The notes below the pieces were generated by a model. The model was not told the DNA's origin. It did no database searches and worked only from the letters and a program-made list of their open reading frames with translations. The translations under genes and the position numbers were made by a program. DNA of 64,000 nt from Diplonema japonicum (lineage: Eukaryota; Protista; Euglenozoa: Diplonemea), in NCBI GenBank assembly GCA_964019335.1, contig OZ025749.1, positions 253,042 through 317,041 on the forward strand, in the 5' to 3' direction. Positions 1 through 64,000 of the stretch are shown piece after piece (the first letter of the stretch is position 1; the number at the start of each line of letters is the position of its first letter).

Positions 1-296
1 ACCATCTGGTATTATTTGGACAAAAAGCGGCTTACCTTCGCCGCCCTCCACACTGCCCTCCAAAAGGACGTCCTTGACCCTTGAAAAAAAAAAAAAAAGA
101 AGAATTTTTTCTGAAATCCCCCCCCCCCCCCCCCCCCGCTCTACTGAAATTACTTCTCCGAAGGAAACGACTTAATCTCGAGGGCAGCCGGTGAAGTCAT
201 TATTGTTTGGCAGTAAAAAAAAAGAAAATTCTATTTTTTTGTTTTTTTTTTTTTGTTCCCAGCGCGTGTACTGTCTACAGGGTTGATGCTTTCCAA

Positions 297-2315
297 ATGA
301 ACCGTTCGGCGTCGACCCCCCAGCAGCTTGTCATCAAGCCTGTCATGTCCCCGTACAGGCAGCGGCACTCGTCAGTGTCCGCAGAGGACACCGTGTTGCT
401 GCGAAAGAAGTTCGAGTTCCAGTCCCCCGTTGACCAGCAAGGGATGGTGGTGGTCAAGGTGGACGACACTACTTACGAGGAGACCTTGCGAAGCGAGGCT
501 GGGGAGACAGAGCCTTCGCAAGGGGAAGACCTCGTTACAAAGAAGTTCGAAAGACAGGCCGAGTCAGGCCCGTGGGTTCCTGAAGACGAAGACGACCTGC
601 TGCCCACCCCGCTTACAAGCAATCGAGAAAGCTGCCCTACCCCGCGTGAGGGTGAAGACTCCCCTGCGCCTGTCGTGTCCCGCATGGCTCCCAACCTACA
701 CGAGATTTCCCGTACATTGGCGCAAAAAGCACAGGAGTTGGCGATGTTTGCCGAGATGCAGCAGGCAGCGCCTCCCGCTGTGCAGTACCTTCCGTCGGTT
801 GCGGGCACGCCCAGCCCAGGGTACATCCAAGTGGTGGAGGAGAACGAAGCGTTGAGAAAGCGAGTCAGAGAACTGGAAAGCAGAGCACCAGTGATGGCAG
901 TGACAGGTGCACCGAGATGTACATCATTGATTAAAGTGAGGGATGCCGTAGTCGGCGTCAAGAAGATGCTGTGGGAAGAGAGAGTGCGTGTGATGAAGAT
1001 GCGTGAGGAGTGGACAAGTGCATGCGGCGACGTCACACAGCAGGTTGTCAGCGCGCTTGGCAGAACGGAGAAGCTGTACACAGCCGCGGAGATCGAACGG
1101 AAGAATCTGCACCAGAAGCTGCAAGAGGCGCGTGGGACCATTCGCGTCATCGCAAGGGTGCGGCCGTTGCTGAACGGCGAGAGGGACTCGTGCGTCGTGA
1201 CAAGAGGCGACTTCCTCCATCTCGAGCGACACAACGGGCAGCTCTCAACATTCACCTTCGACAGCGTTCTACCAGAAAACTCAACGCAAGCCGACCTTTA
1301 CGAGGAGTTGAAGTCCATCCCGCAGTCGGTCCTCGACGGGCATAACTGCTGCGTGCTAGCATACGGCCAAACAGGCAGCGGGAAAACACACACCATGCTA
1401 GGGGACTGCGGGGCCACGGCAAGCCTGCTCTCCGACATCTGCAACACGATGCGGAGAAGGGAACAGACAGGGGGCTACCAATACAGGCTGTTCGTCTCTA
1501 TTTCAGAAGTGTACAACGACACAGTAAGGGATCTCTTCACACACCAGAAAATCGATACCTTCCAGGGTGAGTACTTCGGTACGGAAGAAGAGGTTGTGGA
1601 GCCAGGAAGGGACATCTCAAGGCTCCTGGTGACAGGGGAGAATGAGCGTGCCTCGGGGGTTTCAAACCTAAACGCAAGGTCATCGCGATCGCACTGCGCA
1701 ATCCTAGCAAGGGTTGAAGGGGTCAACAGCGTTACTGGTGTAGCCGTGCAGGGCCAGGTGTATATGGTTGACCTGGCAGGTTCAGAGAGGATCCCGTCCA
1801 CCTCGCTGAGCCACCAAGGCGCCTCGCAGACCTTCTTGGCCAGCACAGGCCTTCTGAAGGAGACCCAACATATAAACAAGTCCCTCTCGTCGCTGGGCGA
1901 TGTCATTAGAGCCCTCGCCACGGGCAACCCTCACATCCCTTACCGAAACAGCAAGCTGACGAACCTTCTGAAGCCGTGTTTGAAGAGGGGTTCCAAGGTC
2001 GTGCTGATCACTACGCTGTCCCCTGCTGCTGTTGCGGCTCCCGAGTCCCTCTGCACACTGCAGTTCGCGGTATTGATTGAAGAATTTTTTTTTTTTTTTA
2101 GAGCAACCCACAGTCGCGTGCGAAGACGGTCCATCTGAATGAGTCAAAGGGACCTCGGAGCCCCAGGCCGGTCGTGTCATCAGGCAGGTAGGTTGCATGT
2201 TATTGCTTATACTCACGCACTTTTTTTTTTTTTTTTTCTTCTTCACAGGCATCGTTCGCTGCAGCCTGCCAGACAGTTGCGCTCCCGTTCCGCGCCTAAC
2301 ATTTGGGAATGTTGA
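297..2315 (+). CDS. C-terminal-motor kinesin (kinesin-14-like), 3 exons
   Basis: Coiled coil, then RGTIRVIARVRP neck, P-loop GQTGSGKT, NARSSRSH, VDLAGSE and HIPYRNSKLT. ATG 297 follows a CTACAG acceptor. GT-AG introns 2070-2113 and ~2188-2248 restore the frame to TGA 2313-2315. Confidence 0.9.
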
Positions 2316-2386
2316 AAAAAAAAAAAAAAGGGAACAAATTAAAAAAAAAAAAAAAAAAATTAGAATTCACCCAGTTTTAGTAGAAA

Positions 2387-2417
<31 letters not shown>

Positions 2418-2484
2418 AAAAAAAAGCCCTTGTTTCCCCCCTCTTCATTTTTTTTTTTTATCTCAAAAATTTACAAGGCCAGGG

Positions 2485-2523
<39 letters not shown>

Positions 2524-2545
2524 ACAGCAAAAAAAAAAAAAGAAA

Positions 2546-3670
2546 ATGAGCATCACAGTGTTCATCCGAACCCCTTCCGGGGTGCACCCCGTGGAAATAT
2601 CCGGTAACGAGACGCTTCGATCCTTATACGACAAGGCTGCAGAGGCCGCTGGAGGGATACGCGTGAACTGGATGACCCTGCACCAAGAAGACGAGGTGCT
2701 CAAGAGAAGCGAGCAGCTGGTGAAGGACACGGACCTCGTGGAAGGGTGCGAGGTAACCCTCGCCGCGAAGGAAAAACACGTGACGCTAGAAAACCTTGAA
2801 GAATCACGACCGGAGCTTGAAAAATGCTTGCAAGACGACCCCGACTTCCTGCTTGTGATCAACATCTCAAACACGGACGGAAAAAACACACTCTGCCTAC
2901 AAGCCAACAACTTACCGAAAAACCTTCACAATGTGAAAATCAACGACCCCGAGGGCACCATAACGGCAATAGGAGACTACTTCCTATCTTACGGCGAAGA
3001 GGGCGGCGACACCCTTCAAACAGTCGATGTAAGCGGGCTTAAGAACGTAGAAACGATTGGAGAAAGTTTTCTGCGCACCGTGTTCACCCTGGAGTCAGTA
3101 GATATAAGCGGGTTTTCAAAAGTCACCACCATCGCTAGAATGTTCCTGTGCGACTGTCATAACCTCAAAAATGTGGATATTTCAGCCTTACATGGGCTGA
3201 GAGAGGTGAATGAAGGGTTTCTGCTTGGGTGTGAGTCGCTGACCAAGGTTGACCTTTCTGCGCTTGTTGATGTGACAACCATCGGTTCTAATTTTCTTTC
3301 GAGTTGTTCCGGGCTCTCATTTGTGGAATTTCCTCCCTTCACGTCCCTTGTTGAGGTGGAAGCTACGTTTCTTCACTGTTGCTCGGGGTTGACTACGGTC
3401 GATCTCAAGCATTTTCACCGTCTTACTAAGATTCCCATGTACTTTATAGCGTCTTGCGATGCTCTTGCGCATATTGATCTCTCTCCGCTCTCCAATGTCA
3501 CACATATCCGTAGGGGCTTTCTTCGAGGGTGCCATTCGCTTGCTGCGGTTGATCTGTCGCCTCTGCAAGCCGTGCGTGTGGTTGAAACTAACTTCCTCGA
3601 AGGCACAGGTGTCCCTTCTGAGGAACGCAAAATTCCAGGAAACACATCGGTGAAGTACAGGAATTATTGA
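2546..3670 (+). CDS. N-terminal ubiquitin-like domain plus BspA-like leucine-rich repeat protein
   Basis: MSITVFIRTPSG ubiquitin-like start; repeated LxxVDLSxLxxVTTIGxxFL units; A-tract before ATG. Confidence 0.8.
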   Translation: MSITVFIRTPSGVHPVEISGNETLRSLYDKAAEAAGGIRVNWMTLHQEDEVLKRSEQLVKDTDLVEGCEVTLAAKEKHVTLENLEESRPELEKCLQDDPDFLLVINISNTDGKNTLCLQANNLPKNLHNVKINDPEGTITAIGDYFLSYGEEGGDTLQTVDVSGLKNVETIGESFLRTVFTLESVDISGFSKVTTIARMFLCDCHNLKNVDISALHGLREVNEGFLLGCESLTKVDLSALVDVTTIGSNFLSSCSGLSFVEFPPFTSLVEVEATFLHCCSGLTTVDLKHFHRLTKIPMYFIASCDALAHIDLSPLSNVTHIRRGFLRGCHSLAAVDLSPLQAVRVVETNFLEGTGVPSEERKIPGNTSVKYRNY

Positions 3671-3703
3671 AAAAAAAAGAAGGAAAAAAAAAAAAAAAAA
3701 AAA

Positions 3704-3895
3704 TTGGTCGGGACAGTACTCTCATACCTGCTGGGACGCTAGTGGGAGCCGATGAAGGGTGCTACTTGCCTGAAGAGATCAGCACTTGGAGGAGTCGCGG
3801 AGATTAGATCGAAACTGAGAGATACCTAGTACTGATCATACCCCCTCCCTTTTTAGGGCATGCGGCTTACGCTTTAGGAGTTTGCATGTTAATTT

Positions 3896-3937
<42 letters not shown>
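3704..3937 (+). mobile_element. Short LINE-like 3'-end relic ending in stem-loop, TTTGAG and poly(T)
   Basis: GC-richer island; terminal stem GCATGCGG...TTGCATGT, then TTTGAG and T39. Same terminal architecture as 17724-19012. Confidence 0.4.
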
Positions 3938-3940
<3 letters not shown>

Positions 3941-4119
3941 ATTTTTATAACTATATGCAAACTCGTGCCGAGCACAAAAAAAAAAAAAAAAAAAAAGCTT
4001 TCGCAGCTTTTTGCTCGTGTGAACAACATACAGTCATAAAGAATTATATATTTTTTTAGTGAAACGAATCGGAAAATCTTTTTTTCTGATTTTTTTTTTT
4101 TAAAGAAAAGACCTCTCGC

Positions 4120-4186
4120 TAAAAAAAAAAAAAACTTTTTTTTTACAGTATTTATTTGCTTATTTTCTTGTTCAAGCGCTGGAGGG

Positions 4187-4226
<40 letters not shown>

Positions 4227-5415
4227 AGATAACCCATTTCAAAAAAAAAAAAAAAAAAAAAAAAAAACAATGACCACCGACCTCGACACGGTTAGAATCC
4301 AGACCCTTGACACGGATGAAGGGACCCCAGGGTCCAAGGTCCCCGACCAGCCCGGGATGGTGTACGGGTACCCTGGGGGGGAGCTGCTGGAGGAGAGGCC
4401 CCTTTACAACTGCGTGTATAATAACCCTGAGGACCCTAGGGCCTGTTTGTTTGCCTACTCCAATAACACCAGAAACGACTGCTGCCTGGGGCCTGTCTGT
4501 AACTTGGGACACCCGAGAGGAAGGATGTACCTCGGTGCAACTGTGGGAATTGCCTTGATCGTCGGCTTTATCTTTGGTTTCACCTTCTTTTCAAAATAAG
4601 TTAAAAGAAAATTGAAGTAGTGGGTTTGCATCACAGGTTGCAATCAGAGTATTTTTTTGCTGGAACAAGTAAACAAATTTTTGAAAAGAATTGTTATTGC
4701 AAAAAAGAGTAGAGGCAGCTTGTCCGTTTATCCCTACTGTAGGTGAAAACGGCTTGCACAAACAAAACAATATGGCTTGCGCAGACATCGACCCGTCGGA
4801 GTTATCGGTTATACTATACCCGGAGGGGGCCCCCGCGGCGCCGGCGGACCCGGACTGTGCTGCCGGCTGCGACCGGGAGCACAAAACGGGGTTCCATTGC
4901 CCCCGATGTGGTTGCCTGGGCAACGAAGCGTGCCTCAAGCAGGTTCACAAAAGAGACGGAACGCACCTTCTAAAGGAGGGTTATACTATACCCGGAGGGG
5001 GCCCCCGCGGCGCCGGCGGACCCGGACTGTGCTGCCGGCTTGCACAAACAATCAGCCGACTCTTTTTTTTTTTTCCCTTTCCCTTTTCTTTTTTTTTTTT
5101 TTTTTTTTTTTTTCCAGTCACTGGTTTTCCCATCTCTAGCCTTAATGATGAGGAAGTGTCTCTAAGATCCCGGTCAACAGTACCCACGCAGACAAATGTT
5201 TGGGTTTCTTGGTTTGTAGGCCAACCCGACCATTTTTTTTTTTTTGTTTTGTTTTTTTAATTCTGCGGGCGTAGAACTTTGCTGTGCGGGTTTTAATAGA
5301 GGCACGCAACCAAAAAACCAAAAAAAAAAGAAAAAAAGAAAAAAAAAAAAAAAACACAAAAAATAAAAAAGAGGAAAAAGGATTTAGTCATCATATCTAA
5401 ATGTCTTTTGTTCCC
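4120..5415 (+). repeat. Segmental duplication copy 1 (copy 2 at ~9422-10398)
   Basis: Near-identical gene and flanks; copy 1 has an extra insert at 4659-5062. Confidence 0.9.
4270..4599 (+). CDS. Small Cys-containing protein with C-terminal transmembrane helix (copy 1)
   Basis: 109 aa after A-tract-ATG; hydrophobic tail MYLGATVGIALIVGFIFGFTFF; same protein at 9548-9877. Confidence 0.75.
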   Translation: MTTDLDTVRIQTLDTDEGTPGSKVPDQPGMVYGYPGGELLEERPLYNCVYNNPEDPRACLFAYSNNTRNDCCLGPVCNLGHPRGRMYLGATVGIALIVGFIFGFTFFSK

Positions 5416-6073
5416 TGTTCTACTAAGTGTTGTGCTGTGCTTCGACGGTAGCTGTGCCCGGTGAATTTTGCACAATCTTGTAAGTTGAGCTGCGTCGCTT
5501 GGTGTCTGGGCAAGCTGTACAAGGTGTTGATGCCAATGATCTGCCTTCTCCGTGTTGTTTCAAGTCCCGTGAGCCAGAGGGGTCCATTTTTGTATGCAAC
5601 CTTGTGCTCTTTTAGGCTTGCGATGTATGTTGTCATTGCTGCTGCGAGGTACCCTTCTAAAAAACAGTGGCCTTTTTTCGCCGTCCGGGTTTTGACATGG
5701 GAAAAAACAATTTTGTATGCAAGCTCATCATCAACCGTGGTTTCCGTGACGTCGCTAAATTTCAGTTTGTGCGACTCTTTTGTCCTCATCCCGCTTGCAA
5801 ACATGCAAGCTGCATATGCCTGACGCACTATGTTGTAGGGATCGCTGAATTTCATTGCCAGATACTCTTTCATTTGTTCCTGACTAAACACCGAAGCTTT
5901 TTTCACCTCATGGCCTTCTTCAAAGCGCTTCAAAAGAAGTGTAACCCTGGGAAAGCTCTGCATTTTTTTACCGAAGTTTCGTGTGAAAATAAAGCTGGGA
6001 GTGACATAAAGTAAAATCTTATTTTCACTCCCACCCTTGAAAACCCGGCTCGAGTTATATAAAAAAAAAGCAC
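5416..6073 (-). mobile_element. Truncated tyrosine recombinase (Crypton-like)
   Basis: SGMRTKE (Arg), VKTR (Lys) and FTGHSYRRSTA (HxxR); broken by host sequence before the catalytic Tyr. Confidence 0.8.
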
Positions 6074-7500
6074 ATGGAAGCGTGCAAGGAGGCTCACAAG
6101 CAGTTCCGCCCCTTTGCGGTGGAAACGTTTGGGGGGCTGGCAGGGCAGGCCAGGGAGTTCTTGAAGGAGGTGGCATCTGAAGCAGCGAAGAGGACGCGAC
6201 GACACAGGGTGGAGGTCTTCAACGACATGAAGGCTGCAGTGTCGGCGGCCGTGGTCGAGGGTGTGGCGAGGGCGGCCATTAGGAAGGGGAAGGTCCTGGT
6301 GGAGAAGATGGAACTGGACTCGGAAGCGGAGCAGCACTCCCAGGAGGAGAGGAGGGAGCGGGAGGATCAGGAGGCGATGGAACGGGAAGCTGCGGCTACA
6401 GGAACGGAGGAGGAGGTAGCTGAGGCGGCGTTCTACCTGACAGGGATGGCTGCTCTGGCCGCGGCGAAGGCGGCGGAGAACAAGTTCCAGGAGGAGGCAG
6501 AGAGGAGGACCGCGAACCTGGCGGCCGCGGCGGTGGTAGCAGCAGCGTCAGCGGCAGCAAAAGCAGCGGCGGAGCGGGTGGACGCGGAGATGGGAGAGGA
6601 GGAGACAGGGAGCGGCACAATCCAAAACACAGAAGCTGGCCCTGTGAGGAGCGGAGGAAGGAGGGCCGGAACCAGGGGGCGGTGGATGGCACAGAAAACA
6701 ATCAAACAGCTACCAACGCACCGAGGGGAAGGACCAGCAGGAGGCAGAGACTACGACAGGCACAATCCAAACACACAGCCGACGGGGTCGAAGCCGAGGG
6801 CATGGAGGACGCACAGGGAAGCCAAGCCATTCTTCCGGAGATGGAGTTGCGTGACCCGAAGGGCCGTACATCATCGCGCCACGCACCACGGGATGTGGTC
6901 GCGGAAGGGGAGACCAGTTCGACGCACAGGAGTGGCTCCAGAGGGTGAAACAAGTGATGGAGGAGTGCAGCGGGGAGGAGGGTGAAGAGTACTCCCAGCT
7001 GCTGCGCGACGAGTGCACCACGTCGAACGGGGGAGAGGGGAGGCTGTACGACCTTGTGGCGAGGATAGACAAGCACAGGAGGTCCGGCCCGGAGCAGGAG
7101 GGTGACTTACTTCCCCACGGGGGCGGAAGAGGGGGTGAGCTACACCCTCAGTACCCAGCCCGACGTGGATCCCGAGGTGTTCAGGTGGAGGATAGTCGCG
7201 AGCAACATGGCGAACGGCACCGAAGGGAACCTGCACCTGGTGAAAGTGCAAGAGGAGGGTGGGGAAGTGGTCCCCGTGGCGGAGTACCAGAGGGTCTTGG
7301 AGGCGCGGAAAAGACACAGGGATTTCGCGGCGGGGATGAGGCGGGTGAAACAGGAGGAAGGGGCAAACAAGAGGCAGAGGGAGGGGAGCGAGGGGACGAT
7401 GGTGGGAATCCCGGACGGACAAGGGAAGTCGGTGGAGGTCCAAAAGTCCAGGAAACAGCTCGCCCCTGCGCGAGGGGTGGAGGCGCAGGAGGAGATGGAC
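6074..7500 (+). mobile_element. Fragment of a CRE/SLACS-type non-LTR retrotransposon: C-terminal part of the restriction-like endonuclease plus a degenerate extension
   Basis: FRPFAVETFGGLAGQAREFLKEVA matches the RLE tail motif; purine-rich composition with abrupt edges at ~6074 and ~7500. Confidence 0.7.
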
Positions 7501-9268
7501 ACTAAATTTTCAAAACTTCAAAAAAAGCTATTCTAGCGCAACGCCGGGGCTATATGCCCCCGAAAATGCCTCCAGATGTCCCAATTCTAGAGAGAGGGTG
7601 CCCACAGCAGGGCCCACCCCCACAACATTGTCAAAAATATCGTTCCTGAAGTGCTCGAGAGGGGGTACAAAAAACAAGTCAAAAAAAATCGACTGTAAAA
7701 TTCTATAAAAAGCTATTTAAGGCCTTCTTGTCGCGGTTCGTACGTGCCCCAGGGCTGGGGGACTTCTTTTTTGACCCCGAGAGGGGTTTCTGGGGGGTAT
7801 CCCCGGCAAGGTGGCAGTCTTTGAAGCACGGAGTCACGCAAAGTTGTACCAAGCAGGCTGAACACTGAAATAGGGGTCTTTTCGACTTGAAATGCTTGCA
7901 CCGCACGTTGCACTACTTTTTCGGGGAAATGGTCCCAGAAGGTACTGTCACGGCGCATTGGGGTCTCAGAGCACTCGTTCTGTGTTTCGGGGCATGGTAT
8001 TGGGGCAGCCTGCTCTGTAGTTGACTTTATCTGTTGTTTAGACTGCCTCCCTAGTAGCCCTTCGATGACTGCCTCTTTGAAAGGCGTCAATACACTGTCG
8101 TTCGTACTCAGGGTGTTGGGGGCAAGGCTTCTTTCCAAACAAGCCAAGCATTCGCCAGAGATTTACCTAACAAGTACGAAAATACTTTTAGGGGCCACTT
8201 TTAAGTCATAAGGGTGCGTTTATGGCGTTTTGTCACAGCATCACCCAGCGTCGGTTCCGCCCATTGCGGTGTTGTAAATATGCACTTGGTGGGGAACAAG
8301 ATGTCCTTTCCGGCTTTCATTCTCTTTTGGCGGACGGTCAAATTTGACTTCACTGGAACATCCAACGTCGATAGAAAGCACACAGGCTTGATGTCATGCC
8401 ACGTTGTGGTGCAAAGGATGCTCGCGTGCTGGTGGAACTGTGTCCCCACGGGATGCGCGTCCTTGGGCTTGCGGCCTCGCTTCTTTGGGGCATCCATGAT
8501 CTCCGGGAGGCCTTCGCGATAGGTAGAAGTCAGCACGCTTGTTTGTTTCGCTGTGGAAACACAGATTTCCCAGAATAGTCAAAAAGCGGTCTCTTGACAT
8601 GACGGTAGCGTACCCAGGTGTAGTTGAGAAACGTGGAGCCAGTGCACCAGTAATCAGAATAATCTGGCTTGATATCCAAGTCCATCGACAAAAGGACACC
8701 TAGGAAGGTACGCAGAGAAGCAGCATCGAGATCCAGGGAGACACCTTTTTTAGCCGCATTTGCCACATTGTTCGAAGTTATGACCCGAATAAAGTTTGGA
8801 CGAGCATTTGGGAGAATATATGGAATGGCGTTGAGCCTCTGATGTCAAAACAGGGTCCACAAGGATTCCGATCTTCACGAAACCGGATGCCTTCCAACTG
8901 CTCCGGCTTTGCCGTCCAATCACCCTGCTGTGACTCGGAATCGGTCGAATTCGTGTCAGAATCACTGTTTGTATCAAAATTGCATAATAGGGATGAGCCA
9001 TCAGTGCTGCCATCACTCATAACGTCCTCTTCCGGCCTCTTTCCGGGCGCCTTTTTTTGAAGTGATTTTTAAGGGTAAATTTGGGCTGGCGTTTTTTTTT
9101 ATTTTTTCATTTTCTTGTTAAGTTAGGGCAGCATTTAGTTTATATTTTTCATATTTTCCGCGCAGGACCCCGCCGGCAAGAAAGGGCCGGGCCGTATTGC
9201 ATTGAAAGCCCTTTGCGTAAAAGATTTTTTTTCAAATCGTCTATATATAGACGCTCGTTGATAGATGG
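7501..9268 (-). mobile_element. Degenerate piggyBac-like transposon
   Basis: Frameshifted pieces LRTFLGVLLSM..DYW, TPGYATVMSRDRF, WHDIKPVCFLST and C-terminal CSACLVQLCVTPCF; one end is GG|TTAA (9269-9272); other end not found. Confidence 0.85.
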
Positions 9269-9547
9269 TTAAGTTTCTTTTTCTTATTTTTCTTTCTATT
9301 TTAAAATTATTAATCTTCCTAGTTTAAAAGTTTAAAAGAAAGAAAATGAAAAGATTGTTTGATATGGGTTCTAGGTTTTTTTAAAAAAAGAAAAGAACCT
9401 ATTCCGAGGGTGTTTAGGAGGAAAAAAAAAAAAAAAAAACCTTTTTTTTACAGTATTTATTTGCTTATTTTCTTGTTCAAGCGCTGGAGGAAAAAGAAAA
9501 AAAAAAAAAAAAAAAGACAACCCATTTCAAAAAAAAAAAAAAAAACA

Positions 9548-9877
9548 ATGACCACTGACCTCGACACGGTTAGAATCCAGACCCTTGACACGGATGAAGG
9601 GACCCCAGGGTCCAAGGTCCCCGACCAGCCCGGGATGGTGTACGGGTACCCTGGGGGGGAGCTGCTGGAGGAGAGGCCCCTTTACAACTGCGTGTATAAT
9701 AACCCTGAGGACCCTAGGGCCTGTTTGTTTGCCTACTCCAATAACACCAGAAACGACTGCTGCCTGGGGCCTGTCTGTAACTTGGGACACCCGAGAGGAA
9801 GGATGTACCTCGGTGCAACTGTGGGAATTGCCTTGATCGTCGGCTTTATCTTTGGTTTCACCTTCTTTTCAAAATAA
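9548..9877 (+). CDS. Small membrane protein (copy 2)
   Basis: Protein identical to 4270-4599. Confidence 0.75.
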   Translation: MTTDLDTVRIQTLDTDEGTPGSKVPDQPGMVYGYPGGELLEERPLYNCVYNNPEDPRACLFAYSNNTRNDCCLGPVCNLGHPRGRMYLGATVGIALIVGFIFGFTFFSK

Positions 9878-9983
9878 GTTAAAAGAAAATTGAAAGTAGT
9901 GGGTTTGCATCACAGGTTGCAAACCCACTACTTCAATTTTCTTTTGCAATCAGAGTATTTTTTTTTCCCCTTTCCCTTTTCTT

Positions 9984-10015
<32 letters not shown>

Positions 10016-10134
10016 CCAGTCACTGGTTTTCCCATCTCTAGCCTTAATGATGAGGAAGTGTCTCTAAGATCCCGGTCAACAGTACCCACGCAGACAAATG
10101 TTTGGGTTTCTTGGTTTGTAGGCCAACCCGACCA

Positions 10135-10165
<31 letters not shown>

Positions 10166-10671
10166 CTGCGGGCGTAGAACTTTGCTGTGCGGGTTTTAAT
10201 AGAGGCACGCAACCATTTTTTTTTTTTTTTTTAAATCTTTTTTTAATTCACCCCGTTTTTTTTTTCTCCACTTTTTTAGACTGTATTATGAGGGGAAGGA
10301 AAAAAAAAAAAAAAAAAGAAAAAAAGAAAAAAAAAACACAAAAAAATAAAAAAGAGGAAAAAGGATTTAGTCATCATATCTAAATGTCTTTTGTTCCCTT
10401 TTGTTCCTTCCCTCCTTTTCCTTACAATTGTTTAGTTCAAGGCAAAACAAAAAAAAAAAGGGAGGGGGAAAAACGCAGTTTTGTTTCAAAAGGTTTAAGG
10501 ACCTTACCGTCCCCCCCCCTTTTTTTTATGAGAGCAACCAAAAAAAGAAAATCCCATAATTAACACACTTCGATTTCTCTCCATTCTCTTGCTCTATTTA
10601 TTAAGCAATGTCAAGCCCCCCCCCTATATTTTGTCCTTTTACCCATAAACCTTAAGAAGCGGTAGGGAACC

Positions 10672-10756
10672 ATGCTGAGTGATCCGATGGTTTTGGTGCC
10701 CAACTTGGATGAAGGTGCAAAAATAGTAGATGCGTGCAACAATGTATGGGGAAAGG

Positions 10757-10797
<41 letters not shown>

Positions 10798-11134
10798 CCT
10801 CCCCAGCAGGAATTTCTGCTGGACGCCACTGCACGCCACACCACTCTGAGCGGGGTCGGAGTGACACTACCGGCAGAGTTCAGCAGCAAATTGGACTTCG
10901 ATGTGAACCAGCGGCGGCAGTTTGAAGGCCACCCCTTGACATCCCACGCAGCCGGCGGACTGGAAGGTTTCGGCAAACGATTAACCAGGTATATATATCA
11001 AACCTCCTTTTTCACCTCCCTCCACAGAGTTTACACATCAATGGTAGCACTTAAAGTAGAACTGGGCTACGAGGGGTCTTTAATAGGACTATGGAACCAG
11101 GACGTTGTGTACGTACTGGGGGGTATATATTTTC

Positions 11135-11172
<38 letters not shown>

Positions 11173-12065
11173 AATTAAAAATAAAAGAGTTGTTGTGCTA
11201 CGTCGATGATGTGATGGCTGTGCGCATCATGATGGCCTTCGAGGAGGTGTTCCTGTCGGAGGCGGTTTTTGAGGAAAACGTAGCCTGTTTGACAAAGGAG
11301 ATGGACAAGGCGTGCCCAACACTGATGGCCCGGCTTCGAAGGGACGACTGCTGCGCACCAACAATGTTCGGTGTCTACCGATCCTGCTGCACGACCCTCC
11401 TTTGCAGGACATTTGGGGGTCGGCCCATCCTTCCACGGCTGTGGAGAGAATGCATATTTGCACACTCACTCAAACCCATCATCCACTTCCTCGTATTGGT
11501 CATCGCACGAAGCGAAACAAGCATTGTAGCCAATTACGACAGCGGCCGCGGTATAACAGATCTCGTCACCTTGCTCAAACAAACCGTTGCCGGTCTCCCG
11601 GAATCGAAAATTGAAGATATGTTTCAAGATGTGAAGGAAACTCTTTTGAACGAACAGGGACGCGACGCGGAAAGAAGAGAGGCAACGTCCTTCCTTGGAG
11701 GATGGATGGTGCTGAGCTCAACAGTGTGTATGGTGCTGAAATATTTTTATCCGATTGCCTACGGGCTCATTCCGTCATGGGCGGTGGAGCATGGATCGCC
11801 GCCACACCCCTTTTTTGTCCGGATAGGCCTCACGGTGGCGTGGTGGTTTATTTTTTACTCGTGCTGTTCTATCCTCTTCACCAGCTTTTCCGACACAGCC
11901 ACCCCTGCCTCGCATCATGAGACAAGCGACACCGCTCCTGTGTTCTCTGCGATTATCTCAACCGTCGTGGTCTTGGTTCCCATTGTTCCCATTGTAACAA
12001 TTTACCACGGTCAGTCAAGGGAGTTTCGTCCTCTTGAATCGGAGTCGCCGAGGAGCATACCTTGA
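10672..12065 (+). CDS. Divergent TBC/Rab-GAP-like protein with C-terminal transmembrane segments, ~4 exons
   Basis: DxxxRRQFEGHP, LTRVY..ELGY, PTLMARL and PRLW resemble the TBC fold; three short GT-AG introns; hydrophobic C-terminus. Confidence 0.5.
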
Positions 12066-12069
12066 AGAG

Positions 12070-12117
<48 letters not shown>

Positions 12118-12755
12118 GATTAGATCAGTTCCCGGGTCTTTCATGGGAGGGGGGGTTATTTTTTTTTTTTTAAAATAAATAAAAGTAATTTGGAAAAGAA
12201 AAAAAAATGATAATAAAGAGGGGAGTGGGGGTAGGGGGGGAGCATATGAGAGATGACCATTCTTCGCCTTTCCTTCCGATTCAAATTGGTGCCGTTGTTT
12301 GTTCTTTTTTTTTTCCCCCTTTTTTTTTCTTCCGTTGGCAGCGCAGTCATTTTTTTTTTTTAAACAGATAACACATTGTAGTTATCAAAAAGAGAAAAAA
12401 AAAAAAAAGAAAAAGACGACAAAAATAAAAAGAATGTCCTGAGCGTCTAGGTATTCGAAGGAAAAAAAAAAAAAAATGAAGTTTGTAAACCAATGTGAAG
12501 AAACTTGCCTGAATTATTGTTAACAAAAGTACTGCTCAGTTTGTAAAGAGTCTGCCAAAAAAGAAAAAGAAAAAAAAAAAAAAAAAAAAAAAACCCTCCC
12601 CGATCTCCTTTTTTTTTTTGTTTCCCCCGTATTTATCTTCCTTTCAGCTATCTGCTTCAGCGCTTTTTTCCTTCTCTGTTCTCAGTCCCCCCCCCCCAGA
12701 AAAAGAAAAAAAGCAAAATAAACAGAAGAAACAGAAGAAAAAAACCACGAAAACG

Positions 12756-13769
12756 ATGCAAGCAACGATGGGAAAATTAAAAGGGCTGGAGACAGAGGTG
12801 ATGACGGCCCACGAAACCTACCGAAGTCAGCTCAGCGAGATAAAGTCTAGGTACGAAGACCTACTTAGACGTGAAGAAGACAAAGGGCGGCAAAGACTTG
12901 TGGAGAAGGAGAGAGAGCTCCGAAAAAGCGAGGCCGACGTCACAAGACTGGAGAAAACAGTGCGGCTGCTAGAAGGAAAGACTCACGAAAGATCAGCAGA
13001 CTCACGAATTGTTCAAATCAGCGTTCTAGGCGGAGAAGAAAAACTAATGGCAACAGTGAAGCACCAGAAGAAGGTGATGCTCATGCAAGAAGCCACCATC
13101 AAAGACCTCAAAGAGAAGCTTCATGACGCAGAAGAACAATGCGAAGCACTTAAACACCAGCCTTCTATCGTAAGATCCGTCTCGCGGTCCAGATCACGGT
13201 CCATCAGCGAACCCCTTTACACCCCTTCAAGACAGCTTCAGAAAGGCTACCAAGCAAAAGTAGAAGCAACCCTTACTTCACTGTCTCCAGACAGCAGGGG
13301 CTCCCCGCCGCCGCGAGATGTCAAAGAACTTCGAAACGCAAAAAGAGCTGAAGCGAGAATGGCGCCTGTGACAGGATACCCTCGAACCATTATAAAGGCA
13401 ATGAATGATGCTGGGCAGGTTGAGTCTGATAAGCAGCAGCTCAAGCAGCAGCTTCAAAAAATGCAGTCCAGGAAGAATCTCGTTACCTTGCAGGCGCGTG
13501 TGGTGTTTATCTTCACCTCGTTTCTACAGGAGGGAGCTGTGAGGTGGTCTCACGACACCTTCTCTTCCTTCATCTCCACCCTCCACACCGCCACGCCCCC
13601 TCCTGATGCTGCAACATGGAGCAGGCTTTGTGCTTACCTCCGTGCCCCTCCTTCTGGCCTCGAGGCCACGCATCTCTTGAAACTCTATAGCACCCCCAAC
13701 AAGGTGTTCCCGCTCGCTCTCGACAGTGAGAACGATTTTCTTCAATTGGTCGACCCCCAGCCGACTTGA
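12756..13769 (+). CDS. Coiled-coil protein of unknown function
   Basis: Long ORF after A-rich leader; E/K-rich heptad segments. Confidence 0.75.
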   Translation: MQATMGKLKGLETEVMTAHETYRSQLSEIKSRYEDLLRREEDKGRQRLVEKERELRKSEADVTRLEKTVRLLEGKTHERSADSRIVQISVLGGEEKLMATVKHQKKVMLMQEATIKDLKEKLHDAEEQCEALKHQPSIVRSVSRSRSRSISEPLYTPSRQLQKGYQAKVEATLTSLSPDSRGSPPPRDVKELRNAKRAEARMAPVTGYPRTIIKAMNDAGQVESDKQQLKQQLQKMQSRKNLVTLQARVVFIFTSFLQEGAVRWSHDTFSSFISTLHTATPPPDAATWSRLCAYLRAPPSGLEATHLLKLYSTPNKVFPLALDSENDFLQLVDPQPT

Positions 13770-13904
13770 TCTCAATATAAAAAAAAAAAAAAAAAAAAAA
13801 AAAGTGTTTCTTTTTTTTTTTTTTTGTCTTTTTTTTCTTCTTTTCTTCTGGATTATTCATACCAGGGCGTAGGGCAAAAAGAAGGGGGAAAAAAAAAAAG
13901 TTAA

Positions 13905-15053
13905 ATGTACCAGATCAGCACCCCGTTAGCACCGGCTGCCATCGGGCCTTACTGTCAGGCTGTTGCCAAGAGAGACACACTGTACGTAAGCGGGTGCATT
14001 GGACTTGATGCTAAAACAATGCAACTGGAAGCCGGTCTCGAGGCACAGACAGACAAAGCACTGCACAACATGGTGGAGATCCTGAGGACAGGCGGCTCTT
14101 CGATTGATAAGGTGATGAAAGTGACGGTGTTCCTGACAGACATGGCACACTTCGCAAGGGCGAATGAGGTGTTCTCGAAATATTTCGGCGACCACAAGCC
14201 CGCCCGTGCGTGTGTTGCTGTGAAGCAGCTTCCTAAAAACGCTCTTTTCGAGCTGGATGCCATTGCTGAGATTGGTAGCAAGGCCGCGGGCACTGTGAGC
14301 ACCCCCTTGGCACCGGCTGCCATCGGGCCTTACTGTCAGGCTGTTGCCAAAGATGCAGCTTTGTACGTAAGCGGGTGCATTGGACTTGATGCTAAAACAA
14401 TGCAACTGGAAGCCGGTCTCGAGGCACAGACAGACAAAGCACTGCACAACATGGTGGAGATCCTGAGGGCAGGCGGCTCTTCGATCGACAGGGTGATGAA
14501 GGTGACGGTGTTCCTGACAGACATGGCACACTTCGCAAGGGCGAATGAGGTTTTCTCGAAATATTTCGGCGACCACAAGCCCGCCCGTGCGTGTGTTGCT
14601 GTGAAGCAGCTTCCCAAAAACGCGCTCTTTGAACTGGATGCCATTGCTGAGATTGGTAGCAAGGCCGCGGGCACTGTGAGCACCCCCTTGGCACCGGCTG
14701 CCATCGGGCCTTACTGTCAGGCTGTTGCCAAGAGAGACACACTGTACGTAAGTGGGTGCATTGGACTTGATGCTAAAACAATGCAGCTAGAAGCCGGTCT
14801 CGAGGCACAGACAGACAAAGCACTGCACAACATGGTGGAGATCCTGAGGGCAGGCGGCTCCTCGATTGATAAGGTGATGAAGGTGACGGTGTTCCTGACA
14901 GACATGGCACACTTCGCAAGGGCGAATGAGGTGTTCTCGAAATATTTCGGCGACCACAAGCCCGCCCGTGCGTGTGTTGCTGTGAAGCAGCTTCCTAAAA
15001 ACGCTCTTTTCGAGCTGGATGCCATTGCATTGACGGGGCAGGGGAAACTTTGA
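13905..15053 (+). CDS. Triple-domain RidA (YjgF/YER057c/UK114) protein
   Basis: Three 381-nt repeats, each APAAIGPY..LYVSGCIG..KVTVFLTDM..KPARACV..FELDAIA. Confidence 0.93.
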   Translation: MYQISTPLAPAAIGPYCQAVAKRDTLYVSGCIGLDAKTMQLEAGLEAQTDKALHNMVEILRTGGSSIDKVMKVTVFLTDMAHFARANEVFSKYFGDHKPARACVAVKQLPKNALFELDAIAEIGSKAAGTVSTPLAPAAIGPYCQAVAKDAALYVSGCIGLDAKTMQLEAGLEAQTDKALHNMVEILRAGGSSIDRVMKVTVFLTDMAHFARANEVFSKYFGDHKPARACVAVKQLPKNALFELDAIAEIGSKAAGTVSTPLAPAAIGPYCQAVAKRDTLYVSGCIGLDAKTMQLEAGLEAQTDKALHNMVEILRAGGSSIDKVMKVTVFLTDMAHFARANEVFSKYFGDHKPARACVAVKQLPKNALFELDAIALTGQGKL

Positions 15054-15591
15054 GAAAATAGCGTTGTATCTGCAAGAAAAAAAGAGTAAACCAAAATGAC
15101 CCTCATGTTTACACGAGAGTAGGGATTTAAAAAAAAAAAACGTTGGGGTTCACAGAGCGTGCCTTATATTTTCTTTTAATTGCTTTTGAGATTGTTTTTG
15201 TCGTGGGTGTCCCCCCCTTTCTTTCTTTCTTTCTTGCGTTTTTCCCTTTTTTCTTCTTTTTTACGAAACACAAATCCCTTCCCCTTTCTGAGACGATCGA
15301 GGGTGGTGTGCATAAGGAGTTGATGGGAACGTCCCCCCCCCCCCCCCCCCCCCCCCCCACGGTCTTTCCGGCTAACACACAAAAAAGAAGAAAAAAGGGA
15401 CGTAGCAGAACCTTCTTATTGTCACCCCCCAAAAAAAATGAAAAATAAAACATAAAATATTACCCCCGTCTCCGTCCTCTTATCGAGCATTACCCATGGG
15501 TGTTGCTGCACATTTATTTTTATATATCCCCCCCCCCCCCTTTCTATGCACATGAAAACACAAGAAGAAGAGGGAGAAAAAAAAAATAACG

Positions 15592-15966
15592 ATGCAATTC
15601 GTGGCGACAGAAGCAGCTGCAAAAGCGGTGGGGCCGTATTCTCAGGCAGTGGTCCACAATGGGGTGGTATATGTGAGCGGGTGCATTGGGTTGTGTCCGA
15701 AGGAGATGAAACTGGTATCTGGTGGGTCCATGGCTGAGGCCGCACAGGCCCTCAACAACATGGAGGCGATCCTTAAGGAGGCTGGGTCGAGCATGGCCAA
15801 GGTGATTAAAACCACGGTTTACCTTGCAAAGATGGCCGACTTCGCTGAGATCAACGGCCTGTACCAAGAGAGGTTTGGGGACCACAAGCCTGCCAGGGCG
15901 TGCCTCGCTGCCGCGGAGCTCCCGAAGGGGGCCCTGTTTGAGATCGACTGCATTGCTGCCTTATAG
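15592..15966 (+). CDS. ridA: Single-domain RidA family enamine/imine deaminase
   Basis: VGPYSQAV..YVSGCIG..KPARAC..FEIDCIA, 124 aa. Confidence 0.92.
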   Translation: MQFVATEAAAKAVGPYSQAVVHNGVVYVSGCIGLCPKEMKLVSGGSMAEAAQALNNMEAILKEAGSSMAKVIKTTVYLAKMADFAEINGLYQERFGDHKPARACLAAAELPKGALFEIDCIAAL

Positions 15967-15991
15967 TGAAGGAGGGGAAAAAAAAAGAAGG

Positions 15992-16031
<40 letters not shown>

Positions 16032-16409
16032 GTAAGAAGCACCGTGCGACAAGAATATGGTCTACGGGGGGTGGGGGTATGTTTGTTTTCTATACACTGG
16101 GATTTTTTTTCTTTCTTCCCCCGCCCCCCACTTTTTTTTTTAAAAAACAGAAAAAGAAAAAAAGAAAAGAAAAAGGGGGGGGAAGTAACAACGTTCTTTT
16201 TTTTGTTTTGTTTTTTTTCCACTTTTTCGTTTTTTTTTCTCCTTTGTTCCCCCCCTCATAAAAAAATAAAAATAAAATAAAATACTGTAAAGTGAAAGAT
16301 CCTGGAAGCGAAAAATAAAGCCCGGATATTTTTTTTCTCCAGCATTTTCGGCGCAAGGAAATCTCGGTTAATGCCGCGGGGGGACGATATTTCTCTTTTT
16401 TTTTTTTTC

Positions 16410-16803
16410 TAATGCCCTTTCTCCCATCAAGATACGGGCGATCATCGACACAAGAAGATTAGGCCAGCTCCAAGGAAAGCCAAGGTTTTGTGAAATTCCG
16501 TGGCTTTGGGACAAAAAAGCCATACCGGCAGGTTTGTAGGACTGAGCCCCCCATCTGGACAACAAGCCTACGGGGGAGAAAAGAGAAGAGAAGAGAAAAA
16601 CGTCGGAGCGACAAAGCCAAGAAGAACCTTAAGAAACTGGGCAGGAAGTAGCAAGAAGAAAGAGAGGATACTTTGAGAAAGGCAACACAGCCAAAAAAAG
16701 AAAGAAAGGCCGAGGCCCCAGAAGGGAGAAAGGGGTAGATAAGTAGAGACAAGGGGGACGTTCCAAGACAGGAACCTCCTTTATCTCATCTCTTTTTTTT
16801 TTC
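16410..16803 (+). mobile_element. Degenerate LINE-like 3'-end relic between T tracts
   Basis: Purine-rich island ending ...KGVDK*, stem-loop (GTTCC/GGAAC) and poly(T); CTCT(n)C on both sides. Confidence 0.35.
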
Positions 16804-16874
16804 GTTTTATAATATTAGTAGTTATTTACACGTTCGAACCCATCGAACGCACTCCTGTCCCCCCTCAAAAAAAA

Positions 16875-17075
16875 ATGCCCGGCTCGTGGCTGGGGGGCGT
16901 CAGCAAACGGAACAAGTCCTGCTTCGAGGCAGCAACATGCAACAGAAAATGGAACTCGTGCATAAACGGAAAATCGTGCAAGGAGAGAGGGTACTGCCAC
17001 GAAAACAAAGGCCCGGGCGCCCGGTCGTGGGGACGGGGCGGGTGCGCCACAGAGAGAGGCTGCTGCTTAATGTGA
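16875..17075 (+). CDS. Small Cys-rich protein with CaaX-like end (CCLM)
   Basis: A-tract-ATG start, 66 aa, stop followed by A-tract as in neighbouring genes. Confidence 0.5.
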   Translation: MPGSWLGGVSKRNKSCFEAATCNRKWNSCINGKSCKERGYCHENKGPGARSWGRGGCATERGCCLM

Positions 17076-17262
17076 AAAGAAAAAAAAAAAAAAAAAAAAA
17101 AAAAAAACACAAGGGAAAAAAGATTTTTTTTATTCTTCTTCCCACCCTCATCCTCATCATGAAATCTTTTCAGGAAAGGGAGGGAAGAAAGGGGGAAAGG
17201 ACATAGTGCGCCGCTCTGGCAGGTTTTGCAGCCTGTCAGAGCGAGAGTGGGTGGACACTCCT

Positions 17263-17688
17263 ATGGGGTGCGCTGCGTCAGCACCAAGAAAGGAATCAGC
17301 GTGGGAAAATGTAAACAAGCCAACGAAAGGTACGGGCAAGAAGAAGAAAAAGAAGAAGAAGAAGAAGAAGGCCGGCACAGTAAGCATGAAGAGCGTGCGG
17401 ACTGAGTTGAGCGAAGTCTCCAAATCGTCAAGAAGGGGAAGAAGCTGCACCTCAAGACAATCCAAATCCCCGAAGGAGTTCAAAGAGCTTAGGTCGAGTG
17501 ACAAGTCTGTTTTCAACCAATCTCTTGACACGCAAGCGAGCTCCCAACGATACGACGCTATCTATTCTTGGATTGCCAGTTTGGATATTGACAACAGCTA
17601 TCCTCATACAGAGCTGGCTGCTTCATTGTTGGGTGAATCGTTGGCTCCCTCAGTCACCAGCGCACCTACGGACGGAACAAACCCATGA
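17263..17688 (+). CDS. Small protein with MGCAAS dual-acylation motif
   Basis: MGCxxS start; poly-Lys encoded by AAG codons rather than a homopolymer. Confidence 0.65.
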   Translation: MGCAASAPRKESAWENVNKPTKGTGKKKKKKKKKKKAGTVSMKSVRTELSEVSKSSRRGRSCTSRQSKSPKEFKELRSSDKSVFNQSLDTQASSQRYDAIYSWIASLDIDNSYPHTELAASLLGESLAPSVTSAPTDGTNP

Positions 17689-17723
17689 TAAAGTGGGATA
17701 GGTTTTTTTTTTTTTTTTTTTTT

Positions 17724-19012
17724 GCGAGGTATGACGCGGGTTCCATCCCGATGGGGCCGGTTGGCAACCTGGTCTGCCGGTGGCTTCCCCGAATAGGATG
17801 GAGTTGGGCGCAGCTACTAGGTTGCAACACATCTTGGGCCGAACGCGGACACATCTTTAGAGAGGTGGTGAGGAAGGCCCGAAGTAGGACGCTGGCGGTC
17901 GAGAGGAGCACGATAAGCGGGATAGAGCCGGGGGCGGACCCCAAGACGAACCGACTATGGAGGACGGCCAAGGACCCGCTCATGTCCTACAGCCTGAGAC
18001 GAGTGATCGCAGGAGGGGTTCCCTACCTAAACCCGCACGCAAATGCGAACCGAAAGAGCGTCCCACTGGCGCCTGAAGGTGACGACAACGGTGACGACGA
18101 GGAGAACATGGGCCAGGCACCAACGACGGAGGTATCGCACACGCAAGGATTCAGATGCGACCTGTGCAAGTCACCACACCCGGACACGGTGACCTTACTC
18201 CGCCATCAGCTGTATGAGTGCGCCTGTGCACAAGAGGAACTGGCACTAGACGGAATGGAGCCGTTGCGCAACAGATCAGGATGGCCCCTATGTCTGGAGC
18301 TGCACGCGATACTGCCGAGGGGGCATGTCTTCGCACACCTGGAGAAGCTGCAGCGATACATGGCTGTGGTGGTCGGGAAACGGGATGTGGAGCTCATGCA
18401 AATAGACAACGCCAGCACACAGCCGCTGCCGTGGGTACGCGATGTGGAGGGAAGGAGATGCCTCGTGCCGACGGCGGGGGAGCTCGAAGGAGTGGGAGGA
18501 ATCATCGCAGAATTCTTGAACCCGCTGCTGCAGTGGTTGTCACAGCTACGATGGGTGAAGGAGGACACCAGCTCTGAAGTGTCAGCGGTGGAATTGGCCA
18601 TCGACTTCGAATGGACGACAGGCAAGTTACTGGGAGGTCTGCTGGAAGATAGGGCTCGCAAGATCAAAGCACTGATAAGAAAGCTGAACGCGGCATGCAG
18701 AGCACGGAAGAAGCCACGCCCCTTCCCGGCGGATGAACAGAAGAGAGTGAAGTCCCTCATCGCAATAGGTGGGAAAACGACTATGGGTTTCGCCAGGAGG
18801 CCCATCTTCGCCACCCACTCCACGCACGACAAGCTGATGGAACTGAAAGCCGCTTACAAGCGAGACCGCATCACGCGACTCCGCAAGACGCTCAAGGCCT
18901 CGATTGGAACGAAAGCAATGCTCCAGAAGGGGAGTATAAATAGATAGCCCCCCCAACCCACCCAAGGGCGGCCCTCCATGAGGGGGTTTGTCCTGCACTT
19001 TGAGTTTTTTTT
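17724..19012 (+). mobile_element. 5'-truncated non-LTR retrotransposon (C-terminal zinc-knuckle region, 3' UTR, T tail)
   Basis: ORF lacks a native start; CDLC-x11-H-x4-C motif; starts after T21 and ends in stem-loop, TTTGAG, T8. No RT domain in the fragment. Confidence 0.6.
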
Positions 19013-19357
19013 CCTCCGTCTTCACCTCTTCACCTATATCCTATGGTGGGTTTTCCAACTCGCGCGGAATTTTTGGTTTTTTTTTCTCTCCCTCAGATTT
19101 TTGTTTAACAATAAAATCAATAAACTCCGTGCGCTTTTTTGGCGGGCCGTTGCTAACCACTTCGTTCCTATCATAGTGAATTTTTTTTGTTTGCGCCGAG
19201 TAAATAGGACTTTTATCGTATTTTTTTTTTTTTACCGTATTTCTTTTTCTTTAGCATCCCAAGGTAGGCACACGCGGTGGGAGCCACTTCGTCCCCCCCC
19301 GTCCCCCATCATTGTGATTTTTTTACCATACTTGAACGCCTTGTTTTAAAAGAGGGG

Positions 19358-19400
<43 letters not shown>

Positions 19401-19514
19401 CACAAAAAGAAAAAAAAGCAGTTCCTTATGTAGTATTTCTCTTTAAATACCCTTTCCTTTGTTCCTCTTTCCTTTTCCTTTCCACCTTCCACACTCCATT
19501 CCCACAGGGATGCT

Positions 19515-22500
19515 ATGAATCTGCAGGCAAGAGGCAGTTGTGGGGTTTGTGGGCAATGGGGCCACTACGCGAGAGACTGCCCCGTGGAGGCAGGGTCGGG
19601 GAAGGGCGCCGGGGGCTTGAGCAAGCCAATGTTGGTTAACAGAATGGGGAACACAGGAGGACGGTTGGGCAGTAGGTTCAACGTGCCGTCGGTAGAAACA
19701 GACACACCGCCGTCGAGCGTATCAAGCGACACTTCAGGACCCCCCAGTGAAGAGGGTGTTATGCCGCTTCCTGTCCAACAGCGTCCTCAGGCCGCGCAGG
19801 CTCACGTCCGTTCATGGCTGGAGACGTCCTCTGTCACCACTACCGGTACTGCCCCCGCTGCCAGCCTGCCTCTTGCGGTCCTTCATACCAACACCCACAT
19901 CAACACCACTGCCATGAAGCTTAAAGAAGAGCTCGCCGAAGAAACCTGTCGTCTTGCTGAAGCTGAGCGTGCGGCACTGCAGTCCACCCGCGAGGAGCTC
20001 ACCTCCGCCCGTCGCGACATCGCCCTCAAGGAACAAGGCATGAAAGACGAGCTCAAAAGCCTTGAGCGATCCCACGCAGAGGAGCTTTCTCAAATGTCCG
20101 CTTTCTTCGCCAACAAAGAGACCGTCGCAGCCGCCCAGCAGAAGGAGTTCCATAGACAGACCACCGAGTCCATGAGGAGCATGCTCACCGCACAGCAGGA
20201 GGAGATCCGGAAAGACGTGGTGAAGGAGGCGAAAGCGCTGAAGGCACGGGAAAAGGATCTGAAAGCCTTGGAAGAAAACCTTATGCAAAGAATATGCGCT
20301 GCAGAGGAGGCAGAAGAAGAGCAAAGAAGAGAACTGGAAGGTGTAAGGAAAAACCTGGAGGAACGCGAGAGCGAAGCGAGACGGGGGGAAGAGGAGCTAG
20401 CAGCGGCGAAGCAGGACTTTGCTGCGAGAAGAGAGACGCTCGAAGAGCATGAGAAGGTGTACACCGACAAACTGAACGTGTTAAATGAACAACGTGACAA
20501 GCTGGAGGTGATTTCAGCCAGGATGCGCGAGGCTGAAGCGCAGCACAAGGAACGCGAGGAGACCATCAGTGCAAAGGACGACCATCTCAACCAGCGTGTA
20601 GAGCGCATCAAGGAAAAGGAGCAGTCCATCACGAAGCTCACCTCAGATGTCGACGTCGAGCGCACGGAGCTCAGCACCCTCACGGACGAGCTTCGCAAGC
20701 TGGAGAGGCGCCTTGAAGAGAAGAACCTGACCCTCGAAGCAAAGGAGTTCAGCCTAACAGCAATTTTGGAACAGCATACAATCGAATCTGAAGAGCACAA
20801 GCGGAACATCAAAAAGCAGGTCGACTTACTACACGCCAAGAAGATGGAAGAGGAGCGGAACATAGCTGAAGGCAAGCAAGCGGTGTACGATCTTCGAATG
20901 GCTGCACAGCAGGAAGCGGACCAGATCCGCGAAGCTCTGCGGAAGCAAGAAATGATCAACAAGACTGAGTACGAAGAGATTGTGGCTTCAAAGGAAAAGG
21001 CACGTGAGATTATCGAGCAAAGCAAGAAGATAGAAGTCGACCTCAAGGTTAGGGTTGAGAATGCAGAGTCCAAAGAGAAGTCTGCCACAAGAGCCGTCAA
21101 AGCACTGGAGCAAGATCTTCAAAAGCTCGAGGAACAACGGGCAGCAGCGGAAGACCTTCAAGAGAAGATACTCGGAGAACGGAGGGAAATAGAAAAAGGC
21201 AGGCAGGAGATCGAGAAGCTCGTTGTTCTTTCGGGGCAGACGCAGGACCTCCGCGACAAGCTGGCGTCGGAGACGCTTTACTTCAACGAACAGTTGCAGA
21301 CCTCGCGGACCACCCTTGCACAGGTGGAGGAAGCAACACGCACCCTTCTTACAACAGAAGCCGACATGTCTCTCCGTGAGGAAAAACTGGTCATGCGGGA
21401 CATCGAGATTCAAGAAAAACTCACCACTTTAAACCAAGAACAGAACCGCCTCAGCATGCGCCATAAGGAGCTGGACCACGATGCCTCAGAGTCTCTGGAA
21501 AGCCTCAAAAGAGCCCAAGACCAGCTGAACGACGAACGCAGACAGCTAGCCATCAGTTCAGAAGAAGCGAAGGAAAGAGACCATGCCCTCAACAACAGGG
21601 AGTTAAGGTTTCGGGCCGCAGAGGCGGAACAGATTGAAGTTCTGAAAACAATCGAAGCTAAGGAAGCAGCGTGCCTTGACATCGAGAGGAGGATGACCAG
21701 CATGGAGAAGCTGGTAAGCTGCAGGGAGCAGGATATACACACCAAGGAAGAAGACGTTGTTCTGTCACTGCACAGAATCGAAACGATGAAAGAGGAGTGC
21801 GAGGAACAGGTCCTAAAGGTCAAGGAACGGGAAAGCGAAGCAGCCGACAGGGAGGCAAAGCTCGATTTTGCAGAGCAGCGCGTTAAGGAACTCGAGAGGA
21901 GCCTGGATCAACGAAAAAAGCAGCTTGAATTTGAAGAAGCAAGCATGCACCAAACACTAAAAGGAGTCGAAGGGAGGGAGAGGTGGGTCAGTGAAAGACG
22001 CAAGGAGCTTGAAGCAAAAGAAGAAGAAGGCCTCGCAGAACTGGACGTCCTGATGGAACGCAACGAAGAGCTTGAATCACATGTCGTGCGAATGCAAGCT
22101 GAAATAGAGTCCCTGAAGGCGACCGAGACGGTACGCAACATGGAGTCCGCACCCACGTCCGCACCCACAACAGTCCCACCGTGCGGGTCGCCTCTTTCAG
22201 ACGGACAGGATTTTACAAGATTTTGCCTTCCGCTAAGCAAGCCTTCGTCAGAGGTGGGGAGCACCAGGTGGGACCTCACACTGTCAAGCGATACGATCCG
22301 ACAGATGCAAGGCGACCACCCAATGCCGTGGATTCGAGAGATGGAAGCTTACATGCGCGCAGAGATCGAGGGCGGGTACGAGGACATGATGAGCACCATG
22401 ATGAAGTGTTGGGGAAGATCAGGAGGGACACCATCGCCTGCATGGTTCATGCTCCCTCCAAGAGCCACGTCCCCTGTGCAGAGGGGATCATCGCGAGGGT

Positions 22501-23114
22501 CATCGCCCGCTGCCTACTCACTTGGCAGAGAGATGACTCAGGACTCCATGTCTATCTTCTCAACATCTCCCATTCTACGTCCGTCTGACCCGTCGTGCTC
22601 AGAGTCGTATCCCGCATTGATGGACTGCTTGTGGTCCACACAGAGGAGCAACGATGAGAGCGGGTTTGAAGAAGCATGGTCGAAACTGAACGCGCGTGTG
22701 CTGAGCGACACCGAGTACGCTACCAACATAGGCATGGAGATGACCAACGAGCTGCGGCAGTCGAAGAACCTACTCAAAGAGCAGGACGCAGCCATGACAA
22801 AGCTCAAGTCCGAGAACTCAGAACTGAAGCTCGTGGTGTCGGCAATGCTGAGCTCGAAGAGGGAGTACGAATCGAAGGCACTGTACACCGACGAAGAGAT
22901 CGATATTCTGCAAGATGATAAGCAGACGCTCGGCTCGCAGGTTGAAGAGCAACGGAAAAACACGCTCTGGCTGGAGGAAGAGCTCATGAAGGTGAAGTGC
23001 ACGGTAGAAGCACTAGAAGGCGAGGCGTTGACCGTGCGGAGAGAGAAAAAGAAGATTGTCAACAAGACGCATTTTATGGTGCTTGCACTGCAGTGGTATG
23101 CGATAGGGAGAAAG

Positions 23115-23145
<31 letters not shown>

Positions 23146-23527
23146 AGGAGCACTGTTCGGACATTACTCTCAGCGTACTATTTTAGACTGATGGTGCACA
23201 GCACCGGCCAGGTTATGCATCGAAGCGTTATTGTGATGAACATCTGCAAGGACGCGGTGCTGAGAACGTTGCTCCCTTCCATTCAGAGGCACCATTTGGG
23301 GCTCAGGTTCCATACGTGGGAGCTGTTTGTTCGAGAAAAATTGTATGTTTTTTTTTTTTTTTTTCATAAATTATTTTTATCACAGTATTCAAAAGCGTCA
23401 ACAGAGGGCCAGCATGATGCTGGACGGTATCAAGGAGTCCCTCAGCACGAGGACGCGCCTCACGTCATTCTCCCGACGGGCTGTGTCAGACACCTTTACC
23501 GTTAGCCAGGATTTTGACGCTTTTTAA
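19515..23527 (+). CDS. CCHC zinc-knuckle plus very long coiled-coil protein, 3 exons
   Basis: CGVCGQWGHYARDC; ~750 aa coiled coil; two GT-AG introns near the 3' end keep the frame to TAA 23527. Confidence 0.85.
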
Positions 23528-24069
23528 AAAAGAAAAAAAAAAGAGAGAGAAACAAAAAAAAAATATTTCCTTTCTTCAGATTAGACCTTCGTTTTTTCCA
23601 TTTATATTATTTTCTGTTCTCTCTCTTTTTTTTTGATACATAGCTCCCTATTATTACCTCTTCTTCCCCCCCCCCATTTTTTTTCTTCTTTGTTGTGATA
23701 TTTCCCCCCCCCCCCCTCTTTTTCATTAGATTTTGTTACAATTGAAAGTTTTATTCGCTTTTTCTTCACCCCCCCCCCCCCCCTGATGCTCATTCATTAA
23801 AATATTCACACAGGCAAAAAAAAAGAAAACACATCACCCCCCTTACCCTCCCCGTTTTTTTTTTTTTTTGAAAGAGAAAACTTTTTTTTGTTGATCGAAT
23901 AAAATACTATGCTTAGATGATTGGGAAGAACAGCAGGTAGAAATCGAAACAGTCACATCAAAAAAAAGAAGCCATCCCCCCCCCCCATCTCCGTCAGCAC
24001 CCCCCCCCCCCCCCTTTCCGAATTAATTGGCGTCGATCGATTCTTCTGTTTGGTAAGTAAGTAATAAGT

Positions 24070-25669
24070 ATGGTTGGAGGACAGGAAGGCAGCTGTAGCG
24101 AGAGTGAGCGGTCAACCACTCCGAAGGGAGGCCAGCCTGACTTGCACGCCCACAGCATGGTGCCCCCTACCGCAGCTGCTGGTGCTGATCAGACGAAGAC
24201 CGGCACACACCTAGGGAGGAGAAAATGGGGCAACACCACCAGCACACGGCAAGAAGACGCACAATCACCCGCCATGCCAGACAAGTTCGTGAACAAAGAC
24301 CAGAAGCCTTCTACAACTGCACCGTCTTCCTTCAATAAAGTGTGTTACCAGTACCTTCAGTCCAGCAAGTGCTCTAGGGGCTTGAAATGCCGGTTTTCTC
24401 ACTCTGCCAACGGGGTAGGGGCACCAGGCGGGGGTCTTGGGGGGAAGAACCACAACCACTACCAGAAGCCTGTCACTACAATGCCCACGTCTCCACCTCC
24501 TACAGCGGCGCACCCCATTGGTCAGGGGAAGGGATTCACATCCCGGGCACCTCAGCAGTCCCAGCAGCCACAACAACCTCAGCAGCAACAGCAGCAGCAG
24601 CCTCAGAACTTTCAGTCACAGGCCTCCCAGCAGCAGTACCAGGGGCAGCAGTACCAGCAACAGCAGCAGCAACAGCAACAGCAGCAACAACAGCCGTTTC
24701 AACAGCCACAACATCAGCAGCCTCAGCAGCCGCAGCAACAGCCACAACAGCAGCAGCAACAGCAGCAGCCACAACAACAGCAGCAGCCACAGCAGCAGCA
24801 ACCGCAGCAGCAACCACAGCAGCAGCAGGGGCAAGGGCAGGGGCAGGGGCAAGGGCAACAGCCTGTCACAGTGATGCTCATTCAGCCAGGTCCAGGTCAG
24901 CCCCCGCCCCCCCCTGGCACGGCCTATGCCATCCCTGTCAAGATGGTCAGCAGTGGTGTTGACGCGAAGTATGTTTACTCATCACAAACAACACGCCACA
25001 GCGGCCAACCAGTGCAGAAGTTCGCTGTTATCCAGCAGCAAGCGTCGAGGCAGTCGCAGCAGTTCGTTGTCAAGAACAACAGCAACAGCAACAGTGGCAG
25101 CAGCAGTGGCAACAACAGCAACAGCAACAGCAACAACCAGACGTTCGCCCAGCGCCAACAGCATCATCAACATCAACATCAACATCAACATCAACATCAG
25201 CATCAACATCAGCATCAGCACCAACATCAACATCAACACCAACACCAGCAACATCAGCACCAACAAGGCGGTCACTATCACAACCAGCAGTACCAAAAGA
25301 TGGGGTACGACAGGCAAGAGATGCAAAACCAAGAGATGGGCAACATGTACCAAGGGCAGCATCAACACCATCAGCACCAACACCAGCACCATCATCAACA
25401 CCATCAACATCAGCACCAGCACCAGCACCAGCATCAGCAACACCAGTACCAGCAGCAACAGCAGGAGGCCAAGCAGTTTGGCAGCCCTGCTGGCGACTAC
25501 AACTACGACATGCAGGTATGCCCAAGGGGACAACGTAACTGACCCAGACTGTTGAGGCCATCGATCATGCTGTGCCGCACGAACACGAGATCAGCGTGCT
25601 GGAGGTGGCGAGGAAGCTACAGTGGCCAGACAACAAACAGAACGAAATCCGTATGAGCCGCTCTCTTAT

Positions 25670-25712
<43 letters not shown>

Positions 25713-26749
25713 CCACCCACCCACCCACAGTGGACTATGTTTCGGCATACCTGCAGCACGAGATCGCACTTTTCAAAACACACGACGACACACTGGTATG
25801 AATATAAAATCTGAAAGCGGGAAAAAAAAAAAAAAAAAAAAAAAAATAGATGCTGTGCCGGCATGGTGTGATGCGGGGGATGGGGGTAGACAGATCGAAG
25901 TGGCAGGACAGCAAGTCGGAGTACGCACAGTGGGGGTACGATGACGCCAGGCAGCAGCACCAGCAAGGGCAACAGGCGGCCGAGCAGCCGCAGGACGCCC
26001 TGCCACAGGGGGAGAAGACATGTTGCCTGCAGCACGGAGACATGGCCAGCCAGGATGAGGGCTTCAAGAGTTTCATTTTGCAGGTGAAGACAGTGTACTT
26101 GAAGGGGGGCGTTCCCTACAGAAAGATGGAGGTGATACCGAAGCTGGTCGCCAGGACCGCGGGGCTTGAGACGATTCTGGCAAACCAGGTCCCACCAGGC
26201 AGCTCGGGAGTGCCTCTCAACATCAAGCTCGACAGAATCTGCCATGACCACACCAACAGGCAGTGTGCTCACGGCCCGCAGTGCCATTATGTGCATATTT
26301 GCAGAAAGTATCCCTTCCCCCTCAAAAGAAAAAAAGATAAATCCACAGAATTATGAACACACTGGTGCTGCCTGAAGCAAAGCGAGAGGACCCGCCTCAG
26401 CAGCAGCAACAACAACAAGGTGGCTTTGCCTCGCGGGTGTCCTCTGCGCGGGAAGAGAGCTCGGAGAGTGGACTTTGGTATGTTGAGGGAGAGGGAGAGG
26501 GAGGGAGGGAATACTTTCAACAGGAGGCCTCCAGCAAGCTCACAGGGAAATCAGTGGCGCGGAAGCGGCGGTGGGGAGTTTTATCCAGAGGAGCAGGTAT
26601 TTTTTTCTCGAAAAGCTAGTTCTCTAAAAAAATATTTACAGGCTTATTCGGGTTCAGAGCAGCAGAGTGGGCAGGGAGGTCAGAGTAGCAGTGAGTGGCA
26701 TCTTCTGCCAACAGATGTTCAGCAGTCTTTGAGCATGAGCACTTGGTAG
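24070..26749 (+). CDS. CCCH zinc-finger RNA-binding protein with Q/H-rich low-complexity region, 7 exons
   Basis: CYQYLQSSKCSRGLKCRFSH and CHDHTNRQCAHGPQCHYVH; six GT-AG introns join one frame ending ...SMSTW*. Confidence 0.8.
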
Positions 26750-27054
26750 AATTGCTCTTTTTTTTTTTTTCTCTTTTTTCTTTTTTTTTTTTCCTTTCTT
26801 TCTTCCGTGGGTCTAAGAAAAAATCAGTTTATTTTTAGGGTGGTGGAAAAAAAAAGGGGGGGGGGGACAAATAGTTTATGGGGGATAAAAACAAAAAGGG
26901 GGGGAGGACTAGAAAAAAAAATAGTGAATGCTGTAAAAAAAAAAAAAAAAAAAAAAAGCGGGATGGATGGTTTTCCTTTTTCTTTTGGTGGGTTTTTTAT
27001 TGACGATTCTTTTATAGAAATGAATTTCAAGGGATAGGGTGGGGGTGAACTAAA

Positions 27055-27098
<44 letters not shown>

Positions 27099-27619
27099 CC
27101 TGTATATTCATGTGTGTGGGTGTTCTCTTTTTTTTTTTCCCCATATTTATTTCGTTTCTTTCATCCGTGAGCAGTTAAAAAAAAAAAGAAAAAGAAAAAA
27201 AGTTTTTTTTTTGTGTCACCCGCATACGTTACGGATGATTTTTCTTTCTTTTTTTTTTCTTCTTCAGAATTCACACCACCTTCATCATTTACTTACTTTT
27301 ATAACTTTGCACTGAATTTTTATTTTTGGGAAAATTTCTAATAGGGTCAAATGTAAGCCTTGACTTAATGCCTTTCAAGGACTAATCTGACTCTCTATTT
27401 AGAAATTAGCCCATATATTCTCTTCTCTAGTTCCCTTTCTTTAAAAACGAAAAAGGGAAATGGGGGGGGGGGGGGGGGTAGGACCACCACCATTTCACTG
27501 CCTGTGGCATTGCTTTCTATTTCTTTTAATTCTCTCCTCCCCCTTGTTCTTTACAAAAAGAAAAAGGAGAAAAGAAAAAAAAAAATCCCCATTAGCTGTC
27601 CGACATTCATCACTTCCGA

Positions 27620-27655
<36 letters not shown>

Positions 27656-28320
27656 CTTGTGCTTCATCAAGGTGTCTGTTGGACTATGATATGGGTGCAG
27701 TTTTCAAATATTTTTTTAGGGAACTTTTTTTTTTTTACTCGTGCGAAACACAAACAGCATACTTAATTTTTTTTTTTTTTTTTTTTTGGCGATCATATAG
27801 AAGAAACAAGATTAGAAGGTGTTTTATACTTTGTACGAGGTATCAGATCTGGTCAAAGAGGGAGAAAAAAAAGGGGCGAGGTCCAGCTTTGTGAGCAGGC
27901 AACTAAGGGGGGGAAAAAAAAAAGGTTTCTTGAGGCAAGATTTTTTTTTTCCCCCCTTGTGTTTTTATTTTTATTTTTTTCCGAAAATCTTTTATATCCC
28001 CCACTATTTTCTCTCCTTCCATGTCCCCTCCTTCCCCCCTTTCCCCTTCCAATACCACATTCACCAAAAAAAAAAAAAAAAAAAAAGGGAGTGATGAAAA
28101 AAAAAAAAAAAAAAAAAAAAAAAAACAATATACAACGCTTTTAAATCTGAAAAAAAAAAAAAAAAACATAGTTTCTTTTTTTTTTTTTCTATATTTTATT
28201 TCTCTTTTTTTCCCATCATCTTTTCCATCACACTTCACAAAAAAAAAAAAAAAAAAACTTTTCCAAAAAAAAACAAAGGAGGGGCTTGTGTGCGCGCAGG
28301 GTGTGCGCACATTTCACCAC

Positions 28321-29880
28321 ATGGTCGGTGCAAATAAGGTAAGACAAGATCCAGACATAAGCCTTGTTCTACAATGGCTGGACAAGGTCGGCCTAAGCGA
28401 ATACAAGCAAGCGTTTCAACGAGCCGGGATCGGGATGAGAAGGCTTGCAGGCCTCACGATACAAGACTACTACGCGGTAGGTGTGGACGGCCTGTACGAG
28501 CGAAGAAAGCTATTCGAACTGGTCCAAATGGTTAAAAGAGAAGGCTCATGCGTCCGCCCGCCTCCAGACCACCACCCACCACCCACCACAACACCAGCGA
28601 ACACCACCAAAGCTTTAACAGTATGCGTGAGGAAACGCCCTCTCTTGAGGACAGAACAGGACACAGACATCATAACCGTGACAGGGCAACACACTTTAGT
28701 CCTATCAGAACACAAGCTAAAAGTGGATCTCACCAGTTACACGGAAGATCATCATTTCTACTTCGATGCGGTAATCCCCGACCCGGCATCCAACTATGAT
28801 GTTTACCTGGAGACCGCAGCACCGCTCGTTCCTACTGTTTTCACAGGGTCGCACTCTACATGTTTTGCTTACGGGCAAACGGGAAGCGGGAAGACCCACA
28901 CCATGCTCGGGTCGGGTTCGGAGCCTGGTATCTATTCACTCGCTGCTAGGGAGGTCTTCGCCCGGCTTCCCGACGCGCATTTCGTAACATGTCAGCAGTA
29001 CGAAATATACGGTGGGAAGGTTTTCGATCTCACGAACGAACGAAAGCTGCTACACGTCCGAGAGGACCGGAAAGGGAACATGAACGTGTGCGGGCTGCTT
29101 GAAGTCTCCTGCCGTACTGTCACCGATCTCATGCGTACTGTGCACCGTGCGTCAGAGCTCCGAGCCCTCGGCGCAACCTCGATGAACCAAACCTCATCAC
29201 GATCCCATGCTGTTCTCAGCATAAACGTGAAGAATCAAACCGGTAACATGGTAGGGAGCTTGTCCTTCATCGACCTTGCGGGATCGGAACGCGGTGCAGA
29301 CACTTCTGGAAGCTCGCGGGCTACACGGATGGAAGGTGCTGCCATCAACCAGTCGTTGCTCGCTTTAAAAGAATGCATCCGGGCCATGAACCATCGACAG
29401 AAACACGTTCCTTTCAGAGGTTCAAAGCTCACAGCAGTGCTTCGGCATGCTTTCACAGGCGATTCTCGAACATGCATGATAGCGTGTATCGCACCCGGGA
29501 AGGGAGCTGCCGAGCATTCCCTGAACACTCTTCGGTACACGGACAGGGTGAAGGAGCTCAAGAAGCCCCCGCAGCAAGCACTTCCAGCGGCGCACCACGA
29601 GGACCTCATCAACACCATCCTCGAGGAGGAAGAAGCCGTCATCGCCGATCACCGGCAGCACATCGACGAGGTGATGGACTTAGTTAAGCTTGAAATGGCG
29701 GAGCTCTCCCGTGTCGATCGGCCCGGAAGCAGTATTGATGAGTACATAAGAAAAGTCGATGGTGTGCTGAGGGAGATGCACCTGAAGGTCACCACGCTCC
29801 GAGGCAAGCTTGGCACGTTCAAAGCTCACCTCGAAGAGGAGGAGAAGCTTTCTCGCGTGGTGGGTTCTCAGCGGGCGTAG
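28321..29880 (+). CDS. Kinesin-13 with N-terminal SAM-like domain
   Basis: VCVRKRPL, KLKVDL loop, FIDLAGSERGADT, INQSLLALKECIRA, HVPFRGSKLT. Confidence 0.93.
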   Translation: MVGANKVRQDPDISLVLQWLDKVGLSEYKQAFQRAGIGMRRLAGLTIQDYYAVGVDGLYERRKLFELVQMVKREGSCVRPPPDHHPPPTTTPANTTKALTVCVRKRPLLRTEQDTDIITVTGQHTLVLSEHKLKVDLTSYTEDHHFYFDAVIPDPASNYDVYLETAAPLVPTVFTGSHSTCFAYGQTGSGKTHTMLGSGSEPGIYSLAAREVFARLPDAHFVTCQQYEIYGGKVFDLTNERKLLHVREDRKGNMNVCGLLEVSCRTVTDLMRTVHRASELRALGATSMNQTSSRSHAVLSINVKNQTGNMVGSLSFIDLAGSERGADTSGSSRATRMEGAAINQSLLALKECIRAMNHRQKHVPFRGSKLTAVLRHAFTGDSRTCMIACIAPGKGAAEHSLNTLRYTDRVKELKKPPQQALPAAHHEDLINTILEEEEAVIADHRQHIDEVMDLVKLEMAELSRVDRPGSSIDEYIRKVDGVLREMHLKVTTLRGKLGTFKAHLEEEEKLSRVVGSQRA

Positions 29881-30053
29881 GAGGGGGGAAAAAAAAAGTA
29901 TTTTTTTTGATACATAACTGTGACATATCTGTTCCCCCCCCCCCCCCCCCCCTTCCTCCTGTGCAGAAGTAGGCACCCACACCCTGTATTCACCCTAACC
30001 ATACTCGCATAGCTGTGGCCGTTTTTTTTAAATATTTTTTTTTTTATTTTTAA

Positions 30054-31294
30054 CCACTAAAGGACCATGAGGACATATGTGTCCTTAAGAAAAATTATCT
30101 TTTCTATGTGACACTTTTTGTGCCACACAGCCCCTGGACTTTACTAAGACCCATTGTTCCGCGATTTTTTTTTATTTGAAATACCCTTTTGCGCGAAGAA
30201 CAAACACAAAAACCTGTCCCCAAGTCCTTTTGTACTTATTATTTGAGAGCAGCTTCTCAGGACCTTCTGAAGTGCTTCTTCCAACTCCAGCACCACCTCA
30301 GATGAGGGTGGTGTGGGGGACAAATATCAACCGTATACCGGCCAGGAAGTGACATGGGTACAGGGGTCCAGCAACATCGAACAGCAACATGGATAGGCTA
30401 CAACTTTTCAGTTTGTTTATCACAAACAGCTTGCTGAGGTCCATTATCAGCTGTTCAAAGGTGTATGCCACATCCAAGGGCACCACATTCGACGCGGACG
30501 TGGCACAACTGAACAGTATCGCCGTCTGGGTTCTGCCCGCCTTGATGGACGAAGTCTGCGGCGGGCGTCAAGGACTACTGTCTACAAAGGAAGAGATTGC
30601 AACGCCTTACATAGGCTGTGTCCTGGGCCGCGCCACATTTCTCCATATCTTCTTGTTGTGTCCACTTTGGCTCACAGGGCAACGGGACACTATCAAAAGT
30701 GGAGATGCTGCATTCCCGGACTCCCCAGCTGGAAAGCTGCATACCACCCCCGGTCAAGGGCTGAGCATTGATTCGCTCCTTCTCCTGCCTTAAGCACAGC
30801 GTTTTTCAACCAGCTAAACGCAAGCGCTATGGCTTTAAGGTGTACACCGTCGCATTCATGCACGGGGTGCGCTTAACATTAGAATTTACCCTGGTGGGGA
30901 CCCAAAGGACACGGTACCATGTCTTCTGCGACAGTTCGAGCATCGTGGTCACTGGGTTGCGATGGATAATCTTTATTCTAATTACCAGTTCTTCTGCTCT
31001 CTTTTGAGTACGGGTATGCATGCGATCGGTGGTTCAGCGCAACAGAAAAATACAACCCCGTGGGCACGGTTCAACTCCGGAAGACGACAGTGGGCAGAAA
31101 AACGAAAAAGGAGGCCAACAAACAAATCTCACGCCATGACAGAGTCATGCGGCAGAGTTCGGACAGCATCCGGTTCCTCTTGTGGCACGGCCGTACTAAA
31201 CCCGTGTTAACCTTTCGGTTTTGCCTATAATTTTGCCTTTAATTCTTCGACTTTGCCTATAGTATGAAATTCACCTCAAGGCTGTGCCAAAAAT

Positions 31295-31331
<37 letters not shown>

Positions 31332-31808
31332 AATTTTACACCTGCAAAACGTGCAATGTTGCCCTGTGCCCTGAGTGCTTTGAGGTTTTTCATACAAAAA
31401 ATGACTACCCTGACGTGATAAAATACCGACAATTCTGGGGACGCTTGAAAAAAAATCCTCAAGGGCTCCAGCGTCCGCCAGGACCCAATGTTGGAAGAAA
31501 ATCGACAATTGTAGAAGAAGAAAAAAGTGAGGGAGGTTGTCCTCCGCCCAAGCGCCCTCGAGTGGGTTGAGCAAAGTCGCTCGTGATGCTCAGTACTTTG
31601 TCGTATATTTCCTCTCCCGACCCCGTATGAACACTAAGTAAGCCCCCCTGCATGGAAAATAAACTGTTTTTTTTACCCCCTGGGTCACGTGCTTTTTAAA
31701 GGGTATAGTGTACTTTCCTATGGTTAAACTCTCGCATTTTTTTTTCCCGGGTTCATAAATAGACGGTCCTTGGCACTTTTTTCGCCAAAACCCCCGGTCC
31801 TTTAGTGG
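30054..31808 (+). mobile_element. Non-autonomous piggyBac element with perfect 13-bp TIRs and TTAA TSD
   Basis: TTAA|CCACTAAAGGACC ... GGTCCTTTAGTGG|TTAA; transposase remnants QPAKRKRYGFKVY and HWVAMDNLYS. Confidence 0.92.
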
Positions 31809-32356
31809 TTAATATTTCTTTGCAACGAAACGAGTCTTTGACTTGAACAGGGAAAAAAAAAAGGGAAAAAAAAAAAAAAGGACACGTACAAAGCAACAGC
31901 AGTTTGCTTTCTCTTTTTTATTTATTATTATGATTTATACACTAGCCAACCCGGTTTTCTCTTTGTTTGTCTCGGGGAGTTAAAGTAGTTTACCCGATTG
32001 GGAGGGGGGGGGTCCTTTTTTTTCCAGGAAAAGGTTTTTAACCCCCCCTCTGTTCTCCCTTTTCTATCTATCTCCTTGTTTTAATAGTCGATGTTTTTTT
32101 TTTTTAAGTCTTGCTTTATACCTACGAAAATATTTTACTCCTCTACACTTCTTGTGCTACTTGCTTCCCCCTCCCCTCCCCCCCGCATCTTATTTCTTTC
32201 CCCCCTGATCTGTACCGTACCTTGCGTAAAGCGTTCTCTTCAGCAATTATCTGTTCTAATCGTCGGAAGTAGACCTGTACTTCCTCCTGGTTGTTCCATA
32301 TTAAGAAAAAAAAAAGAAGAAAAAAAGAAAGACAATGCAAAAAATAAAACAAACAA

Positions 32357-35300
32357 ATGAGCGAGAATAGTAGTTTCGACAGCTGGGCGGCGGGGGAGTA
32401 CAGCGATGGGGGCAATTCGGAGTTGGTCTACGGGAACAAGCACGAGCGAGATAGAGTGGCCTTGGAACACAGGTCGTGCTTCATGTTCCCTAAGGTGGAC
32501 GGGGAGGCCTTCAGCCTGCGGAGGATAGTCTTTGATCTGACACACCACCGTGTCTTTGAGGTGGTGGTGGTCATCCTCATCGTCGCCAACTGTGTGTTCT
32601 TGGCTATTGACGACCCGGTGACACCGCAAAACGAAAAACCGGCATACTTACAGCAAATGGAATATTTCTTCACAGCGTGCTTTGCGGTCGAGCTTCTCCT
32701 CAAAGTGTTTTCACAAGGGTTTGTATTACACCCCGGGTCGTACCTGCGGACTGGGTGGAACCGGCTCGACTTCGTCATTGTGACGTTTTCATTTCTCTCA
32801 TTCATCCCTTCTGTGGGGAACTACACTGCGTTGCGAACGCTCCGTGTGCTCCGTCCCTTACGGTCTATCAATGGTATCCAAGGGCTGCGAAACATCGTGA
32901 ACGGTCTGTTGCATTCCCTTCGCAAGCTTGTCAACGTTCTCGCACTTGCCGCCTTCATCTTCTCGATATTCGGTATCCTCGGGGTGCAGTTGTGGGCGGG
33001 GAAGTTCACCTACCGATGCCAGAAAATCGATACAAACACGACATGCACGCCGTCTGGGGAGGTTTCCATGTGTTGCCTTCCCGACATGTCATGCTGTTTC
33101 GACCCCATGCTGACTGCTATTGAACCGATGGTACCCGATTCAAACTTAAGCTGTTTGTCCACCGAGGGCAACCCTTGTGGCTGCCGTGTCAAGGGTACCA
33201 TGGGGAACGCGAGCCTTGTTCTGTGGGAAGATTTCTGCAACCCCTCCGCGTCGGAGTTTTTCTTCATGGGTGAAATGTTCGGCCGTGGGTGCGAAGCGTC
33301 GCAGGAGTGCGTCGACACAGGTGTCAATCCAAACTTCGGGTTCACCAACTTCGATCACTTCGGCTACGCGGTGCTCGTTGTGTTTCAATGTCTCACCCTC
33401 GAAGGATGGACAGACATCATGTATATTGTCCAGGACGTGAGCAGCGACCTGGGGTGTATTTATTTCATCATGCTCGTGGTGCTTGGTTCTTACTTCGTAT
33501 TAAACCTCGCACTTGCGGTCATCAACGAGGAGTTCGACAAGATAGGCAGGGAGGAGGAGGAGATGCAGGAACGGAAACTATTGAGAATCCAAAAAATGCA
33601 GGAGCAAGCTTTGCTGGAGATCTTCAAAGAAGAAATCGACAACGAGGTGTCGAAGCTTGGGTCACGTCCGGCTTCACGGCCCGTCACCCCGAACGCGATA
33701 TCGGGACAACTACGACGAATAAGCGAAAAAGAGAGGTGTGAGAAGGACAACAAAGATAGGGCGACGCTTGGGTCCGGCGACGAGGGAAACCTGTCAATAT
33801 TCGACTTGATGGAGAGCGCTGCTCCTTCGGTAGAGAAACAACCGGCTTGCTACGCGCAAATATGGTCCTCCGCGCGGTGGGGCTGCTGGAACATCGTACG
33901 GAACAGGTTTTTCACACCGACGATCATCTTTTTCATCGTAATCAACACGGCGCTGCTTGCGTCGGAACATCACAACCAACCTAAAACCCTGACCGTCATC
34001 CTCGAGAAGGCCAACATCGTCCTCATGGCCATCTTTTCCATAGAGATGGTTCTCAAGTTGATGGGGTCCGGCTTGAAAGGGTACCTCCGCGATCCCTTCA
34101 ACGTGCTGGACGGGTCCGTCGTCCTGCTCAGCATATTAGAGCTTGTTCTTCTCTCCAACAACACGGTGTCGGTGTTCCGGGCGTTGCGGCTTCTTCGCGT
34201 CTTCAAACTCCTCAAAAACTTCCCTCAACTGCGCGATCTTGTCGAAGTCATCCTTGCCGCCGTCTCCGACACAGGGTACCTCAACCTTATCATTCTGTTG
34301 TATATTTTCTGCGCTGCTCTCGTAGGCATGCAAATTTTCGGTGGAAAGTTCAACTTCGAACAGGAAGGCTGCGCGGAGCCACCTTGCGACAAGGTCAAGC
34401 CGCGTGCCACATTCGACTCGTTCTACTGGTCCGTCCTGACGGTTTTCCAGGTTTTGACACGAGACGACTGGGTCAACGTCATGTGGGATGCCATGCGCGC
34501 CACGCACCCTATTTGCACATTGTACTTCTTGGTGCTTGTCGTGTGCGGGGATTTTGTCATATTGAACCTGTTTCTTGCTATTCTGATCCAGTCGTTTGAC
34601 CAGAACATGCGGTCCGACTGCAACAAAGGGGACGACGACGAGGAGGTGGAGGAGGAGGAACCCCCGCCGCCTGTGTCGGAGAAGTCGTTTAGAGAGCGGC
34701 ACGGGTCGAACGGGTCGGTGATCTTAACGGTGCCGATCAGCTCGCAGAGGGTGGGCGGCAAGCGTGAGAGTTTCGTTGTGACTGAGATGATACGGACGGG
34801 GTCGGTCATTCGGTGTAAGAGCGAGTTGCTAGACAAGCGGGGGAGGAAAGGGTCCTTGGTGAACACTGGATCGCTCACGGGGAACCGTGCGCTAAGTGCC
34901 TGCCTCTCTCCAACTCTTGGAGCACGGAAGCGCAGCATCATGTCTGCGGGGATGAGCTCTCATAGATACTCCGCCTTCTCCGTCACACAACCGTCGACTC
35001 TCACCACTTCTGCAGTGCACAACCATGAAGCACTGTCACGAAGCAGCATTGTGTCACTTACATCAACGCCGTCTATAAAACCGCTCACCCCGAAGTCGCC
35101 AGGTCCCGCACTTCCCGGGCAGCCCATTGATGACAAAGCGTGCCTTCCTCGCAAGCATACCGAAACTCCTGAGAACCACCTCCGCCCATTTAACACAGTA
35201 GGCAACATCACACCGTGTTCTTCGATGGACGAGGACTGCTTCCTCCCACATGACGACTACGACATGTGCCACAAATGTAAAGAGCCCCAAGCGATGAAGG

Positions 35301-37842
35301 GGATCTCGCAGGAGGCTGAGACAACGCAGCTCAAAATACACGACAAGCTGTGTAAAAAGATCCAACTGAGGAAGCTGAGGCAGAAGCGGTTACTGTCGGT
35401 GATCGCTCAGGTGGAAAAGAAGGTGGCAAACGGAGCAGAATGGCAGGAAAAAGAAGTGGAACAAGTAATCTCCTTGGTGTGGGAGGTGGGCCTGTGGCAG
35501 GACAAGATGGCAACCGACTTCTACGAGGTGCTCACGTACATCAGGGTGACGGCGAGAGATTACGACACCTGGGGATTGGTATGGGTTCTTTGTTATTTTC
35601 CACCAACAATAAACCAACAGACACTGGCCCACCTGGAAATGACAGTAGAGAAAGGAAGCCCAGCGTACCAAGTCGGGTTGCGTGATGGTATACACGCCAC
35701 ACTAGGGAACCACAAGCAACCATAAACACAGGTAACATCTTAACGAAGGTGGGCGGTGAGGAGGTGGATTCCGACGCAGATGCAAAACAGAAAATCGTCT
35801 CGATGCTCGAATGCGAAGGGAGGGCCGATCTAGATGTCGTGAAGGAGAAAACCTGGGACGGCTTGCTTCAGGAGCTCCGTGAGCAGATGGGCGTCCTGTC
35901 TCTCGAGATAGGCGAGGGCGATAAAATATTCGGGGGTGCCTTCGTGGCATTCAGCTCCGGTAACCTCCCTAATGTCACCAGAACAAACGGAGGGAACTCT
36001 CTCTTCATCTTCGGGCCGGGGAATTGGTTCCGGTTGCTGTCGTACAAAATCGTGAAGGACCCGAACTTCGAAAAGATCATCCTCATGTGCATCCTGTGCT
36101 CGAGCATTCTCATGGTCGCGGAGAACCCGCGTAACGAGGCCACCGGCGACTGGGGTACAGCGCTGGTTGTGTCGAACTACATCTTCACAGGAACCTTCAT
36201 CTTGGAAATGCTTATGAAGATAATCGCGTTCGGGTTAATCCTCGGCAAGGGTACCCCGAACGACCCGCCGTACCTGAAGGACAAGTGGAACGTTTTGGAC
36301 GGAACCATCGTGTTTTTCGCGATCCTGTCGATCGCGTTGGTCGGGTACAATTTCTCTATTCTGAAGGTGCTCCGTGCGTTCCGTGCTCTGCGTCCTCTTC
36401 GGGTCATCTCGCGGAACAGAGGCTTGCGGATGGTGGTCATCACACTGCTGAGGTCCATCTCCTCAATCGGAAATGTCGCATTTGTCACGTTCATCGTCTT
36501 CCTCGTGTTCGGGATTCTCGGGGTTCAATTATTTGCAGGGAAATTGTACCGATGCACAGACCCGATGGTTATCAACCGTCTGGCGTGTAATGGGTACTTT
36601 GTTGATGAATCGGGCGATTTAAGCCGGCGGATCTGGCGGACGGACCACTTCGGGAACTTTGACAACATTTACAACTCCATCCTGACGCTGTTCGAGGTCG
36701 CCACGCTAGAGCTATGGACGACCATCATGTACCGAGCGATCGACGGGATCTCTTATGATAGAGCGCCAGAACGGGATTACAACCAAGCCACGGCGTTGTT
36801 CTTCATAGGGTTTGTCATCGTGGGGTCGTTTTTCATTCTTAACCTGTTCGTGGGTTTTGTAATATTCAATTTCGCGAAGGTCAAGGCGGAGGAGGACGGG
36901 TCCGGTGTGACGCACATTTCTCCGGAACAAAAACTGTGGATGGAGACACAGCAGATGATGTTGAACTTCAGGCCGATGGTCAAGATGGTGGTTGCCGGGA
37001 ACAGCCCGTGGCGGAGGAGGCTTCATTGTTTTTGCATTTCAAATACCTTCGAGATTTTTATCGGGGTCGCGATCTTGTTGAACGTGGTTGTAATGAGCCT
37101 TGAACACAACGGGATGTCCAAGGAGTGGGAATTCTCGTTGTGGTTGCTCAATATCTTCTTCATGATCGTGTTCCTCGTCGAGGCGGCCGCGAAGCTCCTC
37201 GCGTTCGGGTCGTCCTACTTAAAAGACCCGTGGAACCGCTTCGACTTCGCCTTGGTCATACTGTCTATAGTTCAGTTTCTTTTGTTCATGTTGTCGATGG
37301 GTATCCCTGTCAAGTCTTACATCCTACGTGTTGGTAGAGTTTTCCGAATTATGAGAATTGTTCGTTTGGTGAAGTCTGCGAAGGACGTCCGTATTCTTCT
37401 GGAGACCATTTGGTACTCCCTGCCGCACATTGCGAACATTGGTGCTTTTTTGTGTTTGTTGTTCTTCATATACTCTGTGTTGGGGGTCAAGCTGTTCGCG
37501 AAGGTGAAGCGCGGGCAGTACCTCACGAAACACGCGAACTTCGAGTCGTTCCCAAGGGCGCTCATGATGCTGATCCGCATGGCCACAGGGGAGAACTGGA
37601 ACGGTGTGATGCACGAGACCATGGTCACTTCACCTGACTGCAGCACCGAGCTGGACAACTGCGGTGAACCAGCCGCTCCTTTGTACTACCTGTCGTTTCT
37701 GCTGCTTGCGACATTCATTTTGACAAACTTGTTCGTCGCTATCATCCTCGACAACTTCCGGACGACAATTCTAATCGAGAAAAGTGATCTGAGAATGACC
37801 GATTTACACACGGTATAATATTTACATACGGGAAAAAAAAAA

Positions 37843-37877
<35 letters not shown>

Positions 37878-38671
37878 AGTTCATCGAACGATGGGCTGAC
37901 TTCGACCCTGATGCAACGCTTAAGATACCGACCTCGAAGCTGCCCTTCTTGCTGGAGCAGATCGGGACCCCTTTGGGGATACGGAGGAGGGACTCGAGGA
38001 TTGATATTCTGAATAGAACTAAGTATGTTTTTTTTTTTCCCTTTTTTTTTTCCGAGGGTATCTCTTTTTAAAAAAAAAAAATAGATCTTATTGCATCCCC
38101 GAGCATGGGGGTGTTATCCACTTTATCGAGACGCTGATCCCCCTTGCAAGGCTGGTCATGGTGACTGAAGGGGACCTCGGCTACACCGAGCTGCGCAACC
38201 AAGAAGAGCAGTGGCGGCAGGCCTTCCCGGACATCAATGACCTCCCTTTGCTGAGGTTCCGGCAACGCCGCGTTACGGTCGATCAGTACTTTTCATCAAC
38301 CTATATCGCTGCTGCTTATCGGCGGGCTGTCACGTGCAGGCATTACTATATTCAAAAGGACCTGAACAGGAAGAGAAGACGAAAGTGGCAGCTTCTGAAC
38401 ATGGTATCAAGCAATTTGTCGTGTTGTGGTATGGGAGGAAAGCAAAGAAAAAAAAAAAAGAAATCCACAGAAGAAAGTGAAGAATGTGAAGGTCAAGCGC
38501 CCCGCACCAGTACCGAGGTCTTTGACATCTCAACGGCACCTGATTTGCACCAGTGATGGACGAGAAAAAGAAGAAAAAGTGTGTTCCCCCTTTCACTTCT
38601 GTGATTGGTGTGCCTCCGATAAGAAAGAAAGAAAAAAAGGGGAGGGGAAAGTGCTTCTTGCTTTATTTTAG
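32357..38671 (+). CDS. Four-domain voltage-gated Ca2+/Na+ channel alpha subunit (Cav-like), 6 exons
   Basis: Four 6-TM repeats with RxxRxxR S4 helices; pore motifs TLEGW, TRDDW, TLELW, TGENW; EF-hand-like and IQ-like tail after splicing. Confidence 0.92.
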
Positions 38672-38947
38672 TATTTTTTTTCCTCCCCCCCGTTTCTCCC
38701 AACAACAGTACCTTTTCCCCCTCCTCCCCCCCCCCCCCCCCCCTGTGTTTAGTTGTTGAATAAAAAAAAAAGAAAAAGAGGAGAGGGAAATCCACAAAAA
38801 AGAAAAAGAAAGAAAGAAACGTAGTGTTTTCACACTGCACCATTCTTTCTTCTTCATTTTTTTTTTTTTTTTTATATAAAAAAAAATGAAACCACCAAAA
38901 AAAAAAAAAATCTTCCTCCAGGAGAAAATCTGAGGGAGGGGGAGGGC

Positions 38948-39434
38948 ATGGGTTGCGGTGCATCGGGGATCGAGAATGTCAACAACACCCAAGAAAAGGT
39001 CGCGATGCCGACGAAGGAGGTGCTCACCAGCAGGTGGTTGAAACACGAGTTCAAAGAGTTCGACATGCCTGTCTACGGCTGCCGGTTTACATCAGACATG
39101 TCCAGCATAGTAGCAGGGGGCCGCGGGGGGCAGATTAAGGTCATACGAATAGCAGACGGCACTGTGACCTCACACCTCGACGGGCACAGAGGCTTCGTCC
39201 TGTCACTGGCCGTCTCCTCCGACAACCTGGTCTGCTCAACAAGTGACGACAGAACTGTGCGGTTATGGAGGCTCAACACCACGAACGACACATTGTCCAA
39301 CGAGGTGCTCACGGAACTGTCAGGCCACACCCACAAGGTCTACTCATCCGACTTCACACGTGACGGACGGCACCTTCTAACAGCGTCCATGGACAAGACA
39401 GTGCGGGTATTTATTTATTATTTTTTTTTTTCCA

Positions 39435-39474
<40 letters not shown>

Positions 39475-40081
39475 CTGGGATGTTGAAACAAGCCAACACG
39501 TCACGACCCTCACAGGCCACACCAAGGCGATATTCTCAGCAACGTTCTCACCAGACAACTCCCTCGTGGTTTCAGGCGGCGACGACACCCTCGTGAACAT
39601 GTGGGACTGGAGGTCGGGAAAGCTGGTGAAGACATTCAAAGGACATCAGAAAACAGTGTGGAGCTCACGGCTAACAGACGACAACCAGACTATGGTCTCA
39701 GGCGGCATGGACGGTGGGGTCAAGGTGTGGGACGTCGGTGAGGGTGTCATCGTGAAGGATCTACGCGCCAATGACGCTCCCGTCCACTGCACCCTGTTCA
39801 CCAACAACGGACGGAACATCATTTCCTGCGGCAGGGACAACACCATCCGCATCTGGTCTACCGAAGGGGAGCGGATCGACACCCTCAGGGGGCACCACGG
39901 GACTGTCTACTCCATTGCCAGCTCGCCTTCTCTCTTGGTCTCTTGCGGGCTAGATCGCTCCCTTAAGGTCTGGGAGCTGCCAACGGAAGCCTGCCCAGAA
40001 GCCGCCCCTGAAGATATCGAATTTGATTTTGATGATGAACCGGTCCCTACAGAAGAGGATCCTTGGTCAGGGGTTGAATAG
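38948..40081 (+). CDS. WD40-repeat protein with MGCGAS acylation motif
   Basis: About seven GH...WD repeats; one in-frame GT-AG intron ~39407-39472. Confidence 0.92.
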
Positions 40082-40154
40082 GGTTTTGGATCGACTTCCG
40101 AGAGAAAGTTGATACGCGGGAGGGAGGGAGGAAGGAATGCCGACACAAGTATCT

Positions 40155-40188
<34 letters not shown>

Positions 40189-41430
40189 TTTTTTTTTTTT
40201 CCGTCAACAAAAAAAAAAGTAAAAAAAATATATATATTCCCCCTCCAAAATTGTATTTCCCCTCCTTGTCGACAACTTAGTTGTGGATATTACAACACGC
40301 ACCGTGTGGGTATGATAGCATTCCCCCTTCCCCCCACTTTTGTTCAGAAAAACGCAATTTCTCAATCCAATGGGGAGGTCTAGTTTGCATAGGGGGAGGG
40401 GGTTTCACACTTGTAACAAAAAAAAAAAAAAAAAAAAAAAAAACGCCGAATAATGTTGTGTAAGTTAATGGAAGCGGTGGGGTGGGGTGGGGGTGGGGGC
40501 GGCCGGTATTCAGTATTCTTTGCATTCCTTTTCTTCTTCTTTTTTTTTTTTTTTAAACTTCTCCTTCCCTTACCACATAAGGGGCAGTCTCCATAGTGGG
40601 ATTTTGCCCTGTGCCTCACTGCGCTTCTTTTTTCTCCACTTGACGACCAAGACTTCCTTACTAAGAAGAAAGGCCATAGAATGCGATGTCTTTGGTTGCT
40701 AAAGTTAAGTCGAGGTGGCCACTTTACTCCTCGAGCCACACCGCCTGAGATGCCGTCCATCTCATTGCGACAAACTGTGCACACCGAAACTTTATCGAAG
40801 ATTGTGTTTTTTCTTGTGAGGCGCCCGGTATCTAGAAGAAGAGATTACACAACCCCACATCGCGATCAGGCTGGTTGTCGCCAAAGCAAATCTCCTTTAA
40901 GAATCCCTCGTGCCCTATTTGTTGAAAAAAACTCGACGAATTTTGATTCTTCATTTAGCCAGCAGAAAACTTTGGAGATTTGAAGGGGCGTGCCGTGCCA
41001 TCATTTTTTTTTTTTTTTTTTTTTTTTTTTTGCCTTGCCTTTTTCCCTTCTCCACTTGAGCTTGCATTCGTGCTGTCCCCTCATATATTATTATCTTTCT
41101 CCACACCCGCCCCCCACACCCGCTCCCCCTTTTTTTGTTGCCTTCATATGACACCGCATTTGCTAGATTGACATATATCCCCTCCCTCCCTCCCTCCCTT
41201 ACTCTGTGGTTGCTTTTCTTCTTCTTTTTTTTTTGCCGCTTTTTTGCCAAAAAAAAAATAAAGGGGGGAGGGGGGGAAATGATGTCCTTGCATATCATTT
41301 TGTCCCCCCCCCCCCACCCTCATGGTTCCCTGCTCAACCCCTACGCCCTGAAAAGTGTAAGGAAAAAGTTCATTTTTTTTTTTTTAATGCAGTGAAAGGT
41401 CGGTCAAATTTCAGGCACAAGAAAAAGAAA

Positions 41431-41776
41431 ATGGGTGGTCCAATATTGAGGGTGTTGCTGCAAGTAGGAGGGCTGCTTAGTAGGGCAGTTGTGAGGGCTG
41501 GGATGGAGGCGTGGCGCATAGAATCACAAAGAGGGGGGACAACAGCTGCATGGCAGGCACGGGAGGCGACTCGCGAGATGACAATAAAGGAAGCTCTGCA
41601 GATCCTCAACGTGGAACCGAAATCCCCGGAAAATCTGAACAGCAACGAAATGAAACAAGTGGAGGAAAACTACCAGAGATACTTCAACGAAAACGCACCG
41701 GAAGAAAGCGGTCCTGGGGGCTCCGCATACCTGCAAGGGAAGGTTCTTGCTGCGTACCAGCACATCAAAAAAATCT

Positions 41777-41778
<2 letters not shown>
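41431..41778 (+). CDS. PAM16: Mitochondrial import motor subunit Pam16/Tim16
   Basis: MTIKEALQILNV...YQRYFNEN...GGSAYLQGKV J-like domain signature. Confidence 0.85.
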
Positions 41779-41807
<29 letters not shown>

Positions 41808-41923
41808 TTCGTTTTCTGATGAAGCACAGTATTTTTAAGTGTCTCGATCAAAAAAAAAAAAAAAAAAGAAAAGAGAAACAAAAAAAGGAGAGAAGGGAGA
41901 GAAAAAGAAAAAAGAAAAAAAAA

Positions 41924-44913
41924 ATGTTCGGCATGAAGGAGGCAAAACCCCTTCAAGACATGGACGAGACGGAGCTAAGGGCCCGCATAGCTGAGATGGC
42001 ACTGGAGAAGGAATCGCAGTCCACGAAAATGGAAGACAAGAATATGGAGATCGACGAATTGAAAAAAACGATAAAAATGTATGCCGATGAGAACAAGAAA
42101 CTGAACCTGCTGAGGAGAGGCAACGGGACCCCAAGGGGCGGCAGCCACGTCCTCAGGGATGAGCTCGCTAGAACACAGGTACATGTTACTATTTTAAAAA
42201 AATGAAAAAGAAAAGAAACCAATAAAAAAAAAAAGGCACACAACGACGACCTGCAAAAAGCAAACGCACACTTCTCAAAAAGCTTGAACGCTGCCGAGAA
42301 GCAGCTCACCGCCTCCAATGTCGCCGTGGTGTGGGCACACACACAGGTTTGTGTTTAAAGGGGGGGGCCGAATAATTCCCTCCCAAATAATGTGTTTTTT
42401 CCCAAATTCTTTTTTTTTTCCGGGGATTTTTCCACTCCAAATTTCCCAAATAATTCCCGATCTCCTTTTTTTTTTTTTTTTTTGAGGGGACGGGGGGGGG
42501 GGGGGCTGTAGAGCTGTAGACGTGGCTGACGCCCGACCAAGAAGTGGAAGGCAGTTTATTTTATTCAGAATGTAATGCCAAGCCCAGGCACTGTTCATCA
42601 GACTTTCAATCTTAAACCTCTTTAAAATGGCCTTCTTACCCCCTACGGATGAGGACTGGTACGTGTACGACGGGCAGTTGAACGCAAACCCGTGCGGGTG
42701 AAGAGCCTGAGGAGCAGGAGCAAGAGCAGGAAGAAGTACATGAAAACAAGAGGAGACGCCGTGAGTACACCGTGGCGGAGAAGTTGTGGATAATTGCCTT
42801 GTGCAAGACGGCGGGTGCGGAGGTGGTGTCGCGGAAGTACGCCTTCGCAGGCGTGACCTTGCCAGTATTATGGCAAATGAACAGGCGTACATCGACTTGT
42901 TCAATAGCCGCGACGCCAAGGCGAGGGTGAGGAGGAGGGCCCCAGGAGGCGGGAGGCCCCCACAGTTTCCTGACCAGGAAAAAAAAGCGGGGGACGAGAT
43001 CCGCAAATTACGGGAAGAAAAAAAGCCCTGCACCAACCTGCAGGCCCGACAACTTCTCCAAAAGAAAATCCGCCAGTCCGACCCCGTCAACAGCAATTGT
43101 GTGCTGTCTGACAAGGTCTTCGCCTCCTTCCTCAAGAGGCAAAACCTTAGTGAGAAGAAGGTCAGCAGGCTGAAGGGGAAACCGGTGGCGGAGAGGAAGC
43201 TTGAAGCTGCACGCTTCTTTAAGTTCCTGCACTCCGTCCACCGACTCTGTCCGACTGCAATAATTTGCAACATGGACGAGTCGCCTATCTGCCCACTCGG
43301 CAAACGCCTCCTCCGCGTCGTCGGCCCGGTTGGGGAGGATGCCGACATAGACGACCCCACGATCGCTGCCAAAAGGCTCGCCAGTGCGATCATCACCATC
43401 ATCAACACCACCGACAAGCAACCAGAGCCCATCGTGTTGCTGAAGAAGGACAGGCTCCCGTCCCAGGGAGAAATAGACAAGTGCAAAGGGGTGCAGGTCG
43501 CAGCATGCGAAAGTGGAGTTGTGGGTTCTGACTTTTTTATTAATGTCTACATCCCATACTTGCGTGCTGCGGTGCCTGAAGATGCGACGGTGCTGCTGAT
43601 TTTGGACTCAGCCAGAGGCCACATCAGCGATGCAAGCAAGGCGGCCATGAAGGCTGCAAAGATTATACCAGCTGTGATCCCTGGTGGGCTTACCACGGAT
43701 CTACAACTTTTAGACGTTTTTTATTTTTCGTTATTTAAACTCCATTTTGAGGGGTTAGGAGGGCTGTGGCATGCCAAAGCAACTGAGGCGGGACGTGGGT
43801 CGATGACTGCAGCAGAGCGCCGTATCAACGTGGCACTGTGGGTAGGGCAGGCACATGAGAAGGTCATGCAACTGCTCGACACCTCTACCTGTATGCGGTC
43901 TCTCGGCTACCTACCAGGTAGTTCCGTGGAGACCATACAGCTAAGAGCACTTGGCGAAGTAAGCACTTTGAAGGAGTCGGACCCTTTAGACAGTGCAGCA
44001 CAGAACGTTGTTGCGGGTGTGACAACGGACACTACACCCGAGACTCCAGCCTCCCAAGCCCTTGCAGTTTCTCAAACCCCGACAGACTCCCAAGAAGCTT
44101 CTCAAGCCCCAGCGGCCTCTCAGACCCCCGCAACCTCCCAGCAACCACCTAACGCCAAAACCAGGCGGATTGTCTGCGACGTTTGTGGGTTCTCCACAGC
44201 CTGGGAGAAGAACTGGCAAGAACACAAGACCAAGAAGTGCTCCAAGCCCCGCTCCCTGTTATCCATGTGGCAGGCCCCCCAGCCCAAATAAGTACAACCC
44301 AAATAAGTGTATTCCAAATAATTCTTTTTTTTTTTGGAGCCCAAACACCCCCCCTCCACTGCCCAAATAAAGGGATTATTCGGGGGGCCCCTTTAAAAAA
44401 AAAAAAAAAATCCTTCTTAAACAACAGCTCAAAGTCGTCGCGCAAGAGGTGCAGGCCCTCAACGCCGATTTAGAGCAGGTTCAAGGAACACAACTAAGGG
44501 GAAAGAAAGCACGCAGGTCTGTCAGCCCCGGCCCGCACCACGGAGAAGCAGCTCAGAAGGTCCTCTCCGACCTGTGCACTCTGATTACACAGACAGACCA
44601 AGGAGTGCAGGCGTTGAGGAAGAGATTCGTCACCTTGGATATCGAAGAGAAGGTGAAGGAGCTTGAGACGCAACTGAAACAGTGGAAGACAAAGGCAGAA
44701 AGGCAGATGGGAGAGGTGGACAAGATGGACATCGAGAACAGGGAACTGAGGGACAGGCTTAACAACGGGGGCTTCCCCATGCCGAAGGAGGAGTCGACAC
44801 GCATTGTGCAGCCGGAAGTCATCAGGATGCCAAGCCATGCGGCACATAGCGTCAATTCCGAGCACTGGCCTGTGAGGTCTGTTGCTTGTCAGACACCGAA
44901 GGGAGATGAACAG

Positions 44914-44969
<56 letters not shown>

Positions 44970-45247
44970 CCTCAAACAATACATAGTGGATTTGGAGTGT
45001 CAGTGGGGACCGGTCGCCTCGTGCAGGGAGGTCTGCTGCTACAAGTGTCTGGGATGCACCCCCAGGGCCTGGGGTGACCCCTCCGGCGTCTCCCAGTTGG
45101 AACTCCCCTTCCCAGACATATGACTCGCCTAAAGCGCGACGCACGACCTCACCCGGCCGCAGCCATAAGGGTCTTGTGTCCTCAGCCGTTCTGAGGCGCC
45201 ATATTGGTAGCCGCAGCCCCTTCAGGGGGAGTAATGCCTATGCGTGA
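41924..45247 (+). CDS. Coiled-coil protein, 4 exons (41924-42178, 42236-42346, 44428-44913, 44987-45247); intron 2 hosts a transposon
   Basis: All junctions GT-AG and phase 0, giving one open frame. Confidence 0.8.
42358..44393 (+). mobile_element. pogo-like (Tc1/mariner superfamily) DNA transposon
   Basis: Imperfect TIRs AAGGGG..CCGAATAAT / ATTATTCGG..CCCCTT flanked by TA; contains transposase ORF. Confidence 0.88.
42870..44291 (+). CDS. DD35D pogo-like transposase with C-terminal C2HC finger
   Basis: NMDESP, LILDSARGH and PGGLTTDLQLLDV (35 aa between D2 and D3); CDVC..H..C. Confidence 0.9.
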   Translation: MANEQAYIDLFNSRDAKARVRRRAPGGGRPPQFPDQEKKAGDEIRKLREEKKPCTNLQARQLLQKKIRQSDPVNSNCVLSDKVFASFLKRQNLSEKKVSRLKGKPVAERKLEAARFFKFLHSVHRLCPTAIICNMDESPICPLGKRLLRVVGPVGEDADIDDPTIAAKRLASAIITIINTTDKQPEPIVLLKKDRLPSQGEIDKCKGVQVAACESGVVGSDFFINVYIPYLRAAVPEDATVLLILDSARGHISDASKAAMKAAKIIPAVIPGGLTTDLQLLDVFYFSLFKLHFEGLGGLWHAKATEAGRGSMTAAERRINVALWVGQAHEKVMQLLDTSTCMRSLGYLPGSSVETIQLRALGEVSTLKESDPLDSAAQNVVAGVTTDTTPETPASQALAVSQTPTDSQEASQAPAASQTPATSQQPPNAKTRRIVCDVCGFSTAWEKNWQEHKTKKCSKPRSLLSMWQAPQPK

Positions 45248-45308
45248 GGAGATTTTTTTTTTTTCTTTTTCTGATCTCCCCCTTCCCTCTTTTGCTAAAG
45301 AAAAGAGT

Positions 45309-45364
<56 letters not shown>

Positions 45365-46052
45365 AAGTGTGTGCTCTCTTCCTCTCTTTTTATGATCTAT
45401 TTATGCCCTTTATAAGTGGGGGGAAAAAAAAAAGAAAAAAGAAGGGGGTGAAAAAAAAAAAGAAAGAAAAAAAAAAGAAAACAAGATGATATGTGCGACT
45501 TGTTTTTACCTTGTATTGTACCGACTTTTTTTGATTTTTTTTTTGATTCTTAAATGAAGTTACAGGGGCGAGCGCAGGGGAGGAGATAAAAAAGAAAAGG
45601 ATGGAAAAGAAGAAGAAATAACCCTTTTTTTTATATAGATCTGAAAAAAAGATACGAATTGGAAGAGAAAGGTGTCGGGCAGGGAGCGTCCGCAAGAAGG
45701 GGTCAGCATCATTAGCAAGATGCGCCGTTGCCCCTTCCCCCCTCCCACGATTTTCTCTTTTTTTCATTTATAAAAAAAAAAGAAGTTTTTCAGGTTCGCT
45801 CTTTTTATTTTTTGTTGTACCTAGTTTCTCTCTTTATTTTTTGTCGCGCAAAATTTTCCCAATACTCCCCTCTCTTTTTGTCGCGTTTGCACCACCCCCC
45901 ACCCCATTTGAAGAATCCGATTTTCTTGTTTGTTTTTCCCCCTTTGTTTTTGCACCCCCCCCCCCCCCCCCGTTTACCATATTATATTTATACCCTCATT
46001 TCTCCCACCCCATGCCTTTGCGTAACTATAAGAAAAAAAAAAAAGAAAGAAA

Positions 46053-48332
46053 ATGGGTTGGGAACTCAAAAAACAAAGATTCGATGTGCACCAAGCAGAA
46101 GGGCTGGAGCTTCAGCGGAAAGGGCTGCTGAACAGGGCTGTAGTATGCTTCACGAAGGCGCTCTCCTACAAGGAAGACGTTCAGGCCTTGTTGGCAAGGA
46201 GCAAGTGCTACGTGTTGATAGGCAAGCCCGAGCTCGCACTGAGCGACGCGGAGTCTGTCATTCTAATGGAAAACTCTGAGAACTACGACGTGAAGAGGTA
46301 CGGGGCGCATAAGGGGCTGCTCCAAAAGGCAGAGGCACTGTACGCAAGAGGGGACTTCGAGGATGCCCTCCTCTGCTACCACGGAGGGTACAGCCAGAGG
46401 GGCGATATCAGCGGATTCAAAGACGGCATTAAAAAAGCAGAATCTGCTATCTTCTCTTCCATCAAACCAACGTCGACAGCTGCGCCCTTTTCGAGCCGGG
46501 AGTCTACCGTTTTTTTTGATTTAGCAGACGACTCACCGAAGGCAGCCGCGTCACGAACGATCGACCAAGATGGCAGTGTTGACCTGTTTGGGATCGCCGC
46601 AGGACTTCCGCAGCAAAGTGCGCCCGACGTCGTCAGGAGGTCCATCGTGTGTCCCACCCCGAATGCCGTCCCCACGTTGCTTGAGGATGCACTCCCTGAA
46701 TTCAAAACCGACATACAGCTGCTGCGCTCCCTCCTTAGCGATTCCGCTTTTGATAACTCTAAGAATATTAACAACATCCTGGACCCCTACACTGAGAGGA
46801 ATAATAATAATAACCCGTGCAACATGTACATCTACTCCGTGGGGCCCCGCAGACCCCGGGCAAGGAGGCAGTCTCTTCCGTCGCCCCCTGCCACCCCCGT
46901 GCCACCCTACTACGGGCGGTGCTCCGCAGAACGCGCACAGCAAAAAAAGATGGCCACCTACAAGCGAAAAATAACCGAACAGCAGCAGCGGCAGCAACAA
47001 CCACAGCAACTAAAGCAACCGGTTCACGGCCAGAAGCGGCACTGCAGCAAGTACCGTCGATACAAAGAAGGGCTTGTGTCGGAGGAGGAGAACAATAAGA
47101 TGAGGGCGGCGCTCAACGAGACAATGGAGTACTTGGTGGAGAGGAAGAAGTTCTGGGTGCAGGGCAAGAGAACAGAGGATGTCGAAAGAGAGAAACCGTC
47201 CCCGATGCCTCACCTGCGGACGATGCTGAACTTCGCGAGGCCAACGAAAACCATGGCGCTACGGCACAAAGAGACGAGGCGGGTCAACAGGCTGCGAAAG
47301 GCACACATGAGGCCCGTGAAAAACGGCAACCAGAATACGGTGCTGACTGTAGACGCTGATGCCATTAGAAGCAAAGGTGGTGTGCTGGAGGAAGGACTGC
47401 GTCACACCAAGTCTCCCAAGGCAAGCACGCCCGCACCGACACCGACACCCATTGCGGCGTACCATTCTACCACGCTGCCCTTCACACCTGCGCCTCCACG
47501 TTCGGTGACCCCCGACTGCTGTGTGATGGAGTACAACATTATCACACCAAAAGTGCCATGCGAGGAGGACATGATCCACGGGTCCTTCTGGGCGGCAGGG
47601 AAGGGGCCCCGGGGGCTGGCAAGAGACAATGAATGTGAAAGAAATGATTCCATGAACATACCTCCACGCCCTGCATCGGCGGCAATGAGGCGCAGCAGTA
47701 GGTCGCCGGTGCCAACGCTTCCTGCAAGGGCGCAATCGGCGCTCGGGATGAGTTCCTTACGACGGGAGCAGCTCCATACAAATGTTGCGGAAGAACCAAA
47801 ATATAACGAGAATGAGTTTCCTGCCGACAGCTCGACAGACGATGGTGAGGACCTACCCGTGTGTGGCAGCATGGGCGCTGTTCAGTATGGCGAGCAGGCA
47901 GAACCGCTCGTGACATCGACCCTTGAGGCCATTTACTCGTGCATACAGTGTGCGGACCTGCATTCGGCTGTGAGCCTGGCGCGTAACTTATTGTCAAGCC
48001 TCACGAACGTTGTGATGAAGGGCAGCACGAAGCTAAAAACTGACCTGTACGACCTCATTGGGACTAGTTACATCCACCTCAAGGACTACCAGCAGGCACG
48101 TGTGTACTTCACCAAACAGCTTGTGTTGGCAAAGAAATACGGCGACACCGATGCCTATGAGCGAGCTGTGTCGCAGCTGTCGGCAGCCTACCAATATGGC
48201 GACAGGCACGTCTTGTTGCCCACATTCCCCGTCGACCTCAGTGGCGAAACGCGGAGGCACCTCATGATGGTGCGCAACGTCATGGCGGCGGTTGCCACGT
48301 CGGCCCTCTCGCTTCTTGTTTGCGTTTGCTAA
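46053..48332 (+). CDS. TPR protein, TTC25/ODAD4-like (outer dynein arm docking)
   Basis: ARSKCY..ALSDAE..KGLLQKAEALY.GDFE.AL..YH.G..GIKKA..AI, later YL.ERK.FW.Q and C-terminal TPRs. Confidence 0.7.
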   Translation: MGWELKKQRFDVHQAEGLELQRKGLLNRAVVCFTKALSYKEDVQALLARSKCYVLIGKPELALSDAESVILMENSENYDVKRYGAHKGLLQKAEALYARGDFEDALLCYHGGYSQRGDISGFKDGIKKAESAIFSSIKPTSTAAPFSSRESTVFFDLADDSPKAAASRTIDQDGSVDLFGIAAGLPQQSAPDVVRRSIVCPTPNAVPTLLEDALPEFKTDIQLLRSLLSDSAFDNSKNINNILDPYTERNNNNNPCNMYIYSVGPRRPRARRQSLPSPPATPVPPYYGRCSAERAQQKKMATYKRKITEQQQRQQQPQQLKQPVHGQKRHCSKYRRYKEGLVSEEENNKMRAALNETMEYLVERKKFWVQGKRTEDVEREKPSPMPHLRTMLNFARPTKTMALRHKETRRVNRLRKAHMRPVKNGNQNTVLTVDADAIRSKGGVLEEGLRHTKSPKASTPAPTPTPIAAYHSTTLPFTPAPPRSVTPDCCVMEYNIITPKVPCEEDMIHGSFWAAGKGPRGLARDNECERNDSMNIPPRPASAAMRRSSRSPVPTLPARAQSALGMSSLRREQLHTNVAEEPKYNENEFPADSSTDDGEDLPVCGSMGAVQYGEQAEPLVTSTLEAIYSCIQCADLHSAVSLARNLLSSLTNVVMKGSTKLKTDLYDLIGTSYIHLKDYQQARVYFTKQLVLAKKYGDTDAYERAVSQLSAAYQYGDRHVLLPTFPVDLSGETRRHLMMVRNVMAAVATSALSLLVCVC

Positions 48333-48494
48333 TCCTCCCCCTTTTATTAAAATTGTGTCCTTTCTTTTCTAAGAAGAGTTTCTTTTTTTTCTTTCTTCCA
48401 CCGGCATGCTTATCGTATAATATATTTCTGTCTTCATTCTTCCCACCTATGAGAATGTAACACAATCATCCACCTAGGGTAGCCCACCCTTCAG

Positions 48495-49586
48495 ATGCCG
48501 TATCAAGGTCAAGGGATGCCCCTGAGGCAGCGGGATGCGAATGTGCCGCTGCAGAAGAAAGTGAAAGGATCGGGCACGTTGAAGCTCCCGCCAACTGCGG
48601 TGGTGAACAAGAGCACAGGGGAGTGGGAAGAAACGGACATCCACCGATTGGCGCAGAGGAGGAAGCAGCTATACTTCGGAAAAGTAACGCAAGGGTACAA
48701 GCACTACGTGGCGAGGGTACCGAGGGAGGACAGACAGGAAGGGAACGACTCGCACCCCATGACCCCGAGGCTGAACCAAGTGTGCAGCAAGCGATCATGG
48801 GACTGTCAGGTGGGGAAGTGGAGGAGAAGCCTTCATTACTGGGACTCGAACCCCGATCCTGAAGGAATGCGGAAGTGCCCCGAGGAGCTGAAGCTGAACA
48901 AAGAGAACAACATACAGAGCCAACCAAGGCTCATCCCCACCCACATCAACACAATGCAGCCCACGGTGAAGGTGAAGTACACCATCAACGGGGACGACCA
49001 CTGCAAGCTCCTCATCACACCGCTCAAGACGTCCTTCGATGCTTTCGCAGCACACTTGGAGGACAAGAACGGCACCCTCTTCAGCATGTACTACTCGGAT
49101 GCTGACGGTGATGTTGTGGACGTAGATGACGATGTGTCGCTCCGCTCGTTCCTAGACTGCGTGGCCGCTTCAAGCCCTCCACCGAAGCTTTGTGTTGACC
49201 TGCTCTCGCACACACCTTCCGAAATTTCAAAGGCCCTGCACGTTCTGCGGTCGAAACTGCCAATGAGCCAGGTTAACATGATCTCAGAGGTGTGAGGGGG
49301 GGAAAAAAAGGGGGAGAAAAAAAAGAAACCACAGAAATTTTCCATCGACTTCTCCCACAACGCCCATCGAGGCCATGTGCCGCAGGCTCATTCTTTGACC
49401 CCTGTTAAAAAGCCCATTCTTCCTGAGCTGGTCGAAATGGTGACTCCTACGCCTGAAGGGAAGGTTTGGTTTTTTTTATATTTTTTTTGTAAAGGAAATA
49501 TAATACAGACGCCTGCCATGAATGTATACAACGCAATGTGGACACCCGAGTCAGAGTGTAAGGAAAGGAGAAAGTTGTTCTGCTGA
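48495..49586 (+). CDS. Histone stem-loop-binding (SLBP) domain plus PB1 domain protein, 3 exons
   Basis: ETD..RLAQRRKQLYFGKVTQGY..HPMTP..SKRSWDCQVGKWRRSLHYWD; PB1-type VKVKY...YSDADGDVV. Confidence 0.85.
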
Positions 49587-51326
49587 GCAGTACTCTCGCC
49601 GCGGCCTGAATCAAAAGCGACTATTTTCCTCTTCTTTTTTTTTCCTTTTTTTTTTTTCCTAGACTTATTGGGGGAAAACATTCCCTTGTTTTTTTATTTT
49701 TCGGAACGTGTTTTAACACGTGTAATTTTATTCTCCCACCCCCTGCTTCCCCCCCCCTGCCCCTTTTCGAGCGAACTGCAAAGGGTCATGTAGATCACCG
49801 CCCTCTTTCCTTATTCTTTTTTTATATCACTTCCCCCCCTTCTATCTTTCCTGAAAAAAAGAAGCGAGCCATCAGAACCGTACCTTTCACCATACTTCAA
49901 AAGAAAACTTGGTTCTTGCAGAAAAGAAAAAAAAAGAAAAAGAAGAGGAATAAAAGAAAAAAGAAAAAAACTGTGGTTAATATTTTTGTAAAGGCAACAA
50001 CACCTGTTGCTTCTCACTTGTTCCCACTGTTACTTTTTTTTTTTTCTCCTTTTTTTTTTTTTACCAAAGAGAAAAAGAATTTTTAAAATAATGGGCTACT
50101 TGGTCCCCCCCCCCCCCTTTTCTTTTGTGCTTTGGAAGCACAAGAAAAAAGGGAATTAAAACAAAAATAGCAACCTAGTTCCAACGGGCACTTTTTTTTT
50201 CTTTCGATACCCCTCCCTTAGAATTTAACCCCCCCGCGGGAAATGTAGTTTTTTTTTCCTCTTTTTCCATTCTCACCCCCCCCCTCCCCTAGATTTTTTT
50301 CCGCTTTAGATATATTCCCGTTCTAAATTCCCTCTCAAGAATCTTCATCGCCCACATCGTCCCCTTTTTTTCTTTTTTTGGGGCAGCAAGACCTTTGGCC
50401 AGGTCTAGGTGCGCAACGACACCTCCCCTTAAGCGAGTCGTTTCAGGGAAGTCTGTGCCGATGTGACAGGATCCGATAGGCGGGGGGATATGTCACCCAG
50501 GCACAGACAGACCTCTCAAAACAAGGGTAACATGGATCGCATTTGGCTTCGGCAAAAGAAAAAGATGCCCCCCACCCTACCGCGAGGAAACGGGGACCAG
50601 GCACGCCATGTCCGAGAGGTGGCGCCGCACAGGTTGGAAAGAAGCTCGCTCCAATGTCGTTGGGCTACATACACCCCACCCTATGTACTTTATGGCACAC
50701 TTGGAGCCGACTGTGGTGGTCGTACTGGGCGCCTGACTTGTGTCACCTTGACGTTAAAAAGATCTTTTCCTTTTTTTCTTTTTCTCCCCCCCCCCCCCCG
50801 TTACTAGGTGGAGCGTTAAATAGGAAAACGCAAAAACCAGTTTCTTTTTTTCTTTCTTTCTTCAGTGCCACTTAGGTGCTTTTTTTTTTCTTTCTTTAAT
50901 TTCCCTTTTCTTTTTTTTTGGGGGGACATCCACAAATACACCTCGTACCCAAAAAAAAAGTCGAATATTCATGTAATAAATGTCATTTTTTTTATTTTAT
51001 TTAAAACCCAAAATGGGTTTATTTGGGTATGGGAGGCAGAGCAGGTCTTGGTAATTCCCAGACCCCAAAACTTTGGGTATTAAGTAAATCTCATAACTTT
51101 TTTTTGGGCATTAAGTGAATTTTGGACTTTTTTTTAGGTACTAGGTGCATTTCGGCGCTTTTCTTGGGTATTAAGTGAATTACCCCCCCCATTTTTTTTC
51201 CCTCTCTTCTTTTCTTTACATATCTCAATTCCTATTTCCCTCTTCACACCAAACAGAAGATAAAGTCTACATTAGACGAAGAACGGGGCAAAAGAAATAA
51301 AAATAAATAGCGCGGATGCATAAGCC

Positions 51327-53360
51327 ATGGCGACTGACAGCGAGAGGAGTGTGCAGAAGGTAGAGGCTGTGCTGGGGGCGGCGGGGAGGATTGGTGGCCT
51401 GTACCTGTCATGCGGCGGGAGGGAAGTGTTTGAATGTTTAAAGGAAGGAGGGTTCGAGGCATTCAAGAGCAAATACCACGCAGTACTAGGCGGGGTGCTA
51501 AAGGGCCTTAACTGCGAGCAGCTTCACGAGATAGCCAGCGACAGCAGCGTAGTCGAGTACTTAGGAACGCAATGTGGGGAAGGCGAGCAGCGTGCGGTTC
51601 AGATGCTCCAGCACGCACTGGCTGCACGATACGACGATGAAGAGCTTCGAGAGTGGGCACGCGTGCAGCTCGCAGAACACGTCGACAACGAACTGGTGAG
51701 CAGCGGGATAGCACCGAGCCTCACAAGGCGCATAAGAGCCTGGCTTACCGACTACCTCTCTAACACGGAGGATGAAATCCAAACAGGTGTCCAGTCCTAT
51801 GTCACAATTGTCTCTGGCTTGCTTTCCAAGATGAACCTCGATCCTAGCCTCCCCGCCATGTGCCGCAGCTGTTCCATTCCCTGCGACAACGATGCCATGT
51901 TCCTTCTCTCTGCCGCCGCCACGCCTCCCGACACTAATAGGTTCAGTGAGGTGCTCACCCTGCACAACCCCGCGCTTCTCCTCAGCACCCTCATCGACAC
52001 CAACCCTGCTATCGGTGCAGGCTGTAAAGAGCTCTTCGCCTCCTGCACGCCGGAGGAAAGCCTCCTCCAAGAATATCACCGCCTTCTCTCCATAGAGATC
52101 GGCGAGAAGCTGAAGTCCTCCAACATCGAGGGCCTTGAGGTCGCCCGCCTCATGTTTGCCACAGCAGGTGCGGCCGACTACAAAAGGCTTGCTGACAAGT
52201 ACTACCAAGAGCTGTACAGGGAGTACGCTGCGCTCGACACGGCGGTGGACCATGGTCTCAGGACGCACATGGAAACGCGCCAGCTAGCCTTTTATCTGAT
52301 CGCCGGCATCAGCGAGCGTTTGTTTGAAGCGCTAAAGCAGTACTACAGACAGCTGTCAGTTGTCCTGAAGCACGCGAGAAGGTCCATGGAGGGGTACGTG
52401 CGACACGTGCAGCAGGAGATGCGGAGCGATGTGGCAGCCTCCTTGCATCCCGACTTCTCGAAAGACCTCCGAGAGGTGGTGTGGGAGTTGGGAGGCCTCG
52501 AGAGGAACGTGGAAGAGGTTTTGAAGAGAAACAGGATGCAGATCAGCCAGCAGAACTACGAAGAGCTCACGGACCAGGCCCTCCTGAAGGTGTATTCGGA
52601 GTTCGACAGCAGCGTGCCTTGCGGACACAAGCCGTCTCTTGCTGCACAGATTGGCGGCATTGCGCAACCTGCTTTGACAGAGGTCGAGGGTGTTGACTGG
52701 GAAAGACCCTTCGCCACCCTCTTCCTGATGCCTGTGCTTGAAGTGGAATTCATCATCCACAGAGAGCAAGCCATGGTGGCGGACAGACCCACCTTCTTGA
52801 CCTTGTCAAAGATATTGAAGTCGCCACCTAAAGTGCACGGAGTAGGGACACTAGTCACGTTTTATCACGGTGTGCGGACTTACGAAGGTGTTGTAACAAG
52901 AGCAGCTGGAGGGCAGTACGAGATAGAGGCAGACGACGGGAGATGTTTCAAAGGCGTGCGGGACATGGAGATCGTGAGGGTAGAGGCGTATAGCAGAAGT
53001 GTGTCCCCCGAGCACATGCGCGATTTAAAGGAAGTCATGACATTCGAGTGCAGCATCAAGCAAGTGTCCACTTCTGTGGCCCGGGATGGTGACTCTGCGT
53101 TGCCCCTCGTGCCACGTTCTCCTGAGTCAATAGCGCCCAATGAACAACCGTTGACTCCACACCGGCTGCCAACCCCGGAGCCCGAACCTTCTGTTACGTC
53201 TCTTAAGCAGCACATCGCAGATCTCAGTGCTGAGAATGCCGTGTTGCGATCCAACAATAAGAAGTTGTTGGCCAAGTACAAGCTGATTAAAAGGAAATTC
53301 CAAGCAGCGGAAAGGTCAAAACGGAAGAGGGGGAAGACTAGCTCACAACAGTCTCTGTGA
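51327..53360 (+). CDS. Hypothetical protein (helical, possible Tudor-like segment, C-terminal coiled coil)
   Basis: 677-aa ORF with gene-like composition. Confidence 0.75.
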   Translation: MATDSERSVQKVEAVLGAAGRIGGLYLSCGGREVFECLKEGGFEAFKSKYHAVLGGVLKGLNCEQLHEIASDSSVVEYLGTQCGEGEQRAVQMLQHALAARYDDEELREWARVQLAEHVDNELVSSGIAPSLTRRIRAWLTDYLSNTEDEIQTGVQSYVTIVSGLLSKMNLDPSLPAMCRSCSIPCDNDAMFLLSAAATPPDTNRFSEVLTLHNPALLLSTLIDTNPAIGAGCKELFASCTPEESLLQEYHRLLSIEIGEKLKSSNIEGLEVARLMFATAGAADYKRLADKYYQELYREYAALDTAVDHGLRTHMETRQLAFYLIAGISERLFEALKQYYRQLSVVLKHARRSMEGYVRHVQQEMRSDVAASLHPDFSKDLREVVWELGGLERNVEEVLKRNRMQISQQNYEELTDQALLKVYSEFDSSVPCGHKPSLAAQIGGIAQPALTEVEGVDWERPFATLFLMPVLEVEFIIHREQAMVADRPTFLTLSKILKSPPKVHGVGTLVTFYHGVRTYEGVVTRAAGGQYEIEADDGRCFKGVRDMEIVRVEAYSRSVSPEHMRDLKEVMTFECSIKQVSTSVARDGDSALPLVPRSPESIAPNEQPLTPHRLPTPEPEPSVTSLKQHIADLSAENAVLRSNNKKLLAKYKLIKRKFQAAERSKRKRGKTSSQQSL

Positions 53361-53441
53361 AAAGGGAAAGGTTCGCCTCCCCCCAATTTCTTCTTCTTCT
53401 TCTTCTTCTTCCATCCTTTTTGAATCAGCCCCTCACAGGAC

Positions 53442-53729
53442 ATGGAGGGCGCAGTGGAACCACAAAAATGTGTCAATTGCGAACAGGAGTACACGGATAA
53501 GGGAAATTACAATGGAGCTTGCTGCTACCATCCAGGGGCATATGGCAGGTGCGGGCCTATTAAGAAGGGGAATGGTTGGACTTGCTGCGGGCGAGATATC
53601 CACGAAAAGGGATGCAACACTGGGATGCACAAGAAAGCGCTTGAGCAACACCACCGCCTCCTTGAGGACATGGAGCAACTCATGAGGAAGAACAATGAAA
53701 ACAAAGAAAATAAGGGCAAACAAAATTAA
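53442..53729 (+). CDS. Small Cys/His zinc-binding protein (Btk/CHORD-like motif)
   Basis: CVNC..N..GACCYHPG..WTCCG..GC..G.H; CACAG acceptor just upstream of ATG. Confidence 0.7.
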   Translation: MEGAVEPQKCVNCEQEYTDKGNYNGACCYHPGAYGRCGPIKKGNGWTCCGRDIHEKGCNTGMHKKALEQHHRLLEDMEQLMRKNNENKENKGKQN

Positions 53730-53959
53730 ACAATAAGCAGGGGGGGGGGGGGGGGGGGGACAACCGGTGGTAGTTTCTCGACTGTATATACATTTTACCC
53801 ATTATTTTACGTAGATCTGTTGTGTGATTTCTTTTTTACAAAAAAAAGTGAGATCCGTTTGCCGTGCAGCGTGCTACTCTTACCCTTCTTTAAAAATATC
53901 TCTTCTTCTTATACACACGGGTGGATCGTTGATAGTACCTTCAAGTCACCAAAAGGGCA

Positions 53960-55069
53960 ATGTCTGACGTGCGGTACCTTCACCTGTCGAGTACACTAAA
54001 TGTCAGCATCAACTCCAGCAGCAGTGGTGTCTGGCAGTCCGAAGCGTTGCCCATCAACGGCGAGCAATGGGTGGCCACTACAGACCTGGCACCCTCCGCA
54101 GGCGAACAACGTAGCACAGTGAGAGAGTATAGCATACCCCTTCTCAAGAGCGGGCTTCAAAAAGCTGTCCGGAGAAGGAAGGAACACGCCGCAGTGTGTC
54201 TTTTGCTGCAGCTTCTGTTACAGAAAGGCGGGGCTTTGGAGGTGCTCAGAAGACTACCGATAATATGCATTGAGGACTCCGTGCCGCACCCTTTGATATG
54301 CCTCAGCCTGTGGTGCATGCTTGCGTGCAGCAAAGGTTACGACTTACCGATAGAGGTCATAAAAGGCCTTCTGGAAGGGACGTGGGAAATTACAAAAATA
54401 GAGAAACGGCTGTGCGTTCGGACGAAGGACCACATTGAGGACAAGTCTGCAGACTTAATGACGGCGTGCATCACGATGCGCAGAGCGTATGGCGGGATGC
54501 AGGGCGATATGAAGATGCTTGAGAGTTACGAAAAGGCCGACCTTTCAGCATGCAGGTGGATGTACAGCAGCGAGCACGAGCCTATGAACTTGACGGAGAA
54601 GGATTTAATAAACTACGTGCTCCCTGAAAGCAGCAAGCTTCTTGAAGGTGTTGACTTTCATTGCTTTAGGTTCCTGCTGCCCAAGGTGTCGTCTCGGTGC
54701 GTCGAAATGGGCTTTCCCTTTGCAACTGAGAACTATGTGTCTCACCTCTGGTGGTCTTTCCGCTCCGGCGTTTACAAGGAAAAGCTGCTCGTCGATTTGA
54801 ACGGAGCCGCGGTCGCTCCCTCGCCTCCAGGGGAGGATGAACCCTACTGGGGGCTTATAGAACCCATCGTAAATGAAGTCATTGCGGAGGTCGACCCGTG
54901 GGGCATGTCGCCTGTTGAAAGGCCCAAGCTTCCAGGGTCGCAGCCACAAGGGGCCGCAAAGACTCAAAAGCGCAAAGCCGACAAGCAGCCCACCATTGCC
55001 GATTATTTGGCAAAAAAGCAAAAGCCGTTTCCTGTTAAGAACGCGAACGAGGTTATTGTAATAGATTGA
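53960..55069 (+). CDS. Hypothetical protein with an MgsA/RarA C-terminal-like helical motif
   Basis: LLKSGLQKAVRR..LRRLPIICIED. Confidence 0.6.
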   Translation: MSDVRYLHLSSTLNVSINSSSSGVWQSEALPINGEQWVATTDLAPSAGEQRSTVREYSIPLLKSGLQKAVRRRKEHAAVCLLLQLLLQKGGALEVLRRLPIICIEDSVPHPLICLSLWCMLACSKGYDLPIEVIKGLLEGTWEITKIEKRLCVRTKDHIEDKSADLMTACITMRRAYGGMQGDMKMLESYEKADLSACRWMYSSEHEPMNLTEKDLINYVLPESSKLLEGVDFHCFRFLLPKVSSRCVEMGFPFATENYVSHLWWSFRSGVYKEKLLVDLNGAAVAPSPPGEDEPYWGLIEPIVNEVIAEVDPWGMSPVERPKLPGSQPQGAAKTQKRKADKQPTIADYLAKKQKPFPVKNANEVIVID

Positions 55070-55140
55070 TGTACATTGTTCCGTCATTTTTTTTCTTTCT
55101 TTTGGAAATTTAAAAAAAAAAAGAAAATCCTCTAGGTAAC

Positions 55141-56486
55141 ATGAGGCTCCCTGTGTTGCTGACCTTGTGCGTGGGCGTCGCGTTGTGTGCGAACGAGACC
55201 AACCCCTTCCTGGCCGATGCAGACAGGGAGGTCGCCATTCACGAGCTGACAACGGCTTATTTCAATGCCTACGTCAAGGTGAAGAAGAAGGGGTACCACG
55301 TTGTTGTCCTTGAGAACCTCCCCAAGGAAAGGCACGAACTAGAGTGTCCCGCCCACTGCACATGGATGGACAAGCAGTTTAGCGGGATGGCAGAGGCTTA
55401 CCTGACGCAGAGGAATGGAAAGCTGGTGTACGAATACGACGGAAGGCAGCTGTACTTCGCACGAGTCTCCAGTGAGAGCAGGAGGCCTACCCTGATGTTG
55501 TTTAAAAGCAATGATGCTAGGGGCACCAAATACGGACACGCTAACTTGCTTGAACCTGCCAAAAAAGAACCAGCACATGAAAAGCTGGTCAAAGAGAACA
55601 GGGAGAAGTTGGGAAAGACATTGAAAAGTGTACGCAGGGCTGACGCGCGCAGCGAGCGGAGGCGACGACAGTTCACAACGCAGGAGGTCCGCGAGGAGGG
55701 GATGTACGGTGTGCGGGACTACCAGATGCCGTGGATGAACAACTTGTGCAAATGGATTAAGCTGGAGACAAAGCACCTTTTGCACGAGTGCCCGCAAGAC
55801 GTGGACAGGAACATTGCAGCCACCGAGAAGAAGAGCGAGACTGGAAAGCAGATCCTCGTTGCCATCATCGGGGTCAGCTCCCTTCTGTATGTGTACGTTC
55901 AGTAAGACATCCCTTACAGGTACATCGCCCGTGCGTTTGGTATTCTGCTCAAGCCAATAGACTCGTCTGCAGAGGACAAGAAGCGCCTCTTGCACAAGGC
56001 TAAGTACATTGCTGAATTGCAGGACGAGCATGTGATGCACAGCATTGTGGATGGTTGGTGGCAGGTGTGGACAACACTGGCATTCCTCGCTTGTTTGGTG
56101 CTTGTTTCCTGTTGTGCATCTGGAATGTACTGGAACTTCCTGAACAAGCAGCCCCTGTTAGGTGGGGATTTTGGTGCACCTTACCCAAGGTTCACAGGAT
56201 GGACCAAGTCCCTCCCCATGCAATCCGTGGCCATTGCGCTGGCTGTGTCGACCGCCAGTCTCTCTCTCCTTGCGCTTGGTAGAGTGGTATGGTGTACAAT
56301 ACAACAACAAGCAAATCACAGGCAACTATTAACTACGTGTACCTCAAGTTTCCGTTGTTTTTCGTATGCACCTGTCTCTGGGTCGCTTCTGGCAGCTTCT
56401 TGCTGTACCTCTTCGTGGAGCGCAACCAGTACTACCTCCAGAACACGTTCATGCATGACAAGCTCCATATCTACCTTGGAAAATAG
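55141..56486 (+). CDS. OST3/OST6 (TUSC3/MAGT1)-like oligosaccharyltransferase subunit, 3 exons
   Basis: Signal peptide, thioredoxin-like segment with CPAHC, four TM helices, SGMYWNFLNKQP motif; two GT-AG introns. Confidence 0.6.
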
Positions 56487-56923
56487 TGTTTTCGCCGTCC
56501 GATTAGTGTGACCAACAGGCGACGACCGTCTGTTGTTGCTCTTTCCCTTTTTTTTTGTTCGTTTTGTTTGTGTCACAGAAACAAAGCCTGACCAGTTTAA
56601 AGGAAGAAAAAAAAAAAGAAAATGAGACCATGAAAACATCCTAAGGCTAAGGAATATTATTAATTCCTTTGTGTTCCACAACGAGCACACGAAGGATGGG
56701 AGGGAAAACTGGATAAACAAAGAAAAAAAGTACGTCTTGCTCGGGGTTTGCCAGTGGGTGAATGGCGGGTTTCAAAGAACGTATGTTCTTGTAGACAACT
56801 TCAAGAATATTGAGTGCGCTGTGCTGCAACTTTAAGTTCTTCTTTTTTGTCCCTTTTTCCTGCACGACAAACCAACAAAAACCAGGTTATCCCCCTTTTT
56901 TTAAAACCACTTCCCCAACACAA

Positions 56924-58579
56924 ATGTGGCGTGCAGCATGCTCTGTGGCCCTTGTCGGGCTGCTTGCGGTGCCTTCAGCGGCGCACCTGACTGTGGTGTG
57001 CACGGCGACGTCGCCGCAGCAACCAAACTCATTCGCCTTCTGGTTCATGACCTACGACCACAGCCCTGATGTGGACAAGGCGCCTGGGATGGTGTACATC
57101 AAGGACCCCAGTGCGAACGTGGTGCAGGCGGAGTTCTCGAACTTCTGCAAACCCGGTGCGGGGGCGGGGCTGCCGAAGGGAGGAGCCACGGTGGACGCGT
57201 TCGAAAGCCTTTTGAAAACGCACTGCCTGGGACTGTCTGACCCGAGCGGGAGGGTCCCCATCTTCTCGGACAGCCAGATGACCTGCTACAACCCAGACAC
57301 GAACAACCCTATCCCCCACTACGCCCTGGGGGTGACGGGGAGCACCGCCGTCGACACCCCTTACCACACGAGCGTCATGACAGACTACTACTTCGTGGTG
57401 GTGGAGAACACGAACGGGGGCGCGTTGAAGTCAGGGAGCTACGTGACTTGGTTCACAGGGACGGACCAGAACATGGACCCCTGCAGCACGGACTACCCCT
57501 GCTCCCTCGCCTCGCAGGCCTGGACCTTCGACATCTCTGTGATCAACGGGGGCCCGAGGTGCAAGACGGCTCCTCCCTCTTCCCTGACGGCCAACGTGGT
57601 CCCTGCGACTCTCAGCCAGTGCGACGGGTCGGTGCTCTCCATCTTCGTGGGGGAGGTGTGCCAGGCGCAGTGCGAGGCTGGCTACTCGAAGGCCGGGGTG
57701 CTGGAGTGCGTGGACAACGGGGACGGGACGGGGTCCTGGAGCAGCGGCTTCGCCTGCACGAACGACGTGGTGTGCGAGGTACCGTCGGCGGCGAACCAGA
57801 ACAACCACCTCATCAGCCCGGACATCAAGGGAGTGCTTCCCCCGTGCGGGGCGCTCACCCCCGCGGACACGAGCTGCCCGTACACCTGCAACGGGTTCGG
57901 AAACCAGGCGGGTCCCGGGAAGATCAGGTGCACCAACGTGAACGGGAAGGGGGTGTGGAAGGCGGACGTGGCTGCGGGAGGGTACGACGGATGCGCTTGG
58001 ACGGTCGCCCCTCCTCCCACCCCGCAGCCCACCAATGCGCCGTGCAATGACGGGGTGGAGGTGGTGGTGGGGGCAGGACCTTCTTCTGCTGTCCTTCTCG
58101 GGACCCCTTTGGACGGGGAGGACCGCTTCGAAGGCAGTGGGGTGAGGCTCACCAGGATCCCTTCGAGCTTTCAACAGATGAGGCTGCACGTCCCCGCCCT
58201 CCCTGTGGCCGAGGGGACCTCGATGGAGCTGAAGTGCTGTGGAACGGAGGTGTGCGAGTTCGTGGTGTCCCACTACCACTGCCCTCCTTGCTCTAGAACG
58301 GTGAACGGGGGCTTCCCCTCCCTCCTTCCCCTCTCTGGTTTTACGTCCGCCTCCTGCGCACCTCGGTACGGCACCACAGAGCAGAGGATGGTCTCCTACA
58401 GGATCCAGGTGCAGCCGGGGGAGTCCGTTGAGGTCCCCAAGACCACCACAGAGGCCTCCTCTTTCGTCGTCTTCAGCCAGACTGGGGCCCTTCCCAGTGA
58501 TTGGTGTCCTGCTCTGGAAAACAGGGGTTGTGGAGGACCCTGTCCCGTCACCGTTTGCTCTTGCCACACTACCTTGTGA
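56924..58579 (+). CDS. Secreted Cys-rich protein with Sushi-like modules
   Basis: Signal peptide; GEVCQAQCEAGY..LEC..G.WS; PPPTPQPT linker. Confidence 0.75.
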   Translation: MWRAACSVALVGLLAVPSAAHLTVVCTATSPQQPNSFAFWFMTYDHSPDVDKAPGMVYIKDPSANVVQAEFSNFCKPGAGAGLPKGGATVDAFESLLKTHCLGLSDPSGRVPIFSDSQMTCYNPDTNNPIPHYALGVTGSTAVDTPYHTSVMTDYYFVVVENTNGGALKSGSYVTWFTGTDQNMDPCSTDYPCSLASQAWTFDISVINGGPRCKTAPPSSLTANVVPATLSQCDGSVLSIFVGEVCQAQCEAGYSKAGVLECVDNGDGTGSWSSGFACTNDVVCEVPSAANQNNHLISPDIKGVLPPCGALTPADTSCPYTCNGFGNQAGPGKIRCTNVNGKGVWKADVAAGGYDGCAWTVAPPPTPQPTNAPCNDGVEVVVGAGPSSAVLLGTPLDGEDRFEGSGVRLTRIPSSFQQMRLHVPALPVAEGTSMELKCCGTEVCEFVVSHYHCPPCSRTVNGGFPSLLPLSGFTSASCAPRYGTTEQRMVSYRIQVQPGESVEVPKTTTEASSFVVFSQTGALPSDWCPALENRGCGGPCPVTVCSCHTTL

Positions 58580-59623
58580 TGATGATGATGGTGATGGGCA
58601 AGAGCGAGAATAATATTTTCTTTTTTTTTACAAAAACTTATCCTTCAAAAAATAATTTTATATCTCGAGCGAAAAAAACTCAAAAATTTTATAACTATAT
58701 GCAACTTGTGCATTTTATAACTATATGCAGCTTATTTGCTGAATCCCAGTTTTTTAAAGCCTTTTTGCTCGTGCGAACAACGAGCAAGACATTTAGTCAT
58801 AACGAATTATATTTTCACCCATGTTTTTATCTACCGGTAGGTAAAACCTTTTGTTTCCTCTTGTTCCCTCTCTTTTCAAAACAACTTCTTTGCTCCCTTT
58901 TTATTAATAAAGAAAAAAGAAAGAATCGTATTTTTAAGGTAGAAGAACAAACGATAGTCGAAGAGAAAAAGGAAAAAAAGAAGAAAAAAAAGAGCAAAAC
59001 CAAATTTCTTTGGTCTCTTTTTCTTTAATTTTTTTCAAGCAGATAGTTCATGCTTTTGTTGCACGCATAACGCTACTTAGTGCTGCAATCAAATCCCATC
59101 TTTATTACTTTTTCGTTCCTTCCTTTCGTTTCTTCTTCTTCTTTTTTCTCCCTCTTTTCAGTTTCATATTTTAAATCACCCTTCATTTATTGCTTTTGTT
59201 CATGATGCAAGGTTCATGCTTCCCCCCTTGGGATGATAACTTTCATTTACTGAGACAAAATGAGGGTTTCTTTCTTTTCTTCCTTTCTTTTTAAATGTCT
59301 CTTTTTTCCAATAAAAAAAACGATATTTTTACGAAGTGAAAATGAAAAAAAAGAAGAAATAACAAACATCTTTTTATTTGTCTCTTTTCTTTATTTCTTT
59401 TTCGTTCCTTCATTCGTTTCTTCTTCTTCTTTTTCTCTCCCTTTTCATCTTCTCATTTCTATATTTTAATCAATTCAACCCCCTCCTCAAGGGTTTCTTT
59501 CTTTTCTTCCTTTCTTTTTAAATGTCTCTTTTTCTCCTTTTTTTTTTCTCCAATAAAAACGATATTTTTAAACCCGAACATAATAGGGGTTCTAAGAAAA
59601 AGTAGAAAAGCAAACAAAATAAA

Positions 59624-60466
59624 ATGGGTCTTGCTGCACGCACAAGCGGTGGGTGTGTGAAGGCAGGATTTCAGGGACGTGTGGGTGTTCTTGTTGTAGA
59701 CAACTTCAAGAAGAGGAATGCGCTGTGCGGCCGTGCGATGGTTACGCTGCGAGAGGGTTTCAACGCGCTGAAGGAAGAAGGCGTTGCTGCCGTGCTGGTG
59801 TGCGGCTCGAAGGGGAGGTTTTGCTCCGGGGCGGAGATGCCCACGTTGGTGCATGGGGGGTTCCAGGACTACATGCACACGACTCTTGAGGGAATGCGGG
59901 CCGGCGGCCCCCTCACCTATGCCTTGCTTGAGGGGCATGCCATTGGTGGGGGTGCGGAGCTAGCTATGTCCGCTGATCAGAGGATTTGGACGGAGACCTC
60001 GTCACTGCAGTTTGTGCAGACGAAGATGGGGATCACCACAGGATGGGGCGGCACTAAGTTCCTTGCTGAAGCCGTTGGCCGCTCCACTGCATTAAGGCTT
60101 CTGTGCACGTCGCACAACGTCTCTTCTTACGCCGAGGCACAGGCTCTGAGAATTGCTGACCACCACCTTACACTACCACCGCAACAGGGGCGCATTGACG
60201 TCAACCTCGAGGGTGTGGGTCCCTGCCCTTTGACCGCCCTTGACGCCGAAGCAGTTCTCACGCCCCTTGCCAGGCATGCCTTGAGCTTCATCGATGGCTT
60301 GCACAAGCATAACTACGTCGATGCGAATTCCTCGACGAAAGAGATCCTCGCCTCCCAACCCCAGGACAGGCTTCTCACCGAACAGCGAGAGTTCTCCCTG
60401 CTGTGGCGGAACAAGGACCACAATGCAGCTTTGGAGGCGGTGTGGAACGTTCCTAGCACTGCGTGA
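59624..60466 (+). CDS. Crotonase/enoyl-CoA hydratase family, ECHDC1-like
   Basis: KRNAL, FCSGA, AIGGGAELA, FVQTKMGITTGWGG. Confidence 0.85.
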   Translation: MGLAARTSGGCVKAGFQGRVGVLVVDNFKKRNALCGRAMVTLREGFNALKEEGVAAVLVCGSKGRFCSGAEMPTLVHGGFQDYMHTTLEGMRAGGPLTYALLEGHAIGGGAELAMSADQRIWTETSSLQFVQTKMGITTGWGGTKFLAEAVGRSTALRLLCTSHNVSSYAEAQALRIADHHLTLPPQQGRIDVNLEGVGPCPLTALDAEAVLTPLARHALSFIDGLHKHNYVDANSSTKEILASQPQDRLLTEQREFSLLWRNKDHNAALEAVWNVPSTA

Positions 60467-60729
60467 TGATTTTTTTCTTAGATTCTTTTTTTGGGGGGAG
60501 GATCCGTTTTACTTTTTTTTAAAGGTTTTTAAATTGAGTTGGGTGCCGAAAACGATTTCTTTTTTAAAATGACAATTAAAGGGGGAGGAAAACTAACAAA
60601 GGGTGTGTGGAGAGACATGAAACAACAAAAAAGGAAAGGGAAGAACAGAAAGATGAAGAGAAAAAGAGAGAAGATGCTTCACTACAGCAGCAGCCGATCT
60701 GTTGAGCCCAGGAGGGGTTTCCTGTTTGT

Positions 60730-61091
60730 TTGTTTGATGCTTAGAAGGACTCGAACAACAGAGTGCGCGCGAGGACTGCTGTGAGGAAGATGACCGTGAG
60801 CGAGATCTGTAGGGACAAGCGCGAAGAAGCAGGGCGGTGGGAAGGGAGCCCCCGGGCGGAGGGGCCGAGCCTACGCACTTTGGAGTGGGATCCAGACGCC
60901 GGAGGGAGATCAGTTGATAGGGGCCGAAGGGGAACAGCAGGTGGAGGTTGAGGCGGGAGGGAGACTTCATCCAGGCACATTCTCATTTTCCTCCCACCCC
61001 ATCATAGTTTACTAGTTTCACGAGTGGCGCTCCTTTTGTTGTTGTTAGACTTTAGGGGAGCTACTCAGGAGGGGGAAAAAGAAGGAACGCC
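60730..61091 (+). mobile_element. Probable retroelement 3' end abutting the first SL
   Basis: Purine-rich ORF tail ending at 60951, then stem-loop GAGTGGC...GCTACTC directly before the SL. Confidence 0.35.
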
Positions 61092-61129
61092 ACCAACGAT
61101 TCTAAAGCTACAGTTTCTGTACTTTATTG
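61092..61129 (+). other. Genomic copy of the spliced-leader exon (38 nt)
   Basis: ACCAACGATTCTAAAGCTACAGTTTCTGTACTTTATTG; the 3' half is the conserved euglenozoan SL, the 5' half is diplonemid-type (recalled, not searched). Confidence 0.92.
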
Positions 61130-61298
61130 GTCGTTCGTGTTCTGCTGGTGCCTGCCGCCTCTGCCTGGGTTTGCCGCTGCGTCCGTCATCCGTCGTCGCC
61201 GTCGTCCGGGGGGGTTGTTTTGCCCGTCGGCCTGCCCGCCGCTCAACGAAAGGATCCCCTCTCCCCCATCACACACTATAAAACAAAAAAAAAAAAAA

Positions 61299-62369
61299 AT
61301 GGATCCAAGACGACTCGCAGGAGGAGGTGACCGCAGCCGCAGTCCGCAGGAGCAAGCCCGCAGCCCGCAGTGCACGGCGCCGAGACCCACCCAACCAGGC
61401 AATCTGGTTGGGCAGTATGAATCCCCACCCCCTAGATCCCCCCACCCCCCTTTAGAAAAAAAAAATAATAAAAAAAAAAAAATCACAAGTAGAGACCGCG
61501 GTTTTGACCGCCACAACCAAGGGAGCAGCAGCCCCTGCTACAGCCACGGCCGCCCCGGCCGCAAGCACGACTGCTGCAGCAGCCCCAGCCGCACTGAACG
61601 CCGCAGCCGCCCCTGCCGCCTTGAACGCTGCAGCCGCCCCTGCCGCAACTGAGACCGCCGCAGCCGCCCCTGCCGCCTTGAACGCTGCAGCCGCTCCTGC
61701 CGCAACTGAGACCGCCGCAGCCGCCCCTGCCGCAAGCCCGACCTCCGCAGCCGACCCTGCCATAGTTGAAGAGGAAAAAAAAAAGAAGAAAAAGGGGGAA
61801 GGGTGGATACTGAAAGATGGTGAGCACCCCCCCGGGTTGAAGACAGGTGCTGCCCCCGCCTTCCCAGAAGCTCTGCTGTCCGGGAAGTGGGAGGCCGCAG
61901 GGCTCAAGGTGGTCCCCAACCAGGTACTTGTGAATAAGTACAGACCTGGTTGTGGATTGCCGCCCACAAGGACGACGCAAGACTGGGACCGGTCGTCCTA
62001 GTCTTGTCGTACGGGGCTGAGACCACAATGGTCATGAGGAAGGGGGACAGGGTAGCGAGGTACCTGGTGCCCCCCTTCTCATGGGCACTGTTGGAAGGCG
62101 AAGCGAGACACCAGTGGACACACCACATCCCGTCAGGGGTGTCCACTGGTGTCAGGGTGTCGATCACCCTGCGTGCGGTTGGCCCCAGGAAGACCCACCC
62201 CCTGGGCTAACAAACGAACCCCCCCCTTTTTTTTTAGAACCCTCCACGGAAGTAAAAAACAGACCCTCTTCGGAGGAAAATGGAGAGAGAGGGGAAGAGG
62301 CAGCGCTCCCAAAAGAGGGTAGTGTTCCTCCCCCCCATTTGTCCCCCCCTTTTTCATTTTTAGAGCCCT
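61299..62369 (+). pseudogene. Disrupted AlkB-domain ORF (unit 1)
   Basis: Colinear with 62643-63617 but with frameshifts and a 129-nt deletion; truncated by the next SL block. Confidence 0.85.
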
Positions 62370-62472
62370 CCAACGATTCTAAACCACGATTCTAAAGCTA
62401 CACCAACGATTCTAAACCACGATTCTAAAGCTACACCAACGATTCTAAAGCTACAGTTTCTGTACTTTATTG
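62370..62472 (+). repeat. Four 5' SL fragments followed by a 38-nt SL (62435-62472)
   Basis: [(A)CCAACGATTCTAA ACCACGATTCTAAAGCTAC]x2 plus SL. Confidence 0.92.
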
Positions 62473-62642
62473 GTCGTTCGTGTTCTGCTGGTGCCTGCCG
62501 CCTCTGCCTGGGTTTGCCGCTGCGTCCGTCGTCCGTCGTCGCCGTCGTCCGGGGGGGTTGTTTTGCCCGTCGGCCTGCCCGCCGCTCAACGAAAGGATCC
62601 CCTCCCCCCCAACACACACTATAAAACAAAAAAAAAAAAAAA

Positions 62643-64000
62643 ATGGATCCAAGACGACTCGCAGGAGGAGGTGACCGCAGCCGCAGCCGCAGCCCGCAGG
62701 AGCAAGCCCGCAGCCCGCAGCACACGGCGCCGAGACCCACCCAACCAGGCAATCTGGTTGGGCAGTATGAATCCCCACCCCCTAGATCCCCCCACCCCCC
62801 TTTAGAAAAAAAAAATAATAAAATAAAAAAATCACTAGCAGAGACCGCGGTTTTGACCGCCGCTGCTACAGCCACGGCCGCCCCAGCCGCCCTGAACGCC
62901 GCAGCCGACCCTGCCGCCCTGATCGCAACTGAGACCGCCGCAGCCGCCCCTGCCGCAGCCACGACCGCCGCGACCACGACCCCTGCAGCCAACCCTGCTA
63001 TTGTTGAAGAGGGAGGAAAAGAGGGAGAAAAAAAGGGGTGGGTACTGGTGTATGGTGAACACCCTCCCGGGTTGAGGACGGGCCCGGCCCCTGCCTTCCC
63101 GAAAGCCCTGCTTTCAGGAAAGTGGGAGGCCCTGTCTGGGAACTCAGGGAGGGAGACCCTCCAATACGGGTACCGGTGGGAGGGGGCGAACGCCAAGGTG
63201 CGCCCCACCACGGGGATCCCAGGGGGGGCGGAGGGGTGGGTGAGGAAGGTGGCCGCCGCCGCAGGGCTCGAGGTGGTCCCCAACCAGGTACTTGTCAACA
63301 AGTACAAGTCTGGTTGTGGGATTGCCGCCCACAAGGACGACGCGAGGCTAGGACCGATTGTCCTAGTCCTCTCGTACGGAGCCGGGACCACAATGGTCAT
63401 GAGGAGGGGGGACAGGGTGGCGAAATACCTGGTGCCCCCCTTCTCATGGGCATTGTTGGAAGGTGAAGCGAGACACCAGTGGACGCACCACATCCCGTCC
63501 GGGATGTCCACTGGTGTCAGGGTGTCGATCACCCTGCGTGCGGTAGGCCCCAAGCTCACCCGCACACCCCAGGAAGACCCATCCCCTGGGTTAACAGACG
63601 AACCCCCTTTTTTAGATCCGCAAACCCCGCAAACCCCGCAAACCCCGCAAACCCCGCAAACCCCGCAAACCCGCAAACCCGCAAACCCGCAAACCCGCAA
63701 ACCCGCAAACCCGCAAACCCGCAAACCCGCAAACCCGCAAACCCGCAAACCCGCAAACCCGCAAACCCGCAAACCCGCAAACCCGCAAACCCGCAAACCC
63801 GCAAACCCGCAAACCCGCAAACCCGCAAACCCGCAAACCCGCAAACCCGCAAACCCGCAAACCCGCAAACCCGCAAACCCGCAAACCCGCAAACCCGCAA
63901 ACCCGCAAACCCGCAAACCCGCAAACCCGCAAACCCGCAAACCCGCAAACCCGCAAACCCGCAAACCCGCAAACCCGCAAACCCGCAAACCCGCAAACCC
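62643..64000 (+). CDS. Open-ended ORF (at least 452 codons): Ala/Thr-rich linker, AlkB-family 2OG-Fe(II) dioxygenase domain, repeat-encoded tail
   Basis: A-tract-ATG MDPRR...; RETLQYGY, PNQVLVNKY, GIAAHKD, LSYG, GEARHQWTHHI, RVSITLR; no stop before the window end. Confidence 0.85.
   Translation, partial: MDPRRLAGGGDRSRSRSPQEQARSPQHTAPRPTQPGNLVGQYESPPPRSPHPPLEKKNNKIKKSLAETAVLTAAATATAAPAALNAAADPAALIATETAAAAPAAATTAATTTPAANPAIVEEGGKEGEKKGWVLVYGEHPPGLRTGPAPAFPKALLSGKWEALSGNSGRETLQYGYRWEGANAKVRPTTGIPGGAEGWVRKVAAAAGLEVVPNQVLVNKYKSGCGIAAHKDDARLGPIVLVLSYGAGTTMVMRRGDRVAKYLVPPFSWALLEGEARHQWTHHIPSGMSTGVRVSITLRAVGPKLTRTPQEDPSPGLTDEPPFLDPQTPQTPQTPQTPQTPQTRKPANPQTRKPANPQTRKPANPQTRKPANPQTRKPANPQTRKPANPQTRKPANPQTRKPANPQTRKPANPQTRKPANPQTRKPANPQTRKPANPQTRKPANPQTRKPAN
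63618..64000. repeat. Tandem array (AAACCCCGC)5 then (AAACCCGC) x~42, runs off the window
   Basis: Directly visible; 9-mers 63622-63666, 8-mers from 63667. Confidence 0.97.

Follow-up and report, generated by a model that had tools for sequence, protein, structure and literature searches.

Organization of the C102 chromosome end

We analyzed a 64,000-nt stretch of the Diplonema japonicum genome, hereafter the window, whose last base (64000) is the end of contig C102. Host ORFs between 46 and 60.5 kb, among them a gene at 59624–60466, all lie on the + strand, and a series of element-derived pieces in the same orientation leads from there to the contig end. The innermost of these pieces (60736–60959) is an old and degenerate sense remnant of the C-terminal part of ORF2, identified by a tblastn match to ORF2 residues 1825–1919 of the copy on contig C75 and by a blastn match of 80% identity over 60869–60959. 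It is followed by unit 1 (61092–62369, +), a damaged and 3'-truncated head that ends at approximately element position 1537. Unit 1 comprises a DNA copy of nt 2–39 of the spliced leader (SL; 61092–61129), a 5'UTR (61130–61298), and ORF1, starting from an ATG at 61299. Its AlkB region is frameshifted, with deletions of 1 and 19 nt and a 129-nt gap private to this copy. Unit 1 belongs to a different subfamily from unit 2 and shares 96% identity with its best matches other than itself.

Unit 2 lies head-to-tail with unit 1, and both open with ACCAACGATTCTAAAGCTACAGTTTCTGTACTTTATTG. Chance alone would give 0.01 occurrences of the 19-nt SL core in the window, which contains two. At the 5' junction of unit 2 is a 65-nt partial-leader stutter (62370–62434, +), which can be read directly as SL nt 3–16 followed by SL nt 3–22 minus one A, twice over; TRF reports it as a repeat of period 33 with 2.4 copies at 100% identity. 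Unit 2 then begins with SL nt 2–39 (62435–62472, +) and a 5'UTR (62473–62642, +) that is 99% identical to copies on contigs C107, C68, C35, and C42. The 5'UTR is 170 nt long in each unit. The AlkB part of the element coding region extends from the ATG at 62643 to 63617 (+), with the AlkB domain itself at approximately 63138–63539. This ORF comprises 325 codons without a stop and continues into the telomere repeat.

Unit 2 is cut at 63617–63619, the uncertainty arising from a CC at 63618–63619 that fits the element and the telomere repeat alike. After ...TTTTTTAGAT, other copies continue with CCCCTTTTTTGTGGGC, whereas the window changes to telomere repeat at 63618. The chromosome-end repeat (63618–64000, +) consists of six copies of CCGCAAACC and then (CCGCAAAC)n up to the contig end, and caps the truncated unit. 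An earlier note, made from the sequence alone, had described two head-to-tail, SL-headed units sharing a 5'UTR of about 170 nt, and this description held. Its expectation that unit 2 would extend past 64000 failed, as the unit is telomere-capped and the contig ends there. Short Logan contigs were aligned on 60700–63655, a multicopy family, and none crosses the junction of the flank with unit 1, of unit 1 with unit 2, or of unit 2 with the telomere repeat. Independent reads neither support nor contradict the assembly of this end.

The AlkB domain of unit 2

The unit 2 ORF matches the Pfam family 2OG-FeII_Oxy_2 (PF13532) at 1.4e-13 and contains the motifs HKD, WTHH, and RVSITLR, in agreement with the intact AlkB motif claimed in the earlier note. 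A sequence search of the PDB identified ALKBH8 at 6.6e-9, with HKD aligned to HID and WTHH aligned to WTHG. The structural model of the domain has a pLDDT of 91, and its structural matches include ALKBH6, ALKBH8, NMAD-1, and ALKBH2/3/5, with E-values down to 6e-12. The distinguishing marks of the AlkB family are all met: the double-stranded beta-helix fold, the HxD...H iron triad, and the 2OG-binding arginines of RxSxTxR. The closest relatives of the element AlkB are short proteins of cellular type, at 36–40% identity.

Between the two subfamilies, dN/dS is 1.33 in the N-terminus and 0.55 in AlkB, the latter value resting on about six differences. Over the same comparison, dS is 0.016 in AlkB and 0.105 in the N-terminus. 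This six-fold lower dS is better read as a trace of recombination between subfamilies than as a clean signal of selection.

Full-length copies reveal a non-LTR retrotransposon

Full-length copies elsewhere in the genome show what the two units were cut from. In the copy on contig C24, the AlkB frame leads directly into a 2738-aa ORF with OTU (1.4e-10) and RVT_1 (1e-18) domains. In the C75 copy, the same head is followed by OTU (3.3e-12), RVT_1 (1.6e-16), an endonuclease, a 3'UTR, and poly(A). Beyond the point at which unit 2 is cut, 28 of the 30 fetched copies continue as full-length sequence.

An element of intact length spans approximately 9.6–10.6 kb. It starts with SL nt 2–39 and the 170-nt 5'UTR. 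The N-terminal part of the coding region contains a low-complexity N-terminus, AlkB, proline/serine repeats, a C2H2 finger, and OTU, and the C-terminal part contains a second C2H2 finger, RT, a CCHC motif with an R2-type restriction-like endonuclease (RLE), and a long acidic tail. A 0.8-kb 3'UTR ending in 26-nt repeats and then poly(A) completes the element. The OTU domain (PF02338), with its DGNCMFHAL and NHYE motifs, and the RT domain, with a YLDDG motif, are found in full-length copies and are absent from the window.

In a PDB search, the RT hit R2 at 1e-7. In the endonuclease, the CCHC, RH, E, RPAD, D, and K positions are invariant or nearly so among 41 homologues: no variation is seen at C24, C29, H40, C44, H52, E73, and D103, and almost none at R84, P85, and K133. 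The endonuclease model (pLDDT 89) has R2Tg, R2Pm, and R2Bm as its top Foldseek matches, with an E-value of 1e-5 and a probability of 1.00. When a piece of the endonuclease region lacking the CCHC part was searched against the PDB by sequence alone, no match was returned. The marks of target-primed reverse transcription (TPRT) are also present, namely poly(A) 3' ends, 5'-truncated copies, and flanks that differ across 30 copies. The full-length copies thus combine what defines an RLE-bearing non-LTR element of the R2/CRE supergroup: a LINE-type RT, CCHC and PD-(D/E)xK motifs downstream of it, and the marks of TPRT.

Units 1 and 2 (61092–63619) are dead, 3'-truncated heads of a diplonemid non-LTR retrotransposon associated with telomeres. 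The proposal in the earlier note that they form the 5' part of an SL-capturing retroelement with its own AlkB, the RT lying elsewhere, is borne out by the full-length C24 and C75 copies. The note had also pointed to a CRE-type endonuclease fragment at 6074; this is a real RLE-like piece, but a weak one (30% identity over 83 aa). Proteins of 1964–2635 aa from D. papillatum likewise contain AlkB, OTU, and RVT_1, and their AlkB is 36% identical to that of unit 2 and retains HxD, H, and RxSxTxR.

The spliced leader at the head of the DNA copies

Copies of the element begin at nt 2 of the 39-nt leader, which indicates that the template was a trans-spliced mRNA. The base upstream of SL nt 2 is not A in 22 copies and A in 9, an A share at about chance level. 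The leader itself differs from that of D. papillatum (PMC3795323) at 2 of 39 positions.

A genuine SL RNA gene reads ...GGAGGTT/AACCAACG...ATTG/GTACCCAATCTG..., in which the leader is followed by the intron. The units instead read ATTG/GTCGTTCGTG, and their upstream DNA is unrelated to that of the SL RNA gene, so that they do not qualify as SL RNA genes. The SL RNA genes at L034 and L037 are uninterrupted. The earlier note had also considered targeting of SL genes; this failed, as the copies lie at chromosome ends and outside SL RNA genes, and the examined copies show no target duplications derived from the SL.

A leader followed by a relict leader is present at 8 of 217 SL sites, one of the eight being in this element family. 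We interpret these eight sites as re-trans-splicing of DNA-encoded leaders. We have no explanation for how copies without an acceptor AG regain an exact single leader, given that the expected relict occurs at just these eight sites. Among alternative SL junctions, the one at position 161 is preceded by AG. Those at 129 and 138 are not; they were rejected as alternative trans-splice sites and more likely represent deletions or template switches.

Telomeric location and junctions

The unit 2 sequence has at least 56 scored matches in the genome, and the family is present at more than 50 contig ends. Copies on the - strand lie within approximately 17 kb of contig starts and those on the + strand close to contig ends, with three exceptions tied to arrays or interstitial telomere repeats. 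Orientation is constant, with the leader on the centromere side and the poly(A) on the telomere side. Contig ends consist of (CCGCAAAC)n, while four tandem TTAGGG units were not found in the assembly. The C-rich strand of this unusual chromosome-end repeat runs 5'->3' to the terminus.

Elements end in a poly(A) of 14–61 nt, beyond which lie telomere repeats, the next leader, or sense fragments truncated at the 5' end, and the junction with telomere repeats reads An/CCCGCAAAC. The 5' flanks vary by copy and consist of unique DNA, sense 3'-truncated elements, or 1–5 telomere units; the 5' junction ...CCCGCA/ACCAACG occurs 4–5 times among 10 telomere-flanked copies. The position at telomeres or subtelomeres, the single orientation, and the fixed junction register are the features of a telomere-repeat-specific LINE, the nick being deduced from the junctions. 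The fixed register in particular argues for target-primed insertion into telomere repeats. In the C75 copy, telomere repeats separate a short A run from an A50 tail, an arrangement that resembles 3' transduction from a telomere-embedded donor and could possibly have arisen in this way.

At many junctions, telomere repeats are missing between the next leader and the proximal element, which is truncated at its 3' end, and some heads are very short, including SL+6 nt (L010), SL+16 nt (L004), and SL pieces of 14 and 19 nt. Simple insertion into telomere repeats fails for these cases; an additional process is needed, be it deletion of target DNA, erosion of the end, or template jumping by the RT. 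The genome also contains a TERT-like ORF in which an RBD precedes an RT, both with borderline scores. In view of this ORF, we set aside the possibility that the element, rather than telomerase, is the source of the telomere repeats.

Proposed insertion mechanism and history of the C102 end

We propose that the element is transcribed, probably through read-through from the host polycistron, which is directed toward the telomere on the same strand as the element; this step, like current activity, is inferred without RNA data. The element RNA would then be trans-spliced and polyadenylated, which is likewise an inference. The endonuclease would nick the G-rich strand of the (CCCGCAAA)n duplex, at a predicted site adjoining the T run, both site and strand being deduced from the junction sequences, and the 3'-OH at the nick would prime reverse transcription at the poly(A). 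The cDNA would extend to leader nt 2 and then be joined to the centromere-side DNA. This order of steps would produce the invariant orientation, with the leader proximal and the poly(A) distal.

The C102 end would have been built stepwise with the oldest piece innermost, starting with the ORF2 remnant, continuing with unit 1 (relatives at 96%), and finishing with unit 2 (relatives at 99%). Unit 2 would have lost everything past its first 1.19 kb through breakage or erosion, after which telomere repeats sealed the end. Taken jointly, the identity of the element, the insertion mechanism, and the stepwise history of the end form the best explanation of the data, and we consider it very likely.

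Alternative explanations

The alternative that survives best, and which remains possible, is that the chain of unit 1, SL stutter, and unit 2 was made in a single event of template jumping rather than by successive erosion and re-insertion. In such an event, an RT that reaches the 5' end of one RNA switches to the 3' end of RNAs that are shortened at the 3' end and intact at the 5' end; decay intermediates and SL fragments are possible donors. R2-type RTs are capable of template jumping, as established by biochemical work from the Eickbush laboratory. In favor of this view, short 5'-complete pieces recur at junctions (SL+6 nt, SL+16 nt, and the 14- and 19-nt pieces of 62370–62434), every piece is sense and most reach SL nt 2–3, and erosion of a 10-kb element would seldom halt so near its head. 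Against it, unit 1 belongs to another subfamily, and the identities to relatives (96% for unit 1 and 99% for unit 2) fit a proximal-older, distal-younger order. Furthermore, 1–5 telomere units are kept between pieces at several junctions, which implies that healed ends existed between events. For the chain as a whole, we favor the stepwise history.

It is very unlikely that the units are processed pseudogenes of a host AlkB gene, or a subtelomeric family, with AlkB foreign to the retroelement and spread through RT acting in trans or through subtelomeric recombination. Three observations speak for this view: RT is absent from both units of the window, sequence exchange is common among subtelomeres, and AlkB is near-identical across subfamilies whose N-termini differ, hinting at recombination. 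However, full-length copies already contradict it, the same head leading unbroken into OTU, RT, and RLE; flanks are different at every copy; and the AlkB-OTU-RT fusion is also present in D. papillatum. The earlier note had stated that a single-copy parental gene with an AG acceptor and no linked RT would make the units ordinary processed pseudogenes. No such copy, with non-SL sequence and an AG acceptor upstream, is present among the scored matches, and the pseudogene reading fails on this ground and on the continuation into OTU-RT-RLE.

We also regard as very improbable that the AlkB head is a separate, RT-less, SINE-like cassette moved in trans by the large element: RT-less stacked heads do occur at several ends (this window, C76, and C108), but the heads end at different element positions (1537 in unit 1, 1192 in unit 2, and 345, 393, and 674 elsewhere), no head possesses a 3' end or poly(A) of its own, and nearly all fetched copies extend beyond the unit 2 cut into full-length sequence.

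Discussion

The retrotransposon identified here shares its domain order of C2H2 fingers, RT, CCHC knuckle, and PD-(D/E)xK with R2 and with the trypanosomatid elements SLACS, CZAR, and CRE1/2. Like CRE-clade elements, it is connected with the spliced leader. SLACS, CZAR, and CRE insert within SL RNA genes, between SL nt 11 and 12. The diplonemid element, in contrast, is telomeric, carries a whole 5' leader copied from trans-spliced mRNA, adds AlkB and OTU, and is 2–3 times longer. The hallmark of the CRE clade proper, insertion into the leader exon with split leader flanks, is not met, since SL nt 2–39 are unsplit and the copies lie at contig ends. The sole pointer to a CRE-clade affinity of the RT is the NCBI label of the D. 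papillatum relatives, ‘SLACS 132 kDa protein’.

Among telomeric elements, the diplonemid family resembles MoTeR (Magnaporthe, RLE), SART1/TRAS1 (Bombyx, APE), and GilT (Giardia): orientation is fixed in telomere arrays, the register in which the poly(A) or 3' end meets the telomere repeats is constant, chromosome ends carry truncated copies and head-to-tail stacks, and a telomerase gene coexists, here as the TERT-like ORF. It differs from them in host lineage, in its (CCCGCAAA)n target, in its SL-headed 5' end, and in carrying AlkB and OTU. As with Drosophila HeT-A/TART/TAHRE, the ends consist of head-to-tail retrotransposon stacks in which inner, older copies are truncated, but the orientation is opposite, with the diplonemid poly(A) distal, an endonuclease is present, and short terminal repeats and a TERT-like gene are retained.

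Dinoflagellates reportedly recycle mRNAs with relict spliced leaders into their genomes (Slamovits and Keeling 2008). Both systems contain genomic leaders from retro-copied trans-spliced mRNA, and tandem or truncated leaders formed by re-splicing at the AG of a relict. Unlike in dinoflagellates, the main carrier here is an autonomous retrotransposon, and most copies contain a single clean leader.

AlkB domains are also found in other replicons, including replicases of Betaflexiviridae and related viruses and orchid Ty3/Gypsy elements, the latter with an AlkB of the m6A-demethylase type, and several carlavirus-type replicases contain AlkB beside an OTU protease in one polyprotein (PMC9289625 among the sources). 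Common to these and to the diplonemid element is an RNA-copying selfish replicon with its own AlkB. The diplonemid domain has no close sequence relation to the viral and orchid ones, and its carrier is a LINE rather than an RNA virus or an LTR element. A search of the open literature found no paper on AlkB and OTU together with RT and an R2-type nuclease in non-LTR elements.

AlkB probably acts on the element's own nucleic acid, although neither activity nor substrate has been established. Demethylation of bases in the template RNA is its most likely role, again with the substrate unknown and no enzyme data. The earlier note had suggested that AlkB eases RT past methylated cap-proximal bases; that DNA copies end at SL nt 2 is merely compatible with this. 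A bolder reading is that AlkB is retained to strip base methylation from cap-proximal SL nucleotides, or from element RNA generally, letting RT copy the leader almost to the cap. Each new copy would then keep a DNA-encoded leader, which would let the next transcript pass as a trans-spliced mRNA or would act as an internal start, and the element and telomerase would jointly build and heal diplonemid chromosome ends. We consider this chain of steps, taken as a whole, unlikely.

Taken alone, this window holds nothing out of the ordinary, only two dead fragments and an end that was healed. The family to which they belong extends telomere-targeting LINEs to a group of protists that is ecologically large but little studied, and both marks an unusual chromosome-end repeat and shows how ends are rebuilt after loss. 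As predicted from sequence, it also joins a reverse transcriptase and a demethylase-type enzyme in one mobile element, which is an unusual combination. Copies that end cleanly at SL nt 2 naturally record the point that RT reaches within the hypermodified cap region, so that the function of an element-borne AlkB becomes directly testable.

Two leader-headed units at a contig end

Direct reading of positions 60600-64000, together with alignment of both stretches, resolved a head-to-tail pair, with unit 1 at 61092-62369 and unit 2 starting at 62435. Both units open with the spliced leader (SL) sequence ACCAACGATTCTAAAGCTACAGTTTCTGTACTTTATTG, whose 19-nt core occurs twice in the 64 kb, against 0.01 occurrences expected by chance; the Diplonema papillatum leader (PMC3795323) differs from it at two positions. 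As the closest protein matches also come from Diplonema papillatum, the host is inferred to be a diplonemid. The leader is followed in each unit by a 170-nt 5'UTR and an ATG (61299 in unit 1, 62643 in unit 2), and a 65-nt stutter of leader pieces separates the 5'-terminal leader of unit 2 from unit 1. The ORF of unit 2 is open for 325 codons. Unit 1 is damaged, aligning with a gap of 129 nt and with deletions of 1 nt and 19 nt in the AlkB region.

This reading upholds the earlier note's claim of two head-to-tail, SL-headed units sharing a 5'UTR of ~170 nt and an AlkB ORF, but not its claim that unit 2 runs beyond 64000. In 28 of 30 fetched copies, ...TTTTTTAGAT is followed by CCCCTTTTTTGTGGGC...; from 63618 the window instead has six CCGCAAACC units followed by (CCGCAAAC)n, which continues to the end of the window, coinciding with the end of its contig. 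When ORF1, the AlkB-encoding region, was compared across 26 copies, this part of the coding region was open in 18; at the site of YGAGTT in unit 2, the remaining 16 intact copies carry YGAETT (YRAETT in one).

The full-length element

The units are very likely the front parts of a large retrotransposon. The genome search with unit 2 that the earlier note had proposed returned at least 56 scored matches across the genome (62.5 Mb), with minus-strand copies no more than about 17 kb from contig starts and plus-strand copies near contig ends. At contig C24 the leader repeats with a 10,659-bp period; one period (L031), on the minus strand, contains the SL, the 5'UTR and MDPRR..., with the AlkB C-terminus in frame with a 2738-aa ORF carrying OTU (1.4e-10) and RVT_1 (1e-18) domains. 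The copy on contig C75, pieced together from the stretches L032 and L014, represents the window's own subfamily. It comprises, in order, the SL and AlkB ORF; a 2352-aa ORF in which a C2H2 finger precedes OTU (3.3e-12) and a second finger precedes an RT with YLDDG (1.6e-16); CCHC and RHD...RPAD...MDV...K; and a 0.84-kb 3'UTR followed by A50. The inference of a retroelement 5' part with its RT elsewhere therefore held, since both copies join the AlkB head to OTU and RT, and the C75 copy also to a restriction-like endonuclease (RLE).

In the endonuclease region, 41 homologues show little or no variation at the CCHC, H, E, D and K positions, and R2 proteins were the only strong structural matches to its model (pLDDT 89; E 1e-5, probability 1.00). 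Hundreds of sequences from across the eukaryotes are related to the RT-RLE segment at 30-35% identity; among those with a name, a Diplonema papillatum "SLACS 132 kDa protein" ranks first. A CRE-type endonuclease fragment previously noted at 6074 found weak support: 6056-6304 (+) matches the endonuclease region of ORF2, which encodes the RT and RLE, at 30% over 83 aa (E 1e-5), and is probably, on this weak match, a remnant of another RLE-type LINE.

Several rearranged copies were also observed. Near a contig end, at C99:341945-360427, the element's 3' part occurs four times with a 6021-bp period, in a shortened unit that is arrayed in tandem and whose 3' end is joined to unrelated sequence without poly(A). 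One old copy (L040, C76:1320-1660, minus strand) carries an unrelated insertion of ~330 nt in the A-rich linker of the AlkB ORF, and this insert reappears inverted in another copy (L055), after an element end without poly(A). The old C76 copies are marked by numerous C>T and G>A changes.

The AlkB domain

The unit 2 ORF matches Pfam 2OG-FeII_Oxy_2 (1.4e-13) and human ALKBH8 (6.6e-9), to whose HxD and H ligands its own align, and it contains RVSITLR. An AlphaFold model of this domain (pLDDT 91) matched ALKBH6, ALKBH8, NMAD-1 and ALKBH2/3/5 structurally. Diplonema papillatum proteins of 1964-2635 aa contain AlkB, OTU and RVT_1 in the order seen in the element, and their AlkB, 36% identical to that of unit 2, conserves HxD, H and RxSxTxR. 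The domain has therefore been kept, catalytic residues included, across a long divergence; its enzyme function is inferred from sequence and predicted fold alone. The nearest relatives of the element AlkB are short cellular-type proteins (36-40% identity). In a few relatives, metagenome proteins such as P0229 and P0239, the domain is joined either to a guanine-N7 methyltransferase domain of the mRNA cap type or to FtsJ 2'-O-methyltransferase together with N6-methylase domains. Such fusions hint that this subgroup of AlkB proteins may be tied to cap chemistry, which is only a lead.

Leader junctions and the RNA template

The DNA upstream of copies differs each time, being unique sequence, sense 3'-truncated element (ORF2 or 3'UTR) or 1-5 telomere units, where the most frequent junction joins ...CCCGCA to ACCAACG. 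The genuine SL RNA gene reads AACCAACG... and has an intron. Retro-copies start at SL nt 2 with an upstream base other than A in 22 cases; nine have an upstream A, which is about chance level, and five start at SL nt 3. As most begin at SL nt 2, we infer from these start positions that the template was very likely a leader-bearing RNA, with the cDNA ending one base short of the cap.

Further leader-headed families (L035, L036, L022 and L030), in which the SL is joined to GTATCGACCGTGCC, GTGTCCGACCGTGC or GTAGAGCGG, start at SL nt 2, and leader-headed retro-copies therefore extend beyond the AlkB element. At C2:150.5 kb (L033), an SL RNA retro-copy consists of the leader from nt 2 and most of the intron behind an A34 run, without the gene's upstream region and terminator.

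At eight genomic sites (C8:849420, C12:811877, C20:399043, C58:506924, C60:376461, C76:2342, C83:358325 and C102:195398), a full leader runs directly into a relict one of 16 or 22 nt, TTTCTGTACTTTATTG or CTACAG...; only the C76 site lies within the element family. These sites show, by inference from sequence and without RNA data, that leaders encoded in DNA undergo transcription, re-trans-splicing at their internal AG and a further round of copying. AG is missing at two alternative SL junctions, and most copies carry a single clean leader despite the lost acceptor AG.

3' ends and telomere repeats

The element ends in 26-nt repeats and CTCAAGTCCCCCTTTTT, followed by A14-A61. What lies beyond the poly(A) varies: telomere repeats (An then CCCGCAAAC), a further leader after 2-4 repeats, or sense fragments truncated at the 5' end. 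In the C75 copy, a short A run and the A50 tail are separated by telomere repeats, which we interpret as 3' transduction from a telomere-embedded donor.

The assembly's terminal repeat is the 8-mer of (CCGCAAAC)n, of which 5617 exact 32-mers lie, in one polarity, at the starts and ends of contigs; no TTAGGG x4 occurs in the assembly. In this repeat, (CCCGCAAA)n, the C-rich strand runs 5' to 3' toward the chromosome end, opposite to the usual G-rich 3' strand. A TERT-like ORF at C41:533-536 kb contains Telomerase_RBD and then RVT_1, both near cut-off. Interstitial telomere repeats adjoin element copies at C30:~334.6-335.1 kb (L023) and C64:~169.5 kb (L015). On C30 both polarities meet head-on, with (CCGCAAAC)n running into (GTTTGCGG)n, which may represent an end-to-end fusion or an assembly misjoin.

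Proposed mechanism and history of the chromosome end

We propose that the G-rich strand of the telomere repeat would be nicked, that reverse transcription would be primed from the nick at the poly(A), and that the cDNA end would be joined to centromere-side DNA. This inferred model fits the junctions and the invariant orientation, without direct measurement. All host ORFs from 46 to 60.5 kb lie on the plus strand, so read-through transcription into the element is plausible, again without RNA data.

An old ORF2 remnant lies at 60736-60959 of this end as assembled, whose junctions were not bridged by contigs from independent reads. Unit 1 belongs to a different subfamily, and its best non-self copies are 96% identical and hold its missing 129 nt; the best copies of unit 2 are 99% identical. 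The inner pieces are therefore older, an age gradient that probably reflects stepwise addition, after which the distal part of the last unit would have been lost and the end capped by telomere repeats. RT template jumping may have contributed in addition, as suggested by the stutter between the units and by very short heads elsewhere (SL+6 nt and SL+16 nt). The age gradient favours stepwise addition, although the two cannot be separated here.

Relation to known elements

AlkB is already known in orchid Ty3/Gypsy elements (PMC9289625), and AlkB together with OTU in betaflexivirus-type replicases. SLACS-like RTs and a dozen AlkB homologues are each mentioned on their own in the Diplonema papillatum genome paper. 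In the literature searched, we found no description of AlkB or OTU in a non-LTR element, nor of a leader-headed telomeric LINE in diplonemids. Structure places the element in the R2/CRE-type RLE group, with its RT not assigned to a named clade. The earlier note had proposed an SL-targeting (SLACS/CZAR/CRE) or SL-capturing element. SL-targeting failed, because SLACS, CZAR and CRE are defined by insertion within SL RNA genes, which this element does not meet; a leader-bearing RNA template is supported, and the element works like the telomere-specific LINEs MoTeR and SART1/TRAS1.
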